The position numbers and the translations under genes were made by a program. From contig CDMY01000613.1 of assembly GCA_001179505.1 (NCBI GenBank), positions 62,001 through 126,000 of the forward strand: a stretch of DNA of 64,000 nucleotides. The letters run 5' to 3'. The DNA is from Vitrella brassicaformis CCMP3155 (Eukaryota; Protista; Chromerida). The notes under the pieces are model-generated. The model had not been told where the DNA came from. It was given only the letters and a program-made list of their open reading frames with translations, and did not search any database. Of the stretch, positions 1 through 64,000 are shown piece after piece. Within the stretch, counting starts at the first letter, position 1. Every line of letters begins with the position of its first letter.

Positions 1-815
1 CACGGCTGCGAACTGGTGGACGTCACGCTCCAGTGGCGGCTGCAGAGACTTCTCAATCGAGCGCCGACAGCTGCACATGAACGAAATGCCAGGCCGCTTT
101 GTGTATGTGTGTATGTGTGTGTGTGTGTGTGTACCCACCGCTTCTGTGCCTCCTGTCTGTCTTTGTCGCGCTCCTCCTTCCTTATCTCCTTTTCGTATTC
201 CTGGAGGCTCGTCCACTGCGACAGTTTCTGCTCCTTGCGCATCTGCATGTCCCTCTCCTGCTGCTCAGCAGCAGCCGCAACCCTCTCAACCTTCTTGCGA
301 CCGATGGCGTGGAGCAGCTCTGAACCAACAGCAGCACACTGCAAGTCTTAGACGGCGGTGTAATACTATGTGACTGACTGACGTCCCTGTCGCTCTTACC
401 CTTTCGTCTCCTCTCCCTGTGCTCATACCGCATCCTCGTCACTTCCGCCGCACATTCGGTCGGCACAGGCCGCAGCGGCACACATCCCCTCGGCAGACCC
501 AGCGTGGCGACCGGCGGATGACACCGCCTCGCCAGGGTGGCATCAATCAGCGACTGGAGCCGTCTCTCGCCCCTCTCCCTCTCTCGCCGGGAAGGCCCAG
601 GCCCCGTGGACGGTTCCGGTGAGTAGAGGAGGGAGATAGGCGGCCGGTGGGCCAGCTCTTCAGGTTTGATGCCCAATATGTTGCGGCTCTCCTTGGAGCG
701 GCTTGTGAGGTCTTGGGTGCGCTCAGTCTCGGGCATCTCGAGGACCGCCTCGATGGGGATCAGGGAGCGTCGACGACGCATCTCTCCTTACTCTCCCATC
801 AGTCTTCTTACGTCT
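1..815 (-). CDS. Partial multi-exon gene, coiled-coil hypothetical protein (5' end in the N gap, 3' end beyond the window start)
   Basis: Minus-strand exons read ...SRNILGIKPEELAHRPPISLLYSPEP / AAEVTRMRYEHRERRRK / SELLHAIGRKKVERVAAAAEQQERDMQMRKEQKLSQWTSLQEYEKEIRKEERDKDRQEAQKRW, with GT..AG introns; charge-rich heptads. Confidence 0.6.
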
Positions 816-1115
816 NNNNNNNNNNNNNNNNNNNNNNNNNNNNNNNNNNNNNNNNNNNNNNNNNNNNNNNNNNNNNNNNNNNNNNNNNNNNNNNNNNNNN
901 NNNNNNNNNNNNNNNNNNNNNNNNNNNNNNNNNNNNNNNNNNNNNNNNNNNNNNNNNNNNNNNNNNNNNNNNNNNNNNNNNNNNNNNNNNNNNNNNNNNN
1001 NNNNNNNNNNNNNNNNNNNNNNNNNNNNNNNNNNNNNNNNNNNNNNNNNNNNNNNNNNNNNNNNNNNNNNNNNNNNNNNNNNNNNNNNNNNNNNNNNNNN
1101 NNNNNNNNNNNNNNN
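816..1115. other. Assembly gap (300 N)
   Basis: Run of 300 N. Confidence 0.99.
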
Positions 1116-1215
1116 GGGTAGGGGGGTACACCTAAGCGTGCGAATGAATCAGCCCCACTGCATGTTCCCGATCGCGCTCAGGAATTGCGCGCTCCATTTT
1201 GTGACTCAGATCTCC

Positions 1216-4200
1216 ATGGATCACGCCATGGACGACGTGCCGGAGGGCGGGGCAGCTGCGGCTGCATCACCAGCCCCAGCACCCTTCGACATCCGCCAAG
1301 GCGCCGTGCCAAAGGATGGATGCCCTCATGTGTTTGTGGGATCTGGCGCTCCCAAGGATGCAGACTGCGCTGAGGTGCCCCTTGACATCGGCAAATATGG
1401 CATTCATCCAAGGGTCGTCGCCGGATACCACAGGAAAGGTACAAGCCAAGCGAGGCACACACAGACAGATGCATATGGGTGAATGTGTGTGTCCACGTTC
1501 TGACCTGACGTGTGTGCAGGTCTGAAGCGTCTGTATCGGTGGCAGGCTGAGTGCCTGTGTGTGCCCGGAGTGTGCGATGGCCACAACCTCATCTACTCAG
1601 CACCGACAAGCGGCGGTATGCGAATGCCAGCCACACAGACCACACCGAGAGGGAACATCTCATCTCACACCGCCGCCATCTTGGCTGCGCTGCGTTCAGG
1701 CAAGACCCTCGTGAGTGAGGTTCTGCTCTTCCGGCACCTGTCCGGCGGAGCCTCCTCATTCACCACTGCCAAGATGGTGATGGTCGTCCTGCCCTTCGTG
1801 TCGGTGGTGTCTGAGAAGGAGCAGCAGCTCAAGCGCGTGGTGCCGTCAGATCTTTACTCCATCCAGGGATTCTATCACGGGTCGGCTCACAAGCTGGGCG
1901 ACTCGCTGCTGTCGACCGACCCCACCGACCGGCAGAGGACGGACATCGCCGTGTGCACGATAGAGAAGGCCAACGGCATCGTCGACTTCATGCTCAGCAA
2001 GGACGGCGACGCCAGTGTGGCGGGAGAGGGGGAGGGGGCCGGCCGCGTGCTGAGAGGCCGGGTGGGCGTGGTGGTCATTGACGAGATACACATGCTGAGC
2101 GAGGCCATGAGGGGCTACCTGCTGGAAGTGCTCCTCACCAAGATCCAGCACTTCGGCAAGGTACAGCGTCCATCCCATCCACGGAAAGGGAGGGGGAAGG
2201 CCCACATACATTGGAAATATCTGTCCGTCTGTGAATGCGCTGCAGGGCAAGATCCAGGTGGTCGGCATGTCGGCGACCCTCCCCAACGCCATCGAGATCG
2301 GCTCATGGCTCAGCGCCAAGGTCTACCTCTGCACCTACCGACCCGTACCGCTCCACGAGTACATCTCATGCCAGTCACGCATCACACACAAGCCTGATGC
2401 AGCGGCAGCGGCAGCGGCGGCAGCCGGTGGGGCCGCACCTGTCTGGACGGACGTGACGGCATCGGTGCTGCCCTTCCCCCTTCCTGCCTTCCTGGAGCAG
2501 GGGTGTGTCCTGGAGGCCATTCGCGTCGTCGAACCCTCGTGGTTTGTGCGACGGACAATGATACCCACATACACATACACAGACATCCTGACTGGCCTCA
2601 CAAGTGTCCGTCCGTGTTGGTGTGTTTTGCCTGCAGGTGTTGGCTGAATCGCAGCACTGACAGCAGCAGCGACAAGGCCAGGGGCAACGTGTGCATGGCG
2701 CATGACGTGTGTGTGGCGGCGCTGTGCCCCGTGCTGGAGGGCCACAGCGTGCTGGTCTTCTGCCCCACCAAAAGGGACGTGGAGATGACGGCACAGGTGC
2801 TGGGGGCCCTGCTGCCAGACAAGCCCAGAGGCGCCGCCACAGATGCGGACAGACAGATGGGTGGGCATCCACGTGACGATAGCTATGGATGTAGAGCGAG
2901 ATGGGAAATCTGCCTTTCCTCTCTGTGCGTTGGTTGGTTGGTTGATTGGCTGATTGGATATATCAGCGTTCCGTCGCAACATGTTGCTGCTGCAGTTGTC
3001 GCAGTGTCCCAACGGCCTCGATCCCGTCCTAAAGCAGAGCGTGCCCAAGAGTGTGGGCTACCACCACGCCGGCCTCACCGTGGAGGAGAGACGAGTCATC
3101 GAACAGGCTTACCGGTGCGTGGCTGTGCTCCTGACCAATCAATCAACCACATCAGCCAGCCACACCAACAGCCTTGGCTGTGCTGTGTGTGTCTTCAGCG
3201 ACGGCACTCTGTCATTGCTGACGGCCACGTCCACTTTGGCAGCAGGGGTCAACCTGCCCGCCCGTCGAGTTGTGTTCAAGTCGCCCTACATCGCCCGCGA
3301 CATGATGGACGCCGTCAAGTACCGCCAGATGGCCGGCCGGGCGGGTCGTGCGGGTCAGGGCAGTGTGGGGGAGGCCATAATGGTGTGCAAGCGGGAGGAC
3401 GAGAGGAAGGTCAAGGAAATCATGACCAGCGGCATGGACAGACTCAACAGCACCTTCACCAAGAACTCCGTCGGGCTGCAGCGCCTCTTTCTGGTGAGAC
3501 AGGGGAGAGGGGAGAGCGGATGATACGGCTGCATGGCATGAACAGAGGAGATGTGTGTGTGTGTGTGTGTGTGTGTGTAGGAGGTGTTGTCGACCACAGA
3601 AGGGTTCGGCACCAACCAGGACCTGATTGGCCTGACCCGTGCGACCCTCCTCTACGCTCAGAAGGACTCCAGCGCCCAACATGATACCAACACGGTGAGT
3701 GACTGCCTGCCTTCTCCAGAACAACCTGTGTGTGTGTGCATCAACCAACGTGCTCACACACACTTACACACACGTGTCTGTTTGCTGTTTGTTGGACTGG
3801 CCGATGCATGCAGACGATGGAAGCTGCCCGCACAGCCTTCCCAGAGACCAACGAAGCCGTCACAGAGCTCGAAAAGCACGGTAGGTCGCATACACACACG
3901 AATGAATGGGCAGAGCAGAGCAGCCATGTGGACGTACGTGTTTGGTTGGATGCATCCGTGAGTGGGTGCAGGTCAGATGCGCTACAACCGTCAGCTGGAC
4001 CGGTACGAGGCCACCGCCCTGGGCAAGGCCGGCTGCCGCGCCGGCCTCACGCCCGAGGAGGGGTTCCTCATCTACCTGGACCTCGACAGAGCAAAGGAGG
4101 CACTCGTAAGTATATATCCCTGTGTCAACACACCACCCCATACACCCATTGCATGCACCAGGGCCGTCTCTGTGTTGTCACGTTCTAATAATCAGGTGCA

Positions 4201-7200
4201 GACGGCTGATTTGTGGGTGCTGTACCTGGTGTCGCCTCTGGCGTCGCCCCTCCGTGCGAATCAGATCCAGTGGGGGACATATGTCGACATGCTCGTGCAG
4301 TTCCAGGAGCCAACCGCCTCCATGATCCGCAAGATCGGCATACACATCGACTACGTCGACGGCGTCAGGCAAAAGGCGAGAAGAGGGAGAGGAGAGAGAG
4401 GGGGGCATGGCAGCCATGCGTCGCATCCTGATGGCCTGGTGTTGTGTGTGTATGTGTGTGTGTGTTTGGGGTACAGAAAGGTCAGCTGCCTCCGCATGAG
4501 CTGAATGGGACGGACTACAGGCGCCACGCACGATTCTACGCCACACTCATCCTATGGTGCGCGCGAACACAACACAACACAACACATAGGTGTATGTGTG
4601 TGCTCCCTCCCCATTCATTGACGGTGCGGTGCCTGTGTGAGCAGGTTCCTGCTTCGCGGTAGTCCCTTGAGCGATCTGGAGGAGGTCTTCTCGCTAAGCA
4701 AAGGCGAGATACAAAGCATACACTCACAGGCCATACTACTCGCCGGACGAGTATCNNNNNNNNNNNNNNNNNNNNNNNNNNNNNNNNNNNNNNNNNNNNN
4801 NNNNNNNNNNNNNNNNNNNNNNNNNNNNNNNNNNNNNNNNNNNNNNNNNNNNNNNNNNNNNNNNNNNNNNNNNNNNNNNNNNNNNNNNNNNNNNNNNNNN
4901 NNNNNNNNNNNNNNNNNNNNNNNNNNNNNNNNNNNNNNNNNNNNNNNNNNNNNNNNNNNNNNNNNNNNNNNNNNNNNNNNNNNNNNNNNNNNNNNNNNNN
5001 NNNNNNNNNNNNNNNNNNNNNNNNNNNNNNNNNNNNNNNNNNNNNNNNNNNNNNNACACACACACACATACACACCCACCAGCGCGTGTTGATCCCATCC
5101 CACTTTGTGCTCGCTAAGTGACACGTTGGGACTGCACTTCCTGGGTGCGTTGGTGCGCGAGATGGGCGACCGCATCTTCTACCTCAACAAGAAGGAGCTG
5201 GAGCCGCTGCTCCACATACCCGGCGTCACACAAACACAGGCCAGGTGAGTGCACGTGGCTGAGCAGTGATTGAGTGCAAGGATGCATTCATGGCCATACG
5301 TCCATCTCCCTCTCCGTCTGTGTGTCTGTCTCTGATGCAGAATCTTGTTCCAGTTGGGCTTCAAGGACCCCGTGTCACTGGCCAAGGCCAAGCCCGCCCT
5401 GCTGAGCCAGGCCATCCGCCAGACCTTCAAGAACAGGCAGCAGAAGGAGTTCGGCTTCCTGCGACACGGCCAGGGGCAAGAGGGGGACGATAGCGGCGAG
5501 ACGTTCGATTGGGTGCTGAAGGTGGCCAAGGAGCTGGTGGCGGCCGCACAGGCCATGACCATCGTCAAGGCCAACAAGGATGGACGAGAGGCGCACGAGT
5601 ACGTCAAGAAGCACCAGCAGCAGCAGCAGCAGCAGCGGCCGAGCACCAATGGGCGCGACCAGCACCAGAGCCAGCACCAGCAGCGGGAGCAGGGGCAGGG
5701 ACAGGGTGAGGGTGAGGCGGGTGGTGGTGACCCCATGGCGATCGACACAGACGAGGATGACCAACAGGTGGGTGGCCCCTCCCTCCCTCCCTCCCTCCCT
5801 TCCTACCACTACACATTCGCACGCGTCTCTCTTTCTGTGAATGTTCACTCAGCACGGCCTGGCGTTTCTTGAGGAGGGCACGGACGATGACGACGCGATG
5901 GTGCTCGTTGGCGGCACCGGCACCGACCCATCCCCCTCTGCCCCCTTATCTGGGGCGCCCCCGCCGCCCCACCGCCGACTCGTCGAGGCCCCTCCACAGC
6001 CCACGGCCTTCGCTGTCGACACCGACGATATGTCCGACTTGGCGGCACTCATTGACGACGTCGAGAAAGAGGGCGTCGACAAGGGCGTCCCGCCAGAGGT
6101 GCTCCTGTACGACTCCGCCGAGCAAGACCAGCAGCAGGAGGAGGATGACACGACGACAGGCGACGGCCAAGAGGGTGGTGGTGATGGTGCCGACGGACAG
6201 GGCGGCGTGGGGGTGCTGGTCAACACGACTGACCACCTGGGCGCCGCCGACCTTCAGGCCTTCCAGCGACACTTCGCAACGGCTCTCAGAGGACGGGCAG
6301 CAGCCAACCACCCCAGGAAGCGGGCATCATCGGCCCACAGCAATGCTGCGTCAGACGCCATGGCGATCGAGCCCGAAGCGTTCCATGCCAGGTGCACCCC
6401 CTCCCCGCCCCTCCGCCCTTCCCCACCGCCGCGCCGCGCAGCGACAGTTGCTGTTGCTGCTGCTCCTCGGAAGCGACAGAGAATGGACCAGCATGAGGAG
6501 GAGGGAAATGGAGATTGGCAAGAGGGTGGAGACGTACCGAGCAGCGCCGTGTCTGATGAGATGATGGAGCTTGATCTGGATGTGGGCCACCGGCCGAAGA
6601 CTGAGGGGGCGGCGATGGGGATGAGGGGCAGGCAGGGGCACGGGGTGGAGGAGGAGCTCTCGATTACCTTCACGGTGCCGAGAGGAAGCAGAGAGGCTGT
6701 CTGGGCCGCTCTCAGACGGGTGAGGGGAACAAGAGCACACCCACACCATGCAGCAGGCAGAGGACCCGCATTCATTCCCTTGTTCTGTGTGCGCCATGCG
6801 ATGGATGCAGCTGGGCCGCCTCAACATGACTGACGAGGACGAGTGGGCCGTGCACGAGCACCAGAAGGCCCTGACGGCCCCAGCAAGCCTCACACGCCAA
6901 GATTCTCCCCTCCTCTCACCCACAGAAGCCAACCACCACCACAACCAGCAGCACCAGCAGCAGCAGCAGCCGCCCGACATCGGTGCCGACTCCCCCATGC
7001 AGACGTCCCCCGCCATGCCGCGAGCAAGAGAAGAGAGTGGCCACGGCAGCACACAGAACGGCAGCAGCGGTTTGTTCGACTGGCTCATGCCCCCGCCAAG
7101 ACGAGGGCATGATGACGTGGATATGGCCGAGGAGGTGGTGCCGTCGCTCAGAGGCCTGCAAGACCTGTGTGGTGGCGAGGTGATCGAGGGCGATGACCGG

Positions 7201-9611
7201 TCGGTGCTCATGAGGGTGCCGCGGGAGCTCACCGAGCCCATCCTCATTGACGTGGTGCCGCAGGACATCGACAGCAGTGAGGAGGAGTGGCGGTACTTCA
7301 ATGACGTCCTTCCGATCGCCCAGGGGTACCTCGAGCAAGCCCTGCAGGGGTCCTCCCTCATCGCAATCAGCATCGTCTACACCCTCAACATGCAGACACC
7401 GGCAGCAGCAGCAGCAGCAGCAGCAGCCCCCCAGGGATCAAGCCCCCTCATCCCCATCAAGGTGGCCCTCACGTGTCCCGCCTTCGGCACATTCATCCTC
7501 TTCATCCCCTCTCCACCTGTATCCTCACCCTGGTCCATGGGGGGCTCGGGTCTGCCGGCGTGTCTGCTGGCCTGGCTGCAGGAGCCGTCACACGTGGTGG
7601 TGGCGGAGGACGGCAAGGACTTCCTCAAGTACCTCCACATGCACGGCTGGCAAGCGAAATGCGCGTTTCGCGACGTCAAAGTCGCCGACTGGCTGCTCGA
7701 CCCGGACGACTCACAGGCCATCGAGTACAACGACCAGCTCACGGAGCGATACGCCATCCGCGTGGAGAAGACTGACGGCGGCGGCCGACAGCCGGTTTCT
7801 CGGCCGCCAATGGGCAGCTTCCCCCGTCGGCTGGCCAACGCGTGTCTGCAGCCGATAGTGGAGAGCCAGTGGGAGCTGCTGGTGCTGATGGCAAGGCTGG
7901 GGGAGGAGCTGCGGCAGACGGCGGAGGGGGGCGGGCTGTGGCGTGTGTACCGGCATCTCGAGATGAGGTGCATGTGTGTGGTGGCGGCCATGGAGAGCGT
8001 CGGGCTGGCCGTCCACCCCACGTGGCTCAACACACAGCACCAGATCGAATTCCAGCTGCGGAATATAGAGGTGGGTGCGAGGGAGAAAGCCATCAGCCAT
8101 CCCCCAATACATGTATGCACACACCTGCCTGTCTGTGTGTGTGTCTATAGCGTTGGAGCGAGTCGAAGTTTCGGCGCTACGTGAACCTCCAGTCGGCTGA
8201 GGACACCGGCGCGGCCCTCTTCCGCGACCTCCAGCTGCCCGTCCCCGACGGCGTCACCTTCAGACGCAAGCCGAACGGCAACATCAGATACCGATCCGGC
8301 ATGGTGTGCATGGCATGACCCAAACGGACGGACAGCACTGCAGGGCGGGCTCATATCATTCGTGTGGTGTATGTGTGTGTGTGTCAGGACATCTTGAATG
8401 CGATCAGGAACCCGCCGCCGATAGTGGAGCTGATCCAGGGGTACAGGAAGCTCATCGACCTACAGCGCAAGTCACAGACCATCGCCACATTCGCCACATA
8501 CGTCGACCCACCACCACCAGGACGGCCGAGGACCTCCACATTCGGCCTCGACCCCCTGTGCTCATCATGCGTGATGCAGCTGCTGCAGGCGGAGGACCAG
8601 CCGATTGGTCGCGACCTGGGCGAGTGGCCGCCCAAGTTCATGAGACCTCGCGTCAAGTGAGTCAGACACACGAGGGATGGCAAGACACATCCTTGCATGT
8701 GTGTGTGCATGTGTGTATTGGTGTGTGTGTGTGTCAGGTCTCACTTCAACATGACCGGGACAGCCACGGGTCGTTTCTCGTCGCATGAGCCCAACCTCTT
8801 CGTGGTGGACAACCCGCACCTGATCTACCTCCCCAAGCTCCCCAGCATCCACAAAGACATGGCTGCCATCACCAGACACCCACACCTGCACCCCGCCCTC
8901 ACACACAGACTCCACCCCTTCATCGGCCTCTCACACGCGGCACCGCCACTCGCCCCACAGCTCTTCGACGCATCAATGGCCTTCTTCCGCAGCATCCTGG
9001 CTTCCACGCAGGGCACTGGCAGTGGAGATGGGGTGGTGCCGGGTGCTGCCGCTGCCGCTGGTGGCGGCACCAACACCAACGGCGAGCAAGATGATGGTGG
9101 TCATCCGAACAAGACTGTCGGTGATCGCTATGAGTGGGTGTTTGTGCAGCGGGCGGACCAACCTCCCCCGGGGGACGAGCCCGAGGACAGCCAGACGGTG
9201 GAGGTGGACTTCAGCCGCATGTTCCACAAGGGCGTGCTGCACTCGATCCTGCTCGACAAGTCGGTCATGGACCCCTATGGGGCAGCAGGGGCCAAGGGGG
9301 ACCAGGCCAAGCCGCTCGTTGACTACTGGCGCGAGAAGGGGCACCACTACTCTGACGAAGACGCCAAAGTAGTGAGGCAGGTCAGAAGAGCACCACACAC
9401 GGCCCCTCTGTCGGCTGTCTCTTTGACGTATGTCCCTATCTCTTTTGTCCAGGTGCGTGTCCGTCTGCACCGGCCGGACGGCCCCCTGCTGACCTACCCG
9501 GCCAACAAGGTGTACCGATGCACATCAGAGGTGCCGCCGCCTACCCCGCCCCAAGCCACACCCCCACAGCCACCAGCCCTGCCGCCCGCTGCATCCGCTG
9601 GGTCGCCACAG

Positions 9612-9643
<32 letters not shown>

Positions 9644-11062
9644 GCGAGCTCCGCCAAAGGTGCTTGTCAGCAACGTGACCTTGCGTGACATGTTTCGGTG
9701 TGAGGACGGCTGGACCCTCCTGACTGTCGACTACTCACAGATAGAGGTGAGACGGACAGACGGGGGAAGATGGCGTGTGATGTGGTTGGTGGTGGATTGT
9801 GGCCGTGTCGGGCTGCGCTGTTGTGCTGTGTGCACTCGTGTGCAGTTTCGGCTGTTTTGTCACTTTAGCGGTGATCCCATGCTGCTGCGGGCATTCAACG
9901 AGGGCAAAGACCCATTCACGACCATCGCAGCCGAGATATTCGAGAAGGTGCCCATCCACCCACCACACACAAACCCGTTTCCTGGCGTCCATCTGTCTGT
10001 CTGTCTGCCTGCATGTCTGTGTGTGTTGTCAGAGTGACTCGTGTGTGACGGGCCAGGAGCGCGCGAGTGCCAAGAGGCTGTGCTATGCGCTGCTGTACGG
10101 CATGAGCGCCAGGGGTCTGGCCAGGCAGCTCGACATGGACGTCAGGGATGCACCTGACTTCATCAAACGATTCCACCAGCGATTCCCGGTACGTGCATCC
10201 ATCCATCCATCCATCCATCAGTCCTTCCTCTGTCTCCGTGTGCATCACCATGCGACTGACTGTGCAGGGGGCACGGTCGTTGCTGGAGCGGTGCCGCGAC
10301 AAGGTCCGTCGCCATGGCTACGTGGAGACGCTGCTCGGTAGACGGAGATACCTACCGGGACTCAAGAGCAGGTCAGACAGCGCGGGAATGAGCAAGGGCA
10401 TCCACGCAACACACAAGGAGAGAGATGTGCACGTGTGTGTGTGTGTCTGTGTGTGTCGATGGGCGGCTGGCAGCGACTGGGCTGAGCGCAGCAAGGCGGA
10501 GCGGCAGGCCATCAACACACTGTGCCAGGTACGCAGAAAGGGATGCAAAAGACTCACACACATACCCCCTCTCCACTTGTCTGCCTGCCTCCCTCCCTCT
10601 TTGGCTGCAGGCGTCTGGTGCGGACATCATCAAGTGTGCCATGGTGGCCGTCACCGACGCCCTCGACCAACAAACAGACCCCCCCACCCACCGATCGAAA
10701 TACCCACACACACCGCCCAAGACGTCACCTGCAGCATCGCCCGCAGCAGCAGCAGCAGCAGCATCGGCCGCATCGGGGGGCCAGTGGGTTGGTAGTGCGT
10801 GTGAGTGCGACCGTTCTGTGCGTCTGGTGCTGCAGCTGCACGACGAACTGCTGTTCGAAGTCAGGGACGACGTGCTCGACCATGTCAGGTCAGTCTGAGA
10901 AGCGCTTGTGTGGTGCATGCAACACCATGTGTATGCGGTGTGTGCGTGCGCGTTGGTGTGTGCAGTTCAGTGGTGGTGTCAGTGATGGAGCGTGTGGTTC
11001 GGCTGAAGGTGCCGCTGAAGGTCAGGTGCAAGACCGGCAAGACCTGGGGATCACTCAAGTGA
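1216..11062 (+). CDS. POLQ: DNA polymerase theta: N-terminal Ski2-like SF2 helicase, low-complexity linker, exonuclease-like domain, family A polymerase; many introns; spans a gap
   Basis: Spliced motifs: LYRWQAECL, NLIYSAPTSGGKTL (Walker A), VVVIDEIHML (DExH), VGYHHAGLTVEER, TSTLAAGVNLPARRV, YRQMAGRAGR; DVKVADWLLDPDD; TGTATGRFSSHEPN; PolA motif A TVDYSQIE, motif B RASAKRLCYALLYG, RQAINTLCQASGAD, motif C LQLHDELLFEV; ends VRCKTGKTWGSLK-TGA at 11062. Confidence 0.95.
4756..5055. other. Assembly gap (300 N) inside POLQ
   Basis: Run of 300 N. Confidence 0.99.
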
Positions 11063-11318
11063 CCCCCAATGTGCAGATCAATGAGGGCGCAGATATGTAG
11101 CTATAGCCGTGTTGGCTTCTGGACCATGCCCAGACGCACGTGTATAGATATGTTCATGAGACGCTTGTACAGGACGTCACTCACGTCACAGTCAGGCATC
11201 ACTGTGTCCAGCGCATCCGTCAGACTGTCGCACGTATGAGTCGACCACAAAAATCGGCCGACAAGAACAGAACAGGACACTTCGCACCACACTCACACCG
11301 AACCAATCGCTTGCCTGC

Positions 11319-12700
11319 TCAGTCACAGAGCATTGGCGATGGCACTCCACACCCTCCCCCCTCCTCACCCACCACGTACACAGGCTGATACGATGGGGCA
11401 ACCGGTGACTGCAGCTCCTTAAGCGTGCTTCTCCCCTCGCGACTACCCGAGAATCTGACTCTCTCGTACACGAACATGGTGTACCCCCTGTCCTGCCGCT
11501 TGAACGAGAGCTCAAGCTCGTCCTCTCCCGTCACACGGAGTCGCACTGAGACCCACAAAATGCCTGACTCATCGGGCCTCACCCCGAGAGACGACAGCAG
11601 TGAGTTGTCCATAAATTCCTCAGTCAGCCACCCATTCCCCTCATGCACACCCGTCTCCCTCGCCTGGCTAGTGATCGGGAGCACGCAGCACTTGCACAAG
11701 TCAGGGCCTGGTGTTGCCACAAAGGCCAGCCGCCGTTCTCCTGTCTGCCGCTCGACGTAGTAACAAAGGTGGTAGGATGTCGAGTCAGTACTGTCCCTCT
11801 CCCGCCACGGCCCACACAGGGGCTCTCCCGAGATGGCCAGACGCCACCGGGGGATGGGCGAGGGCGCAGGGTACCCGAGAGGGAAGCGCGGAATGCCGAG
11901 GACCCCGGCATCGATGCCGTCCTGGCCGAAGGGGACCTCCTTGTGATTTAACCGATCGCCCCAGCTGTTCTTGACTAACCACCTGCAAAAAAAAGGCAGG
12001 CACGCAGGCAGCAGAGTTACAGGGCCGATAGTAGCGGATGAGCCAGTCATCTTCACTTACGCCCACTGGCCGTATGGCATCTTCTTCCAGCCGTCGATGA
12101 CAACGGCGTGCAGGCCCCGCGGTGTCGTGTGCCCACTCTGCGTGTCGTACGCGCCTTCTGGCGCGCCAGTGAAATCAGCCGTGACCTCAAAACCTGAATC
12201 AAAGGACGCCAATCAACAGGTGCCAAAGTATCCCTCAAACGTACCTGTGGACACGACGGGCCCCTTGTGCTCGATCCATCTGAATAAGAAGGATGCCCAA
12301 ACAGATCGGTCTCGTATATCATCTCTTTACTTCATCTGTACCGGCAGATCTCCTCCACCCTCTCATGCTCCGTGCGTCCATGGCCAACGCGCATAGGAGG
12401 CGCACCGGTCAGACACTCCAGTGCATGAGCAGGGTTTCCACCATCTTCAGCAGAGGCAACACCGCACAGACGCATCACCCGCTCCTCAGTGCACAGATGG
12501 GACAGTTCCCGGAGATCCTCAGATTGCCAGCCGCTTTGCTGTAAGGCATAGCATTTCCATCCAACGGCGGGTGCGTGGATCCAGCATGTGCCGGCGTTTT
12601 GCTGGACGGGTTGGTCGAGGACAGCTCTCAGAACAGGCCACTTATCTCGGCAGTCAAAGCTGACAGGGAGGTTTTCGGGAGGCCGCAGCCGCCCTGCCAT
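11319..12700 (-). CDS. Papain-family (C1A) cysteine protease with about 200-aa C-terminal extension; no signal peptide or prodomain evident
   Basis: Four exons: LPVSFDCRDKWP..DQPVQQNAGTCWIHA (Gln/Cys) ..DGGNPAHA..EEICR|WIEHKGPVVST|GFEVTADF..LHAVVIDGW (His)..W|AWLVKNSWG (Asn). Alternative upstream ATG at 12766. Confidence 0.85.
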
Positions 12701-12847
12701 CGCCAGATCTACTGCTCTGTCATTCACTTGCGAGCTCAAAGAGGGGTGGGGGCGGCACCGTCTCATTGGCAGCGGTCGTCATTCTTCCCTTATACTTCGT
12801 CTCAGCATCCTGGGCCTGCGATCACATCGTCTCACGGGAACCAAGTC

Positions 12848-15800
12848 ATGTCACTCAATCGAGCGTGTGAGCTCTTCTCGCGTGTCGTGTCGTCCCGTGC
12901 CGAACAGACCACTGGGGCAGCTCCGGTGGGCCGACTCGTCAGGGTAAAACAGCTGCTGGATGCGCTGGAGCTGGACGCTCTCCTTCTTATCCTTGGTGAG
13001 TACTGTTCCTGTACAAAAACAGCCACACACACAAGGGATCTGTCCGATCTATTCCTTCTGCAGGTTACGATGGGCACGAAAACGACGGGAGCAGGGCGTT
13101 GGCGAACTATCTGCTCAATGGCAAATGCGGCCGACGTGTCAGCGAGTCCCTCGACATCCAATACGACGACGTCTTTTGTGTCATCTCGGCCACCCGCATT
13201 GTGGTCTTCTGCCCCTCCTCGCTCCACGACCCCCTCACACAGCGGCTTGCACTGTGGCCTGGGTGTGAAATCGTATCCCCTTCAGCGGAGGTAGAGGCCG
13301 ATTCGTCGGCCTTTGAGGCGCTCAAGGTGGCTTGCTTCCTCGATGCTGTCCGCGGCGTCAAAGCGGTGGGAATCCCGATACATCCGGACCAAGTATCTGA
13401 GATAGGTATGAGGGGCGCAAGGACACACACCCGGCAGATATGATGACCAATTTTCTCTCTACAATGTTCTAAATCGTCAGAGCAGTGGCCCTTGATCCAA
13501 TCGTATGCTTATGACGACTTCCATCTCGGATTCTTTTCTGCCACGAAACAGCCCAAAGGGGTCCTTCCCGCCCTCCGCGCCACGCTTTTCGCCGAGTGGG
13601 ACCTCTCATCCCTCTCCACAACCATCAATGGCCCCCTGCCCTTCTTCACACACGCATGGCAGCAGACACTCGCTGCCCTCGACAGCAAGGCCCCCGAGAA
13701 GCGGGCGGCATGTCGGCTGAGCCAGCTGGTGGAGCCGCTGACGAGCCATTTCGCCTATGCGCTTATGGAAGGCTTGCCTGAGGGCGTTGTGAATGAGCGG
13801 ATGACGGCCCTCTCTAAGCGTGTGGCCGTTAATGGTGCTGCAAGGGCGGTGTATGAGAAGTCGGCTTGCATTGGGGAAGGAGAGGCGACAGAGAGGGGAG
13901 AGACCATCACAGTCGGCAGCATCCCTGGTCCAACGCATCTGGTCTTGCACGCCAGCGACCCAGCGACGGGCTGCCAGGCCACACGGACATACTTCATCGA
14001 CAAGGAAGCCGAGATCGATGGCATCAATGGAGACAAGAAAGGAGGAGACACGAGGACGGTGAGGGAGTGCGCTTACCTGGCGCTGATCAGCGCGCTGGGT
14101 GCGTCCATTGCGTACCTGACAAAGGATCCACTCGCCCAAGAGAAGACCCTCCTTGGTTCGACTGAGGACGAGACACGGGAGTGCCTGAGACACAAGGCAC
14201 ACGAAAAGGTGGTGGAGGAGCTCTCCACACAGCTGGCAGCGACCGGGGAGGACCCTGCCAAGCCTGCCGACCTCTGCAAAGATTTCTCACTTGAGGCAAG
14301 TGAAGCAATATGGCACCACAATGCGCCAGTGTATCCACCTATGAATGTCTATATGCCTTTCTTCTTCAGCTGGAGGTCTTTGATGCGTGTGGTCTGCGGG
14401 TCTTCCTCTCTCCCACCACCAAGCGGCCCCCCGCCACATTGCTCGTCTTCATCTCACTCACGCTGGGCAATGCAGATGACTGGACTGTCAGCTATGGTGA
14501 TTCGTTCTTCATCACGCAGCCGACAGAGGGGCGGGGAATGAGGGCCGTTGGTCATAGGATCACGGCCTCCATCCCATGTCTCGATCGGTGGACGCTCACC
14601 CGACGCTCGCCACATATCTCTGCGGACCGTGGCCTCGGCAACACCATCGATGAGGAGGCGACTGGAGGTATCCACTGGCCGTGCCTGCAGCTGCTCTATG
14701 GCACAACAACAAGCAGCCGCTCGCCCGCCCCCGTGTTCCTCCCCCTGACCATCACCGGATCCGTGCGTGCGCATGAGCGGGGCTACATCGTGTCAAGCCA
14801 CAAGACAGGGCAGCATATTATCCGTCTCGATGAGCTGTCGGACATCCGGATGGTCACGATGACTCAATCCAGCTCTGCAGCCCGCCACGGTAATGTGTGG
14901 GTGATCGGCTCAAGCGGCCACAGCGACCCCCTCTCTCTTCGTTATGTGGCCGTCTCTGTGCCGATCGGCATAGCGCGGCAGTGGCAGGCCACACAGACAG
15001 AGGAGGGAAGGCAGCAGTGGGAGATTGTGGTGGAAGATGACGTACTTGCCAAGACCACATCTGCCCGGGAGAGTGGGAGCCGACTGGTGACCAGGGCGTT
15101 GGTGCGTGGCATTCAGGACGGGCTGGCATCAGTGGAGGAGAGGGACTACGGGAAGGCACCCACACTCACAGAAGTGCCGCGCTTCAGGGATGAGAAGCTG
15201 AGGGAAAGCTTTGAGGCCCTCTGTATGGCGACCCTGCTCGGAGACAACCACTCCCACACGCTTGTGGCAAGGTGAGAGAGCAGAGAGCCACTGAGTCACC
15301 GTACCTCCATTGTCCTGTCATTCATTTGTTAGGGCGCGCCGTCAGTGGGTGTCGTTGATGAACAACGAGCTGCCTACTGCCCAATCCGGCCTCTCCAACC
15401 GCAGGAACCTCCTCGTTATCACCGCCCTCCCTGGCAGCAACAGCACCAGCCACCTCTCCCTCGCACCCTTCGCCGAGCGTGTCGCATCGGAGCTGCAGAA
15501 GCGGACCCGCAGCGAAACAGTGCCGGTGGTCTCTCTCGATGACTGTGGCGATGTGAGCATCAAGCGGGCAGAAGGGGAGCTCATGAAGATGTCAGCAGAC
15601 GAGGGATCGTGGGTGGTGATGTGTCTGAGCGGTCCGGCGTTCCCTTGCCGCATACTGCCTGTGCTGATGGACAACCAGGAGGTGACGAAGCGGGTCACGT
15701 GTCGCGCTGTTGTGGCGCTCGCTGATGCGTCGAGCTTCCATGTGGGTGGTGACGCCAGCGAACCATGTGCAACGGGTGAGAATTGCGCTCTGGTGTGGGA

Positions 15801-17189
15801 GCCGATCCGTGTGTGGCTCCGTGTGTGTGTGTGCAGCCCTCCGTCACCCGTGGCTGCCTCTGCCCTTTGTGCCCGGCTGGTGCCAGATTGTCGTGGCAGC
15901 GCCGGAACAACTGTCGGCTACCGTTGATGAGCTCAAGAGCAAACAGGTGAGATCGGATCAGTGCCGCACGATCGTGTCTGTGCCTCTCATCCTATGGATG
16001 GATGCACGCCTGCAGGCGACGGAGCTGATGCTGTCGGCCGTCCGCTCCCTGTGTGCTGGCGTGCCCATCATCCGCGCGACCAACCCCTCACACACACTGG
16101 TGTCTCAGCTCATGGCCGACGGTTCGTCTGTGCCGCACTTTCACGACCCCCAGCAGCTGCTGGAGCGTCTTCTCGCCCCGTCCATCACCACATCACCCAA
16201 TGAGACACAAGCAAAGGTCGTGGTCAGAAGAGTCGCGATCCCGTTTGAGTTCCCCATTCTGGTCCAGACAGCGAAGGAGCGACTGATGGACATCGTGAAA
16301 AGGTGAGAGGGCAGGAGCACATGCATTCAGCATTGAGTGATGAAGTGTTGCGCAGACCGGTCCGAATGATCGTATCCCATCCCTCCACTCGGCCTGTCTC
16401 GCCAGAGGAGCAAGACAGCCAGGACGAGGAAGAGGCTGTCCTGCTGGCAACATGCGAGAAATACAAGGGCACGTACGGTGCTTTCAAGGCCGACCTCATA
16501 TCCCACAGCAGCGACACAGTATACAACCAAATGCAGCAGCTGCGCCCATCATCCCAATGCAGCGGGCTGCTGTCGCTCATCGAGACATCCCAGCAGCCCT
16601 TCCCCCCTTCCGGCCTGTCGGTGACGTGGCTGTCCGCGGCCGAGGGCTGCCACCCTGGAGGTGGCTGCAAAGGAGAGGCGATCGTATGGCTGCTGAGCAG
16701 CGAGAGAGAAGCGGACCGCACGGCGAGTGACCTCGAGAGGGCCGTCACAGATGCGGTGGACCGGTGCAGGTTAAAAGAGAAGCTCACTCAGACTGCTAGA
16801 AGCCTCCCACCGCATATTCCCCTTTGCATGGCATGGATGCGTCCAGGCTTCCCTTGCCATCTCCCCCAACCCCGGTCAAGGCGACTGATCTGTCGGAGGC
16901 CGAGCACTGTCTTGTCGCATCCAAGTGCGACACCACCGATCTGCCCGAGGGCTGGTGGTGGGACGGTTCGCGATACGTTGACCTCTTTGATCACCGCTCG
17001 ACAAGGCACCCCAAGTAGGGCAGACATGCAGGCACTTGATGTCTGTCTGCTTTTCTGTCTGTCTGTCTGTCTGTCTGTAGGTATGACGAGTATGCTGAAG
17101 CCTATCTGTGTGAGAGGAACGGCTCTATTGCGGTTGAGCAAAAGGCGCTGGTGCGCTTGCAAAGAATGCGAGACAAAGGGATCATCTGA
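12848..17189 (+). CDS. DNAAF9: Dynein axonemal assembly factor 9 (C20orf194/Shulin) homologue
   Basis: Recognised blocks: LDALLLILG|YDGHENDGSRALANYLLNG, DDVFCVISATRIVVFCP, FEALKVACFLDAVRGVKAVGIP, WPLIQSYAYD, a degenerate P-loop-like LLVITALPGSNS, and C-terminal LPEGWWWDGSRYVDLFDHRSTRHP. Recalled similarity, not a database search. Confidence 0.85.
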
Positions 17190-18212
17190 ACCGAGTCACC
17201 TCACACGACCGTGTGTGTGCAGCATGATGCTGTGTGAATGTGTGCATGAGGGTGAGTCAACACGTGAACACGTGCTGCCTGTAAGTCCATTCAGTGACAC
17301 ACATTCAGACAGTCAGTCCATCGCATACAAAGGCACAGACGCAAGTCTGAATGCACTCATGTATCGATAACACATCTCGACACGCCCACATCGACCATCG
17401 ACATGTCCACACGCGCACGCGCACGCGGCTGCACACGTCTGGCATGTGACCAGCGACTCACGAACCTCCGAGGAGCCACAGAATGGCCTGCGGACCAATC
17501 CAACACTCCAGCAACCTCCGAAGAGGCCCAGCAGATTCAGGCACCGATTGAGCCCCTTGTCAATTTGCTGACGCCGGTGGCGCCATACGCATAGTATCGG
17601 TGGAGCTATACCACGTGCAAGCAGCGGCATCAAGTTGAGTGTCCTGGAATGTAGGGAGGTCCAAGACGTGTAGATCTGCAGCTGGGATGCGGCATTGACT
17701 GCGAGTTCCTCGACCTCGGCTGGCCTGAGAAGGTGATAATGCATGCAGACTGGGGCGGCAGGATGGCGGCACCAGACAGAGCCTGTCGCATGGGGAACGC
17801 ATGAATTTACCGCTCTGCGCGCAGAAACTTCGCGAGCCACGAGAGCCAGATCTCCCAGCCCCTGGCCTCCAACCGCGTGGGTGCACACGGCAGAGGTCAC
17901 AAGAGCCGACCAGAGACCCAATTCATTTTTCAGCGTGAGCTGCTTGATTACTGAGGAAGCAGCCGAACGAGCGATTGATTGGACGAGAGGCGGTCTGTGT
18001 GTCCGAGGAGGGAGGGACAAGGAGAGGGCAAGCAGGAGCCGGTGAAAGCGATGCGATGAGTGTGCCCGTCCCCGCCCAGCCATGAGTCATTATCCCGCCC
18101 CGCTCGTGATTTTTCCATTGCTTGGGAGCCGCCGCCTGCATGACGACTGCGCGTCATCGGTCGGCAGCTGCTAGGTTGTTCTCGTGTGTGGGTCGGCTTC
18201 GGCATCCCTTCG

Positions 18213-20111
18213 ATGAGCAGCGGCTCTCTGCCGGTTCCACCACACAGCCAGTTACCCGCCAGCCCGAAACGCCCTTATGCAGCGTCCTCCGACCCAATGC
18301 AGCAACCGGCTCAGCCAACGGGGGCTGGACCAAGTGCACCTGGAGGGCCAGGAGAGGAGGGAGGGAGGAATCTAGTCGCACTGAGGCACAGACTCTTCGT
18401 CACCAAACTGCCCTTTGAGGTCACTGGGGACGATCTCAGGAGCCACTTCCAGCAGGTGGGAAGGGGAGAGAGAAAAGCAGAGAATCTGTTCACTCGTATG
18501 GATGGATGATCGGTGTGTGTGTCGTGTTCATCAGTTTGGCGAGGTGAGCGATGCGTATGTGCCGCGCAACCCCTACAAGCCCTATATGAACAAGGGATTC
18601 GGATTCGTGTCATTCACTGACCAGCAAGCTGTCGAAAGGGTACGCGCATGCGCACGAGGGCGGGCGAGATGGCCGGTCAGTAGACCTGTGTGTGCATTCC
18701 CTTCTCCTGCAGGCCTTAGCAACGCCGATGCACGTCGTTCACAATCGCCAGGTGGTCATCGATCGGGCCGTATCGAGAGACCGAAACGACCGTAAGACAG
18801 CCCACCACAGCACAGGCCGACAGGTTCCCACATGCACCATTCTGTGTATGGCGGTGTTGTGTTGTGCAGTGTTCGGTGCAAAGGTTCGCATGTCTGAGCG
18901 TGGCGAGGATCGCGCGCAGCCCCCCCTGGGCCCTCCCCAGGGCCCATCCCCCGTCCCATCACCCACCCCACCATCAGCAGGACCGCCCACAGGTACACAC
19001 CTGATCGAAAGGGCACCATCACATCCGTCCAATGCAATGCACACACGAGGATGCTCTCTGGTGTGGTGGTGTGTGTGTGTGCAGGTTCGACGACTCGCAC
19101 GTCGTTCATCAGCGGTGCGCCCCCCGATTCCCATTTTCCGGCGGCTCGCGGGCAGCCTCCCCCAGCGCATGGCGCGCCGCCCTGGCCGGCGGGTCCGCCA
19201 CCGCCGTATGGGACGCCATATCCGGGGGGCATCAGGAAGGACTCCTGGATGAGGGAAGAGGGCGAGTACCCCAGGGTACTCACCCCACCACAAGTAAGGA
19301 AGGCAACATGAAGGGGGCAAGGGGGGAAGATACGGGCATTATTGGGCATCCATGTCTGGCCATGTGTGTGTGTTGTCAGGGAGCGCCCTATCCGCCGTCG
19401 GTGGGCGGGCCCATGCCAGGCGGTCTCGGTGGCGTGCCGTCGCACATGGCCCTCCCTGGCTCCAAGCTCTTCGTCGGACGGCTGTCGTACTCCACCTCTG
19501 CTGACGATCTGAGGCGGTACTTCGCCAAGTTTGGGGAAGTCACCGACGCATACATCCCCAAAGGTGACTGACTGACCAAATGAGACGACGCCGTGACACA
19601 CCAACTAACATGTGTTCTCTCCCTCTGTGTGTTGTGTCTGTGTCAGAGCCGACAACGGGTCGGAGTCGTGGGTTCGGTTTTCTGACTTTCTCTTCCCCTG
19701 AAGCCGTCCAGGCGGTCTTCGGTGCAGCGCCACACACGATCGATGGAAGACAGGTATGTCCAAACACACATGGACCAACACGGACATGCACAGCCGCAAT
19801 CGTCTTCTCTCTCCATGGTTTGTGTGCAGATTGCTCTGGACCATGCGGATGCCCCCGTGCGATCGTACGCCCCCGCCCCTCCCTCCGGCGTGGAGTCGCC
19901 CATCCCCCTGCCGCCCTCCCCCTCCAGGCACTACCCACAGACCACGCCCTCATTCCCCTCGCCGCCCATGCCATTCCCGCCCGCCCACCAGGGCCACGGG
20001 TTCTCGCCCGTGCTGGGGCCGCATGAGCCGGGGCCGTACGAGGGGCACCATGTGTACATGGGTTACGGGGGGGCCATGTATGGCCAGCAGCAATGGAGGG
20101 GGCACCTCTAA
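18213..20111 (+). CDS. RNA-binding protein with two RRMs (hnRNP A/B / Musashi / HRP1-like) and Pro/Gly-rich linker and tail
   Basis: RRM1: RLFVTKL...NKGFGFVSF; RRM2: KLFVGRL...RSRGFGFLTF; GT..AG introns; stop TAA at 20111. Confidence 0.9.
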
Positions 20112-22290
20112 ATCTAGAGGCAGGCAAGGCAAGGCAGACGACGGCAAGGCAGACGACGGCGAGGCTGGGTTGGCTGAGCAGGTGGCTGAGTGGGTTTCTT
20201 CCTCCTTCCTTTTCCTGTGATTGGTCGATTTTGTCCGCGTGTTGGGAGGGAGGGAGGGAGGGAGGGAGTGAGGGAGGTGTCCATGCGTACGATGCATACA
20301 CGGCATGCCACACCATTCATCCATCCAATCACACCACACTCCTGCCCTGCCCTGCTCTCATTTTTCCGTCCGTGCGTCCATCCATTCGTCCATGCATCCA
20401 CCCGTTCTTCTATAATACAGAGTGACTGATTGAGTGAGCGATTGAGCGATAGAGTGAGTGAGATGAGCGACCAATGAATGAATGCCTAAAGAGAGGGCAT
20501 ATGTACCATCATGCATGCGAATGTGTCTGTCTGTATCATGTGGATCGATCGACGAACCTCGCCTGTGTCTGTATGTATCAATACCTCTGCCAGCCTGACT
20601 GCCTGGATGGATGCACTCCTGCCTTGCCTTCCTCTAGTCTTTCTTCTCTCTCGACACACACATGACATGAATAAGTGAATGGATGGCTGAAACGAATTTG
20701 GCTCTCTCTGCTGCGTTGTCCGCTCTCCCCTGCCTGCCTGCCTGCCTCTTCACACTGACCGCTCTTCCTCTCATTTCCTTTCATCAGCACAACACTCGTT
20801 GTCTGTTTCCGTTTGCCCATCTGTGTGTGGTGTGGTGTGTATGGGGAACGAGAGACGCTCTACTGAGCAGCCGGGGAGCCAGAGAGAGAGAGACACACAG
20901 AGAGAGAGAGAGAGGGAGGAACAAAGGCAAGCAACACGAGAGATGAGGATCTTTTTCCGTGCCTGCCTGCCTGCTTGTCTGTCTTGTCTACGTCGACCCA
21001 TACGTCCATGCGTGTAGCTTTAGTGCCCATTGCATTGCCACCCTGCCAAACGTGTGGCGATACGGTTGCTTCTGTCTGTCAGCCCTGCATTCTTCTCTCG
21101 CCGTCCGGGCTGCGGCCCGATTGCCTGTGGCTCGCCAGTCTGCGAGATACGGACAATTGAGCCGACCCACGGTTGGCGAGAGGAGAATGCAGAAGGTGAC
21201 AACTCACGCCGGGCAGACTAGAGACATGCTGCCTGCCTGCCTGCCTGCCTGACATGCGCTGCCTGCGTCACAGGAATGATTTTTCGACTTGCCGCGCCAC
21301 CCGCCACACGTCTGTCTGAGGTCACACATCAACACGCTCCGTCGCACACGACTGCTGAACGGATGGACCCACCGCGCACACATACACACATACATGCATA
21401 CTTACATACATACTTGATGCCCTGCTGTTGTATAGAGAAGGGGAGGGGTGGGAGGGAGGGTGGATGTGGGTGCTCGGAGGAAGCAAAAGGAAGGGCCCAT
21501 CACGCAGACGGGAGCGATCGACTCTACTGATTGTAGAGTAAAGGAGGGAACTTCACATGCCGCCTTGCCTCGCCTCGCCTCGCCTCACCTCGACTAGCTG
21601 CCTTGTCTGTCTACCTGCCTGTCTGCTGCAGCAGGGTGCCTGCCGTGTGGGTGACTGCTGGTTAGTTGGATGTATGTATGTGTGTGGCAGGGAGGGTCGG
21701 TGGGGCGGGTGGGTGGTTGGTGAGTGGCCCCTGCTTGCAGCGAGCGCAGCGCAGCGCGGTGACGATTGCCTTGCCTGCGTGCCTGACAATGAAGAAATGC
21801 GTGCTGCATCGATGCATCCAGAGGGATGAGTTTTGAGAGGAGAGAGCGACTGAGTGAGTGAGATGGATGACTCGACTGATGGACGGATGGACGACTGACT
21901 GGTGTGATTGATCCACAACCACACATGCATGGGTGCACATCACATGCACGAGGGAGGGCGGGAGGGAGGGAGGGACCTGCCTCACTGCCTGCCTGCCTGT
22001 GTGCATGTGTCTAGATGTGTGTGCGTGTTGTCGCTGTCTGTGTGTGCGTCTGTCTGTGTTGGTTGTGTTGCCAGCCATCGTGTACACGAACCTTCGAGTG
22101 AGTGATTACAGGAAGACGGGGACGGACGCGTTAGTGAGTGAGTGCTGCCTATCAAATATACTACATGTACGTGTCTTCATGCACACAGTCAACAACAAAA
22201 CATATATATGCCTCACATCAAGATAAAGACCATCACGCCACACCGACACCAACCGCACAAAAGATCGACGTCATTGACAGCCTCTCACAT

Positions 22291-22990
22291 CTACGCCCCC
22301 TTGATCCTCAGAAGCTCCTCTTTCTTGTCCTTGACCAATGCCTCCAGCATGTCAATCTCCGCCTGCAGAGCGTCCGCCCTCTCGTAATAGACGCCCTTCT
22401 CAGTAATCACGGGATAAATGCCCTTCTCATTGTGCACCTCCCGGCCGTCACAGGGCGGTGTGAACACACAGACCAGTTTGCAGCCGTCAGGGCCGGCGGT
22501 CACCGAGTGTCTGTCGTGCTGGTCAAGCAGGTAGGCCTCCCCCGCACCAAGGGCGTGTGCCTCGCCGGTCTGCTTGTCAGTCACTGTGCATGAGCCGCTG
22601 TAGATGAGGCAGGCTTCGATGTGGTTGGCGTAGCTGCAGCCATCCATCCATCCATCCATCCATCATTCGGTCGGCACAATGAATGATCCATCTCCATGTG
22701 CTGCAGCCGAGCCGGCCGCCTGTGTTGGCTGGCTGCTCACTTACTGTATGTTGGTCTGCGTGTTGGGCGCCACGTGAGTGTCATGCAGCGAAAAGCTCGT
22801 CCCGTCCTGATCATATATCCATGAGCCAGCCAGCAAGATCCAACTTTGTGTGCATCAGGCAGTCCAGTCAGTCGGTGAATGGAATGGCGTCTAGTCTTGC
22901 CTTTCGGACGAAGTATCGTCGGCTTTCCCAGTTGGGGCCTTTCGCCCACAGGCCGAGGTCACCCAACTCAGACAACCGGCGGATCTTCAT
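22291..22990 (-). CDS. ectC: L-ectoine synthase (cupin), 3 exons: 22990-22901, 22806-22745, 22633-22291
   Basis: Spliced product MKIRRLSELGDLGLWAKGPNWESRRYFVRK|DGTSFSLHDTHVAPNTQTNI(H)|YANHIEACLIYSGSCTVTDKQTGEAHALGAGEAYLLDQHDRHSVTAGPDGCKLVCVFTPPCDGREVHNEKGIYP... Contains the EctC signatures WESRR, FSxH, HYxNHxEA, YxLDxHDRH, CVFxPPxxGREVH. Both splices keep the frame. Confidence 0.93.
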
Positions 22991-23103
22991 CACATCACCG
23001 GTCGGCAGATCTGCAGCCACTCCAACAGCTGCAGAAGTGTGAACGACTGAGGAGGTGTTCCCAAAAGAACCAATATATTGGCTGTACCACCTGTATGATG
23101 CTT

Positions 23104-23191
23104 GGTCTCTTAGTGTAGTGGAAACACTCTGGACTTTGACCGTGCCGCCGGATGCCATCCAGCAACCTCGGTTCGAACCCGAGAGAGACTG
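23104..23191 (+). tRNA. tRNA-Gln (anticodon TTG) with a 17-nt intron at the canonical 37/38 position (23140-23156)
   Basis: Hand-folded cloverleaf: acceptor GGTCTCT/AGAGACT, D-arm GTGT-AGTGGAA-ACAC, anticodon stem CTGGA/TCCAG with loop CT-TTG-A[intron]A, variable CAAC, T-arm CTCGG-TTCGAAC-CCGAG; a TTTT run about 45 nt downstream. Confidence 0.88.
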
Positions 23192-24233
23192 TTACGTCGC
23201 TGAAGCCTTACTGTGGTGTTCTCAGTGTTTTCTGCTGTTTGTGAGTCTCTCAGGCCTCACACACATGTTAATTGGCTCTGCGAGCCCTCGTTGCCACCAG
23301 CGACATCGTCTCACAAGAACGAACATATGCCAATGTCCGTCCCTCTGCCCTTTGCTGTACATGACGTGGGCAGACAGACAGAGATCACCCACCGCATCAG
23401 GCAGGCAGGCAAGGCAAACCATGCTGCATGCAGGACGCACCATACCATCCACCCTACTAGTTGCTAGTGTCAGCCAGCCAGCCAGCCATTCACACGCAGA
23501 CAGACAGACAGGGCCAGTGGCAGAGAGGTAGAGGTAATGTGGTGAGCGTCAGAACAGCTAGCTAGCGCGTATGTGTTCGTTCGGCAAAGTGCTAGCAGAC
23601 AAATCAGGTTTGCAATCTCCCCCGCTCCCTGCCTTGCCTGCCTCCAGCCAGTTAGTTATCCTGACCTATCTACCTACTCCTGTGCCCTGTACAAGTTGAC
23701 CTCTAGTCGATCAGTGAGTGACCCACCTTCTCTCTAGCTCAGAGAGCATTTCACGACCACTGCATGAAGGCAGTCAGTACACACCCGTCCTTTCCCCCCC
23801 AACGCACACGCCATTCGTCACGCACATCGATGGTTCGTACGTTCCACACGGAAAATTGCTCCATCATGCTCACTCACCCGATATATGTCCATCCAGCTGA
23901 GCTGTCCATCCCATAAGCCGACATGGACATATATCGAAAAACCGAAAAAGCGGCGCGACGCTGCCTCCCGCCTCTGTCTGTTATCGGGTCCCGCCTTTCC
24001 TCACCGATCGAACGAACGCACACCTATGTACACCTACACACGCCTCTCTCCCCTCCCCTTCCCTCCCCTCCCCGCCCTCCCTGTATGTCCGTCCATACCG
24101 TCAAGATGTCAAAATCGCCGCCCCGGGAGAGAGCTCTCTCACAGACAGAAGAGGAAACCACTTCCCTCCCTCTCCCCCCTCTCTGTCGGCCTGTCTGTCT
24201 TTGCTGCCGGGAGGTCAGTCAGTGATCAGTGAG

Positions 24234-25002
24234 TCAGTCTCTGGGCAGCAGCCTGGCCACGGTGAGGGCGACAGGGATGGGGAGGTCCATGGGCGAGGGG
24301 TTGAGAGTGCAGTAGAGCAGACAGCTGCCCACCACGAACGACAGGTGGAAGCCCACATGGCACAGCGACGCCCGGTTGTGCTCCCCCTTCTGGCCGTAGA
24401 CGATGGCCATCAGATACAGCGACGCGCCGACCGACGTCAGGGAGAGGAAGCCGAGCAGAGGCAGAAGCTGTGAGCACAAACAACACAGACAGACAGGAAA
24501 TTTAGCCGAGTGTCGTGCATCGATCTGCATTAGCAGTGAGTGTCTGGTCTGTCCTCGCGTGGGAAATCGATGCGCACCTGCAGTCCCTTGAGCGCCTGCA
24601 CGAGATGGTAGACTGTGCCTCCCCGCACCAGCGTCGTGTCAACCCGCCGCCTCCAGCTGCACACAGCAACACACACAGTAACACGCACGACAGTCAGCAG
24701 CTCTCTCTCCCGATATCCCTCATTGCCTTGCCTTAAATTCCCTCCCCACCCACCACCCCTTCACACCTTGTGAAGACAGGGGAGCGCCAGTGGTTGAGCG
24801 AAGTCACAAGAACGAGCGATGCCAGCGTAGCGAAGTCCCAGTGGTTTTGACAGACAGCCACAGCGATGGGGACGATGAAAGTGGCGCTCGAGGCCACCAG
24901 CCGCTGGCTGTAGCGCTGTGGGTACATCAGGGCGGACCTGGGAGGCTTGGAGGGATACAAGGCAGGCGGCAGTGCAGCCTTGGGCTGAAATGCGAACCTC
25001 AT
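24234..25002 (-). CDS. Small multi-pass membrane protein, unknown function (3 exons)
   Basis: Spliced: MRFAFQPK..LMYPQRYSQRLVASSATFIVPIAVAV..LASLVLVTSLNHWRSPVFT|SWRRRVDTTLVRGGTVYHLVQALKGLQ|LLPLLGFLSLTSVGASLYLMAIVYG..SLCHVGFHLSFVVGSCLLY; canonical GT-AG junctions in frame; about 4-5 hydrophobic segments. Confidence 0.75.
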
Positions 25003-25156
25003 CGGGCCTCCAAGCCAGACGGTGGTGCTCACGCCTCCCAGCAGCGGTTTTCGCCTCTCTCCCAATTTTTCGCCTCTTCGTGCGAGCTCAGCGAGGGGCG
25101 GAAGAGCGAGCGAAGAAGATGCTTGAGGCTGATCTGCCGTCTTCCTGACTCATCAA

Positions 25157-27503
25157 ATGTCGCAGATCTCCGCCCATCGATGGTCTGATGACGACGACGA
25201 CGCGGCAGATGCGGACCTGCCAGGCGTCCCCGTGGTGTACAGAAAGGGCCAGCGGGGCGACAGGTATGTCAACGAGTACCTCGTCGACCGATTCATCGCC
25301 AGAGGCAGCTGGGCCCGCGTGAGGAAAGTCAAAAAGGCCGATGAAAAGTACAAGGAGTATGCGGCAAAGGTATTCTATGCCAGAGATCAAGATCAACATG
25401 CATGCGGTTGTTCAGAGGTGTGTGTGTGTGTGTGTGTTCCATGCAGGTGTTCTTGCTGTCATCGCTTCAGTCGAACCGGACGGCAGTGTATGGCCCGGGC
25501 GGGCTCGTCAAGACCAAGAGCGCCCTCTCGAAGGTCGGTCAGACATTCATTGACACACACACAGAGGTGGTGCAGCAAACAAGTGGGTTGACTGACGTTC
25601 TGTGGCCGTGCCTTCTCATGTCCATCCATGTCAGGTGCTCGATGAGATAGCGCTGCACGCGACACTCAGCCATCCCAACATCTGCCGCCAGATGCAGGTG
25701 TGTGTCGGGGGATTTTTCCATCCATTCAGGCAAACACACACACGTCTTTGCCTCTGTATGTGTGTGTAGGTGCTGACGGACACTGACAAGGGCTACCTAT
25801 ACGTCATACTGGAGTACCTCGACGGCGGCCAAATCATGAAGTGGGACACCAAGAAGATGGCCTACTCGGTGCCCATGGACAACAAGGGGCAGGACCAGCC
25901 ATCGACATCGAGCAGCATAGGCGCATCGGGCGCCCTGCTGCTGCCACAAACGAGTAGTGATAATGGCGCGGGTGGGAGTGAGGAGGAGATGGCCGCCGCG
26001 GATGGGAAGAAGGTCATGGTGTACAGTGAGCACGCGGCGAGGCACATTCTTGTCCATGTAAGAAGACAGGATGGAGTGGGTGAATATACATGCAGTGGAC
26101 TGACTGGTGGCTGTGTTGGTGTGTTGGTGTGTGTGCGCAGGTAGTGTGCGGGCTGATGTATCTGCGTCGCGTGGGTGTGGTACACAAGGACATCAAACCG
26201 GAGAATGTCATCCTCACCAAATCCATCGCACATGCGACAGGTAAGTCAGTCAACCCACCGACCACCCCACCACGCACCCCCACATCGCCCTCCTCCCTCC
26301 TCCCTTCACCACCCCAGATGCCGTCCGCGAGCTGATGCTCCCCTCTGACGCTCCCCCAGCCGACCGACAAGACCCACCACGACCCCCCGCCCCTATCAGC
26401 CTCCCGGCCCCCCCTGCACCCGCCATCCAACACGACGACCATGAAGAGGACGATGGCAGTGACGGCCGCAGCTGGGGCGGCGACCCCCTGGATGACGACG
26501 ACATGATGGAAGAGGACGATGCGTGCGGGTCGTCCGATGACGAGATGGGGCTGCGGGGGGATGATGACGACTTTTGCTGGGATGACGCGCCTATCGTGGC
26601 GGAGACCGAGATAGAGCGATTAGGACAGACGGCACCCACGGCGGCAGCGACAGGGGCAGGGGCAGGGGAGGTGCGGCAAGAGGGAGGGGGAGGGGGAGGG
26701 CATGGAGGAGGGCAGGAGTGTGTGAGTGAGAGGCTGGGTGGTGCGTGTGGGTGGATGGCCAAGATAGTGGACTTCACCACTGCCGAGAAGATGGACCAAG
26801 ATGGACACCGATTTTACGACGCAGGTGGGGCGTGACTAACACAATAGATCTGGGTGGCTTCGTGTAGGTGCATCCATCTGTCTGTGTGTGGTGTGGTGTG
26901 GTGTGGTGTGGTCTGGTGGTGTCTGAGAGCAGACGGCACCCACCTGTTTGGCAGCCCTGAGTTGTTTGACTCGAACAAGTCTCAGTGCGGTGTATTGGGG
27001 CCGCCACGGGACGTGTGGGCTCTGGGGTGCACACTCTCCTGCATGCTCTTCGCAAGACCGCCGTTCTGGTAGGGATGTTTGCCGCCTGCACACACACACA
27101 CACACATGCACGGCCTGGTGGGCGGACGCGTCATTGATGGGATTTTTCTCTCAGGCACGAGACCCCACTTGCAGCCCAGTTTAGCCTCCTGCAGGACCCC
27201 CTGGTCATCCCGTCCAAGCCGCCAATCACAAACGAAGCCAGAGACCTCATCACGTAAGCCGACTGACCCCACACACCGGCCGACAGACCGTCAAGCGCTG
27301 TCCGTGTTTCCGTCTGTCTCCTGTCTTCTTTCCCCTCCCTCATCAGCCGCTTGCTGGACAAGGATCCGTTGAGTCGAATCAAGGTGGAGGACATTCTGTC
27401 GCACGAGTGGTTCAGGCCGCTGGTTGTGGCACTGGAGGGGCGACAGGACAGTAGCAGTAGCAGCAGCATTAGCGGGATGTGTACAGTCAATGGCAACAAC
27501 TAG
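25157..27503 (+). CDS. Ser/Thr protein kinase, CaMKK-like, with long acidic insertion
   Basis: VNEYLVDRFIARGSWARV, YAAK, HPNI, LYVILEYLDGGQIMKWD, VVHKDIKPENV, KIVDFTTAE, THLFGSPE, PPRDVWALGCTL, DKDPLSRIKVEDILSHEW. Confidence 0.88.
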
Positions 27504-28054
27504 CTCTGTTATGTGGGTGGGTGGCAGCAGCTAGCGGATAGATAGATGCTCGTGTGTGGTGTGCGTTTCGTCCGGCCATGTGTTGCGGATGGGATGTGGA
27601 CCAGTTTCTTCCGCCCGCCATTGAGATCTCCTTTCCCGCATCTCGTTTCCCGCATCGAGTGCATTTGTGAGACGAACAGACAGACAGACACACTGGTGTG
27701 TGAATTCTCTCACGTGGAACGGTTCAACATGCATTCCATCCATCCATCCATCCACCCACCCATCCACACACGAACATCCACACACATGAGATGGCTGTCA
27801 GGGGCTGGCAGGAAGGGCCGCAAGGAGTGAGGGCCACATGTGTCATCGAGAGCCTAGTAGTGGCAGCACTCTCATACAGTGACCCCACACCCAGGCAGCC
27901 AGGCAGGCCTTCCACGCCATCCGTGAGCCGACAAGCCAATCCGCAGCCCACACACATGTATGGATCCAAAGATGCACTACAGCCCCTCCCACCCCAATAC
28001 CCTCCCACTCGAGACAGTGCTGTAGTGCAATGTAAGTGAGTGAATTGTGTGTCT

Positions 28055-31000
28055 CTACTCCTCCTCTTTCTTGATGACGGTGTCTGTCTCATCCTCTCCC
28101 TCTCCCTCTCGGTCTTCCTCTCCCTCTCCCTCCTTCTTCTTAGCTCTCTGTCTGGCCTGGCTGGGCCGCAGCACTATCGTCCCGTCAGCCCTCTCTGTCA
28201 CGCGACACCTCTTCTTAGCGCCCTGCCTCAACATACTAACCAGATGTCCGGGCTTGTACCGGACAGACAGCACCACACTGTTGAGGGCGGGAAAGGCTGA
28301 AAACGCCACCACCACACACTCAGCGAATGAAGCGTAAAACTTGCGCGACTCTGTAGTGTTGAAATGATGTCTGATCTCCACGTCGAGTGAGGAGACACGG
28401 CCACTCTCCATCACCTGCCTCACTGCCTCTGTCTCTCTACATAACTTCCACTCCACAGACACGTTTTCCCAGTATACCCAATTGCCCTCTGCATCGAAGG
28501 TGACACGCTCGAAATCGTACGTCAACTGGACTGCTAACTCTCTGCCTTCATCTGAAACAAACCCCAGGCCATCAGGCAGCAGTGTGCATGTGGCCTCTGG
28601 GTTCGCGCGGGCAGACAATTCAAAACGCACCTTCTCTAAGTGGGGGGAGAGGGCATGCAGCACATCACCCGCCCCACCATCATACACACCCCTGCCTTCC
28701 CGTCCCTGCGAAACCATGACAGACGACACACTCGGGAAGAGCGATGTAGGGTCGTCCGTGATGTAGGAGGGCAGCTGCTGGGTGCCGCCCGCACGTATGA
28801 TGGTGAGCTCGTGGGAGTGCTCACACACCAGCGAGTCCAGCCCGGGGGCCTCTTTGATGGTGTCGGCGCAGGGGCGGCTGTCGAGGGTCACCTTCTCGGC
28901 CTGCCGGCAGCACACCTCCACCGTCGAGAAGGAGTCGGTGAGGGCCTTCTTGTTGCCGAAGAAGGGCAGATGGACGGTGGGGCCGCCCTGCAGCTCGCCC
29001 TCCTCGATGCGGCCGAAATAGTTCTCACACGCGTCAGGGGCCAGGCACTTGGTGCGAAAGTCGTGCAGATGCTGTGCAAACGACACACAAGACGAAAGGG
29101 TCGGGGGATAGCCATGGATGCGGGAAGTGTCTGTGTTTCTTCCCCACCTGTATCTTCTGTGTGCTGTGGATCTCCCCGATGGCCATCTCGATCTCCTCCA
29201 GGGGGCCTGCCTTGTCCCGCTTCGTTCCGACCAGGTTGCCGACGATGTTGCCGATGAAGCCAAGCGGGCCGCCCTCGTCCTCAGCCACTCCCACCACATT
29301 GATGAAGCCACCGATGGGGTCGTTGGAGAACTCGATGCGGCCGGTCAGCGACGTGAGGCTCTTGGCTGATATACACACACAAAGGGCGAGGACCGTGACG
29401 TCACACTCGCGGGGGCGTGCGCGGATTCATATCATCATCACCTGATGGCGTGTCGGCGAGGGCGTTTGCTACTTCGCTGAGACTCGCAGCGGCACCTCGG
29501 CACTTCGGATCCTCCTGGAAGCAAAGTAGCAACATGAGATCAGTCGTTCATGCAGCTATGTATCCCCTTCCCTCTCTGAGTGGCCTCCTCACCTTGTCGC
29601 AGATGATGTGCAGCGATTTTATGCCCCCATCAGCCTCGCGGATCCACCGATGAGCCCCAGCGATGGTGATGTCCACCACACTGAGGCCTTGCAGGTGCGG
29701 CATCTGGTACATGCGGTCCTCTGCCACCATCATCCACACCGTGCCAACGCTGGCTGACTCCACACGCTCAAACACAATCGGCTTCTACCGGACACACAAG
29801 GGGGAGATATAACAATGATGAGCGCAAGGAAGCCTGTGTGTCTTGTCAACGCCCTCACCTTGTTCTGTGGCAGGTCGACCTTCTGGAAGTCGCCTTTCCT
29901 CTGACGCATGTCTCGCTCCACGTTGTACTGCACCTGTCTCTCTGGCGCATGCTTGCCATTTCTGTAGATGGGATGCTCGTAGGGGCACTGCAGGTCCACA
30001 CTCTCGACCGTAACCGAGAGGCGCTCCAGCAGGTACACCAGCGACTTGGTGGGCCGATGACAGATGCGCACATCAGCACACTCGGACAACGGACCTGACC
30101 ATAACACACAGCACACCACACTTGGTCGCACACACAGATGTGTCGGCTCCCGCTCTCCTCACCGGCCGCCCATTTCTTCGCAATTTTCATTTTGGGTGAG
30201 TCGTCCAGCTCGACGATGGGGTGCATGCCGCTGGACTGTGTGAGGTGGCGGAAGAACGTGTTGACGCTCGCCAGCGACTCCAGGCACGACACGAAGCCCA
30301 TCATGGCACCCATACCCACACCGTCGGCCATCCAGAGGGCCTCAGGCAGACCCTCAAGATGCGACTTGGCCTGACATAGAGCACGAAACAGGGGGAAATG
30401 GAGGTGGGTTCCTTCGTTCTGTCTGTTGTCTTGTGCTGCGTTGACCTGCTCAGCGTCGTCTTCGTCGGTTTCGTTGAGTTTGTGTCGGATGGCGTCGAGT
30501 TTGCGGATGTTCTCCTTCATCTGCCTGGTAGCGACCTTGTCCACGTGGCTGATCTGCGTGTCGACGTCGGCACACACCATGCTCGACCACACGCGAATCT
30601 GACGATCAACCTCCTGAACAACACCACACACATAAAAGGAGAGGCTGTGTGTGTTGATGTCGTTTGATGTGTGTATAATGTTGGCCCTGACCTACTCACT
30701 CACCGAGATGCGGTGTTGGTGTTCGAGCGATTCGGCATCAGGGGCGGCCATCCTCAACTCATACACCTCACGAGCCTGGATGATGGCATCAACACGCACA
30801 CGCAGCAAACACACCACAAAGTCAAGTACTCCCTCCCCCATTCCGCCAGCCTCTCTTTTCCACGAGGTACCTGTTTCTCGGCCTGTTTGGCCTGCTTGAG
30901 TTGCGCTTCGAGCCTCATCGTCATCTGCTTCAGAGCCTTCAACGCATCAGCATGACAAACCTCAACTACATCCTGCATGAAGTAACGAAGCCAAACCACA

Positions 31001-31329
31001 AAACACACGGAAATGCACCCATCACCCATCAGCCATCTGCATCCCTGAGTCCTCATCTCCACATCCTCGTCGTCGTCAGACACCTCCATCTTGTCCCTCC
31101 CGCCGCCATTCTTATCGCCCTTACCCTTACCCTTCCTATCCCCCCGCTGCCTCTTCTTACCGGCCTTCCTGCGCCGCCCTCCCTTTCCAGACTCCGAGCC
31201 TTCCTCGTCACTGCTGCTGGTGTCGACGTCCATTATGGGTTTGCGTTTCTGCCCGCCGGCAGCCTTGAGCAAGGCCAGCTGCCGGGCCGTCATGCGATGG
31301 TCGTCCTCACCCTCACCTGCATCATCCAT
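28055..31329 (-). CDS. Lineage-specific hypothetical protein (multi-exon; N-terminal acidic/basic low-complexity and coiled-coil region)
   Basis: ATG 31329 (MDDAGEGEDDHRM..); long coding-like minus-strand exons 30631-30140, 29780-29420 and 29311-28055 linked by GT..AG introns; no recognised domain. Confidence 0.7.
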
Positions 31330-32072
31330 GGTGAGAGGGAGGGAGTGAGGGAGCGAACGGCAGATCTGCCGATGCGCAAGGCACGACGGGAACAGCGGAG
31401 ATCTCACCGTTGGATGTAAATCACCGGATACTGTCGAGACCTCTGCATAGGATTGGACGGAACAGAACGGCCCATTTCGATCCGCAACAGCGAGTTTGTT
31501 CTGCTGTTGTGTGTTGAGGATGGCAGACAAGGAATGCATTCATTAGATGTATCGACATGTCAGCGTTGGCGCGTAGTGCGAGTATGTGTGTGTGTGGTGG
31601 GCGGCACCGCTGGAAGATACGCCAGGCGGGCGCTGAGGATGGTGCTGGCATGTTTGTCGCATGATTGAGGGTTGATCGACGTTGACGCAGTTCGTTTCAT
31701 GAGAGACCGACAGACTCTGCCTGCCGTTGCGCTATGAGTTAACGTATGTCACACATCGACATGTCAGCCAGTTCACTCATCCACCCTGACTGACAGATGC
31801 TGGCTGGTCTTGACTGACAGATGCTGGCTGATCTTCTCTTCTCGGTCGTGTTTGTTGCAAAATCGACCGAGTGGTCTGTCTGTCATGCCAGCTGCAGAGG
31901 TGACATGACAAGCTACCTTCACGGACATACACATACACACAGATTCGTGCATTGCATTCGATGTGGTATGTCAGTCGGCAACACCAGCTACTCAGTCGGT
32001 CCGTATCAATGGGGTGTGTGTGTGCTCTCCATGCTATCGGCTGCATCTGCCTGTCCATCCATGTGTGGCTGA

Positions 32073-32297
32073 CTACTCCTCCTTCTCCTCCTCAATCTCA
32101 TCCCCCTCGCCACCCTCCTCCTCGTCATGGGCAGCCGCAGGCCCCTGCTGGTGGCGCTGGTTCTTGCGCTGTTTCTCGTAGTGCGCGCACAGCTTCTGCA
32201 TAATGCTGTCCTTCTTCTCACGTCTCTCGATCTCAACGCCCTTCATCTGCACAAACAACGACACACACATCACCACATCACACACACGTGCTGCCCG

Positions 32298-32330
<33 letters not shown>

Positions 32331-35300
32331 CGTCCAGCAATTGTCCGACATACCTTTGCGAACTTCTCGAGCGGCTCGCGCTTGTACTGCTGCCACTCCT
32401 CCACCTGCTGGGGATTGGGGGGCGTCTTCTGCAGAAGAAACACACACACAAACGCACACACACACGACACAGACGTATTCCCGTGTGTCTGTCTTTGCAT
32501 GTCTCTGTCTTACGGATGGTGTGTTGTCCTTGAGTCGGGTCTTCTTCTTGGCCGGCACTTGTTCGGGGGTGCGCATCCCCTCCTCGTCCTCACCCTCTCC
32601 ACCCGCTGCAGCAGCGGCAGCAGCAGCAGCCGGATGCTCATCCTCCTCGTGGTGGCGACGCTTCCCTACACGCTTCTTGACCTAGACACACACACACACA
32701 TACACACATCCGTGTGTGGGATGCCGCCAGTGTTTCTTTCTCACCTCCTTTGCGTCAGCCTTTCCCCGCAAGCCCCTCTTCTTCTTGGCTATGGCTACAC
32801 CCTCCTCATCGCCACCCATGTGCTCGTCACCCTCACCCTCACCCTCCTCCACCGCCTCGGCCCCCTTGGTCTCGTCATCCTTCCTCAGCCGCGGCCGGCG
32901 ACCACCCTTGGCCCGACCACGCTCCGCTGCCGCCCCTCGCCCACCGCCGGCCCCATCGCCGACCTCGGCCACCTCGTCAGCCGACACGACGATCTCGTCG
33001 TGGTGTCCCTGCGGGTCGTTGGCCTTGCCGACGCCCCTCTTGCCTTTCTTGAAGACCACGGGGCCGCAGGCGGCCTGGTGGGCCGCCGCTGCTGCTGCTG
33101 CTGGTGCTGGTGGGGGGTGGGCGGTGGCTTTGCGAAGGTCGGCCTCCAGCTGCAGTGCAGAGGGGGAGGAGGGGGAGGGAGACAGGTGTGCCTGTTGTTG
33201 TGGTGTGAATGGTATAGCTCCTGTGCTCCAGTCGGTTACTTGATTGTACTTCTTTTGGATCTCGGCGAGCTGTTTGTCTCTGGCCTGGATCTCCTCCATG
33301 GCTTTGGCCTGGATGTCCTCCATGGCCTTCTCGTGCTGAGCTTGCAGCTGCCGGAACGCCTGAAGATATCACAACACACCACCACACATGAGACACACAC
33401 GCATACACAAAGCATTCGTCGGCACATACATGTACCTCATCAGCCGCCTTTTTCTGCTCCTCTGCCGCGCCTATCTGCTCCTCGTGTGCCTTCTGCTGGT
33501 CCTCATGTGTCTTCTGCAGAGCCTCGTACGCCGCCAGCTGCTCACCCTGCTCCCTCTGCACACCCGACAGCGCCTGTCTGGTCTCCTCGAGCCGCTTCCT
33601 GAGCTGCTCGGCCTCCGTCGTCTTGTTGTCGAGCGCTTTCTGCTGCTGCTGGACGGCCTTCTTGTGTTCGTCGATGGCTCTCTTGTGCTGCTCGGCGGCC
33701 TGCACCTGCGCGGCGAGTGCTTCCTTCTGCTGCTGCTCGGCTGTCTGCTGCATGGAGGCGAGGACCTTCTTGTGCTCGTCGAGTTGCCGCTTGAGCTGGG
33801 CGGCCTCCTTGTCCTTTGCGGTGAGAGACGTCTGCAGGCCTTCGGTGATCTTGCGATGCTCGTCTGCCTGCTGCTGGGCGGCACTGAGGCGCTCCTGCAG
33901 CTGCACATGTGCAGACAGACAGTCATGTGTAGGGCCGTGTTTACTGTGTGTTGGGTGTTGTGTGACTTACCTCATTGACTTGTTTGCTCAGGTTGCCGAG
34001 TGCCTGCTGGTGCGACTGAGTGGCCTTTTGCTGGGCGGCGTCGTGCTGCTCCTGCAGGGCCTTCTGGGCCTAATGAATGAAGGGAGGAGCACACAGACGC
34101 CGTCGCCGTGTTTGTGCGGGCGGTGTGAGGTGTGTGTGATGCCTGCCTGTGCGGCCTCTGCTTTGGTCTGTTGGAGTTGTGCAGTGAGCTGAGACGCCTC
34201 GCCACTCCACTGGTGACCGTGACACAGACAGACAGACAGATCCAGCTGTTGGGTGCTTGCCTGAATGGATACCTTAGCGGCGTCCTGCTTGGCAGCCGAC
34301 AAGTCCTTCTCCAACTGGACAGGCCAGGAGAAGCAAAGAGAGAGACACGAATGACGCATCGATGGATGCCTGTGAGTGTGTGGTTGCTTGCCGGCAATAC
34401 CTGTTGGCACGACTGCTGCAGCTGTTTGGTCTGCTCCTCTAGCTCCTTCTTGGCACGCTCCACCTGCACACACTAAGGCAACACAACCACAGTGGCGCCT
34501 TGTGAGCCATGGCGGTCTGACCGACTGAGCTACCTCTGCTATGCGGCTCTTGTGTTGTTCCTCCGTGTATGCGAGGCAACGCTCCAAATCGGCCTTCTCA
34601 CTCAACAACTGCACACATGGATGGATGGATGGACGACACACAACGAAGGAACGACATGGATGATGTGGTCTGCTCGGTCACCTACCTCTTCTATGCGCTT
34701 GTTTGCCTTCTCGAGGGAATCGCGGAGACCGCCGTTCTGCTGGATGAGCTGCACACAGATGTCAGATGGGGGCGGGGCGCTGTGTCGTGTGGGGTGTGCC
34801 TTGCTTGCATTTGTGTGTGTCTGTGTGTGCGCACTCCGTCCTTCTCCTTCTGTGCGGCCTGCATCGCTTCAGTCAGCTCCGTCGAGTGCGTACGCTCCGC
34901 CTGAGGATGGATTGGATGAAGAACCCTCCCTGCCTTGATGCCCACCTCGGCTGCCTTCTTCTCGGCCTGACTGGCCGCCTCCGCCATCTTACGCCGAACC
35001 TCCTCCTCAACCTGCACACTCACACAGACACACACACACACACACACAGACACACAGACACAGACACACACACGAATCAGTTGTCTGTGTGTGCGTGTCC
35101 GATGACATGTTTGAGCAAACGGACCTCTGCTACACGGCCCTCCATCTGTGTGGCACGCTGCAGCAGCTCAGCTTTCTCACCAGACAGCTGCCACACACAG
35201 AAGAGTCCGACAATTGTGTAGGGTGTCGGAATGGTGCGCTGTGGGTACCCTACCTCGTTGATCTCTTTGCTCAGCTGGGCGAGCGCGTGTTGGTGCGACT

Positions 35301-37093
35301 GAACAGCAATGTGCCAGATACACACACAACTGTGAGTGGGGGTGGAGGTGGGGGTGGGGCGGGATGGGGTGTGTGTCATGATGATACCTCCAGTAGCTTC
35401 GCCATCTCCTTGTCCTTCTCCGCGCGCACCTGCTGTGTCATCTCCTCAGCCGCACGACGCTCCTGAACACACAGACACACCTTCCCCCCCACTCCTCCTC
35501 TCCCAAAGCCCCCAACCCTCTGTGTGTGGACGTACCTGGTCGGCTTGCTCCTGCAGCTGCGTGATGGCCTCCTGGTGAGTCTGCATGCAGGAAATACACC
35601 GCACCTTCTGCCGCCGCTGCTTGTGCACTTGTGTCCGTCCGTCAACCACCACCTCCCCCNNNNNNNNNNNNNNNNNNNNNNNNNNNNNNNNNNNNNNNNN
35701 NNNNNNNNNNNNNNNNNNNNNNNNNNNNNNNNNNNNNNNNNNNNNNNNNNNNNNNNNNNNNNNNNNNNNNNNNNNNNNNNNNNNNNNNNNNNNNNNNNNN
35801 NNNNNNNNNNNNNNNNNNNNNNNNNNNNNNNNNNNNNNNNNNNNNNNNNNNNNNNNNNNNNNNNNNNNNNNNNNNNNNNNNNNNNNNNNNNNNNNNNNNN
35901 NNNNNNNNNNNNNNNNNNNNNNNNNNNNNNNNNNNNNNNNNNNNNNNNNNNNNNNNNNNCCACCTTGATGAGCATGTCCCTCTCGTGGTGCATGTCCTTC
36001 TTCCCGCTGTTGTGCAGGTCGTGTATGATGGTGTCGGCCGCCACACGCGACTGCATAACACCACCCACAGTCACGACAACACAACATGTGTTCGTTCAGA
36101 TGAAGGATGGGATGGGGGTGTTGGACCACCCGCGCCTTCCACGAACCTCTTGGTATTTCTTCTCCTGTGGGTACAAACACACCACACACACAACACAGGG
36201 TGGCTACACACAGAGTGGTTTGCGCACCAGCTCCTGCAGTGTCCTCACCAGTTCTTTGAAGTGTTTGGCGAGGTACTCCTGCGTCGCCAGCTTGCACTTC
36301 AGCTCATTGATCTCCTCACTCAGCACACGCACCGTCGTCTTGGCCTCAGCCAACGCCTTGCAGTCCCTGTGTTGTGTGCACAAAGAAAGAGCAGGTACAT
36401 CCTCCCCCGCCGCCCCTCCCCTGTGTGTGGGTGGATGTGTGTGTCTGGCGGGGTGAGGTGGCGGCAGAGCACTGACTCCTCTCTGATGCGTGTGATCTCC
36501 GATGCTGCGAAGCTGCGGGTGGCGGCCTCATTCTCTGGTAAGATGCTCTGCGGGCAGACGCACACACACGGGACACGGCCAGATGGAGGCCTTGGTGGGC
36601 CCGGGGGGTTCGAGGGTGCGGCGCGTACCCTACCTGCTCGTAGGTCTTGCGTGTTCCGTAGTCTGCCCACGCCATGACGTTGTTCCACTGCTGGTTCACC
36701 AAACGCAGATGCCCCTCGTACCCATACTGGACAACACAACACACACAACACACAACACACAGCAAACACACAGCAAACGGACCACCGGTCCGCCTTGCGA
36801 CCCTTCCTCTCTTGCACCTTCACCTGGTCATGCATCTCCACGTGTTTTTTCGCCCAAGCCGCCGGCGAAACGATCTCATCTGCCCGCCCACGCAGCGAAC
36901 AGAGCTGCAACGTTTTGGTGGTTTCAGCCTTTTCATTCTGTGTTCTTTGACCTTTGGGCGGTTGAGCGATGATGAAGGCCATCGGATCCACGCTTAACCG
37001 CGCCGTCAGAGGCGGAGATGACACCGTGACGCCGTCAGACACGGACGACGATGCCGCCATCTGGCCGTCGTCCTTCGTGGACGAGGACGCCAT
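32073..37093 (-). CDS. Long coiled-coil protein (E/Q/K/A-rich), many short exons, spans a gap
   Basis: Heptad-rich exons, e.g. LQERLSAAQQQADEHRKITEGLQTSLTAKDKEAAQLKRQLDEHKK; ends GDEIEEEKEE-TAG at 32073; start at 37093 or 36982. Confidence 0.75.
32298..32322. repeat. (GA)n microsatellite (intronic)
   Basis: gagagagagagagagagagagagag. Confidence 0.9.
34995..35072. repeat. (CA)n/(CACAGA)n tract; example of the (GT)n/(CA)n tracts found in most introns here
   Basis: cacactcacacagacacacacacacacacacacagacacacagacacagacacacacac. Confidence 0.85.
35660..35959. other. Assembly gap (300 N) inside the coiled-coil gene
   Basis: Run of 300 N. Confidence 0.99.
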
Positions 37094-37195
37094 CTCAAAG
37101 TCTTCACATGGGCGTCAAGAATCCGCACGAAGTGATCTCGCAAAAGATTTACGAAGCCTAGCCGTGAAACAGGCTGGCCGGGTTTGGCGGTACCG

Positions 37196-38362
37196 ATGGA
37201 GATTGACAGAAATAAGCATCTCCGTGTGCCTGATGCGCAGCTGGCGCTCGAGGTGCTCATCGAGAGCAAAAACCTCAAGTCCATCTTCGCGGTAGGCCGA
37301 GATCTCCCATACTCATCGCCAGATGGCCATCGATGGATCTCTCCGTGCCGTGCAAGTCAAGAAGGGCGAGAGCGATGAGGTGTATGAGGACCTATACGAC
37401 GTCATCGACCGCGGAGGCTGCTGGCACCGCTGGACCAGCGTCTTCAACGTCGGCGAGCACTTCGGCTCCTGCAGCCTGCCCATCGAGCTGGGCGAGGAGG
37501 ATCTCAAGAACGTCCCGCACAAGTCGCAGACCGAGGGCTGGCCCGAGGCGCTTCGCCAGTTCGCCTTCATCGGCCACAGACTGACGACGCGCGAGGGCGT
37601 GGGGATGGACCTCACACACAGCATGGGGCAGTTCTACATCCACGAGGGCGAGGCCAAGAAGCCCCTGGTGGTGTGGAGCCCTGAGGCGCTGGCGGGCCTG
37701 GGATGGGTGGGGGCCACATATGACGAGAGCAACCCCGTGTGTTCAGGTGAGGGTGAGGGTGAGGGCGTTGGTGGTCGCTGACATCTCATCTTCTCTGTGT
37801 GTTTGTTTCTGTGGGTCATTCATTCGTTTGCGTCCTGGTTGCAGTAGCAGGTGACGAGTATCTGTATGGCTCGTTCCGTGGGCTGGTGCTAGCGAAGTGG
37901 GAAGGAAACCAAGTTGGCCCGGCCATCATGATACCTTTGTTTGTGTCCGTCAGGGTGTTGGAGTGCCGTGTGGACTTCGGCTACATCGACACGGCCTCCC
38001 TCGGCGACGACCCCCACCGCTACAAGGAGGCCATGGAACTCACCCTGCCCGGCTGCCTCGGCATCAAATACACCGACAAGGAGGGCAAGGACGACGGCCG
38101 CATCTTCGTCCTCACCGGCCACAAGGCCGTGGACAAGTGCGGCGCCTACCTGACCATCAGCCGCAACAGCAGCAACGCAGAGGAGGTGACCATCAGATAT
38201 GGCTGTGTGGGGGCGGGGGCGGGCGGGGGAGAGGGGCGAGGCGGTGGTGGTGGTGGTGACGATGACGATATGGATGTGGACGACGAGGAGACGGGCATGT
38301 GCGGGGTGGCCACACGAGCCATGGGGGACAAGGCCTGGGTGCTGCTGGGCAAAGAAGAATGA
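37196..38362 (+). CDS. Lineage-specific hypothetical protein
   Basis: Coding-biased exons 37323-37746 and about 37848-38362 (DLYDVIDRGGCWHRW..., GRIFVLTGHK...); possible short first exon from ATG 37196 via a 31-nt intron; no known domain recognised. Confidence 0.7.
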
Positions 38363-40157
38363 GAATGACAACGCAAGCATACACACAAGTACGCAACGCA
38401 GCGTGTGAGATGGGCGGGGGCTGGGGGGGGGCTTCACGTGTGTATTCTGTGTGGTGTGGTGTGGTGTGGTGTGTTGTGTGCGTTCTTGTTTCTCTCCCCG
38501 TCTTATGTGTGCTGTGCTCTGTCAGATATTAGCTGAGAGGGTGGCGGGCTGGCTGTAGGTAGCACACAGCGGGGAGGGTGGTGGGTGAGGCCGGCGGTAG
38601 GTAGCATTCATGTGTGCGGTGCATGTGTTCGTGGTGAGTTGCTGACGGACTTGCGGGGCGGCGAGTGATCCGATTCGATTGGCCCCCTTCTCTAATTAAC
38701 CAGTGGATGTGATATGTGTGATGTATGTGTGTCACTTGTGGCCAGCCAGCTTTGTTCAGCTCATGCATCGGCGCCATTCACCACTCAACCATGTAAGTAA
38801 ACTAATCCATTGTCGCCCGAAAGACAATTGGCATGGCAAGCATCGACTCTTCAAAGAAACATACATGACCCTGCACCGCATCCGACCGTCCAGTCCGCCA
38901 CACATGCAGGCGCCAAAGCAGCTATCTCTCTATCGACAGGGCCACCATGCCCCTCACTGCTGAGTGAGTCTCTGGGGGCGGGTCGGGCGGGAGAGGCGAA
39001 AAGGCGACGACGGAAGAAATGCATGCACCTTTGATGCAGTGCAGCCTGCCTGTCCTGCCACTTTTGGGCACAGACAGCCAGGCATGCCGGTCGCCTCGCC
39101 TCTCGACCGCATCCACGCACGCACACCCACCTGCACACATGAATTGAATGGTGGCCGCACGGGACTGCACAGAAATGTACACACCCCAAAAATATACACG
39201 GTCATGCCAGCAGATCACATCCATGTCATTCCATCCATCCATCCATTCATCCATTGAGGCCCACCCACTTGTCCCTGCCAGCAGCGAGCGCCGAGACAGA
39301 CGCACCCACACACGACAGCCGGGGAAAGGGATAAGCTGACGCTCACACACTGTGGCGTGCGTCGGTAGGTGCTCGAATTCTCCCCCACCCCCCTCACACA
39401 CACACACACGCACCCCCCTCACGCAATCCGCAACCCGCCCGCCCTGTAAGTGTACCACATCCATCCATCCATCCATCCCACATCCCACCCACCCATCACT
39501 GTTGCCATTGACCACCCTGCCCTGCTCTCACCGCCCCCGCCCCCAACCCCCCGTCATTGAGCTCATAAAAGTGACCCTAGGACAAATACTATGTGTCTTT
39601 TTTTTGCCCTGGCTGCGGACGGACGTCTACTGCGCAGTCACTGTGGTGGCCTACGCGCGTGCGTGCGTCGTGCACGCGCAAATCGACACAGACAGAGAAA
39701 GGCGGAAGAAGACAGAGAAACCCCGTGGAAGTTGAGTTAGTGCAGTCAGTCAGTCAGCAGTCGACTCTCGCTCTGCCAGCCAGGCCTGCCATCTACGTCA
39801 GTCAGTGAGTGTGATACAGTACGTTATCCATGTGTGAACGTTATGTATGTGTACAATACCCGTCGGCAGGCAGGCAGGCACCAGGAGGCGAAACGCTAGA
39901 AGGAGCCTGCCTGCCTGTCTGCGCCGGGCATCATCATGACATGATGGATGCCTTGAGGCAGCCCAGTCAACATACATACACACACAGACAGACACACACA
40001 TGACATGCGCACAGACACACAGACATGGATTCACGCGCCCACCCCACCCCTCCCCTCCCCCCCAAACACAGACTGCCCAGCCCCTAGGTTGTACAAATGG
40101 ATGGCAACAGGTAGGTAAGGTAAGAGCAATAGGCATGCATCGGTGTGGTTCACTCAC

Positions 40158-41733
40158 TCATGCATCCGCCATCATAGCGGCCGGCGGCAGCTCACACGAC
40201 CCGTCGCTCTCGGTCTCCACCGTCTCCAACACGTCACCGTACTCAACAAACTCCTTGATCTTTCTGCACACGCGCACACACATGTATCACCTCTCTCTCC
40301 TTGTCGTTGTTGTCTCGTCACTTACCCGAGCAGCCAGACGCCGTACCACTCGGATGGCAGGTGTGGGAAGGGTGGCGTCTTCTGTGGGTGGGCCAGCAGG
40401 TGGTCGCTCATCCGCGGCACCGCCAGCAGGGTCCTTGGGGGACTGCCGCCGTGGCTCTTCGGGGACGCCTCGCCCTCTGCCTGCAGAGGGCGGTGTGTGA
40501 ACGGCTTGGAGATGTCGACGTCATACCGGGGCTCGTAGAAGAAGGGTACAGAGTATCGCTCCTGACGCAAGTCCACGACTAAAGAGACACCACCAACGAA
40601 CCACAGGCAGATCGACATGCCGCTCTCTCCTCCCCAGTGTTGTGTGTGTCGCTACCTACCACACCCACCCACCTCTGTGTCTGGTTGCCTTGAAGCGCCC
40701 TCCACTCAGCTTGGCCAAGGTATCCCCGATATTGACCACCAGCACGTCTGGCCTCGGCGGCACGTCGACCCATCTGCCGTCGCCTGTCAGGATCTGAAGG
40801 CCCTTGAAGTCGAAGGTCGCCAATATCGTCAGGAAGCCGGAATCCGTGTGCTCGGAGCAGTGCAGCACCGGCTCCCCCTCCGTCGCTGCGGCCTCAGCAG
40901 AAGTATCAGCAGCGGCAGGGGGTCTGTAAGGGTAGTGGATGAGGCGGAGAGTCGACAGAGGCAGCGGCTCGAACAGCGGCAGGAAGTAGTCACTCGGAAG
41001 GCCCAGCCCGACGGCCAGGACACTCATGATGGCGTGGCTCGCCCTCTGCACCACGGCCAGGTGGTCACTCAGGGTCTTGCTGAATGCTACAGACTCTGCA
41101 CACACACCACACCACACGGGACAAACAGAGATGCAACCACGTAGGCAGAGACACATACAGAAGGACGCCCACCTGGCGTGTCTGCTTGTGGGAGGAGGTT
41201 GGGCTCGTAGAGGTGCTTGAGTGGCCATGGGGGCAGCTGGTGCTGCAGCTCTGCAGGCACGTCGATGCCGATGTCGAGACCCTCCTTGTATGACGTCGTC
41301 TTGCTCTCGTTCGCTGCCGGCTGGCAGGGGAAGTACCCCTTGTAAATGTTGGGCTGTTTCGGGTTGAATCGACGCTTGCCTGGGGATAGGCAGCCATCGA
41401 AGGCACGTGTCTATGCCTTGTGTGCCTGCCAGTGGCCACATTTGCGTGTCTGTTACTTACCAATCTTGAGCTTGTCTTCCAATGGCGAGTCGAAGAACCA
41501 CTTGGCTGCTTCCAGAAGCCTCCTCTCGTCATAACCTGGGGACACACAAACAACCACTCTCTCGCTGTCTGGCTGTGTTGTGTGACTGTCTGCCTGACCC
41601 ACTCACCTGGTATGTTCTTGATGGCCAAGAAGCCGACGTGTTCCATTGCGTGTAGGACATCGCGAGAGGCCGCTGCGTGTCCCTCAGGCGACTCGAGGAG
41701 CGACAGGTCGATGGTTGGAATGGAACCCGTCAT
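40158..41733 (-). CDS. 2-oxoglutarate/Fe(II)-dependent dioxygenase, isopenicillin N synthase-like (DIOX_N + 2OG-FeII_Oxy)
   Basis: IPTIDLS...VGFLAIKNI, YKGYFP, LRLIHYP, EHTDSGFLTIL (HxD), GLQI, VVNIGDTL..ATRHR (His), RYSVPFF (RxS). Confidence 0.92.
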
Positions 41734-41944
41734 TTTGACTCAGAGGAGAGAAGAACAGAGGACAGAAGGCAGGTTGTAGAGGAGAAGAGGACAGAAGTAG
41801 GCGGCTTCGTTCGTCCTTTGGGGTTGTTTGTTGTCTTGAGCCCTCCTCCTGTTCTCTTCCTGCGAGCTAAGCTTCAAGCCTCAACTTGAGCTCGCGTGTT
41901 TCTTCTCTCTCCCGAAGATCTTGGTTAGTCCTAGAAGTGGAAAG

Positions 41945-44900
41945 ATGCGGCTGAATCACGTGTCCGTCCTCTCCTGCACCCATCGCCTCCCCATCCCCGC
42001 CCCTCCCCTCTCATCTTTCTGCGCCATCCAGCGTAGAGGCAAGAAGGACCTCTCCATGGTGCCGCCATGGTACAGGCACGCCCGCACCAATCACAAGATT
42101 AAGGCTCCCAAGGTCGACGTCACCGTCACGGCCAAGGCGCTGGGCAGCATTCACGACGCCGACGCTCTCACAGAGACGCTCGTGGAAGCTGTGCCCTGGC
42201 GGAGGGACGACCGGACCTTCCTGGCGGCAGCCGTCAGGAGAATCGATGAGTTGCTGCCGTCGTTGAGCCACAGCAATGCCGTCCAGCTGCTGATCGGCTT
42301 CGGCGCCACGAGGCGGCGCCACGACCCGGTGCTCGCCAAGCTGGTGGGGCGGATCGACCCAGCGGCTGTGGTGGATGAGAACGCCGTGGAGCTCGTCAGC
42401 GCGACCAAACGGCTCAACCTCGGCAGCGCTGGCTTCGACCTCTGTGACGCCATCTGCCGCCGCATTGCGGCTGAGGATATCTGGCTGAGCGAGAGTCAGC
42501 TGGCGGCGCTGATGCGGCTGCACGGCAAGACAAAGACCATCTCGCCGGTGCTGTTCGGCTATGTGGTGTCGCGTTGCCGGGATCGCTTTGACTTTTTCAC
42601 CGAGGACGAGATCGGCGACCTGTGCCGTGCCTTCCGCGACATCAGATACCGCGACGACGCCTTCTTCAAAGTGCTCCATGAGCACCTGCCCTACCGCCTA
42701 CACGAGTACAGGTGCGTTACGACACATACATCAGCTCAGCTGACCATTCGACATGATGGATGGATGGATGTCGGCCCTCCCTGCTGCACAGGTACTGGAA
42801 TCTGATAGACATAGCCGAGTGCTACCAGAAGCTGGATGTGCAAGACCGGGAGATCATCACGCGTGTCGGTGTGGAGGCGTGGAAGCTCATCTTTACCCTC
42901 AAGAAGACCTACCCCGTCAAGGCCCTCACCGTGCTCAGCTTCCTCGACGCCATGGAGCCGGGCGTCTTCAGGGGCATCCTGCGGACGCTATTCGGCAGCC
43001 TGCGGTATCGCATCCCCACCGACCTGGTCGCAGAAAGTATCGTCGCCTGCCAGAGATGCGGATACACAAGTGGGTGGGTGGGTGGGTCATCAGAAGTGGG
43101 ATGGATGGATGACCAGATAGCTCTGTTTGTTGTGATGCGATGCATGTGATGTGTTCCTTCTCTGTCTCGCTGTGTGTGTATGTTGCAGAGCGCAATTTGT
43201 ACCACCGTCTGAGTGTGTGGCTGCAGCAGCGTGTGCGGGAGATCTCCCGTCCCCTTCTGGTGACCGAGGTGGTGGCCGCCCTGGCCAAGGTGCCATGCAC
43301 CGAACCGGCCCTCTTCCGTGCCATTGGGCGGGAGGTGCAGCGCAACCCACAGCTCTACCACTTCGAACACCTTGTCTCCATCGCACGGTGAGTGAGTGCA
43401 ACACACACACGTATGGCCCACAACAATGTGTGTGTATGTCAATCTGTCCGCTTTTTCCTCAGTGACTTTGTGTATCTGGGGTATTCCCTGGAGCCGTTTC
43501 TGCAAGAGCTCTGCACCGCTCTTCGGCTGCCGGAGGTGCCGACATCCTCTCCATCCGCTTTGGCGTGTGTGCCCTTCGTGTTGGGTCACTGGTCGCCGCC
43601 CCCGTCGATGCTGCCCGGCGGGACCCACCCCTACAGGGACCTGCTGGCGCTGACTCTGGAGCTGCTGGCTGCACCCAACACTTATACGCTGCGGCGTGAC
43701 CTCTATGATGGCAAGGATGACGTCTGGGCAGAGGGGGAGGACAGGAGGATCAGGGATGTCCATTTCATGCCCGGCGGAAAGGTGGGCTGGGTGCCGCACA
43801 CACACACACAGGGGCGTGGGTAGGTAGCCCGCCTTCATCTGCTCTTTGTGTCTGTCTCCCTGTGCTTGTTTGCATCAGTATGAGATCCTGACCGACACCA
43901 GCACGTCCGACGATGCCTCCTACCCCTCCGACTCGTTCCCGCACCAGTCGGACCTGCCCCCTGCCTCCTCCCTCCCACCATCTCCAGCCACACACGTCCG
44001 TGTCGCCCGCATCCGCGCCAAAACAGCCAGCAAGCTTGAGGACTCCCTGCCCCCCTCCCAATACGGCAGGCGAGGTCGCCGGTCATCATCCCGGCGGCAG
44101 CAGCTGGAGGCGGTTGCGACGGTGGCCTCAGAGGTGGCCAAGGATAAAGAGGGCGGCACCGGTGTGGCCAATCGGCTGGCGTGGAGCTGGGACGTGTTTG
44201 GCATGCGCGAGCCTGGTGCAGCTGAGACGCGGTTCCCCTTCACGGCTCAGAACATCCTTAGGCTGCTCAGGGGGGAGCGGAGGCAAGAAGGAACGAGCGA
44301 GGAGCCGTCCGACGCTCCAGCAACGAGGGAAGAGCCCGTCACGCCACCACCAGCCGTCGCGGAGGCCACAACGGCCGCATCTGAGGCCCCCGCCGAGCCC
44401 ACCCCGCCCTCTCCCGAATCATCATCCAGCAGCACCAGCAGCAGCGGCGCCACTGTCGATGTGCAGGTGGTGGAGGTGATCAAGCGGCCGGCGCTTGAGT
44501 TCGTCAATGTAGAGGAGATCACGCTCATCATGCGGGGCCTCGACCGGCTCCGTGTTCGCCATGACGGGCTGCTGGAGCGGGTGACGGCCTGGCTGGGCCA
44601 GAGGTGGGAGGAGGTGGAGGCCTGCCACCTGACCGGCCTGCTGCACGCCTTTGGCAACCTGGGCTACTCGAGCACGGCCCTGCGGACCGTCATGGATCTG
44701 CTCGTCAAGAAGGTGAGAATATCAACCAGACAAACACAGCTAATGGGTGGAGGGAGGATGACGGTATCTGTTTTGTCTGTCTTATCGGCTTTCACTGTCA
44801 GCATGCGTCATCGCTTGCTGACAGCGAGGTGGCGGCGGCTGTGTGGGCGGCGTACACATTCGGGATGCGTGTGGACGACGAGCCATTCCAGCTGTTGCTG

Positions 44901-46081
44901 AGGCGATTCAGGGGCCTCGCTGTGCCGCTGGAACCGGAGCATCACCACCTCATGCAGGTGAGTGAGGAGAAATCGATCTGGACACACCAAACACACACCC
45001 ACGCCATTGGCATCTGTGTGTGTGTGTGTGTATCAGGTGTTGTCTGTCGCTCTGCGTCAAGACGCGATGGAGAACATGACATCCCGGTTCCCCGATGCCG
45101 CCTACGACTTCTGCCGCTGGGTCGACGAGCACCTGCCCGGGGCTCCCCAGCTGCCCCCCTTGCCGCAGGGCCGGGCGCTCTTCCTCGACAGTGTGGGTGC
45201 CTTCCTGGACAACATCCAGGTGCCGCACTCCCTGCAGTACCGGTACTTCCCCTTTGTCATCGACGTGGCCATCCCCGACACCACCACCGCATACACCTCA
45301 TCCCTCATCGGCCTGCCGCCAGAGGGACTCAGCCAGCACAACTGGATGATCCCTGACAGGCCCGATACGCTCCCCGCGGCCTCGAAGGCGCCGCAGCAGC
45401 ATTCGGCTTCCAGTGACCATCACGGCGGCCACGAGCCGGCTGGAGGGGAGGGAGGCAACGGTGATGGCTCGTCAGGTGGTGGCGGCGGTGTGCCGCTGCC
45501 GGCCTTCCCGAACATGCTGCCCGTGCTGGCGACCAACGGCCCCGGGGCGCTGCGGCACATCATGAATCTGGCGAGCAAGGGCAATCAGCAGCTCAACTTC
45601 AACGGGCCGCAGGGCGACATGAACGGCGGCATGAGGAACGGGGGATTCGACGGTACGCACTCAGCAAGAGGGCAGGCACAAAGGGGGTGGGCTGAGCTGA
45701 CCCCCTGCAATGTTTGTGGCCAGGTGGTTCGGCGACGATGATGGCTGGCGGCCCCACGGCGTTCGGCAGCCGTCAGGGGACGGCTCTGTTCCTGATTGAC
45801 ACCCCCGACAGCATCTACGTCAGGCCAGCAGAGGAGTGGAACCACGCCAACGCCGCCAGCGGCACCACACACCCTCACCAGATGACGGCATACGAACGTA
45901 TCAGGTCAGTGCAGTGCGGGGATCATCCATCCGTCCATCCATCCGGGCAGGCACAAAGCGAGCAATGGCGCGGGTGCTGTGTGTGTGATGCTTTGGTTTC
46001 AGGGAGGGTGTGCTGCATCGTCTTGGCTGGCGCGTGGCCTATTTCCCCAATAACTCCCTCGACATGGGCGGTCACACCTGA
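41945..46081 (+). CDS. Helical-repeat protein with C-terminal RAP domain; probably organelle-targeted RNA-binding protein
   Basis: Basic, acid-poor N-terminus; repeats of the type (EI)xxLCRAFxxLxY..F; C-terminal ALFLIDTPDSIY...TAYERI|REGVLHRLGWRVAYFP-stop, matching the RAP pattern LGWxV. Confidence 0.75.
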
Positions 46082-46622
46082 TGTGAGCGGCTGACTGGCT
46101 GAGTGATCAGGCTAGCTAGAGCAGGCAGAGAGTGAGAGATGTCGCTTTGACACGCGTTTTTCGTCGTCGACGATTTATGCATACATACAAGTGCGTTGGC
46201 GCCGTGCCCTGTCTACTCTACATATCAGTTGTGTTTCCTCCTCATCAGTACATTCTCCGGTTTCATAGCAGCCAATCCATGCACTTGCATGCACTTGTGT
46301 TGGCTGCCATGATGCTGGGCGCGATGAGCGTGAAGAAGACACGCAACGAGGTGGCGCGGCAGGGTGTACTGCCACATGGGTGGTGTACATGCATCCTGCT
46401 CCTATGGACGCTGGCATTCTCCGTGAGGCTTTTCCACATATTCCTTCACTGGCCAGCGTCGTACACGTCAATGACATTACACACGAGCACACAAGCGGTC
46501 ACACGGATCATCCATAAGTCAGTCTTCCTGCCCCCCACTGCATGGCGACGCCATCCTACGCTCGCAGCCCCGCCCACCCACTCCCCCACCCACAGCTCCG
46601 CGCTCCATATTCCCCTCTTCAC

Positions 46623-47929
46623 TGTCGTCGATGTCGGGGCCCTCGCAATCTCTCGGCCTCGGTGTGGGCGGCAATGTGGGGTCGACCTCCAGGGGCGAGC
46701 CGAAATAGACCGTCAGGAAGTCGGTGAAGCTCGGAAGCGGGGTGGGGGGATACTTTTGATAAACCTGAGAAGACAGGTAACAACAATGCAGGTGTGTCTC
46801 TGTGTGGTGTCATGTGTGTGGTCTCTGTGTGTGGTGTCATGTGTCGCTGTCACTGACCCAGTCAGACACCCTGATGATGGGGACGGCAAGCCTGAGCAGT
46901 GAGTGCAGCCGGAGGCGAGGGATGACATGACATGCATGAATCCATCCACTGTGTGTAGCATCCATACCAGATGAGAAACAGCGGCAGAATGAAGAAAAAG
47001 AGGCATCCTGCGATGATCAACGATACCCGATACGCTATCGGCAGCTGAATTATGGATGGAATGAATGAATGAATGAATGGATGAATGAATGAATGATGAG
47101 CCGTATTACATTTTGCCTCTTCTCACCACTGGCTTGCTCTTGAATTCCCCCTTGAGCACCAAGAAGATGTCCTCAACTCCCTGCACTGTCGCCGCGTCAT
47201 AGTCACCCTTTCGCAACGCTGCGAAACACACACACACGTCTGTCTGTGTATCTGCCTGTCGGAGTCTTGGCTTCTCTCGTCATTCTTAATTACCTGGCCT
47301 CATTCGTTGTATGACATCGGCTAGGTGTTGGTTCTTTAGCGTTTCCTGCGCCCCCGTGCCCGTCTTGACGTACACCACAGAGTCGTCCTTGCTGATGAGC
47401 ATCAGGATGCCGTTGTTGCACCGACCGTTGCCTATCGCCCAGTGGTTGCCCAGCTGTACCACGCCATGAGGACATCCATCAATCTCTGTCTTGTTGCTGT
47501 GCGAGTGTGTCTGCGTACTTTTTCAGCGAATCTCTCGGTGCCTGTGCCGTATCCGCCGAGTGTGTGTATCTGTTTGCGGCTCATCTGCTGCATGAGCGCC
47601 ACGCCCATCTCGAAGGGCCTCTTCCCCGGACCACACAACACAGACGTTTCCGACGTGATCCGACGCAGCGTGTCTGACACCTGCTCGGCCGCCTTCCTCG
47701 ACAGTATGCCATCAGGGTCGCAGATCTGCATCATTAATTGCCACACACACAGATCACATCACATTGCAGACGGAGATCTCTGCGATGAACGACAGCCTCT
47801 CTGGCTCACCCATCCGCTGGTCTTCTGTCCGCACGCGAAGGGCTGGGTAATTGGATCCGGATACTCTTCATACCGCCATGCCTTGCCATCAGCAGCGCAC
47901 GCACACAGCAGCGACACAACCAGGCGCAT
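46623..47929 (-). CDS. TPM-domain (TLP18.3/Psb32/MOLO-1-like) single-pass membrane protein; 3' end not resolved
   Basis: Signal-like MRLVVSLLCACAADG, then YPDPITQPFACG|ICDPDGILS..LGNHWAIGNGRCNNGILMLISKDD..TGTG..LRKGDYD, then TM segment SLIIAGCLFFFILPLFLIWY and a Pro-rich tail. Confidence 0.75.
47056..47096. repeat. (GAAT)n tetranucleotide tract in a TPM-gene intron
   Basis: ggaatgaatgaatgaatgaatggatgaatgaatgaatga. Confidence 0.85.
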
Positions 47930-47993
47930 GGCAAGGGAGAGCGCAATGTAAACACAGAGGTGCGAGCTCAAGAAGGCAGGCAATCCATGTGTG

Positions 47994-50900
47994 ATGGAGG
48001 CAAAGAGGGAGCAGCGCGGCTGCAGTGAAGGTGAAAGTTCTCTCTCACCAGTCAGCCCAAGCAGGAGCACCTCGTCGGATGAGATCTTGGAGGACGGCGG
48101 CGGAACACACACTCACAGTGCAGAGGAAGTGAAGCAACAGGATAAAGACGACCATGGAGAGACGACACGACAGCCGCTGGTGAGTTTGGGCCCGAAGGAC
48201 GGTGAATGAGGGAGGAGCCTAGGTTGCTAATGTGTTTGTGTGTGTCTGGCCATGCAGGTGCCGCAGTCACAGTGTTTCAGGTGCAAGTGTGCGCTTGACG
48301 CCTCGTCCAAGAAGCACAGATGCCGCCTCTGCCAAGAGGTCTTCTACTGCTCGCTCCGTAAGTCACTTTGGCATGCGCACAGAGCACACAACCAGATTCG
48401 TGCAGCTGTGAATGGTTGTCTGTCTGTCTGCCTGTCTGTCTGTCTGTCTGTCTGTTGACGCATAGGTTGTGCCGCCGACGACTGGAAGATCCACAAGGAG
48501 CAGTGCGAGTGCTTCAGGGAGCTGCTCGTCAAGGCGTATCCCCGCACCGTGGCGCTTCTCTACATCGGCTGGATTGACTGCGCCACGTTCGTCGAGCTGC
48601 AGAGGCAACGGGAGATCCAGGAGGTCAGACGCGCCATCGACCAACATCACAAGATGGCAGCAACACCAGCGGCAGCCAGTGGCGACGGTGACGATGACCA
48701 GCAGCAGCAGCAGCTGGGTGTGGTTCTGACTGCGCACGTACACGCACCACTGGACACTGACACGCCCCTCTACGCCCTCATGCTCGACGCCACCTTCTTC
48801 ACCCTTCCTCGCCGCACCGTGCGACTGATCCGCTTTCTGCCCTTCGCTCGTGACAGCTGGGATCTGTACGACGACAAGGCGTCCTACCACAAGTTCACCT
48901 GGCGGTTCCTCAAGACGGCGGTCGAGGACTACAGTGCAGCCCTCGGCCTCCGCATTCGGTGCTTGGTGGTCGGCCCCGCCATCCCCTTGTATGACAACTG
49001 TGCCGTCACGCTGCTTGGCGGCACGGTGCGCGCCGTGCCGGCACCGGAAAGACTGTTCGCCGCCGCGTGGCATCGCGTCATGGAGGAGGTCTTCATGCAT
49101 TCGGCGCCGACGTGTCGGTCCGAGTATGTATCGCCGTCCGGTCCTGACGCGAAGGTGAACATGGAGAATGGCGGCCCCCTGAAACGCCTGAAGAGGGCCG
49201 TGAAGCATGGGGAAGTGGATGCCCTCACCGAAGCTGACGAGGCATATTTCTTGTCGGAGCTCGAAGCCCTTGACGCCTCCACTGACCTTGGTACATGTCA
49301 GTCAGTCAGGGAAGGGAACCATACTATGGTGGAAAAGTGTGTGACCTTTCTTCGTCAGGTGCCCAGGGTCGGCGGCCATCGTCGTCGAACGAGGACTTCA
49401 TCTATCCGCGGCTGATATCCCCTCTATGGGAGCATTTCGACGACGGCGTGCCGACGGTGACGTCGCCGTGGGTGCATCACATCGTCCACCGGTGGGCGGA
49501 GACCATGATTGGTCACTGTCAATCGAGCTGGACAAGAAGGTCGACAGGGACATATCGCGCCTGAAGGTGAGTGGCCCCCCTCCCACAGACACACACAGGC
49601 ACAGCAGGAGGCACGTGACACTCATTCGTGTGTATGGTGTCCCTGCTGCCCCCCCACAGGCGGCGGGCAAGACGATGATGGACAAGAGGGCCGTGACGGA
49701 GAGCACGCTCCAGAATGTCATCAAGCGGGTCGAGAAGGAGTTCATCAACGAGGTGCAGACACTGGCTGCGCTGCCGGTGATCCCCATCGATAGATTCCTA
49801 CATCTCGAGGACCGCACAGACGACACATCAGAGGAGAAGGCGGGCCCGACACCGGCAAAGTGGGAGGACACGCAGCCGGCGGAGCACCATAAGAGGGTGG
49901 AGTTCGTGTCATTCCAGGAGGCCGTCAGCGAGCTTAAAAAGTTCGAGCGCAGCCTCAAGAGGGCGCACGATGGCAAGGTGGGCGGGTGTGTGTGTGTGGT
50001 GTGTGGATTCATGCATTGATGGGATGGGTGTGTGCGTGCATGTTCTGTGTGCAGAGCACTGCGTGTCAGGGATCCCTGTCGACGGGCCTCTCGAAGATGT
50101 TTGACTACTTGGACAAGTATTGCCATTTCTCGATGTGGCCCGCTCTACTCAAGGTCTCATGCACGAACACTGAATACGCCGTGCGTCCATCGTGCACACA
50201 TACATACATGTCTGTGTCTATGTGTGTGTCCTTTCTGTGTGTGTGTGGTGCAGAAGGAGACCGAGTTGTACAAGCTGATCACTCTGCGGCTCAAGCCCGG
50301 CAACAAGACACTCGTGCCGACGTGCAATGTCCTCCTGGGGAGGCTGAAAGACGCTGAGAAGGTCATCGAGACGCCACACACGCCCCTGCAGGTGTGGGCC
50401 GAGCCAAGAGGGGTGGACAGACAGACAGACAGACAGACAGACAGATAGGCGGCACGCACGAGTCTTCTTTCTCTTGTTGGTGTCAGAACAAGACAGATCG
50501 GGTGTAACTCGACATCAGCATCTCTGGCCAGCATGCAGGGCGTCTCGTCTTCAAGCTGCATTGGGACGTCACGCCGCTCACCTGCCTTAACTTCGCCTCT
50601 TTATGCAATGGCGACCACAAGGTAGGTATGTGAGTTGGCCGCCCCACCCGCTCCCACAAACGAATCCATCACTTCTGTGCTGTCTGTGTTTTGTGCTTTG
50701 CTTGTTCTGGGCTTGGCTTTGCCTTGGCTGGCGCAGGATGCTGGCAGCAAGGGGTGCCCGCTGCACTACTTGAATACGCAGATCAGTGGTGTGACGGCTG
50801 GCCAGGCCATCTACGGAGGCTATCTCGACTCGAAGGCAGGCGTCCGACGGCCCAAGGTCAGCGAGCCCGCCTTCTACTTGGAGCGGGAGAACTGCCTGAT

Positions 50901-51280
50901 GCCGCCGAACAACCCCGGCACCCTCGCCATGATCGGCATGTGGGACAACAAGAAGGAAAAGTACATCTATGGTGAGACACACACATACACACGTGTTACA
51001 TCCGTGCATCTATGTCGCTTCCATCCGTCTGTTTGTGTCTGCAGGTAGCCGCTTTGTCATCACAGCCGTGGCCCACTTCGACATGTGCGCCGGCTGCTGC
51101 ATCATTGGCGAGGTCAACGCCTCCGGCCTGGCCCTCATCGACCGCATCAGCCGCCTGGGCGGGCAGCAGGCCAGCAGCAGCAGCAGCAGCAGACAGGGCG
51201 ATGCCTCTGACACCAACCAGCAGGCTGTCTTGCCACGGGAGCCCGTCGTCATAGCGGGCGCCGCCTCGATGAGCGGTTGA
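47994..51280 (+). CDS. MYND zinc finger + helical region + cyclophilin-like domain; in-frame TAA at 50505-50507 separates the cyclophilin (truncated allele, pseudogenised tail, readthrough or base error)
   Basis: MYND: CFRC..CRLCQEVFYCSL(R)CAADDWKIHKEQC. After intron 50392-50486: NKTDRV*LDISISGQHAGRLVFKLHWDVTPLTCLNFASLCNGDHK|DAGSKGCPLHY..PGTLAM..|GSRFVIT..CIIGEV..; stop 51280. Confidence 0.8.
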
Positions 51281-51800
51281 TTGGGTTAGCAGGCGACCGA
51301 CCTGTGTTGTGGCTCAGATGATTTATGTGGCAGTGTCTTTACATATCTAGTATGGTGTCTGTCTATGTATCTATCTATCTATTTGTCTGGCGGACGAGGA
51401 GTGAGTGGTGTCTTGTATGAGAAATGAATGGTGCACAGGGGGTGTGGGGTGTGGTACCTCTACGACGATGACTGGCTGTGACGTGACGGGCTTTATGGAT
51501 GGCCACATGAATGAATGCATGGAACACAAGTCTGAACGGTCTGACACATGTAGGCGTCTGTGCTTTCATTGCACGTCTCTGCCATTGCCATTGCCAAGCA
51601 GCCGCGAACACCACATAAATGAACGATGTACGTCGATAGATAAAGGGCCCGGCGCAAGTGCACATTTGCGCCATCAAGCCAAACGGGCAACACATGCCAC
51701 TCGAACACACATGAATTCAACGCGGTGTGATCGAGGCGATTCGCCTCCCTCCGTTCCTTGCCACTCGTCCGTCAGTCAGCCAGCAAACCCAACCAGCCCG

Positions 51801-54647
51801 TCAGTTGGGCAGCTCGCCGCAGTCCTGGATGAGCACTGGCTCGGCGAGAGCGGCCATATCCTCACAGTCTGTCATGTCACTGAGGGTTGGCCGCACGTCG
51901 CGGTTGCGCTTGGGGGTGCTGGGGGTGCTGTTGCTGGCCGTGAGGGAGATGGCGTGCAGAAAGCTGAGGGCCGGGAGGTCGTCGATGACACCCACGACCG
52001 TGTCCCACATGGTGCACCGGTTGTTCGACGAAAGTGTTATCGTGAAGCGGCTGCCTGCAATGCACTCACGCCACGCACACATAAATAACGAGCATACAGA
52101 GAGAGTGTGAGATGTCAGCTGCGCCCAGGGCAATGCCATCCTACCATGCACTTTGTGTTTCTGGTTGCCCTTCTTGTCGGTCGCCACTTCCCCAAGACTG
52201 GCCACCATGCCAGGCCGCCGGGGTGCGATGAGGGACGTGTGGTGGTCCCATCTCGTGTGGTGCATGCCATAGATGCTCTCGGTGCAGACACTGTACCTGC
52301 GGTCGAGAAAGCCCCCAAACAGCTCGGACCCTTCATAGGCATACGGAATGACCGTGCCTGAACAAAAGCCATCCATCCATCCATCCATTCCTGCTTGTGT
52401 GTCTACGGCGCCTCTTACTGACTGACTGACTAACTGACCGACCCACCTTTGTAGTGCAGCGGGTATCCTGAGGTGCCCTTGCCCTTCTCGCCCGTGCAGA
52501 AGCACCTGACACACGAACGATCGCAGCCAGCAATGCAATCGTTGTTGCATTCGATTCATCCTTGTTGCCACATGTATGTATGCATCCACCTGAAGTTCTC
52601 GGCCGCCTTGGGGTTGACGTCGGTGAAGAGGGTGATGACCACACGCCGCACCGGGGCTGACGCACGACCACTCTGGAGATCAAGGAACACCTTCGGGCGC
52701 TGAAAACAACACATGCGCTCTGCAGACACACGTGTGTCGGGCTGTGCGTATGGTGTTCTCTTGCCTTTGGTGGTGTCGGGCTGTTGTCGACCGTTTCGGC
52801 GCACAGGAAGCCCTCCGTCATGTGCTCGTGGAAGGTGGCGCACTCTGCCTTCACCTGATAGAAAGATAGATAGATAGATATGACGGAACAAACAAAATAC
52901 ACATTCTGGGAGGTCGCTCTTTCTGGTGGTCTGTTTCCGCCTTACCTGTTTGTCTGGGCTCTGTTTGACTTTGAAGCAAATGGTCCTCCAGAGGTCTGTG
53001 GTCTCCTGACATCACACACAGACACAGGGAGAGATGAAAGGCCACTTGTGTGTGTGCACCGGACCTTGAGCAGCTTGGCCCAGTGAGTGTAGTCGACCTG
53101 CAGGGTCAAATACGAGTCGAGCTGGTGCAGCAGGTCCAGCAGATCGTCAGTGGCCTGGAGTGACACCACAGACATCACACCGTGCGAGTGCATCCATCCC
53201 TGTCCCCAAGCGCACATGGATGGCGAGCGCGCTCTTGATGGATCTCTCGAAGTCCCTCAGCCGCTTGACAGTCTCGGTGAGGTCGTTGGCCTGCCGCCTC
53301 TCTTCAGCCAGCCGATCGAGCACCGCCTCCTCCTTCTCCCTGGCAGTCTCTGGATCGTCGACGGACGGCAGCCGCGCATCAGCTGACGGGGCAGAGGCCA
53401 ACAGATGCCCTTGTTGTGTGCATGTGTGTGTGTATGGTGTAGGCACCCGGTGGACGGCCGGTGAGGGTGTTGAGGAGCTGGTCGATGGGCTTGGGCTCGG
53501 CCGTCCTGAAGCTGTCGACGATCCGAATGAACTCAGCCACGGCGTCCCTCTCCAGTCGGCCCAGCTGCTGCTTCACCAGCACACCCTTGTCGATGGCCTT
53601 GCCCTTGGTCTGCACAACACATGTGACCCATCAGCACTGCCCTTGCCGTGCTCCTCTACTTGATGCATGGCTGACCTTGAGTTTGGCCATGTCCTGGTCG
53701 GCCTTCGCGTCAAGAGCCGTCGCGAGGACTGATGGTTTGCCTCTCAGAGCCTGCCGCACCCACTCACCAACCCACCTCTCGTCCACCGAGGGCACCAGCT
53801 GGCCGCCCGTCGCGTGACGCACAAACCGGGGCCACCGCATGGGAAGCAGTCGCGCATCGACGGGAGTCGACCAGTCCAGAAGGTGGTCTCGCACGGCTAG
53901 CGGCATCCCGCTGAATGTCTTGGTCACAACGGTTGCGAGGGCGTAGACGAGGGTAATCACGGCCGGTGGAATGACGAAGACGCCTTCATCCATCAAGTAG
54001 ATTTGCGGGCTTGTCGCTCCCAAGGCCCAATGCACGACAAAGCGCACAGTGGAGATGCCCTCCCGCTGCAGGTCGCGGATGGCGGCACTGGCGAAGGACA
54101 AGAGGCCGCGCGTCACATCCTCGGTGGACGGGGGGGACGACATAGCCAAGGGCAGGAACCGAAGGGCCGGACACTCCGAAGCGCCAGATTCACCACCAAA
54201 CGTCGCATCGACCACACAGACATCAGCGCCAAAACCGCAGAATAAAGAGGCCGTGTGTGTGTCAAGATGCAGATCCACTTCGCCTGGCTGAGGTCCACCG
54301 ACCTCGCCAGTCGTAGCCACAGCAGATGGTGCCTCTTTGGTGGCCGCCATGCCAGCGAGGCACTTCTCGATGGCTGCCTTCTCGCGCTCCAGCTGACATG
54401 TGTGGAAGTCGGCCATGTCGAGGAAGCCGCTGAAGAGCCGCGCGACGTTCGTGTTTGCAAAAGCCGGCCTCACAATGGCGCGGAAGAGCTCACAGGGCTC
54501 CTTGTGACTCTCTTCATCCTCGCACAGACACTGCGTCGTGCAGTAAAGGATCTCGCCGCAGACTTGGCATGCGACTCGCCGGCCGACAGAGCCGCACTTG
54601 AGGCACTTGAGAGCAGCGTGGGGATGAGTCATTGACGCGTCTGACAT
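51801..54647 (-). CDS. MYND zinc finger + helical region + degenerate cyclophilin domain (paralogue of the preceding gene)
   Basis: MYND: CLKC..CQVCGEILYCTTQC..HKEPC. Cyclophilin: RPKVFLDL..RRVVITLFTDVNPKAAENFR|CFCTGEKGKGTSGYPLHYK|G..ESIYG..RPGMVAS..GSRFTIT..VVGVI..VLIQDCGEL-stop. Confidence 0.85.
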
Positions 54648-54884
54648 CGGTGGGACGGCGGCGTCACGACAGATGAAGAGATGTGGTGCTCATAGAGGGT
54701 AAAAAGGCGTGGATCTGCAACGAGTGTAGACTCCTCAAGCTCAGGTCTGATTGCTGCAGCAGCGCCGGACCGCCCCAATTGCGAGCTTAGGAGGAGGAAA
54801 GGAAGGAGAGAAGAAGGGAGAAGGGTTCTGGAGGAAAGGGGGAAAGGGTTATTGCTTGTCTGCTCCCGTCGATCTTCAACACAG

Positions 54885-56664
54885 ATGTCGAAACCCATCG
54901 ATTATTCCAAGTGGGACAATCTCGATGACAGCAGCGATGAAGATGACGGCCCGCCTCCCTCGTCCGCCTCCAGGCCCGCCGCACCCTCAGCGCAGGCTGT
55001 TGCCGCCCGCCTCGCCTCTATGGCCATCGGCCGTGGACCGATGCAGCCCGCGCCACCCAGCAGCACGTCAAGCGCCGTGGACGACCGCCTCCCCTTCAGC
55101 TCCAGTGAGATGCCCGGCTACAAGGTGCGAATGGACGCCTCGACGCCTGACCCTGAACTGGAGCTTCAGCAGTGCATCGTGTGCGGCAAGCGACCTGAGC
55201 TCGGCCAGCGATTGAAGGTGTGTGACCGTTGCGTCCGGGAAGTCAGCCCCCTCTACTGCAGCGAGGATTGCCTGAAGCAGCATTTCCAGCAGGGGCAGCA
55301 CACGAGGGAGATGTGTCGGATGGGCAGAGCGATGTACGTTGAGCAGGGCTCGCTGCGCGGCAATCGGCATGCCGTCAGGTAAAGAAATGAGAGGAAACAT
55401 GGCGAGTGGCAATCATTGTGATGTCTTCCTACATAGGTACCTTCTGGGCTGGATGACTGAGGACGCATTTTTCAAGCACCAGCGTCAGAAGCAGCAGGAG
55501 ATACAAGACGAGATAGCGGCCTACGGTCGCCCCTCGCATCTGAAGATGAGCGTGAGCGTGTTCAACACCGTCGACTTCGCTTTCGGTGTTGTAGAGTTGG
55601 CGAGCAGCTTGGCGGAAGGCCATGCACTTCTCCGCCATCCCCCTGCTGACACCGGTGGAGTCTTTTACCCCGATTGCGTTATCTATCCCAGCTATCAAGT
55701 CTTCCCTATCGCTTGGCGTGAGGTGAAGGAGCCCACGGGTCCCGTTCTGGAGGTCATGCTGGCCGAAAGGATCGTCATCGTCATGTCGAACATCATCATC
55801 GCACTGCTGGCGCTGACGGCGCGCTGCCTAGGGGTGATCGGCAAGCAGTACGTCGAGGGCGACGTTAATGCCCTGTTCTGGCGCAAAATGACCTGCCCTC
55901 TGCCCATGGGCGACCGCACTGCGCACTTTTACTTCATCCCTGCACCATGCGGCGTCGTTACAGATGCCCTGACGTACGCCGCGAAAGAGGTCTTCAGCGA
56001 TGAAGAGGGGCGGGAGATAGATGCGCTGGTCAGCGGGTCCGCTTTGGTGCGGACAGGTGTAATGACGCTGCAGCAGCGGGTGATGCGGGACGAATGGCGA
56101 AGGGAGATCGAGTGGGAGATCGGCGCCATGGACGGCATGAGCGACGCCATTGACGGCATGTGTCAAGAGTACGCTGCACAGGTAGGTAGAGAGGGGACAC
56201 ACACACACTTCATTGGCGCATGGTCTGTTGTGCGTGAATGCAGCGAGGCATCCAGCCACGAGCGCTCAAAGCCGCCTTCATCGACAAGGCCGTTGCATTC
56301 ACGGACGTCTTCAGGCAAGTAATTACTGTACACTCAATGCACACGACACAAATGAATGGATGGATGGACGGACGGAGTGTTCTGTTGTGTGTCTGAGAGC
56401 AGGCGGCACCTGATTGAGTATGCCGACGGCATGGGAGAGATAGTCGGGAAGTCCTTTGCACAGCTGACCGAGCTGACCGACGACGAGATGCGGCAAATCA
56501 AGGCTGAGGTGGCGGCTGCCGAGTACCCCGCCGACATCCAGGAGCTGATCGCAGCCGAGAGTCCGGCATATGCAGAGGACGTGGACGGGCCGATAGTCAC
56601 TCTGGCTGATGGGAGGCGGACCTGTGAGATGGACCTGCTACTGAGGACTCAGGGGCTGCTATGA
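54885..56664 (+). CDS. MYND zinc-finger protein with N-terminal IDYSKWD acidic motif
   Basis: MSKPIDYSKWDNLDDSSDED; CIVC..CDRC..LYCSEDCLKQH..HTREMC; downstream exons 55437-56181 and about 56402-56664. Confidence 0.8.
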
Positions 56665-57244
56665 CTCAACTAGCGGCTGGAGTGGAGTGTGTGTGCGTTG
56701 TGATGGCTGGGTGACGGACGCCTCCTCAGCCCACACAGCGACGTGCTAGACAGCCACATGCCCTTGTGTGTTTTCGGCTGATGAGACCTGAGTGGCGCAT
56801 TCTCCTGACGTGGTCAATGTCTTTCCTGTCTCCTGCTTGTGTGTTCATTCCTCAGCTGCGATGACACGGGTGAATTCACTAACCGTCAGGACCATTACGT
56901 GTGTGAGTGCAATGGGGCCTGGGTTCAGACGTAGGGATGAATTAGGTGGGTGGGTGGTCAATGAATGAAGTCTATCAGAGTGCTCATTGAAGACGATTTG
57001 TGATATCATCAGCGACTGTCGTGACAGGCGCTTCATGTTTTCGCGAGGCCACTTAAAACGAAACACACGATTTGACATGAATGAATCAAGTCAGCATTGT
57101 CTGCACGCACGCACACAGCAGGGCGAGACTCGCCAGCACAATTGTGTGTCATTGGTTGAATTGCAGGAAAAAGGACAATTACATGCAGCCACTTTACCCC
57201 CTACCAAGGACCCTCTTCCTCTCCTCCCTTCCTCCCTCTCCCTG

Positions 57245-58933
57245 TCAGTCAATGCCCAGCGACACAAACAGGCCAGTCTGCCTGTCGATGTGCCCCAGCT
57301 GTTGCCATGCGAATTGGCAGTCCTGGTCGCCCAGATGCTCGTTGAAGCCCTTGACCACACCCACCACACCATGGCTGGCCGCCTCGTCCAGCCGCGCCTT
57401 GTGCACCACCTCACGCAGCCCCAGACGGCCGGCCGTGTGCACCACATGAGGCGGACGGCTGTCGGCCCCATCAGAGACGGCGAAGCACTGCAGCGGCACG
57501 CGCACCATCACGCCGCCCAGACTGCCCGTCACGCCCACCACCTCCCTGTTGCTGCTCGCATGCAGCGCCGACTTGACGAAGTGGGTGACAGCCGCACGCA
57601 CACGCCGAAAGAGGCGGCTGTTGCGTAGGGGGATGCTCTCGTCGATGGCCGCCATGGCCGCGTCGATGTCGAAGAGGTATGATGCGATGCGCCAGGCGAA
57701 GACTGGCGCCTCCTGCGGGCCGACGGCCAGCCGGGGGGTCAGCAGGGCCGCGAGTGAGCGCTGGGGGGCGAGGGCGGTGTTGATGGCCGACATGACGGCC
57801 TCGGACAGCTCATTCAGCACTGTCGCATACTCGGCCAGCACCCTCCGTTGACAACGACGGTGCTGCACCTCGGTTGCGGTGGGCATGCGGGCGATGGATG
57901 GGACCGCCCCGCCCCGCAGCAGCACACGGATGACGGTCCTCTGCTCGTCGATCCGGTCTGCCTCCCGTCGCTGGACGACCTCGTCGAGCGTCCTGGCAGC
58001 CTCTGCTAGGGGTGTCAGGTTGGCCCGGTTCGGCCTCCCTCTGTTGACGTCGTCGGCTGTCAGCTGGCGGCACAGCCAATGAGCCACACAGGGAGAGCCG
58101 TATCCGGCCGCCTCGTGCAGTGGCGTGCGGCCGAAGTTATCTGTTGCCGTCATGTTGACCCTGCGGCTGGTGATGAGGGTGAGGTACTCGTCCATGAAGA
58201 GCTGGGAGAAGGCAGTGTGTGTGGCAAAGTGCCTGGATGCCTCATGCACCAGATTCTCTCCGCCAACGGACCGCTCGGCTGCGAGGGTGCTGTCGTGTTG
58301 GATGAGGCGACGGAAGACCGACATGAGGGCCGCCTCGTACTGGCAACTGACGGGGCGGGCAGCGTAAGGGATGTAGGGAGGCCTCATTACCCTGACTCCT
58401 CGCACGTTGGCCTGGCGCGACAGGAGGGCCTCCACAGCCGTCAGATTGCCCGCACGAATCGCCATCTTGATGGGCCTATCCGTCGACCCCTCCGTCAGAT
58501 TGGGGTCCGCATTGACGTCCGCCCCTCCGTCGACGAGTGCATTGATGATGTCACGCTGTAGCTGACGGGAGGACCACTGCGGCAGGACGACGGGCACCTC
58601 CTTTGGGTAATCATCGCCGCGCGCATAGAGGGATGGGATGTTTGTTGGGCTGTCGATGGCGAAAGACAGGCAGCTGTATCGACGGCCAGCGGTGCCTGCG
58701 GTGCCACGGACGCGCAGGCCGCCGGTGGCTCTCGGGTCGGCTCCTTGCTGGATCAGCGACGTGACATAGGAGGCCTCAGTGAAGCTGCGCCGAATGCAGC
58801 CCTCCAACAGCTGCCCACTGACAGTCGTGACTCCCTCATCGGGCAGGAAATCGACGTCGTCCAGCCCCTTGCAGCCGGGCGACGGGGCGGCAGCATGAGG
58901 TGCTTGCGACGAGGCAGACGACGGCTGGGCCAT
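57245..58933 (-). CDS. Ankyrin-repeat protein, single exon, lineage-expanded type
   Basis: Uninterrupted ORF of about 562 aa; ankyrin motifs ALVDGGADVN, PIKMAIRAGNLTAVEALL, GRTPLHEAAGYGS, TPLAEAA. Confidence 0.88.
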   Translation of the reverse strand: MAQPSSASSQAPHAAAPSPGCKGLDDVDFLPDEGVTTVSGQLLEGCIRRSFTEASYVTSLIQQGADPRATGGLRVRGTAGTAGRRYSCLSFAIDSPTNIPSLYARGDDYPKEVPVVLPQWSSRQLQRDIINALVDGGADVNADPNLTEGSTDRPIKMAIRAGNLTAVEALLSRQANVRGVRVMRPPYIPYAARPVSCQYEAALMSVFRRLIQHDSTLAAERSVGGENLVHEASRHFATHTAFSQLFMDEYLTLITSRRVNMTATDNFGRTPLHEAAGYGSPCVAHWLCRQLTADDVNRGRPNRANLTPLAEAARTLDEVVQRREADRIDEQRTVIRVLLRGGAVPSIARMPTATEVQHRRCQRRVLAEYATVLNELSEAVMSAINTALAPQRSLAALLTPRLAVGPQEAPVFAWRIASYLFDIDAAMAAIDESIPLRNSRLFRRVRAAVTHFVKSALHASSNREVVGVTGSLGGVMVRVPLQCFAVSDGADSRPPHVVHTAGRLGLREVVHKARLDEAASHGVVGVVKGFNEHLGDQDCQFAWQQLGHIDRQTGLFVSLGID

Positions 58934-59357
58934 CACGCAGAGTCACACACACCTGCATACACAGACACAGACACACACAGTCTCTTATTCATCATTCCCT
59001 CCCTCTTAAGGTGCTGACGCACCTCTCTCCTGGTCGGTCAGTCGACGGCCGCCGATCACTCAGACAGACAGCAATGCCATCAGTCGGCCCTGCATGCGTC
59101 ACAGAAAGCAGAGTCACCCACGTGCTTGTCCATCGTCGGAATCTGCCCGCGTGTGCCTCGCCTCAGCCTGCGGTATGTGCAAGTGATCGCATTCAACAAA
59201 ACAGGCCCGGCCGATGCCCTCGTGGTAACGCATTTGCGTGCTGTAGCGATGCTCAGGGGGCGCGCGAGCTGCGGAGGAAAAAGGAAACGTGAAACGGATG
59301 GGCCGGAAGGCCCTTCCTTCCCTCCCCTCTCTCGTCGCGTGAAGTGTACTTAAAGTG

Positions 59358-62300
59358 ATGGCGCATATATCGGTGGAGGCTCTCATCAGCGGTGATGTCG
59401 AGGCCATCTTCGCTGCGCGTTCGGCCTTCCTCACCCACTGCCAGCGCCACGGGCTCCAAATCATTTCAAAGTGGCGCTCGCTGGACCGCCCCTTTCTCCC
59501 CACCCGACGCCAGTTCGCAGAACTCATCGGCGTGCCCCCAGAAGTAGCCCTGCCTGACTTCATCCCCGACGATCCTGACATGCCCTCCCTCTCCCCCTTC
59601 TGGTGGTTCCCACAGGCATGGCAATGGCTCAGCGGCCATGACGGAGATGAAGACGCTGCCGGCAGCCACAACCAGCAGCAGCAGGACAGAGTGGAGATGC
59701 TGCATGTGCTGGGTGGGCTGGCCATCACACTCCCCTATGACCTGCCCACACGCATGCGGGCCCTCTTTGAGATATTCGACTTCTCCGATCTCGACGGCAC
59801 ATCGCACGAGGCGGGCATTGACGAGGGGGAGACGGGAGACGAGGTGTTCGGTCCGCGGCTGCTGATTGGAGGGGCTGGGCTGTTCATATTGTTGGAGAGG
59901 AGCCTGACGGGATTGAGCAAGCTGTGTGAGCTGCCTGCAGGGATGCTGCCGCTGAAAAGGGAGGAGATTGAGGCCATTCGGGACTATCTATGGCCTGCCG
60001 GTGAGTGGGGAAGACGGAGACAGGAGACACTCATTCTGGCGTGTCTGTCGTGTTATGGATCCAGGTGCGAGTGACCCCACGGCCCGCACATCACTCCTTC
60101 GATTAGCGCCGCGATTCATCCCCCTGCTGAGGTCACTCAGCAGCATCCTCTACCAAAAGAGCAAGGTGGGCCCATGTGCCAACAAGGCTTGTCTCTATTG
60201 TACCTTCAAATGTTGCTCGCGTGTGTCTAATATCAGATTCTCGAGAGCTGTGGCGGCATCTGTGGTAGCCGGGATGAGGTGCTGCCCACCCTGCAGACCG
60301 ACGCGCACTTCCTGGGAAGATATCGAGTCATCGCAAGGTAGGTAGGTAGACATCCATGCCTCCCTCCCTCTCATGCCCGCTGTATAGTCCTCTTTTCCCT
60401 CCCTGCATTCACGCAGGGAGCGGCTCCCCTCCGGTCTCGCCGATGTGTTCCTCACTCCCTGCCCCGTCGCCTCGTCGGCATCCCCCGCCGCGCCCCCCTC
60501 CTCCCCTCCACCGCCCATCCTCTTGTCGGACCCAGCCACATATGCATCATCGACGGCCCCGCCCCCCAGCCACAAGGAGCTGATGCTCGATGTATACGAC
60601 GAGATGGATCTGCGGGGGCTGGCCATCAAGGTGCTGCTGCCACTCGACAGCGACCCCGCACAAGACGCCAGGAACTTCGTGAGGGAGGCGGCGCTGCTCT
60701 CCAAAGTCAGACACAGGTAGGTACGGAGAGAGATGTTTAGGTGTCGGTTGCTTATCCGTCGGTGTGGTGTGTGGCGGGTGTGGTGTATGTCAGGCGGTGG
60801 GCGCCGGTGCATGTGTATGGCGTGACTGCTCGGCTGGTGTACCAAGTGCGGGAGAAGGAGGAGGGGTGCACACTGGCCCAGCTCTTGCAACAGCGGAGGC
60901 AGAGCTCAAATCAGGGAGTAAGGGCGAAAAATGGACGACATGCGGGACACGAGGCTCTCGCTTTCATGGCTACATCCATTCAGCTGCCGGAGATGGATGT
61001 GGTTGAGTTCTTGCTGTGCTTGCTGGATGTTTTGGAGGTGGCCCACACAACCGGGGTGGTGCACACTGCCCTCACGCCACACAAAGTCTTCCTCAAACAC
61101 GGGTAGGACTGGACACCTACGGCTGGAGAGGAACGATGGACATTTGTGTCTCTCTTCTTTTGCCAGCTCCTTGACGGAGCCGATGATTCTCGACTGGAGC
61201 TCCGCCAAATGGGACCCCCAGGAGGTGCTTGCCAACACTTCGTCACTCCTCACGTACACACAAGAGATAGCATGGGTATGCACACCCCCTGCAATGCGCC
61301 TGGTCTCGGTGTGTGCAGTGGCATGCCTGAGGCGACTGACCACCGCGATCCGCGCTACATCAGCCCGCAGCAGTGCCAGGGAGCAGGTGATACATACCCG
61401 CCAAAACAGTCACTTCACCATGACGGATGTGTCTCTGTGTCCACGGCACTCCTTAGGTGGTGAGTCCGATCCCTCCTGGGACATCTATAGCATCGGTTGC
61501 ATCGGTCGGTGGATCAGTGAGTTGACATGGCAGACCGGGAGCGTGCTGCAATCCTTTATTGCTCTATGTGTGTGTGCAGCCTTTGAATGTGTGACGCTCA
61601 CGCCACCATTCACCGGCACACGGCTCACTGATGCATACAGAGTGAGCACAGGACGGCTTGGACTCTTGTTGGCCTTGGACTCTTCTTGCTGGCTGCCTGT
61701 CTGCCAGCTGTCCCTAGGTGACCGTCAGAAGCACAGTGCCATCCTTGCGGGCGATGCTGCCTCGGCCGAGAGGCCCAGCAGCCGCAGACGGACGTCGGGC
61801 GCACAACAGTGAGAGACGATGAGACACCAGATCACAAAACCACAGACACTGGAGTCTTCGGTATGGTATGGTATGGTTTGGTGTGTGCAGGTCGCCAGGC
61901 CAGCCGGATGGGGGCACACGAAAGAAGACCGTCACTCTGCAAGAGGGCATCAAGCTGGTCGGCATCTGTGTCCGGCCACATGAGCATCTGTGTCAATTCT
62001 TCCCTCTCCGGCCTGTCTCAGGAGCATGTGTACCTGCCGCCTCCCAGCCTGGAGCAGTGCCTGACGTCATCGGACTTCGTGGGCATCGTCAACAAGGCCC
62101 TGCAGAAGGAGCCCAGGGGCAGGTACCTCACCGCCACCGACATGATCAGGGACCTGCGCATGCTGCTGGAGGAGCTGCAGAACCTCCCACCACTCATGCA
62201 GGAGACACTGCCGCACCTCAAGCTCGCCAACCAGCAGCAAGAAGCAACCGTGGAGACCCTTCCCCTCTCCCTGCCGCCAGCACCGGGTGGTCAGCCTGCG

Positions 62301-64000
62301 TTGACCGACCTGAGTGTCCCTGGCCCGCCATCGCGTCAGTCGAGCGATGACGAGGCAAGAACGGGCTTCGCCAGAGTGCTGGACCTGAGGTGAGACATGC
62401 CATCAGAAACAATGAGACAACAGTGCGTACTTATTATGAGTGTTGTCGTTCAGGAACGAGGGTCTGACGGCGTTCACGTCCCGCTATCTCGCCAAGTTCG
62501 CCAACGCCCTCCTCGCCGACGAGCTGCACATCACCGGCGGGCCCATCCCACTCCGGGTCATCAGGCAGGGCGAGTCGACCTCACTCAACCTCAGCGACCG
62601 ATCGCTGGCGGCGCACGACACCATGGTGCTCGCACGCCTGCTCGCACACAACTCCACCATCGAGCACCTGGACTTGTCCAAGAACTGCGTGGCGCACGAG
62701 AACGCGGCCGAGCGTCAGGCGCATCCTCATATGTATCGTGTGGAGGGGCTGGCGAGGTTGGCCGAGTCGCTGCCGTCGCTGCCGCTGCAGGTGCTGAATC
62801 TGAGCGAGAACCCGCTGGGAGGGCAGGTGGGAGAGGTCATCTGCAGGGCTCTGGGCAAGTGCCCAAATCTGAGGGTGGGTGGGTGATATCGAGACACTCT
62901 GACAGAGTGCATTAGAGATGTAATGTGTGCATGTGTGCATGTGTGTGTGTGTGCGTGATTTAGTCTCTTCATTTGGGTCACTGTGACATCATGTCTCGCG
63001 GCGGCGTGGCATTGGCCGAGTCACTCAAGCACCTCACCATGCTGGAAGAGCTGGACATCAAGTCAGCGAGACACAGAAAGACACAAACACATTGCAGACA
63101 ATGCAGCGGCCTTTCTCCTGCCTGCCTGCCTGCCTGCCTGCGTGTCAGCCACTGTCACATAGGTGATGACGGGTGCAAGGCTTTGGCGAGCAGCCTGGGT
63201 GCGTCACCTCACCTGGCAACCATCAACCTCTATGGCAACAGCATCGAGGACGAGGGCGCTGACGCACTCGTGTAGGCCGGGCGGCTGCACATGTTCCGAC
63301 AGAGACAGAGACAGGGAGACCAATGTGCGTGCGTGTGTGTGGTGCAGGAGTGCGTTGGAGCATGACTTCACTTTGCTGACCTTGCCGCTTGGCGACAACA
63401 GGATATCGAGGCCATACGAGCAGCTCATACAGAGGGCCATCACATTCAACAACCAATACAAGGTGACTGACTGACACACACAGGAGTGAGTACCTTATAT
63501 ATTCCTTGCTGCGTGGAGTGCATTCTCCACCTCTCTCTGTGTGTGTCTTTGTTCAGTCTTTGTGTGAGCACAACTCTCGCTTCGAGGGCTTTGGTCACCA
63601 CCTCATGGCCGAGTCACTCAAGGCATGGGCCAGAGGGTACACTCACACACACGGCGCACGACAGACGCCTCATTTGTCCGTCTCCGTTGCTGCAGTGACA
63701 CCTTCATTGCCAAGCGGCTGCACACACGCCTATTGCAGCCCAAGGACCCACTCGAGGAAGAGGCAAACACCACAGACACACACACACATGCGAAGAGACA
63801 GAGAGACCCGTTAATGGTATCTGCTGCCGTGTCGCTTGTCATTGGTTTGACCAGGTTGGTCGTCTGCTGCTGACGTCCGATAATGCTTTGGTGTTGGATT
63901 CTGCCTTTGAGATGTACGCGAGTGCCAGGGTCAACGGGGGGGACCCTGCCAGCCCCTTGCCCCCCGCAGCACTCGTGCAGAAAGTATAGCTCACCATCCG
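59358..64000 (+). CDS. Multidomain protein: N-terminal EF-hand-like region, pseudokinase, RNI-type leucine-rich repeats; probably continues past the window
   Basis: LFEIFDFSDLDG; kinase fold LAIKVL, NFVREAALL, VVHTALTPHKVFL, ILDWSS, PRYISPQQ, WDIYSIGCI; LRRs LNLSDRSL, LDLSKN, LNLSENPLG, INLYGNSIEDEGADAL, LPLGDNRI. Confidence 0.8.

Follow-up and report, generated by a model that had tools for sequence, protein, structure and literature searches.

A Spliced Nuclear Gene of the Ectoine Synthase Family in the Chromerid Alga Vitrella brassicaformis

Introduction

Vitrella brassicaformis is a free-living photosynthetic alga of coral reefs, a chromerid related to the apicomplexan (malaria) parasites. 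In a 64-kb stretch of its genome (64,000 nucleotides, hereafter the window), a first-pass annotation placed an intron-containing gene for ectoine synthase, ectC. Two questions follow, namely whether the gene truly belongs to the alga, and whether its product makes ectoine there.

The same annotation described the ectoine pathway as reported in only a few protists, such as Halocafeteria. The Halocafeteria case stands, but the eukaryotic distribution is wider than this wording allows: EctA/EctC have been reported in amoebozoans, dinoflagellates, a cryptomonad, stramenopiles, oomycetes, a choanoflagellate, and two deuterostomes, a list from which Vitrella is absent (Harding et al., 2016, PMC4987115). 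Intron-bearing protist ect genes were described in that study, and Czech and Bremer (2018, PMC5796728) later drew attention to them. Measurements have detected ectoine itself in diatoms, haptophytes, and one dinoflagellate, and no EctC was found in Phaeodactylum (Fenizia et al., 2020, PMC7024275). Our search of the literature returned no paper linking chromerids with ectoine.

Many marine microalgae contain measured ectoine, and the Vitrella gene provides a handle on whether algae, beyond their bacteria, make the compound. The locus is verified and expressed, it places an ectC that appears catalytically intact in a phototrophic alveolate, and it enlarges the scattered distribution of ect genes among eukaryotes by one case. 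The finding is of modest value, as the gene had already been annotated automatically, intron-bearing eukaryotic ect genes have been known since 2016, and the EctA/EctB partners are putative.

Gene Model and Transcripts

Vitrella ectC is certainly a nuclear, intron-bearing, transcribed, and spliced gene of the EctC family. Its coding sequence lies on the minus strand at 22990..22291, exactly the span given by the first-pass annotation, and consists of three exons that amount to 495 nt when spliced and encode 164 amino acids. The spliced model is identical to GenBank CEM26274.1 and UniProt A0A0G4GAX2 (UniRef100_A0A0G4GAX2) from V. brassicaformis CCMP3155, so that public databases already hold the gene model, together with the automatic name “L-ectoine synthase.” This 164-residue entry falls into the same 90%-identity cluster as the transcript-derived protein. 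The GC content of the spliced coding sequence is 59% overall, with 78% at third codon positions, and that of the window is about 59%.

Exon 1 (22990..22901, minus strand) comprises 30 codons from the ATG (MKIRRL...NWESRRYFVRK), includes W21, S23, and R25, and carries no targeting extension. It is followed by intron 1 (22900..22807, minus strand; 94 nt, phase 0, GCAAGA...ATCAG), which is of the GC..AG type, its donor being GC rather than GT. Exon 2 (22806..22745, minus strand; 62 nt) encodes DGTSFSLHDTHVAPNTQTNI, which includes T40, plus two bases of the His51 codon, which is split CA/C by intron 2 (22744..22634, minus strand; 111 nt, GT..AG, phase 2, GTAAGT...TGCAG). Removal of intron 2 in the spliced model restores ...NIHYANHIEA..., as had been proposed. 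Exon 3 (22633..22291, minus strand) supplies the remaining cupin barrel, with Y52, E57, Y85, H93, C106, F108, and the lid motif PPxxGREVHxxxGxYP, as well as a C-terminal helix (residues 136–163, coded at 22297..22380, minus strand), and ends with the TAG stop at 22293..22291 (minus strand).

Splicing is documented by RNA-derived contigs. A JGI transcript contig (L001; sample 3300017148, Ga0186167_110498) shows 100% identity to the window over 22902–22745, then jumps to 22633 and continues down to 21462. It therefore lacks intron 2, retains intron 1, and defines a 3′ UTR (21462..22290, minus strand) of at least 829 nt with many short tandem repeats. Its first base lies only two bases ahead of the exon 1/intron 1 boundary (bases 1–95 correspond to 22902–22807), and a transcript that retains intron 1 is predicted to meet a stop 11 codons into the intron. 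We also compared public sequencing runs over 21300–23090. Two small runs, X7 and X8, which we guess to be RNA and which belong to one study but are labeled with two differently named organisms, each yielded one contig (830 and 838 nt) covering 22011–22630, 22745–22805, and 22900–23005 or 22900–23027. In both contigs one joint skips 94 nt, and a shift of one base, inside the stated ambiguity, turns this gap into a GC..AG intron on the minus strand; at the other joint, exactly three letters separate 22745 from 22630, corresponding to 22633–22631. Together, these fits indicate that both introns have been removed in the X7 and X8 contigs. In the DNA runs X1 and X4, contigs span 22677–23090 unbroken, which shows that introns are present in the DNA.

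Hence a fully spliced ectC mRNA exists, and a form retaining intron 1 was assembled as well. Both spliceosomal introns that had been read from the genomic sequence are thus borne out, as are the spliced transcripts that the first-pass annotation had named as a check on the gene. The pattern in L001 suggests either that the weak GC donor is spliced inefficiently or that retention of intron 1 is regulated.

The 5′ UTR occupies 22991..23027 (minus strand), as far as the RNA contigs reach (ends at 23005 and 23027). This short leader contains a minimal ATG-TGA upstream ORF (22995..22990, minus strand) that shares one base with the ectC ATG (ATGTGATG), and this start-stop element may affect the initiation of ectC translation. 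A tRNA-Ser(UGA) gene lies in divergent orientation at 23103–23192 (plus strand), 113 nt upstream of the ectC start codon and about 76 nt past the furthest RNA contig end. The next in-frame ATG upstream, at 23158, falls inside this tRNA gene and past the ends of the RNA contigs.

Family Membership, Conserved Residues, and Predicted Fold

The full spliced protein matches the Pfam family PF06339 (Ectoine_synth) with 130.8 bits (E 4.7e-38, cutoff 27) over model positions 1–125 of 127, and NCBIfam NF009806 with 135.6 bits, against a cutoff of 128, over positions 1–128 of 130. Exon 3 alone still scores 83.5 bits against PF06339, and exon 2 alone gives a weak Pfam match to positions 27–50 of the EctC model. 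Among sequences in the PDB, the best match is EctC of Sphingopyxis alaskensis (E 2.5e-24), and EctC of Paenibacillus lautus is matched at about 6e-18. Residue 31 of the Vitrella protein and residue 31 of the S. alaskensis enzyme are aligned with each other; therefore exon 1 corresponds exactly to the bacterial N-terminus.

The residues expected of an ectoine synthase are present at their canonical positions. E57, Y85 (+28), and H93 (+8) align to the iron ligands of S. alaskensis EctC and correspond to Glu57, Tyr84/85, and His92/93 of the family, in the spacing that had been claimed, and the W-x-S-x-R motif was found as W21-E-S23-R-R25. Ligand contacts in EctC have been given as Trp21, Ser23, Arg25, Asn38, Thr40, Tyr52, and Phe106/107 (Czech et al., 2019, PMC6344544). 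By alignment to these contacts, the Vitrella protein keeps the substrate/product residues W21, S23, R25, T40, Y52, and F108; its position 38 is His, as in both the crystallized S. alaskensis EctC and Streptomyces EctC. Cys106 is retained, and Trp21 stands at the canonical position. In an alignment of 44 sequences, E57 and Y85 are invariant and H93 is nearly so (95%), and the Vitrella protein has the family residue at every invariant and nearly invariant column. It keeps 28 of the 35 columns conserved at 70% or more; the seven that have changed (K2, I3, S34, N45, I61, C66, and C112) include none that is catalytic.

The predicted structure agrees with this assignment. An AlphaFold2 model of the protein has a mean pLDDT of 93.1, and in a Foldseek comparison with the PDB its eight highest-ranking matches are all EctC structures (5by5, 5bxx, 5onm, 5onn, and 5ono; E 3e-13 to 9e-12, TM by target 0.80–0.94), with an rmsd of 1.1–2.0 Å in seven of the eight and of 9.8 Å for the 5onn alignment. 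Generic cupins come next, at E 4e-08 or weaker, four to five orders of magnitude below EctC. A feature search of the ESM Atlas returned generic and phage cupins with scores of about 0.9 and was uninformative on function. As judged from the alignments, the spliced product is a full-length EctC-family cupin with all of its predicted iron- and ligand-binding residues in place.

The two ends of the protein differ in character. It starts at the bacterial position 1, with neither an N-terminal extension nor a targeting peptide, and a cytosolic location is therefore likely. At the other end, residues 131–164 form a 34-residue extension with no counterpart in any aligned homolog, and a Pfam scan of the protein gave no match beyond residue 126. 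Most of this extension (residues 136–163, 28 residues) is modeled as a single long amphipathic helix, with pLDDT in this block of 77–96 and hydrophobic residues spaced by three to four positions in a heptad-like manner (L140, I144, L147, V151, L158, and I161). On this model, the lineage-specific tail helix probably serves self-association or contact with a partner.

Relatives and Origin

Of 1.84 billion cluster representatives searched exhaustively with HMMER, 359 proteins were recovered at E ≤ 0.001. Below 1e-30 there was only the protein’s own cluster, and the next best matches were 46–48% identical. The cluster members with an organism name near the Vitrella protein are bacterial (Nitrosomonas, Streptomyces, Nitromaritima, and Mesorhizobium), and other close matches come from metagenome contigs. 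A word-index search with exon 3 recovered the gene’s own transcript-derived protein alone, which points to an absence of near relatives. A genome scan found 80 loci at 44–51% identity, nearly all in Actinomycetota, along with two Paenibacillus MAGs; the excess of Actinomycetota stems from a search pattern favoring that phylum and gives no evidence of a donor.

In maximum-likelihood trees, Vitrella EctC falls within the large clade that holds the cluster-encoded EctCs (SH-aLRT 96 in the quick tree), apart from both a tandem double-EctC clade and a Mesorhizobium-type group. Phylogeny had been proposed as a way to find the donor lineage; it nests the protein in the main EctC clade and does not recover the donor. 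A metagenomic orphan (P0007) appeared as sister in the quick tree (SH-aLRT 94), but this pairing dissolved in the careful tree, which gave no supported sister of Vitrella EctC. The terminal branch is 1.7–1.9 substitutions per site long in the two trees, and with 130 alignment columns and a branch of 1.9 no donor lineage can therefore be named. Most likely, ectC goes back to an ancient acquisition from bacteria and has become fully domesticated since.

Genomic Neighborhood and Pathway Partners

The gene lies on a 313,719-bp contig (CDMY01000613.1, assembly GCA_001179505.1), and its neighbors within 10 kb encode a protein kinase, an RRM protein, a DAAF9-like protein, a C1 peptidase, and proteins lacking any domain match; no ectA, ectB, ectD, or ask is among the annotated genes in that interval. 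None of the four lies in the window either, as had been noted from the sequence, and for ectA, ectB, and ectD the absence holds under tblastn: queries with bacterial EctA, EctB, and EctD, translated from ectABCD loci, and with the domains of a eukaryotic EctA and of an EctD, gave only noise across the whole 64 kb, with a best E of 0.03. Beyond the window, an EctA profile search, a search with a single dinoflagellate EctA domain, and a scan of metagenome and transcriptome contigs listed matches that were bacterial or unlabeled, and this bacterial saturation makes them uninformative on Vitrella.

Most of the long ORFs around ectC are artefacts of high GC; in a Pfam scan of ten of them, the only matches were a fragment of DNA polymerase A and ankyrin repeats. 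The former, a long ORF at 8697–10037 (plus strand), matches DNA polymerase family A strongly over a short stretch (56 bits, 36 residues) and is probably an exon of a PolA-type polymerase gene; the ORF with ankyrin repeats lies at 57245–58936 (minus strand).

The genomic contexts of the tree neighbors of Vitrella EctC are mixed. One neighbor (P0053, in the same weakly supported group) belongs to a complete MarR-ectA-ectB-ectC cluster, two are orphans, one after an alpha/beta hydrolase gene and the other beside corrinoid methyltransferase genes, and two are in phage-like clusters. EctC-family cupins on phage-like contigs (P0121 and P0018, on L083 at 3712–6036 and L086 at 183–2441) are flanked by a PAPS-reductase/DUF3440 gene on one side and a ParB-N-like gene on the other, at a great distance from ect genes, on contigs that also carry AAA_24, DNA methylase, and DUF5906 genes. 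Many viral cupins near the EctC family also appeared in the Atlas search.

Does Vitrella Make Ectoine?

We consider it somewhat better than an even chance that Vitrella EctC is an active ectoine synthase fed by EctB- and EctA-type enzymes encoded at unlinked sites. The nuclear gene would then yield a cytosolic EctC-type enzyme whose substrate, N-gamma-acetyl-L-2,4-diaminobutyrate, would be supplied by enzymes resembling EctB and EctA from other loci of the Vitrella genome. Following the mechanism proposed for bacterial EctC (PMC6344544), iron held by Glu57, Tyr85, and His93 would polarize the acetamide carbonyl of the substrate, and Thr40 and His38 would hold the alpha-amino group, which would attack this carbonyl, with elimination of water to give ectoine. 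We favor an active synthase because the full predicted catalytic apparatus has been kept despite apparently extensive divergence, as seen in the long terminal branch, and because ectoine occurs in diverse marine algae (PMC7024275). Counting against a pathway-fed synthase are the absence of ect partners from the window and within 10 kb, the identity of only 43–49% to cluster-encoded EctCs and of about 38% to the P. lautus enzyme, and the orphan or phage nature of several of the nearest tree neighbors. The literature that we searched contains no enzymatic or metabolite data on ectoine in Vitrella.

The main competing explanation is that Vitrella lacks EctA and EctB and that its EctC-type enzyme acts on something other than self-made N-gamma-acetyl-diaminobutyrate. 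It might use a scavenged intermediate, run the reverse (hydrolytic) reaction on ectoine from reef bacteria, or cyclize a related substrate. That ectC stands alone in the window and among its 10-kb neighbors agrees with such a role, although this says little, as eukaryotic genes need no clustering. The value of about 38% for the P. lautus enzyme lies inside the 37–42% range of orphan EctC-type proteins and below the 49–90% of cluster-encoded ones (Czech et al., 2019, PMC6344544); the long branch, however, may reflect no more than fast evolution after the transfer. The relatives in non-ect contexts (alpha/beta hydrolase, corrinoid methyltransferase, and phage clusters) and the extra C-terminal helix, which is unique to the Vitrella protein, also fit an orphan, whereas the complete MarR-ectA-ectB-ectC cluster around P0053, the canonical Trp21, and the retained Cys106 argue against one. 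Orphans, too, mostly keep the ligand residues (PMC6344544), and residue conservation is therefore compatible with this explanation. We regard it as a serious possibility, though one that falls clearly short of even.

Two further explanations deny the gene a function or deny it to Vitrella. A decaying, non-catalytic relic of an old transfer, transcribed without enzymatic function, would accord with the very long terminal branch and with the assembled transcript that retains intron 1 and is predicted to terminate early. Yet the reading frame is intact through three exons, conservation extends to all metal and ligand residues as well as the lid motif, the fold prediction is confident, and two runs labeled as two differently named organisms each yielded assembled, fully spliced mRNA, so that we rate a relic as very improbable. 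Bacterial contamination or an assembly artefact would account for the closest homologs with organism-named cluster members all being bacterial, but it is refuted by the splicing evidence, with two introns present in the DNA and removed in the RNA, and we give it practically no weight. It is likewise at odds with the eukaryotic contig of 313 kb in which the gene is embedded, with the identity of at most 51% to bacterial sequences, and with a third-position GC of 78% and host-like repeats in introns. Among these repeats is a perfect (CCAT)6 in intron 2 at 22640–22664; tetranucleotide and other tandem repeats recur in the 3′ UTR, consistent with the repeats that the first-pass annotation had described. 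Its conclusion that ectC is a nuclear gene and not contamination is upheld by the introns spliced in RNA and by the eukaryotic neighbors.

To return to the active synthase, we tentatively propose, at somewhat less than even odds, a bolder statement: Vitrella makes ectoine itself, with a solitary cytosolic EctC bearing a coiled-coil-like tail and with unlinked EctA/EctB-type genes. Alternatively, a different cyclization or the use of bacterial ectoine may be the task to which the tailed EctC was recruited. If Vitrella does make ectoine, the gene would provide the first genetic basis for this in a chromerid, and reef holobionts would have a source of ectoine in an alga.

Comparison with Known Ectoine Synthases

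The crystallized bacterial EctCs (S. alaskensis 5BXX/5BY5; P. lautus 5ONM/5ONN/5ONO) align with residues 1–130 of the Vitrella protein position for position, with the same cupin fold, iron ligands, substrate/product residues, and C-terminal lid motif. Vitrella EctC differs from bacterial EctC in its identity of only 38–49%, in the two spliceosomal introns of its gene, in the lack of adjoining ectA/ectB, and in the 34-residue C-terminal extension.

Among eukaryotes, the ectABC-ask/ectD genes of Halocafeteria seosinensis provide a precedent for a bacterial-type ectC as a spliced nuclear gene of a protist, and there, too, introns served as proof against contamination (Harding et al., 2016, PMC4987115). 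The Halocafeteria genes, however, are clustered and have predicted mitochondrial presequences (PMC4987115), whereas the Vitrella gene is solitary and its product has no presequence.

Other proteins combine the EctC domain with further domains. We observed tandem double-EctC proteins (P0003, P0006, and P0029, about 275 aa) and fusions of EctC to a formyltransferase-like domain (P0060 and P0112, about 380 aa), a glyoxalase-like domain (P0040, 254 aa), and an EctD-type PhyH dioxygenase (P0028 and P0143, 405–425 aa). EctC-EctA fusions occur in Biecheleria cincta (P0076), Polarella glacialis (P0147), and Bicosoecida sp. (P0038). Dinoflagellates, like Vitrella, are myzozoan alveolates. The EctC-EctA fusions belong to the same family as Vitrella EctC and share with it the WESRRY motif in strand 2, but they have an N-terminal extension, an “EGQKEGEG”-type insertion, and, in fusion, an EctA domain that scores above the TIGR02406 cutoff, none of which is found in the Vitrella protein. 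An N-terminal extension is likewise seen in the eukaryotic homologs P0016 and P0038, in contrast to Vitrella EctC. The EctC-EctA fusions form their own clade (100/99), and Vitrella lies outside it in both trees, although joining the two was not rejected by the AU test (p 0.229).

The bacterial orphan EctC-type proteins (PMC5924519, PMC6344544) resemble Vitrella EctC in being encoded away from ectAB, in showing a similar divergence from the P. lautus enzyme, in largely keeping the ligand residues, and in having a putative function, with the reservation that “orphan” is defined genome-wide, while the Vitrella gene was compared within the window. Orphan EctCs often carry Ser at the position of Cys106 (PMC6344544), whereas the Vitrella protein keeps Cys106, with Trp21 unshifted.

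What the first reader, a model, noticed from the sequence alone, without database searches (positions are those of the whole stretch)
47994..54647. Tail-to-tail paralogue pair with a MYND + helical domain + pseudo-cyclophilin architecture
Both genes start with a complete MYND finger and end in a cyclophilin fold of the Cyp40 type (LCxGxK..G.PLHY). In both, the catalytic FHRII..FMxQGG segment (Arg55/Phe60/Gln63 of CypA) is replaced (ISGVTAGQAIYGG; IPYAYEGSELFGG), so PPIase activity is probably lost in two different ways. I do not know this domain fusion from model organisms. ZMYND10 works with an immunophilin (FKBP8) and HSP90 in dynein assembly (established). A single-chain MYND-immunophilin could be a fused version of such a chaperone relay (inference).
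Basis: partly seen in the sequence, partly recalled or inferred. Interest (0 to 1): 0.75.

Follow-up and report, generated by a model that had tools for sequence, protein, structure and literature searches.

The report
MYND finger fused to dead cyclophilin
In the alga Vitrella brassicaformis, one of these two facing genes is an intact, expressed fusion of a MYND zinc finger to a cyclophilin domain that has lost its catalytic residues, and the other is a recently broken copy; both belong to a fast-evolving gene family found only in this species, whose role is unknown.

Summary

**Gene B** (54647 to 51801, minus strand, 10 exons, 725 aa, P0008) is intact and spliced in RNA-derived contigs. It encodes:
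- an N-terminal MYND finger;
- a ~270-aa alpha/beta domain, not a "helical domain", with an RNase H-like core;
- a ~190-aa helical region;
- a divergent-loop cyclophilin domain. Pfam scores it 25.8 bits against a 21.7 cut-off. Arg55, Phe60, Met61, Gln63 and Phe113 are replaced, and Asn102, Trp121 and His126 have no counterpart in the aligned consensus.

**Gene A** (47994-51280, plus strand) is transcribed and spliced as one RNA, but it is broken. It has a frameshift at 49511-49515 and a Tyr-to-TAA change at 50505-50507. MYND and cyclophilin are therefore not in one reading frame, and the public annotation splits the gene in two. Its intact paralogue, P0003/P0014, shows what was lost.

A and B are only about 25-30% identical and belong to different subfamilies.

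**Family.** I count at least 9 MYND/cyclophilin-like genes and at least 5 shorter partner genes. An exhaustive profile search found them only in Vitrella. Gene B sits head to head with one partner, gene C (54885-56664), and this module, with its promoter, is duplicated elsewhere in the genome.

**Reading.** The proteins are most likely non-enzymatic scaffolds. Nothing here supports the HSP90/dynein relay idea. The scan had already found this family on other DNA of the same genome (s1-239454, s1-197279).

The parts
51801..54647 (-). Gene B, intact, 725 aa (P0008). Exons: 54647-53676, 53609-53447, 53382-53216, 53154-53065, 53005-52946, 52854-52765 (GC donor), 52699-52590, 52505-52447, 52357-52145, 52054-51801 (TGA).
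   Evidence: Exon phases and translation are identical to the public protein P0008. GT-AG/GC-AG joints appear in RNA-derived contigs X1 and X7 for six of nine introns. Annotated as a 725-aa gene.
54492..54605 (-). MYND finger of B (residues 15-52). All 8 Zn ligands are present; the ligand-contact Gln/Trp positions are Leu/Glu.
   Evidence: Pfam zf-MYND 16.6 bits, below the 22.7 cut-off; paralogue P0002 scores 22.8. Ligand pattern read from the sequence. Contact residues per PMC6916684.
53676..54473 (-). Middle domain of B (residues 59-324): helices, then a beta-beta-beta-alpha-beta-alpha core of RNase H-like topology.
52765..53609 (-). Helical region of B (residues 325-515, exons 2-6).
   Evidence: Full-length AF2 model: helices 305-507, pLDDT mostly 70-90. 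No significant Pfam hit.
51804..52699 (-). Cyclophilin-like domain of B (residues 516-725, exons 7-10). The pseudo-active-site segment is encoded at about 52305-52355.
   Evidence: Pfam Pro_isomerase 25.8 bits vs cut-off 21.7. phmmer to PDB cyclophilins E 6e-19. Family profile E 4e-25 over 165 of 214 positions. The AF2 model of this part has pLDDT below 50, so the fold is not confirmed by modelling.
47994..51280 (+). Gene A, transcribed and spliced but with a disrupted frame. Exons: 47994-48179, 48258-48357, 48466-49290, 49359-49566, 49660-49977, 50055-50153, 50254-50391, 50487-50621, 50737-50971, 51045-51280.
   Evidence: Joints in RNA-derived contigs; X7 record 22 (3046 nt) runs from 48466 to 51834. 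Phase walk. The annotation splits it into 634-aa and 165-aa genes.
48273..48506 (+). MYND finger of A, split by the intron 48358-48465. It has 8 Zn ligands and keeps the conserved Trp.
   Evidence: Sequence read. The paralogue P0003 finger scores 26.2 bits vs cut-off 22.7.
49511..49515 (+). Frameshift in exon 4 of A. The ORF from the ATG then ends at TGA 49562-49564, giving 438 aa.
   Evidence: tblastn of the intact paralogue changes frame between 49510 and 49516. GC3 switches frame near the exon's 3' end. DNA and RNA contigs agree with the window, with 0 gaps.
50505..50507 (+). In-frame TAA in exon 8 of A, at the position of Tyr in the intact paralogue (..RVYLDIS..).
   Evidence: The splice acceptor at 50487 is confirmed by RNA contigs. 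The site is identical in DNA contigs X2 and X5 and in RNA contig X1.
50508..51277 (+). Cyclophilin-like remnant of A (exon parts 50508-50621, 50737-50971, 51045-51277). It is out of reach of the upstream ORF.
   Evidence: Pfam Pro_isomerase 26.1 bits for 50508-50630 alone. 42-61% identity to P0014's cyclophilin domain; dN/dS 0.40.
54885..56664 (+). Gene C, head-to-head partner of B, 523 aa (P0001): Cdc37-like N-terminal motif, MYND finger, the same middle domain, a short tail, and no cyclophilin domain.
   Evidence: It is the best hit of the middle-domain profile.
54648..54884 (.). Shared 237-bp region between the start codons of B and C, a likely bidirectional promoter.
   Evidence: It aligns with the matching region between P0010 and the C-like gene in L002 at 72% column identity, with perfectly conserved blocks.

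Best explanation
The interval holds two convergent nuclear genes of Vitrella brassicaformis. Both belong to a species-restricted, rapidly evolving multigene family.

Gene B is a working member. It makes a 725-aa protein with four parts:
1. a MYND zinc finger;
2. an alpha/beta domain with an RNase H-like core that lacks a conserved acidic triad;
3. a helical region;
4. a divergent-loop cyclophilin domain whose catalytic and proline-pocket residues are replaced.

It therefore cannot be a prolyl isomerase. Most likely it acts as a non-catalytic scaffold or adaptor (inferred).

Gene B is transcribed divergently from a conserved short promoter shared with a shorter paralogue, gene C. Gene C has the MYND and middle domains but no cyclophilin domain. 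The two probably act together, perhaps as a heteromer through the shared middle domain (inferred).

Gene A belongs to a second subfamily. Until recently it had the same architecture. It now carries a frameshift and a nonsense codon. It is either a transcribed pseudogene or makes only a 438-aa MYND + middle-domain product.
For: Gene structures and frames. Gene B equals P0008.

Domains: Pfam cyclophilin above threshold. PDB cyclophilins at E 6e-19 and 4e-25, with residue-by-residue loss of Arg55, Phe60, Met61, Gln63, Gln111 and Phe113. These changes are shared across eight family members. Fold of the N-terminal 330 residues.

Gene A lesions: located against the intact paralogue P0003/P0014 and by codon composition. 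They are present in DNA and RNA contigs of three studies. dN/dS is 0.50, 0.44 and 0.40 before, between and after the lesions, so the damage is recent.

Family distribution: a profile search of 1.84 billion representatives found six Vitrella clusters plus one false hit. There are seven B-type proteins.

Module: the head-to-head B-type/C-type pair recurs in L002 with a homologous promoter.

Selection: paralogue dN/dS in the dead cyclophilin domain is 0.48-0.63, below 1.
Against: - No function was tested. The scaffold role and the B-C partnership are inferences from architecture and gene arrangement.
- The AF2 model of the cyclophilin part had pLDDT below 50, so retention of the fold rests on sequence profiles alone.
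- dN/dS of 0.5-0.8 over the whole gene shows only weak constraint.
- Contigs drop rare variants. A minor isoform of gene A that uses the GT at 49301 (as the annotated 634-aa model seems to; my inference from its length) or an intact allele cannot be excluded.
Confidence: 0.6

Rival explanations
1. One reading: a single-chain MYND-immunophilin that works as a fused HSP90 co-chaperone relay, like ZMYND10 with FKBP8, for example in dynein assembly.
For: MYND fingers can dock on HSP90 co-chaperones; the PHD2 finger binds the PXLE motif of p23 (PMC6916684). Partner gene C starts with a Cdc37-like motif that is conserved in a second copy. C-type proteins carry a PxLE just before their own finger. 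The cyclophilin profile also hits the inactive axonemal PPIL6 (E 2e-14; Foldseek prob 0.82).
Against: No TPR or other HSP90-binding domain was found. The Cdc37 match is 17 residues long and below threshold. The B-type finger lacks the ligand-contact Gln and Trp. The family is absent outside Vitrella, unlike the conserved dynein-assembly factors. PPIL6 is one of over a hundred cyclophilin hits, not a specific relative.
Confidence: 0.1
2. The family descends from a hAT-like DDE transposase (zinc finger + RNase H-like core + helical insertion). That transposase lost catalysis and gained a dead cyclophilin. Its multi-copy, clustered, inverted arrangement would be a relic of that origin.
Confidence: 0.15
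3. Gene A is fully functional: the frameshift and TAA are sequencing errors, are bypassed by an alternative splice form, or are read through.
For: All later exons stay open in the homologous frame with strong coding GC3. dN/dS is not raised after the lesions. A GT at 49301 would keep the frame open through exon 4 (my reading of the sequence). TAA ends none of the other 35 annotated genes sampled.
Against: The lesions are identical in DNA contigs (X2, X5) and RNA contigs (X7, X1) from three studies, with no gaps or mismatches. The RNA contig uses the donor at 49291, not 49301. Frame 0 of exon 4 has non-coding GC3 of 0.3-0.55. Even the alternative donor leaves the TAA, where the annotation ends the gene. 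Two independent lesions in one gene fit decay.
Confidence: 0.07

Closest known systems
Divergent-loop cyclophilins, including Cyp40 (PDB 1ihg) and single-domain plant or parasite cyclophilins (5yb9, 4jjm, 2hqj)
   Same: Same domain family. The profile matches at E 4e-25 to 4e-21. They share the loop insertion ending in ..G.PLHYKG and the N-terminal ..NPKAAENFR..CTGEKG block.
   Different: Catalytic residues are replaced: Arg55 to Tyr, Phe60 to Ser, Met61 to Glu, Gln63 to Phe, Gln111 to Arg, Phe113 to Thr; Asn102, Trp121 and His126 are not kept. There is a 9-residue insertion before the HGSRF strand. There is no TPR domain. About 515 unrelated residues lie upstream.
Non-catalytic cyclophilin-fold subunits, e.g. 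PPIL6 of axonemal doublets (9fqr, 8j07), PnsL5 of chloroplast NDH (7eu3), mL83 of kinetoplastid mitoribosomes (6hiv)
   Same: A cyclophilin fold used as a structural or binding part. They appear among the hits.
   Different: No specific kinship. Those proteins are conserved over wide lineages and have other partner domains, whereas this family is confined to one species.
MYND-finger proteins (ZMYND10, SMYD, PHD2/EGLN1, ETO, BS69)
   Same: C4-C2HC finger with the usual spacing. In PHD2 the finger is also N-terminal.
   Different: The B-type finger lacks the ligand-contact Gln and Trp. None of these known proteins carries a cyclophilin domain. No SET, prolyl hydroxylase or other known partner domain is present.
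hAT transposases and their domesticated ZBED relatives (Hermes, 4d1q/8sjd)
   Same: The order is zinc finger, helices, RNase H-like sheet, long helical region. They are the best structural neighbours in two libraries.
   Different: Similarity is weak. There is no DDE triad, BED finger, hAT dimerisation domain or inverted repeats, and the genes are intron-rich.

Membership tests
Cyclophilin-type PPIase domain (Pfam PF00160) | Sequence match to the family model above the curated threshold | tested here: met
   P0008 scores 25.8 bits vs 21.7. Eight of eight MYND/cyclophilin-type members scanned match, best E 5.5e-9. PDB profile hit E 4e-25.
Cyclophilin-type PPIase domain (Pfam PF00160) | Catalytic and proline-pocket residues (CypA Arg55, Phe60, Met61, Gln63, Asn102, Phe113, Trp121, His126) | tested here: not met
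   Alignments to solved cyclophilins and the family alignment give Tyr, Ser, Glu and Phe at positions 55, 60, 61 and 63, and Arg and Thr at 111 and 113. The remaining residues have no counterpart in the aligned consensus.
Cyclophilin-type PPIase domain (Pfam PF00160) | Eight-stranded beta-barrel fold | tested here: inconclusive
   The full-length AF2 model has pLDDT below 50 over 506-725. The strand and helix order fits, and Foldseek still finds cyclophilins (prob 0.82-0.87).
MYND zinc finger (Pfam PF01753) | Eight zinc ligands, C4-C2HC, with family spacing | tested here: met
   Read directly in A, B and C.
MYND zinc finger (Pfam PF01753) | Score above Pfam's threshold (22.7 bits) | tested here: inconclusive
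   B scores 16.6 and C 17.1, both below. Paralogues P0002 (22.8) and P0003 (26.2) are above.
MYND zinc finger (Pfam PF01753) | Ligand-contact Gln and Trp of the PXL-binding groove | tested here: not met
   The B type has Leu and Glu. The A type keeps Trp but has Ala for Gln. The C type has Phe at the Trp position (residues per PMC6916684).
Cyp40-type immunophilin (HSP90 co-chaperone) | C-terminal TPR domain that binds HSP90 | tested here: not met
   No TPR family appears in Pfam scans, even at E 10. The protein ends with the cyclophilin domain.
hAT / DDE transposase | Conserved Asp-Asp-Glu triad on an RNase H-like core | tested here: not met
   The only invariant acidic residue in 13 sequences is D313, in a late helix. 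The Asp in strand 1 is limited to the B type.
hAT / DDE transposase | Sequence match to hAT, BED or dimerisation families; terminal inverted repeats | tested here: not met
   No such Pfam hit. Only microsatellite-based inverted repeats were found.
Cdc37 (for partner gene C) | Cdc37 N-terminal, middle and C-terminal domains | tested here: not met
   Only positions 1-17 of CDC37_N match, at E 0.13-0.2 and 13 bits vs 26.1.

The most novel reading that the evidence does not exclude
The family may be a domesticated, catalytically dead hAT-like transposase lineage that captured a MYND finger and a dead cyclophilin. It would then have diversified in Vitrella as two-gene modules driven by a bidirectional promoter, whose products pair through the transposase-derived domain. 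That would be a new kind of lineage-specific adaptor built from three disabled or repurposed domains.
Probability: 0.12. Interest if true: 0.65.

Novelty: new variant of a known kind. Interest (0 to 1): 0.4.

Why it matters
Pseudo-enzymes built on the cyclophilin fold are known as fixed parts of large machines. This case differs: a whole gene family joins such a dead domain to a MYND finger and an unnamed RNase H-like domain. The family is confined to one free-living relative of the apicomplexan parasites and is still gaining and losing copies. It offers a compact system for asking what a cyclophilin fold does once catalysis is gone, and how lineage-specific gene modules arise.

It also corrects the public annotation at four points:
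- Gene A is one broken gene, not two genes.
- The 634-aa model appears to rely on a splice donor that the RNA contig does not use; this is my inference from the model's length.
- The model of P0006 lacks its first exon.
- One C-like gene model (381 aa, L005) seems to start too late, because the match to gene C begins upstream of it.

The practical weight is modest, because no function is known and the family is absent from parasites and model organisms.

Tried and rejected
- **Pfam and PDB searches on single exons.** They gave almost nothing for the central cyclophilin exons. The domain became clear only with the database protein ids.
- **Word-based protein search with B's first exon.** It found nothing because of the length filter.
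- **P0007, the seventh hit of the profile search.** It is a bacterial fibronectin-repeat autotransporter whose score sums ten weak repeats. Rejected as a relative.
- **Metagenome scan with the cyclophilin profile.** It returned only other cyclophilins at 37-41% identity. They had no MYND finger, though my catalytic-motif pattern did not match them either.
- **Full-length AF2 model.** It failed on the cyclophilin part, so I do not claim the fold from modelling.
- **Literature searches.** Searches for MYND with cyclophilin or Vitrella, and for the DYSKWD motif, found nothing relevant.
- **Stop-codon reassignment as an explanation for the TAA.** Considered and set aside. The same gene also has a frameshift, and the sample of 36 stops is too small to judge.
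- **Active transposon.** Rejected: no inverted repeats, no catalytic triad, and an intron-rich gene structure.
- **Hand-joined spliced protein of gene A.** Exon references and the intact paralogue were used instead.


Full report
**Origin**

The window is nuclear DNA of Vitrella brassicaformis CCMP3155. By my offset from the called-gene coordinates, it covers positions 62001-126000 of contig CDMY01000613.1. I confirmed it: the proteins encoded here are exact database entries from that organism, and the fetched contig carries the same genes.

**Gene structures**

Six-frame translation and reading of the DNA gave exon models. I checked them against public runs. Runs X7 and X1 behave as cDNA assemblies: their contigs skip GT..AG intervals that the DNA runs X2 and X5 retain.

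- Gene B (minus strand) has 10 exons. All are in phase and sum to 725 codons. One intron has a GC donor.
- The gene B translation is identical to the public protein P0008 and to the 725-aa gene call.
- Six of gene B's nine introns appear as joints in the RNA contigs. The other three lie next to microsatellites, where the tool drops rows.

**Gene A is broken**

Gene A is represented by a single 3046-nt RNA contig that runs from exon 3 (48466) to 51834, with a further joint at 48179/48258. The MYND half and the cyclophilin half are therefore on one transcript. The reading frame, however, is not continuous.

1. Exon 3 ends in phase 1. Exon 4 is then read in a frame that stops at TGA 49562-64, which gives a 438-aa product.
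2. The downstream exons need the other frame.
3. The intact paralogue P0003/P0014 aligns to exon 4 in one frame up to 49510 and in another frame from 49516.
4. Third-position GC switches frame at the same place.
5. Exon 8, whose acceptor at 50487 is confirmed by RNA, reads ..DRV-TAA-LDISISG.., where the paralogue has ..DRVYLDISVDG...

Both lesions are present, without mismatch or gap, in DNA and RNA contigs from three studies.

The annotation ends a 634-aa model at that TAA and calls the rest a separate 165-aa gene. To judge by its length, the 634-aa model uses a GT at 49301 that the RNA contig does not use. That reading puts exon 4 in a frame with non-coding composition.

Between gene A and P0014, dN/dS is 0.50 before the lesions, 0.44 between them and 0.40 after them, at dS of about 0.8-1.1. 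Gene A was therefore an ordinary constrained member until recently.

**Domains of gene B**

- *MYND finger.* The eight-ligand pattern is complete. Its Pfam score is below threshold in B (16.6) and above it in paralogues (22.8 and 26.2). In solved MYND-peptide complexes a Gln and a Trp contact the ligand (PMC6916684). The B type has Leu and Glu at those positions.
- *Cyclophilin domain, match.* It passes Pfam's threshold. It matches solved cyclophilins at E 6e-19 as a single sequence and at E 4e-25 as a family profile, over 165 of 214 positions. The best matches are divergent-loop cyclophilins, and Cyp40 is among them.
- *Cyclophilin domain, catalytic residues.* The alignments give these replacements:

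| CypA residue | Gene B |
|---|---|
| Arg55 | Tyr |
| Phe60 | Ser |
| Met61 | Glu |
| Gln63 | Phe |
| Gln111 | Arg |
| Phe113 | Thr |

  Asn102, Trp121 and His126 have no counterpart in the aligned consensus. The same kind of replacement is seen in all eight members aligned.
- *Cyclophilin domain, model.* The full-length AF2 model did not fold this part with confidence (pLDDT below 50). The fold is therefore inferred from sequence only.

**The unnamed middle part**

An AF2 model of residues 1-330 (13-sequence alignment, pLDDT 67.5, pTM 0.59) shows the finger, three helices, and then a three-strand/helix/strand/helix core.

- Foldseek against the PDB ranks Hermes hAT transposase first (E 1.6e-3, prob 0.95, TM 0.28). 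Below it come integrases, P-element transposase, NurA, Argonaute PIWI and RNase T.
- The ESM Atlas gives hAT-like/ZBED RNase-like and Mutator transposases at TM 0.35-0.40.

All of these share the RNase H-like motif, so that topology is the safe statement. Kinship to hAT is only a lead. No acidic triad is conserved, no hAT Pfam hit appears, and no inverted repeats flank the genes. Residues 305-507 are helical, with pLDDT mostly 70-90.

**Family and distribution**

I searched a profile of the middle domains of A, B and C against 1.84 billion representative proteins. It found seven proteins. Six are from Vitrella, and the seventh is a false hit on a bacterial repeat protein.

- A word search with the close paralogue P0002 listed seven B-type proteins of 594-741 aa, all from Vitrella. 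UniProt names them automatically after one domain or the other.
- With gene A and P0014, this makes at least nine MYND/cyclophilin-type genes.
- There are at least five shorter C-type genes: P0001, P0004, P0005, P0006 and one in L005.

A and B are 25-30% identical and so belong to different subfamilies.

**Gene arrangement**

- Gene B and gene C are head to head, with 237 bp between their start codons.
- In L002 a C-type gene lies head to head with the B-type P0010, 175 bp apart. Its true first exon, with the same DYSKWD..SDEDD motif and a MYND finger, is missing from the public model.
- The two intergenic regions align at 72% column identity, with perfectly conserved blocks.
- Elsewhere on this contig, two B-type genes that lack the finger face each other, next to another C-type gene.

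**Selection**

Between B-type paralogues dN/dS is 0.5-0.8 overall and 0.48-0.63 in the dead cyclophilin domain. The family is under weak constraint and turns over fast. It includes a pseudogene (A), finger-less copies (P0009 and P0013) and a copy with a lost zinc ligand (P0011).

**Interpretation**

- *Shown:* the architecture, its expression, the loss of catalytic residues, the breakage of gene A, the restriction of the family to one species, and the duplicated divergent module.
- *Inferred:* that B acts as a non-enzymatic adaptor, and that B and C work together.

For gene A, which has no stored full-length reference, I used exon references and the intact paralogue instead.

Noticed in passing
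window 54885-56664 (+): Gene C (P0001, 523 aa) is a third paralogue with the MYND and middle domains but no cyclophilin. Its N-terminus, ..PIDYSKWDNLDDSSDEDD.., resembles the first 17 residues of Cdc37 (Pfam E 0.13-0.2) and is conserved in the L002 copy. C-type proteins also carry a PxLE motif just before their own finger.
   Followed up: partly
L002:14698-15159 (-): The public model of P0006 (383 aa) seems to lack its first exon. Gene C residues 2-161, including the Cdc37-like motif and the MYND finger, match upstream of the annotated start at 62% identity.
   Followed up: partly
L005:7067-12582 and L005:4980-6604: On the same contig, about 40 kb beyond the window, two B-type genes (P0009, P0013) face each other 373 bp apart, and both lack the MYND finger. 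The match to gene C starts at 4980, upstream of the annotated 381-aa model (5103-6552), so that C-type model may be cut short.
   Followed up: partly
window 53233-53709; P0008 vs P0009/P0013: Contigs with 4-12 mismatches and higher depth map here, so they probably come from close paralogues. The helical region of B is 93-94% identical to P0009/P0013 (dS 0.10-0.15), while the cyclophilin domain has dS 0.29-0.73. This mosaic suggests gene conversion.
   Followed up: partly
window 52700-52764 (-): Intron 6 of gene B has a GC-AG boundary. RNA contigs of two runs support it.
   Followed up: yes
window 51281-51834: The RNA contig of gene A runs to 51834, past the stop codon of the convergent gene B (51801-51803). 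The two 3' ends may overlap. The assembly is unstranded, so this is not proven.
   Followed up: no
L001-L005, 36 annotated genes: Stop codon use is TGA 28, TAG 7, TAA 1. The single TAA is the premature one in gene A. The sample is too small to say anything about TAA in this genome.
   Followed up: partly
window 48408-48462, 50407-50454, 52369-52390, 52855-52880: Introns of these genes carry tetranucleotide microsatellites (CTGT/GACA, GGAT/ATCC, GATA). These break short-read contigs and hid three splice joints.
   Followed up: no
L013:402-629: A marine metagenome contig encodes another cyclophilin-like protein with a degenerate active-site stretch (..YEWFSGYYVNGGD..). It is unrelated to this family.
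   Followed up: no
window 46519-47929 (-) and 57245-58933 (-): The flanking genes are ordinary: a MOLO1/TPM-phosphatase-domain protein (311 aa) and an ankyrin-repeat protein (562 aa).
   Followed up: no
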